Source: Peribolospora baueri (lineage: Eukaryota). From it: DNA of 20,000 bases. The position numbers and the translations under genes were made by a program. The notes beneath the pieces were generated by a model. The model ran no database searches and was not told the DNA's origin. It saw only the letters and a list, made by a program, of their open reading frames with translations. Position 1 is the stretch's first letter; every line of letters starts with the position of its first letter. Positions 1 through 20,000 of this stretch are shown here, in pieces. The stretch is taken from contig JAMDHS010000106.1 in assembly GCA_029717555.1 (NCBI GenBank), positions 45,473 to 65,472 of the forward strand. Reading direction: 5' to 3'.

Positions 1-2045
1 TCCAGCTCGAGTGGCGGCCTGCCCACGTCCAATACTCAAACATGGCTCTATACGGTGGCTTGGTCGTCGGAGCCGCGTTCTGGGGGTTGACCGCTGACTT
101 CATAGGGTAAGTCCTTCCCCTCCCGAGACAAACTGCATTCTGACCTCTGGTTTCCGGAGTGATGTCTGACTGGAAAGCCACCGCCTGACACCCACCTTTC
201 CTCGTCGCGACAGCCGCAAGGTATCATTTTCCCTGACACTCCTACTCTCTTCCATATTCGGAGTGTTGGTGTCTGTTGCTACGAACTTCAACGGTTTCTC
301 AGTCATAATCTTCTTCCTGGGAATTGCCGTAGGTGGCAACCTGGTGCGTGATGAAACATCCTTTGGCTCCAGCATCGATAGCTACACATCTGATTCGCCC
401 CATACGTCCCTCTCCGTCATCTTGGTTTTATAGCCAGTGGATGGGGCGCTCTTCCTGGAGTTCCTTCCGGCCAGCAAGCAATGGTCGCTCGTCTTCCTGA
501 GCACATGGTGGAGCCTCGGCGCCCTGGTGTCCGCCTTGGTGGCTTGGCCTTTCATGGAGAACTTTGTGAGTTTTCATCCACACCGTGTCTATCCGCCATG
601 TATGCTTTCTGCGCCTGTGTTGAACAAGCTCGCTTTTCTTATTGTTCCTCATCTGTGCCCTTTGACAGTCCTGCATGCAGTCCGACCAGTCTTGTTCCCC
701 AAAAGACAATCTCGGCTGGCGCTTCACTTTCATGACCCTTGGGCTGCTCACACTGCTCATATGGATTGCCCGCTTCTGGCTCTTCCCTATTCCTGAGTCC
801 CCCAAGTTCCTCGTCGGGAAAGGTCGAGACAGCGAAGCAGTCGAAGTCATCGCCACCGTCGCCCGGCAAAATGGAACAAAGACCTCACTGACGCTGAAGA
901 AGATGCAAAAGGTAGCCGGAGACGAGTGGCTGATTGTAGACTCGGAGGACAAGCTCCATGCCCATGAGGATGAGGATGCAGCGAGTCCCAAGTCGCCATC
1001 GGGCACGGCACCAGAGATGGCTTTTGACGAGGCGGTGGATTCGGCGCCAATAAGCAAGATGGAGATTCTCAAGCGCAGCTTGTCCACCTTCAGTTTTGCA
1101 CACTTCAAAGGTCTCTTTGGAACAACCCGGATGGCGGTCAACACCACACTGCTCTTCGTCATTTGGGGTAAGTCGGTCTCCTGATATACCTCGGTGACGC
1201 GCCCTCTTCCGGAGACTAAGGTTTCGACTTTCATTTCCGCACAGCTCTTATTGGCTTGGCATACCCTCTTTATAACGCCTTCATTCTCATCTACCTCCAG
1301 AAGCTTGGTGACGACAATGGAAACGGAAGACTTAAGGCATACTGGCAATATGTTATCATTACCATAGCCAGCCTGCCAGGCAGTTTCATTGCTAGCTACC
1401 TTGTGAGTACCACTGCTCTTTCCTATCTTCTCGCTATGGCAGCTACGTCTACGTCGCTAACCGACTATTTTTGCTATACGCACTTGCAAGGTCGAGACAC
1501 GCAGCTTCGGCCGGAAAGGTACGCTGGCGCTCTTCACAGGCTGCACCAGTATCTTTTTCTTCCTCTTCACCATTGCCCGAACGCCAACTACCATCGTCGT
1601 CTTCAACTGCTTAAGCGCCTTTGCCCAGCAGGGCATGTACGGCGTGTGAGTATTTGCTGCGCAGTTTTTGAGTCCCACGCAATCTGAGCCCCGAGTACAA
1701 GGGACTTCTAGTTGAAAAGTACGCCTTCTGCCACTCTTGCCGACCAGGCTTTACGCCATGACCTTCGAAGCGCTGCCTACAAGACATCGAGGCACTGGCG
1801 AAGGCGTTGCCATGGCCATCAATCGGATCATGGGTATGATGGCGTCGTTGATAAGCACCAAGGCGGGTTTGGACCCTACGACGTGAGTTCGGTTGGCAAA
1901 GTTCGTGAAATGAGTGACCCCTGGTTGACGGGCATCCATCCTTTGCCTTCCCAGCCCAGTATATATTTCCGCTTCTGTCATCATGGCCGCAGCCTTCCTA
2001 GCAGTCCTCCTGCCGTACGACGGCAGAGGCAAGCCTGCGCTGTAA
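1..2045 (+). CDS. MFS transporter, SV2/SVOP-like fungal family; 5' end lies outside the window. Exons <1-106, 214-343, 434-565, 669-1167, 1245-1402, 1491-1645, 1748-1882, 1955-2045
   Basis: Seven GT..AG introns (72-107 nt) join in phase. The spliced product reads GLVVGAAFWGLTADFIG|RK (MFS motif A), GGNL|PVDGALFLEFLP, GWRF..PESPKFL, LAYPLYNAF, FGRKGTL, MYGV|LYAMTFEALPTRHRGTG and ends LLPYDGRGKPAL*. Many hydrophobic segments. Substrate unknown. Confidence 0.93.
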
Positions 2046-2129
2046 TACCTCTGTTGCATCTCTCTACCGCCGACCAGAAGCGCCACCGCCCATGGGTGGA
2101 AGTCCATACAGATTGCACAGACGAATAGG

Positions 2130-5100
2130 TCACATGACACCTTCAGGATCCATCGCTCCTGCCGAAAGACACAGGTTGCGAGGCGTGAAATGAACGTTGA
2201 CGATCGGTGTTCTCTTCGTCCTGAAGGTTGCCAAGAGATCGTTGCTGTAACACGAAGCCGAGAATCTTAGCTTCACATTCACATCCGAGAGACTAGAACG
2301 CCAAGCAGCTAGTTGGATCTCACCTTGGCACAGGCTCGTCCGCGTTGCTTTGTTGAGACCTCTTCGAGAACGGAATCGCGCTACCTGCAGCTCCCAATCC
2401 AGCAGCAGCCTCGTTCAAAGTACCCTCGTGACCATGCCCGCTGCCCCTCCTCTCCCCTCCGGCGGTCCCGACGTCCCAACATCGTACCGTGCAATCTGCA
2501 CTCCCAGAGACGAGAAGGGAGCTTTCAGCAGAAAAGGCCAGCGAGTAGATGGATCTTGCGTGTCCAGTCATCTTTTTGACTCTTCGGCCGCTGCCGAGGT
2601 CCCACAGGTTGATAGAAAGGTCTTCGGATGCAGAAGCCAGATACCGCCCATCGGGGGAGACGGCAAGGGCGGTTATGGCTCCGGTGTGGCCCACAAAGAG
2701 TCGCACGCAGGTACCTCGCTGCACATCCCAGAGACGGCAGGTGCGGTCGGCGGAGCCGGTGGCGAGATAGAGACTGTTAGGGTGGAATTTTAGGCACTGA
2801 GGCAGAAATGGGAGAATGAACATGAGTGTAAGAAGGGTAAGAAAGCTTTCGAACCGTCCCTCCATCACCTCACCTCGACATCACTCAAATGTCCCGCAAA
2901 CATCCTTAGCGGAGCCACCCTTTCGGTACTCCACAGCCTCGCCGTTCGATCTCGGGATCCGGTAGCGAAATATACGCCCATTGGGCCCCACTGGACATCC
3001 CACACCGGATCTTGATGGCCCCGGTAGACCACGAGACTGCTCATGGTGTCCAAGCTCCATAGTCGCGTCGTGCCGTCCTGAGAACAAGACAGGAGATGCC
3101 GGGGCGATGTCGCCGAGCCGCCCAAAGGATCGAAGGAGACCCCATATACGGGCCCAGAGTGGCCAACAAGGCGACGCGTCGTGGACCCGTCCTTTTCGCG
3201 GTACTTGCGGAGAGACTTGGCTGTGATCAACAAAATCAGCCGGATTTCGGATGAGTTCATGCGCCTCATCTCTGTCAAAAACGACGTCCTACATCAGAGA
3301 GGCGATGCGTACCATCTCGCACGTTCTGCATATTGAAGTCACTTCGCAAACCTCGTAGTCTGTCGCCCTTCAAGCTCCATAACTGGATGTAACTCTCCGA
3401 AAAACCGCCTGCGATGAGTGACACGTCGTCAGAGAATGTCGCGCAACACAGCCTGCCACGTGAGAGAGGAAAGGAAAGGAAGGCACGTCAGCTCGACCAT
3501 GCGGCTCAATTGTTCCAGGAAAGCGGAGGCATCGAATGAAATCACTAACCCATCGCCAGCGTCGTGGAACGTGTACTGACACACGCTCGGCAGCGCGGCG
3601 ACGCCTTTACTGCCGGTCTCCAATCCTTGCGCGATTTCTCCTCCCTCGAGCAAGCCAGGATCGAGCCTGATGCGCTTACGGGCGTCCCGCACTTTCTCCA
3701 CCTCCCTTCTGACATCGACGTTTCGGAAGGAAGAGGGAAGAGGAAGCATGTCGCTGGGGAGGGGAGCTGTCAGGCCCAAGTGAGCAGCTTCTGGAGTAGG
3801 GGCAGGAGAAGCACTAGACGTTTCGCCGGGAGGCTGAGAAGCTCGGCCTTCGTCGGCGGAATCGGAAGGCTCCGGCTTCACGCTTGGCTCGCCTTCCTTT
3901 GCACCTTCCTTCTCACCCTCCTTCGGCTCGCCAGTGCTCTCCACGCCCTCCATTTGCGTTACAGCTTCACAGCCCTCAGCGCTTGCACCATCATCCTGCG
4001 CTGCTTTTTCACCAGCCGCCTCCTTGGCCTTCTCTCGACGCTCGTCATCCCGCAGAGCTCTCTCCACCTCGTCTTTCAGCTTTTGATTCATCGGTGCAGG
4101 CCCAAGCTTGAGAGTTTGCCCGGGCACTCGCGCGTTAAACGCGTCGGGGTCGGTCGCTACGCCGGTGTAAGCTCGGGCGCCGGATGAGGTGACGATGTGC
4201 GAGGGGCCAAGGGCAGTCAAGCCTGTGCCTTCTTCTAACATGGCCAGATCGAGGGCGGTTGGCCGGATGGAAAGAACTAGCGAGAATGGAGAGCAGGAGA
4301 ACCGGATCAACGCGGCAAGCACGTATAGGAGACAATGAGATCCTCCGCTCACCTTTCATCTGCACCCTTTCATTCAAGATGCCCAGAATCACTTTCCTCC
4401 CTCTCCGCCCCGCCTCACCCACACCAACGCCGTTTTCTTCGATCGATTCGGTGGCGCCGGCACCAGCCACGGGACCGGCGCCATCTGTGAGCCAACCCAT
4501 GAGGAGATCGAGCACCGTCTTCGTCATTTTGATGACGTACTTCTCGTTCCGAAAGCGTTGAACAATCTCGTCGCTCTGGACATGAAAGGGGAGCTGCACA
4601 GCGGAGAGATGGGCAAGCAAGGCTTGGTGTGTCGGTGCAAATTGGCCTGCGTGACCTTGAAAGAAGGCGGATGCTGGAAGAAAGACGGGAATTTCGGCAA
4701 ATTAGCCAGCAGTCCACAAGCCGAGACCAAGATAGATAAAGAGTTGGCCCTCGAAACATTTCTCACCAGCTTCCCGCAAACCGAGGTCGACCAAGTCAAT
4801 GTAAGCATGGATGAACAAAGGGAGTAATACTGGCCGAAGCTGGGGCTATGAAGGGAAACGAGCCGGTGCCGATCGACTGTCAAAATGTGGGACCCCGCAC
4901 GAGGATAACTTGCATGCAGCGCGAGACTCACCCGATAAATATCAAGGCTCCCCTCGATCCACTTCTCCAAAGCGCTCCATCCCCTCGCCCTATCGGTGGG
5001 GTCCAATAACAGTGCGTTCGCAGCGGCGGTAGCGCCCGGCCCATCCTTGTAGGTGTCGAGCAAACTCTCACTCGAAGGCAAATTGGCCTGTGGCGCGCTC

Positions 5101-5399
5101 TTGGATGCCAAGTCGGTCAGGCCCATCGTGCGAGGCCCGGCACCCACTTCCCCATCCGCACCCTCAACGCGTACGCCGCCGTAGAGCTCGGCCCTAAGCG
5201 CCGCCTCTGCTTTAGTATAGCCGCGCTTCTTAAGGTACTCGAGCACCGTCTCATTTGCGCTGGGGCCAGCAAGCGAAGGGCCCGAAGCAGATAGATTGGT
5301 AGGCTCGGCGCCGGCACCAGATCCGGAAGCGCTGCCCTCTGCTGCGGAGGCCGAGGGTGGCGCTGAGACGGCCGCGGTATTCGCCTCTTTGGACGTCAT
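2130..5399 (-). CDS. TAF5: TFIID/SAGA subunit Taf5, about 889 aa. Exons 5399-4932, 4845-4767, 4673-4353, 4276-3550, 3452-3313, 3220-2874, 2796-2324, 2244-2130
   Basis: LisH-like motif (VLEYLKKRGYTKAEAALRAE) and NTD2-type segment (WIEGSLDIYR|PQLRPVLLPLFIHAYIDLV). WD40 repeats: LVGHSGPVY, YRGHQDPVWDV, FATGSRDRTARLW, FHPNSLYLATGSADRTCRLWDV. Typical C-terminus LLATFRTKRTPIVNVHFTPRNLCLSAG. Seven in-phase GT-AG introns of 76-97 nt. Confidence 0.96.
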
Positions 5400-5802
5400 G
5401 ATGGATGTTTAGTCGGGCGACGGAGTAGCAAAGGCCTGATCTGGAGCTTCTTGGCACGCCCTTTCCGGGTCTGCAAAGCCGTAATCGCACCTCCAGAAAA
5501 CCTTGATCCGGCAAAAAGAACCAAACAGAGACCAACGAGTGAGATGGCAGATGGATGGATGGTCGGATGGGTGTAGTGAACCGTCCGGACGCGGTTGAGA
5601 AGGAGCGCTTGACAATAACCGATCGGACGGCACGTGATCATAAGCTGGCCGCAGCTAGACTTTCAACTTTGGTATTCAGATTCACCACGAATCTTGCGGT
5701 GGAGCAGAGCTCATGCTTACGATTGCCTTGCACCTGCTCCTTTGCTCTCAAGCATTCCCCATCTAGTAGGACGTGTGCCCCCTGCTGCATCCATAGCTGG
5801 GC
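5400..5802. promoter_or_regulatory. Compact divergent promoter region between TAF5 and the UPF0656-like gene
   Basis: 403 bp between head-to-head start codons. Contains GCACGTGA (E-box core) at 5630-5637. Function inferred from position only. Confidence 0.6.
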
Positions 5803-7968
5803 ATGGCGAGAGGAAGAGGACGATCAGGGCGCGAGCGCGGAGAGAAACCCGGAAAGGGGAAGGGGAGGCATGAGCCGATTTACGATACACACGATGAGGC
5901 GCTTGAGGGTGGGATCGAGGCGGAGGAGAAAGGGGAGAGGTGGGCGATCGGGGCCAAGGTGAGCAGGCCGTCTTCGTCTCTCTATGGATTAGGAGCATGG
6001 TCACAGCGGTGTGGACAAGGGATGTGACCATTTCCGCGGCCGTGTTGACGCATTTCTCTGCTTGCTGATCGCAGGCGCGCCGGTTTTACGAGAAGGCCTA
6101 CGAGTTGTACCGGCGAGCAGCTTCGTTCTCGGAGACGCCGGACAGCCTCTACAATGCGTGAGCGACTCGGTTTCCTGAACTGGAAAAGGATGAGGAGCGA
6201 ACCAGCATGTGTACATGCGACTAACTAAACCTGCCTCGACACTGCACATAAACATCGCAGCGCTCGCGTCCTCTACCTCCTCTCCACGGCCTTCTACCTC
6301 GCCCCATCCGGTCTCTCTACCTTGAAGGAGTCTATTTTCCTCTACCGTCGCGCCTCATCTTCCCTCCTATCCACCACCCTCTCCGAACCTTCCAGTCAGG
6401 CGACACAGGGACAAGCAGGTGCTCCCACAGAGTTTGGAACCGACATTACCTTCAACCTAGCTACGGCTCTTCAGACGCTCGGCGAGTGGATGGACGAGCT
6501 CGAGTTGAGGGAAATGAACACAGTAGATTCGGGTTTTGGCTTGACACCGAAGGAGCTTTTGCTAGAAGCTGCGAGGCTGTTTGAGCAGGTCGCAAGGGAC
6601 CAATACGCGTTGGTCACGTTTGACCGTGCGCCAGAGTCGGACTGTTCAGGAGGGAGCGACGACGGCATGTCCGAGATCTCTCCAGATACGGATTACAGTC
6701 ATCAAACTTCTGGCGCCGAGCCGAACGTTGGCTCTTCTTCGTCCGGTCCGACGGCTACGGCTTGGGAATCGACCCTCACTACACCGTCCACCATCCTTGA
6801 CACGCTGCTGTCCCTCCACTCTTGCGCTTCGTCGATATTGTCACTCGCGAACTCTCCCAGTGAGCTCAGCCAAGCTAAGGAGGCGGCGGCGACGGCCTTT
6901 GCGAGCGTGCAAGACCTCTACTCTGCGTATCCTCATTTGCAAGCTGAGCGCAGCGCGGAGGTCTCTCTGGCTGGAGAGACATGGCGGATCGCCGAAGCAT
7001 CGAAGGGCATCTCTCTCGGCCTAGCGGCCTCTGAGGACGCTTGGACGACCTTACGACAGGAGCAAAGCGCCGCTTTGGACCAGTTGGCCGCGATCGCAGC
7101 GTCTTCCGCCCCGGCGCTTGCTAGTTCCGCTCCGGGACAGCAGAACGACGCGGCTAAGGAGGCGAAGGAGTTTGCAATTCGCGTGCACTGTGAGCTCGGA
7201 GACGCGCGATCCACCGTCGCTTGGTCGATCTTCCGCCGAGCTCTTCAGTCTTCCCTCCAAAACACCCCCCCTCAAGAGGCGGACCTGGCGCTTGTGTGGA
7301 CGCTCGCCTCCCAATCCGTGCAAGCATACAACGCCGCCCTACAAGCCACGTCCGCCTCGCCCTCTTCGTCCACCCTCGTTGTCGGCTCATCCGGAACCAC
7401 GCCGACCTCACTCACCCGTTCCTCCATCCTCCGCTCCCTCTCCGTCGTATCCATCCTCCGCGCCCACCCACTCCTCGCGAACCTCCCCAAGGCGCAGGGC
7501 AAAATGGCGAGCCTGCTGGAAAACGCAAAAGTGTACGCGCGCAGGGCGTGCGAAGAGAGCGGGTGCGCTTGGATGTTCCGTGCGGGGACCGACTTTCCTT
7601 CTCATCAGATGGTCGCGCCCGCGTCTTTGTTTGCTGCGGGTCCTGAACCTCTGCGAGCGGCGTGCGATTCCGTCTTCCACCTCTTACGGGCCTACAGTTT
7701 CACCGAAGTGACCTCGGTCCCGAACGCCGACCCTGGAGCGGCTGGTGCTCCGCAACAGGGGACGGAAGTTCGGACGCTCGCACGGGTGCTCATGGCGATT
7801 TCGAAGGCGGAAGAAGCGGGCAGGTTAGCTGCGGGTCCGGGAGGGATTAGGAGGTGGGTAGAGGAGAGGGAGGAAGAGGAGGGCGAGTGGAGTGCGAGGG
7901 AGAGGGCATGGTGGAGTGCGCTGGCTGAGAGCGTCGAGGTAGATTTGCAGCGGCCTCCATCCGCTTGA
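5803..7968 (+). CDS. Conserved uncharacterised fungal helical-repeat (TPR-like) protein, UPF0656-like, about 648 aa. Exons 5803-5958, 6075-6157, 6261-7968
   Basis: Two GTGAGC..CAG introns join in phase to the long ORF. The spliced N-terminus is basic, then YDTHDEALEGGIEAEEKGERWAIGAK|ARRFYEKAYELY..DSLYNA|ARVLY, and later DITFNLATALQTLGE..LEAARLFEQV. From memory this resembles the S. pombe C926.02/UPF0656 family; not verified by search. Confidence 0.85.
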
Positions 7969-8552
7969 GTGACGTAGCCTGGGCGATGGATCGCGTCATC
8001 CCATACAAACAGCAGCGTCTTCGCTGACGGCGGCTGTGTCCTAAAGTGCCTCTGGAACCCACGTCTGCTTACGACCTGGACAGGTTGCTTGCCTGCCTAG
8101 TGTGTCGGACGCCTAGTCTCGTGATCGATCGCACGACGACGACGGGGTCCGCTCATCGGGCTCTGGGAGGCGTCGGTGGTCCGTGCGCGCATATTCATAC
8201 CCATACCCACTCCCAGCGGCAGCGGCTGCCAGCAAGAAGGCTGCCCCGTCCATGTACTCACTCGAGCATATATAGCACAGTCCGTGGGTGCGATTTGTCG
8301 GAATGAGCGGCGACAGAGCGTGAACGAAAGGGTGCTGGAGATATTTTTTTTTTTCGTGGCGAGCGCACCGGGTAGGTTGTAAGTGTCCGTTCGGTCCGGT
8401 CGTCGTGGCCACCATCCGCTCTCTGCCGCTTCGTTGTTCATCCGTCTGTCCCCCGTGGTCGCCAAGTGTCCGTCGTCCATATCACAGGAGGTGATCCTCG
8501 CTCCTCATCAAACGCCTGCCCCTCGCTTACTCTTTACCTTTGCCCCGCGCAG

Positions 8553-9788
8553 TCCAGACAAAACCAAGGTCTGGGTCCGTCTCCGACCCCGATTTGGCAA
8601 GTCCCGAGACGTCCGCGAACAGAAGAGCACGACACAACTGACGGATGGATGGGTACCCTTGTCCCACAACTCGATTACGGTCTATCCTTTGTGGAATCGA
8701 TACCGGCCATGCAAAGGAGGTTCCCGCTCGCTTTTGAATGCTACGAACCTGTTCCATTCGCTTGACTTTGTTTGTTCTCTTGCCGGCGTCCCCGTAACGA
8801 TGCCCACGGCGACTAGGCTCGCAGAGCGGGGCCGCCACTCGGAAGCACACGCCTTGCTGACCCGACTCACTTCGCGGACCCGTCCTCGGGGACAGCCGTC
8901 CGTCGTTGGCTGACCGTTTGTTTGGCTGCTCGGAAACCGCGTCGGCTTTTTCGGCAAGCTGGCTCGGTCCTGCGTGGATATATCCAGCGGAGATCACTCC
9001 GTTGGCGATACGCTCTCAGGCAGCGTCCTTGGCCACAGCCTCGGTGAGCCTTTGTCCCCGTCAGCCGTGAGATGATGTCGTAAATTTGACGACAAGGAAC
9101 GATTCTTGCCGTCGTGCCTTGCTCGTCGCGTAGGTGACTGACGACGGCGTCGACCGTATTGTCCCGCCCGCCTACCTTTGTCTGACGTCGGCAATGATGG
9201 ACGTTGCGTCGAAACCCGTTCATTCAAACGCCGGACGCGATAGGTTTGGATTTGGAACTTTCTTGTCGCGGTGAGCGCAAACGGTGACGCTGGCGGAGGA
9301 GCCGGGTCGCGCCCGGGAAGGTAAGGAGGAGGGGCACTGACAGACGGCGGCTCTCGCAGGAAATCACGCCGACAGCGCTGGCAAAGATTCATAACCGCTA
9401 CTTTATCGTCTTGGCCGGTGAGTGAGCGTCCGTCCCTCTCCCTTCCTTCCGTCCATCTAACCAAAACCTGACGTAATGAACGATTGAATGATGATGGGAC
9501 GCGACGCGACGCGACGCGACAAATGCATGCAATGCCTCATCCACCCCCACAACCTTCCTCCTATACCCCGAGACAGCGGGGCTAAAGCTGGAAGAGGTGG
9601 ACGAGCTGTTTGTGGATGGGGAGGTGCGCCTACGTCGGTCGTCTTGCGCCCGCTGCGGCCTGGACGAGGACGAGGACGGCGACGGCGTTGGCATCGTTGT
9701 GAGTGGCGGGCGAGGGGAGGGAGATTTGGAGGCGGTGGGGACGCGGGAAGGGAGTGTGGGGGTGGGAAGAGAGGATGTCAAGGTTTAG
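8553..9788 (+). pseudogene. Decayed sugar porter (Sugar_tr, STL1-like) pseudogene. Exon remnants at about 8568-8600, 8670-8741, 8817-8877, 8942-9043, 9244-9270, 9360-9417 and 9526-9788
   Basis: Collinear family motifs: GLG..PTPIWQ; LDYGLSFVES..QRRFPLAFE (cf. IDYG..WRFPIAFQ); LAERGRHSEAHALLTRL (follows PESPRW); FSASWLGPAWIYPAEITPLAIRSQAASLATAS|VWIWNFLVA|EITPTALAKIHNRYFIVLA|..CNASSTPTTFLLYPETAGLKLEEVDELF (PETKG motif). Introns 9044-9243 and 9271-9359 are intact. Other acceptors are lost, about TM7-9 is missing, and no start is visible. Confidence 0.88.
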
Positions 9789-9820
9789 CTAGCTAGGGCG
9801 GGCGACGCGGACGTGGGTCG

Positions 9821-9887
9821 TGAATGAATGGATGAATGAATGAATGAATGAATGGTTGAATGGTTGGAAGGATGGATGAATGGATGG
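9821..9887. repeat. Imperfect (GAAT/GGAT)n microsatellite
   Basis: TGAATGAATGGATGAATGAATGAATGAATGAATGG... read directly. Confidence 0.85.
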
Positions 9888-10828
9888 AAAAATGACCGCC
9901 CACGTCGTTCGTCATCTGAGAGACAAGCCTTCCGTCCACGACACCGACACCGACACGACACCGACGCACGAAGTCTTTTCCTTGGAGACGTCGTCGTCGT
10001 CTGTCCCCCTTGACGCATGCATGTCCGACCCGACCACAAACATGTACATACAGCGTGCATTTTGTGGACTATACGGACGGTCTCACCGTTGGCCCGACTC
10101 TTACCGTACCGTCGCTGAACAAGCGACGAGCGACGCTGGAGCCAAGCTAAGCTGTCCGTACGCCTGGAACCCGTGCACACGCGCGACGATAAATGAAAAC
10201 GGCCGACCGGGCCCGCTAGAGGCCCGACGACGCTGACCGTCCCGTCCCAGGCGCCGCGACGCAGAGCAGAGTTCGTGGCTCAGACAGATGAGGTAAGACA
10301 GCGCAGCTGTCGTTTAGCTCTGGCGTCGCCCACAGAGCGAAGAACATGACGGACGGACAACCACACACACACATACGAGCGCGCACGCAAAGCTTAGGGG
10401 TGAACGGGTGCACAAATACCGGGTTGCCGAGCGCCAGTCGGCAATAACATGGCCAGAGGGGAAAAGAGGGGAGGGAACGGAAAAGAAGGATTCGAACGAA
10501 CCGAACGGACCAAAATGGGACGGAGGGGGACGACGACCGAGGGCAGTGAAATAGGGATCTGGCCGAAACGAAGAGAACAAGACCAGCAAGTTGAATCGTT
10601 AAGTCGAAAGGAGGGAGAGCCGACCGAAGGAAAGCAAGCGAAGCATCGTCATCGTCATCATCACCGTTGGGACGGAGGTGCCATCGGAGATGGACGAGAC
10701 GGGCGGGAGGGAGAATGTGAAGGGGTATAGGGTATCGTCGCAAGGGGCCGGCGACGAAGAAGAGTTACCCCGAACGGGTGACGGTGGTTGGCCTTGGACG
10801 TCCTCCGTAAGACCCAGAGAGAGGGCGC

Positions 10829-11884
10829 TTAGGAGGAGACGAACTGCCAAGCGAGGTCGGTGAGACTGCCGCTGCCGGTCATGAGCGCGTCGAGCTCGTT
10901 GACGCCCTGCATGTTAGTGAGCGGGGCGAACCAGGCGTAGCCGAGAACCCAGTCCTGAGAGTCCATGTAGTTCATCGTGGTGGCCATGAAGGACTTGATC
11001 TCGCTGGCGCTGCACTGAGCACCGCCATTGAAGTTCTGGCACGCGTACTCGGTGACGATGATGGGCTTGTTGTAGGCGCTGTGGAACTTGTTGATGAAGG
11101 CGATGAAGCCCTGAGCAGAGACGTCGTAGTAGTGGACGGCGATGGCGTCGACGTGGCAGCCGTTGCAGCCCTTGAGGAAGCTGCCGACCCAGTCGAAGCC
11201 GTTGGGCCTCGAGCTGGGCGCGGGGCTGACGAGGAAGAAGCCGTCCTTGTGGAGGGGCTCGATGTACTGCTGCCAGAGCTGGATACCCTGCTGGGGAGAC
11301 ATGTTGGACTGGCCCTGCTCGTTGGGCTCGTTCATGCCGAACACGCACTTGGCGCTGACGTCACCCTTGCGCTGAATGACCTGCTGCTCGAACTGGGAGA
11401 TCTGGTTGTAGCCCCAGAGCATGGGGCAGAAGGCGAGGCCGTGGTTGTTGCTCATGCCGTTGGGAGTCCAGGAGTAGTACCAGTTGACCTTGTTGTTGTT
11501 GCCCTGAAGGTACTGCCCAATGTTCAAGCTGTCGCCGTTGGGCCAGCAGAGACCGCGCTTCTTGCTCTTGTCGAAAGGGCCCCAGCCAGGGGAGCCAGCG
11601 ACGGCGCCGGAGCCGGACTGGGTGGAGGCGGGCTTGGAGGAGGAAGAAGCCGGCTTGGGCTTGGAGGAGGAAGAAGCCGGCTTCTGAACGGCGGCCTGCT
11701 GAGCGTGCGTGGGGGCGGGGGCGGCGCTGGCCTTCTTGTTCTTGCACGAAGCGGCGCGCTTGGAGCCGGCGGCGTGGCGCCTGATGACGGCCTTGTTGTC
11801 GACGGGCTCGACGCCAGCGGCGACGCCGGCGATGGCCATGGAGGCCAGAAGGCCGAGGGAGGTGAGGAAGCGAACGGAAGGCAT
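10829..11884 (-). CDS. Secreted glycoside hydrolase family 128 beta-1,3-glucanase (Asl1-like catalytic domain), 351 aa, uninterrupted CDS
   Basis: Signal-peptide-like N-terminus, Ser/Pro/Lys linker, then KRGLCW, WYYSW, FCPMLWG, FGMNEPN (predicted acid/base Glu), DAIAVHYY, KPIIVTEYA (predicted nucleophile Glu) and GYAWF. Strong C/G third-position bias. Confidence 0.93.
   Translation of the reverse strand: MPSVRFLTSLGLLASMAIAGVAAGVEPVDNKAVIRRHAAGSKRAASCKNKKASAAPAPTHAQQAAVQKPASSSSKPKPASSSSKPASTQSGSGAVAGSPGWGPFDKSKKRGLCWPNGDSLNIGQYLQGNNNKVNWYYSWTPNGMSNNHGLAFCPMLWGYNQISQFEQQVIQRKGDVSAKCVFGMNEPNEQGQSNMSPQQGIQLWQQYIEPLHKDGFFLVSPAPSSRPNGFDWVGSFLKGCNGCHVDAIAVHYYDVSAQGFIAFINKFHSAYNKPIIVTEYACQNFNGGAQCSASEIKSFMATTMNYMDSQDWVLGYAWFAPLTNMQGVNELDALMTGSGSLTDLAWQFVSS
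11630..11683. repeat. Perfect 27-bp tandem duplication in the GH128 linker
   Basis: GGGCTTGGAGGAGGAAGAAGCCGGCTT x2; encodes KPASSSSKP twice on the minus strand. Confidence 0.92.
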
Positions 11885-12567
11885 TTCGACTTGGGGAACT
11901 TGGTGGAGGGGGTCTTGCTAAGCGGACGTGGTGAGGTCGGCTGGGGGTCGTCGAGGAGCGAGCGTGGGTGCTGCGAGGGGTTGTTGTTAATCTAGCTCAG
12001 AGGCGGCGCGGGCGGGGGGAAAGGAGTGTGATGGCGAGGAGCCGTGTTGAGAGGAGCAAGAGGGTGGGGGAGGGGTAGTCGTCGCTGACGAACGTAGAGG
12101 GTAAAGTAGGAGGGAGGGAATGGGGGCGTCGGATGGGATGGAGGAAGGAGGAGAAGAGGGAGAAGAGGGGCGCGGACAAGATGAGGGCGGGAGCGCGGCC
12201 CGGCCGACGCCTACACCTGGTCTTGGCTGGGCACGCCTTGGATCGGCAGGATCGGCAGGGCAAGGGCTGGGCTGCGGCCGTTGCTGCGGCTGGCTGCGGC
12301 TAGGCAGTCGATGGCTGTGTCGATCCGAGCGCGGGCTTGGCGGGGGTGGATTTGAAAATGAGGGGCGAGGGGTGACTTGAAATCACATTACAAGCGGCGG
12401 TAATAGCGGCGAACACGGCAGGGCGGCGCCGCTCTTTGTTCCGCCGTCCGGGCTGCACGAGGGCGATCAGAAGGTTTCCCTTCTTTCCGCATCCGCGATC
12501 CGCTGAGCAGGGAGGGGGCAAGCAGGAGATGGAGACCCGGGCGAGGAGGACGAAGGGCTAAGCGTGC

Positions 12568-13660
12568 ATGTCTTGCTTGTCTTGCTTGTCTTGGACGGAC
12601 GGCCGCCGACAAGACGTACGCCGCTCCGCTCGCCGTCTCACTATCGCCCAAGGAGGCGCCAGCCACAGAGGGGGGCAAGCGAAATGACATGAAATGAGAG
12701 GAAGGGAAAGGAGGGGGAAGGAAGGAAAGGAAACGGGAAAAAATAAAATAAAAAGAAAAAAAGAAAGAAAGGACGGCGCCATCCATCGACGCCTTCTGCA
12801 CCCGCCACGCCGTGCCCCCCGTTTGTCCTCGTTCTCTTTTCGGCGGCTGGCTGGCCCCCAGCTCGTAACACGACCACGGCTCCTTTTCCCGCGGCCACAT
12901 CTGTGCTGGTGCTGGTGCTGGTGCTGGCTTGGACCCCACTGTATGTACGGTACGTACGGCACACAGAGCACAGTAAGGAACGGACACCGCTTCGCTCGCT
13001 CCCTCGCCCGCCGGCTGGCCGGACAAGACGGGACGGGTTGCCGATGATGAGTGGGGGGACGACGTACGTATGTATGTACGTTCCTTGGCGTACAGGAGGG
13101 CGCCATCTATGTATCCATCCATCCATCCATCCATTGCTCGCTCGCCCGCGCACGCTCGCTCGCTCCTAACGGCCGGCGGCAAGCCCCCTAGCCAGGTCCG
13201 CAAGGTCCGGCGGCACACACCAAAGGCCAAGGCCAAGGCCAAGATCTACATCCACATCTACGTCCACGTCCACGTCCATATCCACCCTCCACCCTCCACC
13301 CGTCCCTCCTTCTATCCATCCATCCATCAACGGACGGACGGACGTGGACGTCGCTGGCGTCCGTGTTCCTTTGCCCTCCGGCAAAGCGAGCATGACACTG
13401 CTCGGACCTCGTTCGCGAACCGAGTCACACAGAGCGAGCGAACAAAAATGACAAACGCAGGTATCTTAGTTCGATCATGGATGGAAAAAAAAAAAAAAAA
13501 AACAGGGCGAAGCACCGACAATGATACGTGATAGGTAGGTACGTACGTACGTAGGTAGGTACAACAGACGGATCGGATCGGATCGACCGGCAAACGATAG
13601 ACAAATCAGTCAACGAAGAAGCCAAAGACCGACCCCGACCGAGCGAGCGAGCGAGACAAC
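12568..13660. repeat. Simple-sequence-rich non-coding tract between the GH128 5' end and the ATG18 3' end
   Basis: (TGTCTTGCT)n, purine tract at about 12694-12771, (TGCTGG)n, (ATCC)n, (AAGGCC)n, (GTCCAC)n, A18 at 13485-13502, (GTAC)n, (GGATC)n, (GAGC)n. Confidence 0.8.
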
Positions 13661-13714
13661 AAACAGAGTACAACTACCTCTTTCCTCGTGTTTTTTTTTA
13701 TTCCCTCTTTTCTT

Positions 13715-15701
13715 TCACTCCGCCATCGACGAACCGTTCACGTCATCGCTGGCGTCCAGCAGACTGAAAGAGGGACGGATGACCGCCAAGGAACGACACA
13801 GATCGATCAGCGGCTAGGGCCAACACACGCGACAGGGATGGCTCGGCTCGCTCACCTGTACTGCTTCATCAGCACACACTCGCCGCCTTGCTCCAGGTCG
13901 ATATTGTACGAATAAAAGTATCCCTCCGACGTGACGACCATCACTTGTGGCGTCGTGCTGTCGACAACGAACGAGAGCCAAACTCAGTCCACTCGTCCTA
14001 TCCGTGCCAACGCACCCTCTCTCTTCCCACCTTAAGACGACGACTCGGCTCGGCTCGGCTCGACTCACCTGCTCACCGCCACCGCACTGCTCACACCCTG
14101 GCTCGGCAGCTTGAGGTACGCAAAGTCTCGGCTCGGCTCCCAGATCTCCGTCACGCCCTTGGGAAGGTACCCTCCCACGCTCCCAGCCAGGTTCCGCCCC
14201 AATTTTAAAGAACCTCGGCGAAGCGTTCCGCTGCGTGCGTGCAAGACGGAAAACACGACTCAGCGAACGTCCTCAGACAGCGACGAACCCGAAACGCGTC
14301 CACTCGCTCACCCCACGCTCCCGTTCTTCTTCTTGTCGTTGATGAACGCCTCGTACCCGCCTCTCCCTCCGCTGCCATTACTCCCAATGCTGCCCACATC
14401 GCTCCCGTATTCGCCACCGCTCCCAGGCAAAGGCGTACCACCACCTGGTCTCCCGCCCTTGCCTCCTCCGTCCCCGCCGAGTTTGAAGATGTGCACCGTC
14501 TCCGTGTCGCTTGACACGCATAGCAGAGACGACACCGCGTTGAAGCTCAGGCTGTAGATCCTCGCCGGGTAGGAGCCACGACGGAACTGGTAAATCTTCT
14601 GTGCCCCTGGCACTGAAAACACGCGGATCACCGTGCCCTTGTCGCTCGCCGTGGCGAGCATCGTGCCGGTCGAGTTGAGCGTCAAGGCCGAGATCGGCGT
14701 CTTGTGCGCCTGAATGATGTTGACGACGCTTAGCGAGAGCAAATCGAAAATGAGCACATCTCCAGTCGACGAAGAAGGGCCTGAAGGGGACGAAGCAGAA
14801 GTACTGAAGGGAGAATTCGGAGACGGCACAGGGGACGGGTAGGCGAGGTAGCAGTTTTCCGACGAAGGCGACAGGGCGCATATGGCTGCCGGGCGAGATG
14901 CAGACCCGATGAATCCGTGTTCCCATCATGAGCATCCAAGGTCTAAGAAAGCTCTACGATCGCAGACACACGTGAACGCGAGACCCACCCTGCGGATTTG
15001 GAGAGGTCTCAATGGTGTGCAAGAGCTTCATGTTGGAGATGTCGTAGATGTAGATCTCCTCCTCCAGGATCACGACCAGTCTTCGGCGGTTCAGTTTGAC
15101 GCCGAGGATGGTGGTAGGAAAGAGCAGCTCACAGATCGTCGATTGGCGCTGTCCGGAAGCAAGGTCGGGAGGTGTAAACGGTCTGAGCATGTTGTTCTCC
15201 ATAACGGAACATCATTCTCAGGGTGCTCCACGCCATAACGCCTGCCGCAACGCTCACCTTGGTATTGATGATCTGCAATCGCCTCGGGCTACTACTCGGC
15301 GTATCGGCGGTACCGACGAGAGCGACGAGCGAGGTGCAAAAGAGCATCTCGACGATGCTCGCTGCTCCCTCGGTGCGAGAGTACACCTTGCCGAAGGGTT
15401 CACAGTTGAAGATGGAGTAACCCCGTCGGGTTCCGACGGCCACGCAGCTGTGAGAAGAGAGTCGGTATCGAAGCGACGAGATCGAGGCAGCCATGATTGG
15501 TTCAGTCAACTCGACTGCTGCTCATGGGCTCGGCAATCCGATGCGGTCCGGCGTTCAAGATATCGCCGGCCAGATCGCAAAAAGAAGATACATGAAACGC
15601 CACGTATATTCATAGCCGAAAGAGAGAACTCACGTATGATCCTGGTTAAAGTTGACCGCCAAGAGGTCATTGGCCGTCTTCGTTCCGCCGGAGCGGGACA
15701 T
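13715..15701 (-). CDS. ATG18: Autophagy-related PROPPIN Atg18, about 434 aa. Exons 15701-15634, 15447-15258, 15148-14989, 14885-14312, 14230-14069, 13957-13856, 13763-13715
   Basis: Spliced product reads [77 protein letters not shown], the phosphoinositide-binding FRRG motif, [12 protein letters not shown] and [18 protein letters not shown]. Six in-phase GT-AG introns. Confidence 0.97.
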
Positions 15702-16108
15702 CGTGTCCGTGTGGGAGAGGGAGGCGGCGATGTCGAGATGTTAACGGGGCGGAGCGGAGAGAAAAAGAGAAGCTTGACGGACGCAACAGGAAGCAAGAAA
15801 TAAAAAAAGAGGAGGCAAGAATGGAGGGTAAAGAAAAGGCGGACGAGGTGGGGACAGAAGATCAAGTGCGAGTGCCTTTGTGCCGCCGTTGAACACCGAC
15901 CCAACGTCAGTGGAATCGACGGGCTGGCGTCGATGGCGTGCCGCAGTGGCACCTGCACGTGAGCATGTTCCATGGCCATCGTCTGGTCCGTGCGCTCCGC
16001 GTGGGAATTTGGGGTCAGCCGCAGTTTCTCCTCCAATACTGGATTAAGCAGCTCGTTCTCGTTTCGAATGCTGCATCTCTTCTGACCTAACGCCGACACA
16101 GCTTCAAA
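15702..16108. promoter_or_regulatory. Compact divergent promoter region between ATG18 and SAS10/UTP3
   Basis: 407 bp between head-to-head start codons. Contains GCACGTGA at 15955-15962. Function inferred from position only. Confidence 0.6.
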
Positions 16109-18556
16109 ATGGTTCGAGGAGCGCGGAAGTGGGACGCTCCGGATGATTTTATAGGTCTGGACGACAAGACGTCTGACTCTGGTCGGGAGGAGGAGGAGGA
16201 AGAGGAGGAGGAGAGCCAGGAAGAGGTGTTTAGCCTCGATGAGTATTCGTCTGGTTCGGACGGAGAGGAAGGCGAAGAAGACGAGGAAGACGAAGCTCTT
16301 GACCAGGAGGAATCGGCGCCTTCCGCCAATGGGAAGAAGATGAAGAAGGGCGTCAAGTCAGCTTCTTCGGATGCGGGTTCGGACGGCTCAGAAGAGGAAG
16401 AGGAAGACGAGGGATGGGGCACGCGCAAGTCGGCGTACTACTCCGGCAATGCGATCGGCTCGGACGTGAGCGGGAGCGAGGATGAGGATGAGGCAAACGA
16501 GATGGAGGAGAGGGAGGCGAGGAGGTTGCAGGCCAAGGCGCGTTCAGGGATGACAGAGGAGGACTTTGGCTTGGGCAACGAACTCACCATGGAGGATGAT
16601 AGCGCGGAGAGGAAAGAGAGGAGAGAGGAGGGAGGAGCTCACGACAACGACGTCATCGACCTGGTCGACTTTAGGGTGGATGAGGACCCGGTGAAGGACA
16701 GTGGCGAAGACGAGCTGGGCGGGGTGGATCGCTTCAAAGGACAAACAACGATCGCCTTGGCCGGCGAGTACGCGGACATGGTGGAACAGCTGGAGCAGGT
16801 GGAAGAGAGCCTGAAGAAGCGTATGGCCGAGGACCCGGAACATTCGAGCCTGAGCTTGATGCATCTCCACCATCGTGAGTGCCACTTCCGTTTTCTATCT
16901 CTCCGTCGTGCGTGCTCGTCGGCTAGTACGTGCAGATGCCTGTTGATCTTTTATAGACAGGATAGGATCACTGACCCATGGAATGGTTCTTCCTCGACAT
17001 TGTACAGAAACCCTGTTAACCTATACCACCACTCTGGCGTTCTACTTTCACCTCCGCTCCACACCTCGCTTCGCCTCCACTCTGTCCCTGCTCTCCTCTC
17101 ACCCTATCATGAGCCGGCTGCTCCAGCTCAAGCTCTGCCTTTCCCAGATGGAGGACCTCGATCTCGCCGGCGCAAGCTCGCCGGAGAGCAGTTTAAGCGA
17201 CGAGAGTGAGGCAGACGAGCTCGGTTGGGACGAAGATACGGACAGCCTCGGCCGGACCTCCCCCATCTCGGACCCAGAAGACGGCAAATACGAGCTTGCG
17301 GCGTCCGATGAGGACGAAGATGACGACGAGGAAGGACTGGACCCGGAGCTTCTCGGTCAGCTCGACAAGGGCGAGCTGGAGACTCTCCTCGCTGATGAAA
17401 AGGCGGGTTGGACGGAGGAGGACGCCTTGGCCGTCCGTGAAACCTGGCAGGCTCAGAGGGCGCTCATGGCGAAAGCGAGCGGGAAAAAGCGGAAGCGCGG
17501 GGCGGAGACGGCGGAGGACGAGGACGGCACTGTGGAGACTGTGTCCTCGTCGACGTCGAAGCAGCAGAAGAAGAACAAGAAGAAGTCAGCAGAAAAGAAG
17601 CTTCTCGACTTGTCTTCCCTCGACTCTGAGCCCGCTCCTGACTTCGCTTCCTCGTCCCGAACGAAGTCGAAGAAGAGAATGACGGCGCACGCCGACGGTG
17701 AAGGGGTTGACGAGGACGCGGCTGCGTACGGCGATCCTACGTCTTTGAGCGCCGCAGACGCGCAGGACAAATCGGCGCGACGGAAGAGCCTGCGGTTCTA
17801 CACCTCCCAGATTGACTCCAAGGCTGCGAAGCGCGACGCGGCGAGGGCGGAGAGGCTCAACGGAGATATGGACATTCCGTATCGGGACAGGGAACGGTCC
17901 AGGATGGCGGTCATGCGGGCTCAGGAGGCGAAGGCTGCTAAGGAGAGGGAGAGGCGCGGGGGGAAGGACAAGAGCGCGGAGTTGGACGCGGAGGAGTGGG
18001 GAGAAGAGGACCGGAAGGCCGCTAGAAGCGTGCTCGGCGGGGGAGCGGAGGAGGACGACGACGCAGGTGGGGGCGATGACGGGTATTACGATCTTGTGAA
18101 GAGCACAAAGGCGAGGAGCAAGAAGAAGAAGAAGGAAGAGTACGAAGCTGCCGTCGAGGCACAGAGGTGCGTTTTCGAGTCCTTTGTGATGTCGAAGCTC
18201 CTTCACACTCGGCCACGGCTCGATCTGCCACGACTGCTCTATCTGACAACTGATCATCTTCTTGACCTTGCTTGCCCGTCCTCGTCCCCAGGACCACCAA
18301 CGATCCTCTGCTGACCAGCGGCGAACACCGGTCGATCAACCGAATGATTGAGAAGAACCGAGGCTTGACGCCGCGCCGTGCAAAGGAGGTGCGCAACCCA
18401 CGGGTGAAGAAGCGGATGAGGTACGACAAGGCGAAGAAGAAGGTGGCCACCATGAGGCCGGTCTATAAGGGCGGGCAGTCGGCCTTGGAGGGAGGCTATG
18501 CGGGCGAGAAGAGCGGCATCAGCACAAACCTTGTCAAGAGCGTCAAATTTGCTTGA
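16109..18556 (+). CDS. SAS10: SSU processome component Sas10/Utp3, about 729 aa. Exons 16109-16874, 17008-18166, 18292-18556
   Basis: Acidic N-terminus with WGTRKSAYY and EEREARRLQ. Central [31 protein letters not shown], then [11 protein letters not shown] and [10 protein letters not shown]. Sas10 C-terminal domain [56 protein letters not shown]. Confidence 0.95.
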
Positions 18557-18937
18557 GGAGCCGTGCACGGCCGGACGCGGAGAGACGGCGACTTGTCCCT
18601 TCTCTTGCGACCCTTCTCGTGCCCATTTGCTTCTTCCTTTTTTTATTGCCGCGCTGTTTCTCCTGCGATATCTATCTGTATCCCCCACGCTATGGGTCAG
18701 CCATAGACCATCGAGACATCGAGGTGCTCGGCTTGGTTGTGTATGTGTGTGTGTTTCTTTCCTCGCGCATGCAATCCACTCGTGTCGTCCACGGAGTCGT
18801 GCCAGGCGAGCCTCCGTGTGCAGTAAGTACGGCGAGGACGGCGTGGTGGAGCTCGCCGTATACGATATGGCCAGCGACGACTGTCTCTCTGCGCCTCCCA
18901 TTCTGACGTCGCCATCGGTCGCTCCACATCCATCTTC

Positions 18938-19653
18938 ATGTCGCCGGAGGCGGCGGCGAGCCTCGCGGACGACTCGAAGCGATCCGCGGGCTCCTACGTC
19001 GACCTATCAGAGAAACGAGTGTGTTCGTCGGGCGCTCGCAACAACTCCAAGTGGGGGCTCTTCAATCCGAACATGGACTTTATCGCGACAGCGTTTCAGG
19101 CGCTCATGGAGGATGTGGAGCAGGAGGGGCGGGAAGCGTCTCCGTCGTCGGCGACTTGGCCGTCTTTGTCTTTGCCATCCTGATTACCTGTCGGTCGGTT
19201 GTAAGAGGTCAGTCTCGGCGCGGCGGCGGACGACCGACAGCTGACTGACACCATTCCTTTCCTTTCCGGCCCGGCGCCTTGCCTTGCCGTTGGTCGCCTT
19301 TTTACCCATTTCGGTCCAACCAGATCCACCAGTTCGAGTCGCTTTACCTCCACTGCGCCCCGATGAACCTGGGGCGGGTCTGGGAGAAGGAAGGTGTGAT
19401 CCAAGGCGGCGGCGACGGCGACGGCGACTCGGAAGAGCGCGACTCGGAAGAGCGCGACTCGGAAGAGCGGCGGCACAGTCTCCGAAGGCCCGAGGGCCGT
19501 CTCGATTCGCTCAAGGGCCGCTTTTGGCCTGAGCGAACGGTAAGAAGGAAGAGGACGGAGGAGGAGGGGAGAAGCGGTGGCGACGCGCATTGTCCATTCC
19601 CAAGATGTTTCTCCGTTGTCAGTCAGGTAAGACAGGAACAGGCAGAACCCTGA
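18938..19653 (+). other. Possible degenerate or orphan spliced gene of unknown family
   Basis: Intron-like 19201(or 19208)-19323 (GTAAGA/GTCAGT, GCTGAC branch, pyrimidine tract, CAG). A 216-nt open phase-0 exon at 19324-19539 ends at GTAAGA. A possible intron 19540-19626 precedes VRQEQAEP*. The upstream protein-like segments need a frameshift to join. Confidence 0.3.
19424..19468. repeat. Perfect 15-bp x3 tandem repeat
   Basis: GCGACTCGGAAGAGC three times; reads DSEER x3 in the candidate exon frame. Confidence 0.92.
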
Positions 19654-19959
19654 GCGGGTGTCGATGTTTCACATGGGACGCCGCGACGTACGTCGAGCGT
19701 GACTCGCTGGCTGGCTGTCGGATGGCCGGGCAGGGATGAGAGCGAGCGAGCGAGGCGAGGAGTGGCTCAAGTGGCTCAAGTGATTCATTCATGTACGCTT
19801 GTCGATCTTGCACCGACCGACCGGTCAGTTGGTCAGTCAGTCTGGCGGCAACCCCGATCAATATCGAGCCTCGCCTCGAGGCCTCGTTCGTGTTCCGACG
19901 ATTCATCTCTCGTGCTCATCGATATCGACGCCGAGGGTGCATAAAGTCGTCCTTCCACC

Positions 19960-20000
19960 TTTTTTTTTTTTTTTTTTTTTTTTTCTTTTCTTTTTTTTTT
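19960..20000. repeat. Poly(T) tract running to the window end
   Basis: T25, then CTTTTC and T10. Confidence 0.95.

Follow-up and report, generated by a model that had tools for sequence, protein, structure and literature searches.

Lafontaine and Dujon (2010, PMC2876123) described 871 pseudogenes in eight yeasts, most of them with a paralogue and with a bias towards transporters, including 11 sugar-transporter cases in D. hansenii. In the parts of that survey cited here, most yeast pseudogenes are decayed duplicates, and a pseudogene is defined by an in-frame stop, a frameshift or a truncation of >30% relative to the cognate gene. A basidiomycete example is the R. toruloides sugar-porter pair RTO4_9841/RTO4_9846, duplicates among which one copy has been proposed as a pseudogene, as far as the cited text of the preprint goes (bioRxiv 10.1101/675652).

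The locus described here is another decayed duplicate of the kind reported by Lafontaine and Dujon. As in the cases cited from that survey, a degraded copy truncated by DNA deletion has a living paralogue in the same genome. Unlike them, it lies in an intron-rich fungus (a basidiomycete by nearest homologues), so that the fate of the introns can be read, and its divergence from the paralogue (third-position identity 60/136) exceeds that of the recent duplicates typical of the survey (PMC2876123). The R. toruloides case is likewise a basidiomycete sugar-porter duplicate pair with one suggested pseudogene; in the cited text, however, that pair is recent, LAT-1-related and transcribed from both copies (bioRxiv 10.1101/675652).

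The nearest relatives outside this genome are basidiomycete PF00083 porters annotated as "general substrate transporter" or "putative STL1", such as Calocera cornea KZT59577.1 (P0003), and further proteins from Sistotremastrum (P0005), Leucosporidium (P0007) and Rhodotorula toruloides (P0009 and P0014). They are 46-51% identical to the intact sister gene over its length and ~52-57% identical to the pseudogene blocks. The STL1 names are automatic annotations, and any orthology to Stl1, the yeast glycerol symporter, is putative. Keyword searches of open-access text found no literature on the locus or the subfamily.

A broken sugar-porter gene and its intact sister

The window, the whole stretch of 20,000 nucleotides that was analysed, is C7:45473-65472 of a 22.7-Mb genome in 668 contigs, and both the richness of its genes in introns and their closest protein relatives suggest a basidiomycete fungus. 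The pseudogene lies on the plus strand between a left-hand frame of 579 codons (6229-7968, plus strand) and a convergent glycoside hydrolase gene (Pfam PF11790, 10829-11917). The left neighbour had been called "UPF0656-like" in the earlier note; a Pfam search assigned it to no Pfam family, a word-based search found no homologue, and its look-alikes are unnamed fungal clusters (0.93), with one weaker cluster carrying TPR_17 in 23% of its members. A second MFS-type transporter gene occupies ~170-1690 (plus strand) of the window, where the exon frame 666-1184 matches PF00083 at 26.7 bits; it is distant from the pseudogene's family (34% over 53 aa).

When the genome was searched as DNA with 8200-9900, two hits on contig C572 were obtained, and otherwise simple repeats. 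The C572 gene (G000:C572:1420-4379, minus strand, read 4379-1420) has 15 exons, including a predicted microexon of 5 nt (2752-2748), encodes 534 aa without a stop and is intact by its gene model, with 14/14 introns GT-AG. Region 8670-9788 of the window matches exons 6, 8 (start), 11 (end) and 12-15 of this paralogue in order. We aligned 14 of the 15 paralogue exons (the 5-nt exon 9 was left out) to 7970-10600 and compared the scores with 100 dinucleotide shuffles. Exons 6, 8, 12, 13, 14 and 15 scored above 100/100 shuffles in the DNA and the protein alignments, and exon 11 in the DNA alignment alone, giving seven of the 14 tested exons, all collinear; exons 1-5 and 7 did not exceed the shuffles in this alignment. 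A DNA match to exon 10 at 8471-8619 (4/100 shuffles as good) was rejected as out of order.

Proteins from outside the genome gave the same picture. By tblastn (E<=0.01), 114 of 120 PF00083 proteins matched 8300-9900, compared with no protein in 19/20 shuffled controls and one in the remaining control, and a profile of 30 homologues found six ordered segments. Single fragments of the pseudogene stay below the Pfam cut-off (14.4 and 12.4 bits vs 22.3); the assignment to PF00083 is one of descent, by collinear homology to Sugar_tr proteins. Sugar porters carry the loop motifs PESPR after TM6, ExxxxxxR at TM10-11 and PET after TM12. In the pseudogene PAEITPLAIR and PET are intact, and PESP has become PASP, followed by a stop. 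The A-motifs of sugar porters follow TM2 and TM8 according to the part of the source cited (PMC8154325); here the TM8-9 motif falls within a deletion, and 12 TM helices in one frame are absent. Only 136 of 534 codons are recognisable in frame, ~75% being missing or unreadable. Judged by its homologues, the ancestral gene most likely encoded a sugar porter with 12 TM helices that worked as an importer in the plasma membrane.

Region 8670-9788 is a broken, unprocessed sugar-porter pseudogene and encodes no working transporter. Its in-frame stops (8763, 8795 and 8911), the frameshifts where introns 6, 7 and 11 stood and the ~75% of codons that are missing or unreadable are each a mark of pseudogenes in the yeast survey (PMC2876123, in the part cited). 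Introns 5, 12, 13 and 14 persist at the paralogue's positions and at full length, introns 6, 7 and 11 have collapsed, and introns 8-10 lie in the deletion. The earlier note had proposed an unprocessed sugar-porter pseudogene from seven peptide fragments, and had suggested a Sugar_tr protein search; the collinear exons, retained introns, frameshifts, stops and lost acceptors, all seen again in read-derived contigs, bear the proposal out, and six of the seven fragments are real, collinear matches to the paralogue. For annotation, the gap is not a neutral spacer, yet it should not be called a gene.

Exon-intron map and the undetectable 5' half

The 5' limit of the remnant is tentative. A pyrimidine tract with CAG at 8550-8552 marks a possible 3' end of intron 4 (8530-8552), a reading of the bare sequence that carries no statistical support. 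What remains of exon 5 (8553-8574, start tentative) is at most 22 nt, compared with 77 nt in the paralogue, and its true end is the last four letters, CTGG (8571-8574). Intron 5 (8575-8669; 95 nt, 82 nt in the paralogue) keeps its GT donor. Its acceptor is now CAA, as is that before exon 12, and exon 15 has none. Exon 6 (8670-8741, the fragment LDYG..RFPLAF) corresponds to paralogue residues 161-184 with 16/24 identical and with W176 changed to R. In the next stretch (8742-8802) intron 6 has collapsed and exon 7 is eroded: C184 to P199 spans 41 nt vs 42 nt in the spliced paralogue, with TGA at 8763-8765 in the frame of exon 6 and TAA at 8795-8797. The earlier note had overlooked the exon 7 trace (8768-8802), which is weak (as protein, 30/1000 slot shuffles as good; as DNA not significant, 643/1000). 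The letters 8803-8816, ending in CTAG, are probably the last 14 nt of intron 7, which in the paralogue has 90 nt. Next comes the beginning of exon 8 (8817-8874, residues 205-223, 14/19 identical), with the fragment LAERGRHSEA at 8818-8874.

At 8875-8890 lies the junction of the large central deletion that had been placed near here from the sequence: paralogue residues ~224-366 are gone, equivalent to ~730 nt of paralogue DNA, and a related organism (organism B, below) carries 187 letters in place of the 10 found here. The loss covers the central loop and about TM7-TM9, the TM numbers being inferred from hydropathy and general MFS topology. The 3' half of exon 11, the TM10 region, was also overlooked by the earlier note; it spans ~8880-8946, contains TGA at 8911-8913 and is above slot shuffles as DNA (0/1000 as good), though not as protein. 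A remnant of 10-11 nt (8947-8957) with the acceptor CAA stands for intron 11. Alternatively, these letters are coding, F-S-A-(S/G) as in outgroups, and no intron was ever there; the frame shifts under either reading. Introns 6, 7 and 11 have thus shrunk to ~0-7, 14 and 10 nt, each causing a frameshift relative to the spliced paralogue.

Exon 12 (8958-9043, residues 392-419, 22/28 identical) has an intact donor and holds WIYPAEITPLAIRS..ATAS at 8960-9043; it is followed by intron 12 (9044-9243, GT..AG, 200 nt vs 92 nt in the paralogue). The 27-nt exon noticed earlier at 9244-9270 agrees in length and phase with paralogue exon 13, with both splice sites (tag before it, gt after it) intact, 6/9 residues identical and WIWNFLVA at 9247-9270. 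Intron 13 (9271-9359, GT..CAG) has 89 nt, as in the paralogue, and exon 14 (9360-9417, residues 429-447, 15/19 identical; EITP..RYFIV at 9360-9416) again has both splice sites intact. Intron 14 (9418 to approximately 9525) keeps its donor and has lost its acceptor, there being no AG from 9430 until 9572. A CGACG-type simple repeat (9495-9520) occupies this intron end, with a 5-nt length difference in organism B. The remnant of exon 15 (9526-9788) is open to TAG 9786-9788; its core, residues 450-486, has 25/37 identical and includes PETAGLKLEEVDELF (in 9531-9641). TM12 in this exon is now polar, SSTPTT replacing VQVPIL. A GAAT-type simple repeat lies directly past the stop (9816-9892).

Upstream of exon 6 the earlier claims did not hold. 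PIWQ (8589-8600), taken as the first sugar-porter fragment, is a chance match; exon 5 ends at 8574, a GT donor stands at 8575 and PIWQ thus belongs to intron 5, while the equivalent motif of the paralogue is PMYVAE. Organism B rejoins the window at 8571, and 26 of its letters together with CTGG 8571-8574 agree at 23/30 positions with the end of paralogue exon 5 (by eye). The GRR and VIL..QT traces at 8390-8520 are at chance level (GRR occurs in 240/500 shuffles). When 7970-8669 was compared pairwise with exons 1-5 as DNA and as protein, and scanned with an HMM and a profile, none of these exons rose above shuffles (39-295/300 shuffles as good; with the profile 10-59/60), and a start codon and N-terminal exons were undetectable in the pseudogene. 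An exon 4 trace at 8481-8537 (6/19 identical, in a frame other than that of VIL..QT) was matched by 39/300 and 10-16/60 shuffles and was rejected. The 5' half, described before as much more eroded, is therefore undetectable and not visibly eroded. At least part of it has been deleted, since only 584 nt separate the upstream stop from 8553, compared with 798 nt for paralogue exons 1-4 and their introns. We also considered a single deletion at 8562-8570, confined to this genome, that took away the entire 5' half. At 8561-8571 both runs of organism B leave the window for at least 252 + 26 letters and their contigs break; the first 30 of these extra letters are absent from this genome, which fits both gene and insertion. 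The single deletion is not established, because the at least 252 extra letters could be either.

Read-derived contigs, organism B and the course of decay

Four sequencing runs from one study were used, two of which (X1 and X2) are possibly the source of this assembly and two of which (X3 and X4) represent organism B. X1 and X2 each gave one contig across 7300-9815, with 0 differences from the assembly, at depths of 115 and 90. The earlier note had named raw reads as a way to expose the lesions as assembly errors; the read-derived contigs reproduce them. That the gene is intact and its lesions are errors of assembly is hardly conceivable: the draft is fragmented, at 668 contigs, yet the two read-derived assemblies agree with it at even depth, the missing exons are on no alternative contig, a search of the genome with paralogue exon 10 found no second close copy, and organism B shows the same broken structure. 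As X1 and X2 may have been the source of the assembly and all four runs belong to one study, they exclude assembly error and do not amount to independent sampling.

Organism B is ~97-98% identical to this genome; the same gene is broken there, and among the differences listed some lesions are different. It keeps CAG at 8957 (both runs) and at 8669 (X3), as well as W176 and Y211 as in the paralogue. Its own lesions include deletions of 3 nt at 9008 and 1 nt at 9012 in exon 12 (both runs) and of 4 nt at 9418 in the donor region of exon 14. A 67-nt deletion (8616-8684) that removes the start of exon 6 is present in X4 and absent from X3, and a 2-nt deletion at 8978 is present in X3 and absent from X4; the pseudogene thus varies between organism B samples. 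At 9641-9716, 74 nt of the last-exon tail are replaced in organism B by 73 unalignable letters, with flanks ~97% alike.

Compared with X3, the pseudogene differs by substitutions at 39/1061 nt and the upstream intergenic DNA at 14/593 (P = 0.19). The last 669 nt of the left neighbour gene differ at 10 (P = 0.007), a weak control in which 6/10 changes are nonsynonymous. Such divergence is what continuing neutral decay would give. Because the regions of the collapsed introns 6, 7 and 11 align in both organisms, the gene probably died before they split.

Related genomes offered no intact copy at the site, which had been proposed as a check: that of organism B is broken too, and 38/38 metagenome loci around relatives of the right neighbour were without a sugar porter or the left neighbour. 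These loci are distant (best segments 28-64% identical, many on short contigs). Both the site of origin and the exact set of shared lesions are accordingly inferred, no genome seen having an intact orthologue at the site. A 36-nt piece of the C572 sister, with matching flanks, also occurs in organism B.

Two rival accounts of the remnant bear on these lesions. It is very unlikely that exons 12-15 are retained for a short functional peptide or RNA. In this genome they contain no stop, and donor 12 through donor 14 make up five intact splice sites; the exon 15 acceptor, however, is lost, TM12 has become polar, exon 12 of organism B is shorter by a net 4 nt and its exon 14 donor region has lost another 4 nt, and divergence from organism B is not below that of intergenic DNA. 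A semi-processed origin, in which cDNA of a partly or wrongly spliced transcript recombined with the gene, imprecisely removed introns 6, 7 and 11 and may have killed it, is quite unlikely. Such an event would account for the near-complete loss of these three introns with adjoining exon ends seemingly kept for the most part while four others stay at full length, and organism B aligns across the junctions almost gap-free. The junctions are nevertheless uncertain by several nt, the remnants were anchored on acceptors, which introduces an ascertainment bias, and the sequence at the intron 11 site also allows the reading that no intron ever stood there. Large deletions unrelated to introns (in exon 5 and of residues 224-366) occurred in the same stretch. 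In fission yeasts 656/660 intron losses fit a model of reverse transcription, whereas genomic deletion is given as the cause of the few imprecise losses, as stated in the part of that study cited (PMC3629103). Three collapsed beside four whole introns are explained more simply by DNA deletion.

Origin of the two copies and the question of lost uptake

Pseudogene and C572 gene share 98 identical aa over 136 codons (72%). In these codons 107, 120 and 60 of 136 first, second and third positions are identical, pS is 0.67 (95% 0.56-0.78) and pN 0.17 (0.12-0.23), corresponding to dS ~1.7 and dN ~0.2. With pS near saturation and pN low, the copy was not dead from birth and was functional for the greater part of its existence. 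In a FastTree phylogeny of 31 sequences (29 of the 120 homologues, 136-codon columns) the two are sisters with support 0.999 and branches of 0.29 (pseudogene) vs 0.11, and the pair sits among Calocera, Sistotremastrum, Leucosporidium and Rhodotorula proteins. Seven residues are common to both copies and absent from 29/29 outgroups. A faster rate in the pseudogene was significant with one of five outgroups in relative-rate tests (P = 0.007; others 0.08-0.65).

Comparison of 9 kb around the paralogue with the window and 10 kb upstream of it found no flank homology; the duplication was therefore dispersed, and a segmental or whole-genome duplication was rejected. A protein search with the exon 15 core found the C572 gene at 68% and the next protein at 43%, and own-genome searches of this draft assembly revealed no closer parent copy. 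A search of longer proteins for homologues of paralogue exon 8 gave 0/120 candidates.

The window copy is an old, once-working dispersed duplicate that died recently. We put at about 0.9 the probability that it is a duplicated, unprocessed MFS (PF00083) pseudogene, both copies having long been active before this one was inactivated and left to neutral decay. An intron-rich basidiomycete gene of the STL1-like group was duplicated to an unlinked site, as the sister relationship, the common intron positions and the unrelated flanks show. Both copies then remained functional for long, for which near-saturated synonymous sites and a conserved protein are indirect evidence. The window copy was inactivated probably before the split from organism B, judging by the collapsed intron 6, 7 and 11 regions common to both, and has since decayed neutrally, mainly by DNA deletions and point mutations that are partly lineage-specific.

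The pseudogene had also been read as recording the loss of sugar or polyol uptake. The sister survives, so such a loss is not demonstrated. With a functional paralogue left in the genome the pseudogene is duplicated, not unitary, and the C572 gene probably covers at least part of the function. Still, the copies are old and both evolved under purifying selection, so a specialised role may have gone. That the two had specialised on different substrates and that a real uptake ability disappeared with the window copy is possible, at clearly less than even odds, and is compatible with the preferred reading of an old duplicate that died. For it speak the age of the copies (dS ~1.7) and the constraint on both, which usually mean distinct roles, and a TM11 position that is N in 28/30 aligned proteins, C in the sister and V in the pseudogene. 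Against it stand the intact sister itself and at least 17 sugar-porter Pfam matches on 8 contigs that remain in the genome; moreover, the dead copy has lost its TM7 binding helix, so that its specificity is unreadable.

The living sister is the more useful lead, as its predicted binding residues are non-canonical. In TM7 it reads MMKLTGVD in place of QQxTGxN, that is MK for QQ and D for N, and in TM11 it has C for N, which sets it apart from the STL1-annotated relatives. The TM7 reading depends in part on the predicted 5-nt microexon. The replaced TM7 residues of QQxTGxN and the TM11 N are conserved in the outgroups examined, and for TM7 GLUT1 and STP10 agree (alignment via P0003); the solved structures nearest to the homologue P0003 are STP10, GLUT1/3 and XylE. 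These TM7 and TM11 positions are presumably the sugar-binding positions. A bolder reading joins the two stories: dead gene and sister would form a small group of sugar porters whose binding site has been remodelled (QQ to MK and N to D in TM7, and C or V for N in TM11) and whose cargo is something other than neutral sugars; of its two long-maintained members, one would have died when three introns were imprecisely lost through a cDNA template. We consider this quite unlikely. If true, two species would preserve here a dated trace of intron loss with frameshifts, normally hidden by selection, and of a lost unusual transport activity. Taken alone, the pseudogene is of little importance, as sugar-transporter copies are routinely born and lost in fungi; it offers a neat case of decay whose direction can be read with the help of a sister taxon.

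Next to the 3' end of the sister gene, contig C572 carries a long tandem repeat (1-981) that is open on both strands and runs off the contig start. On the plus strand it reads as 290 codons rich in Glu, Ala and Thr.
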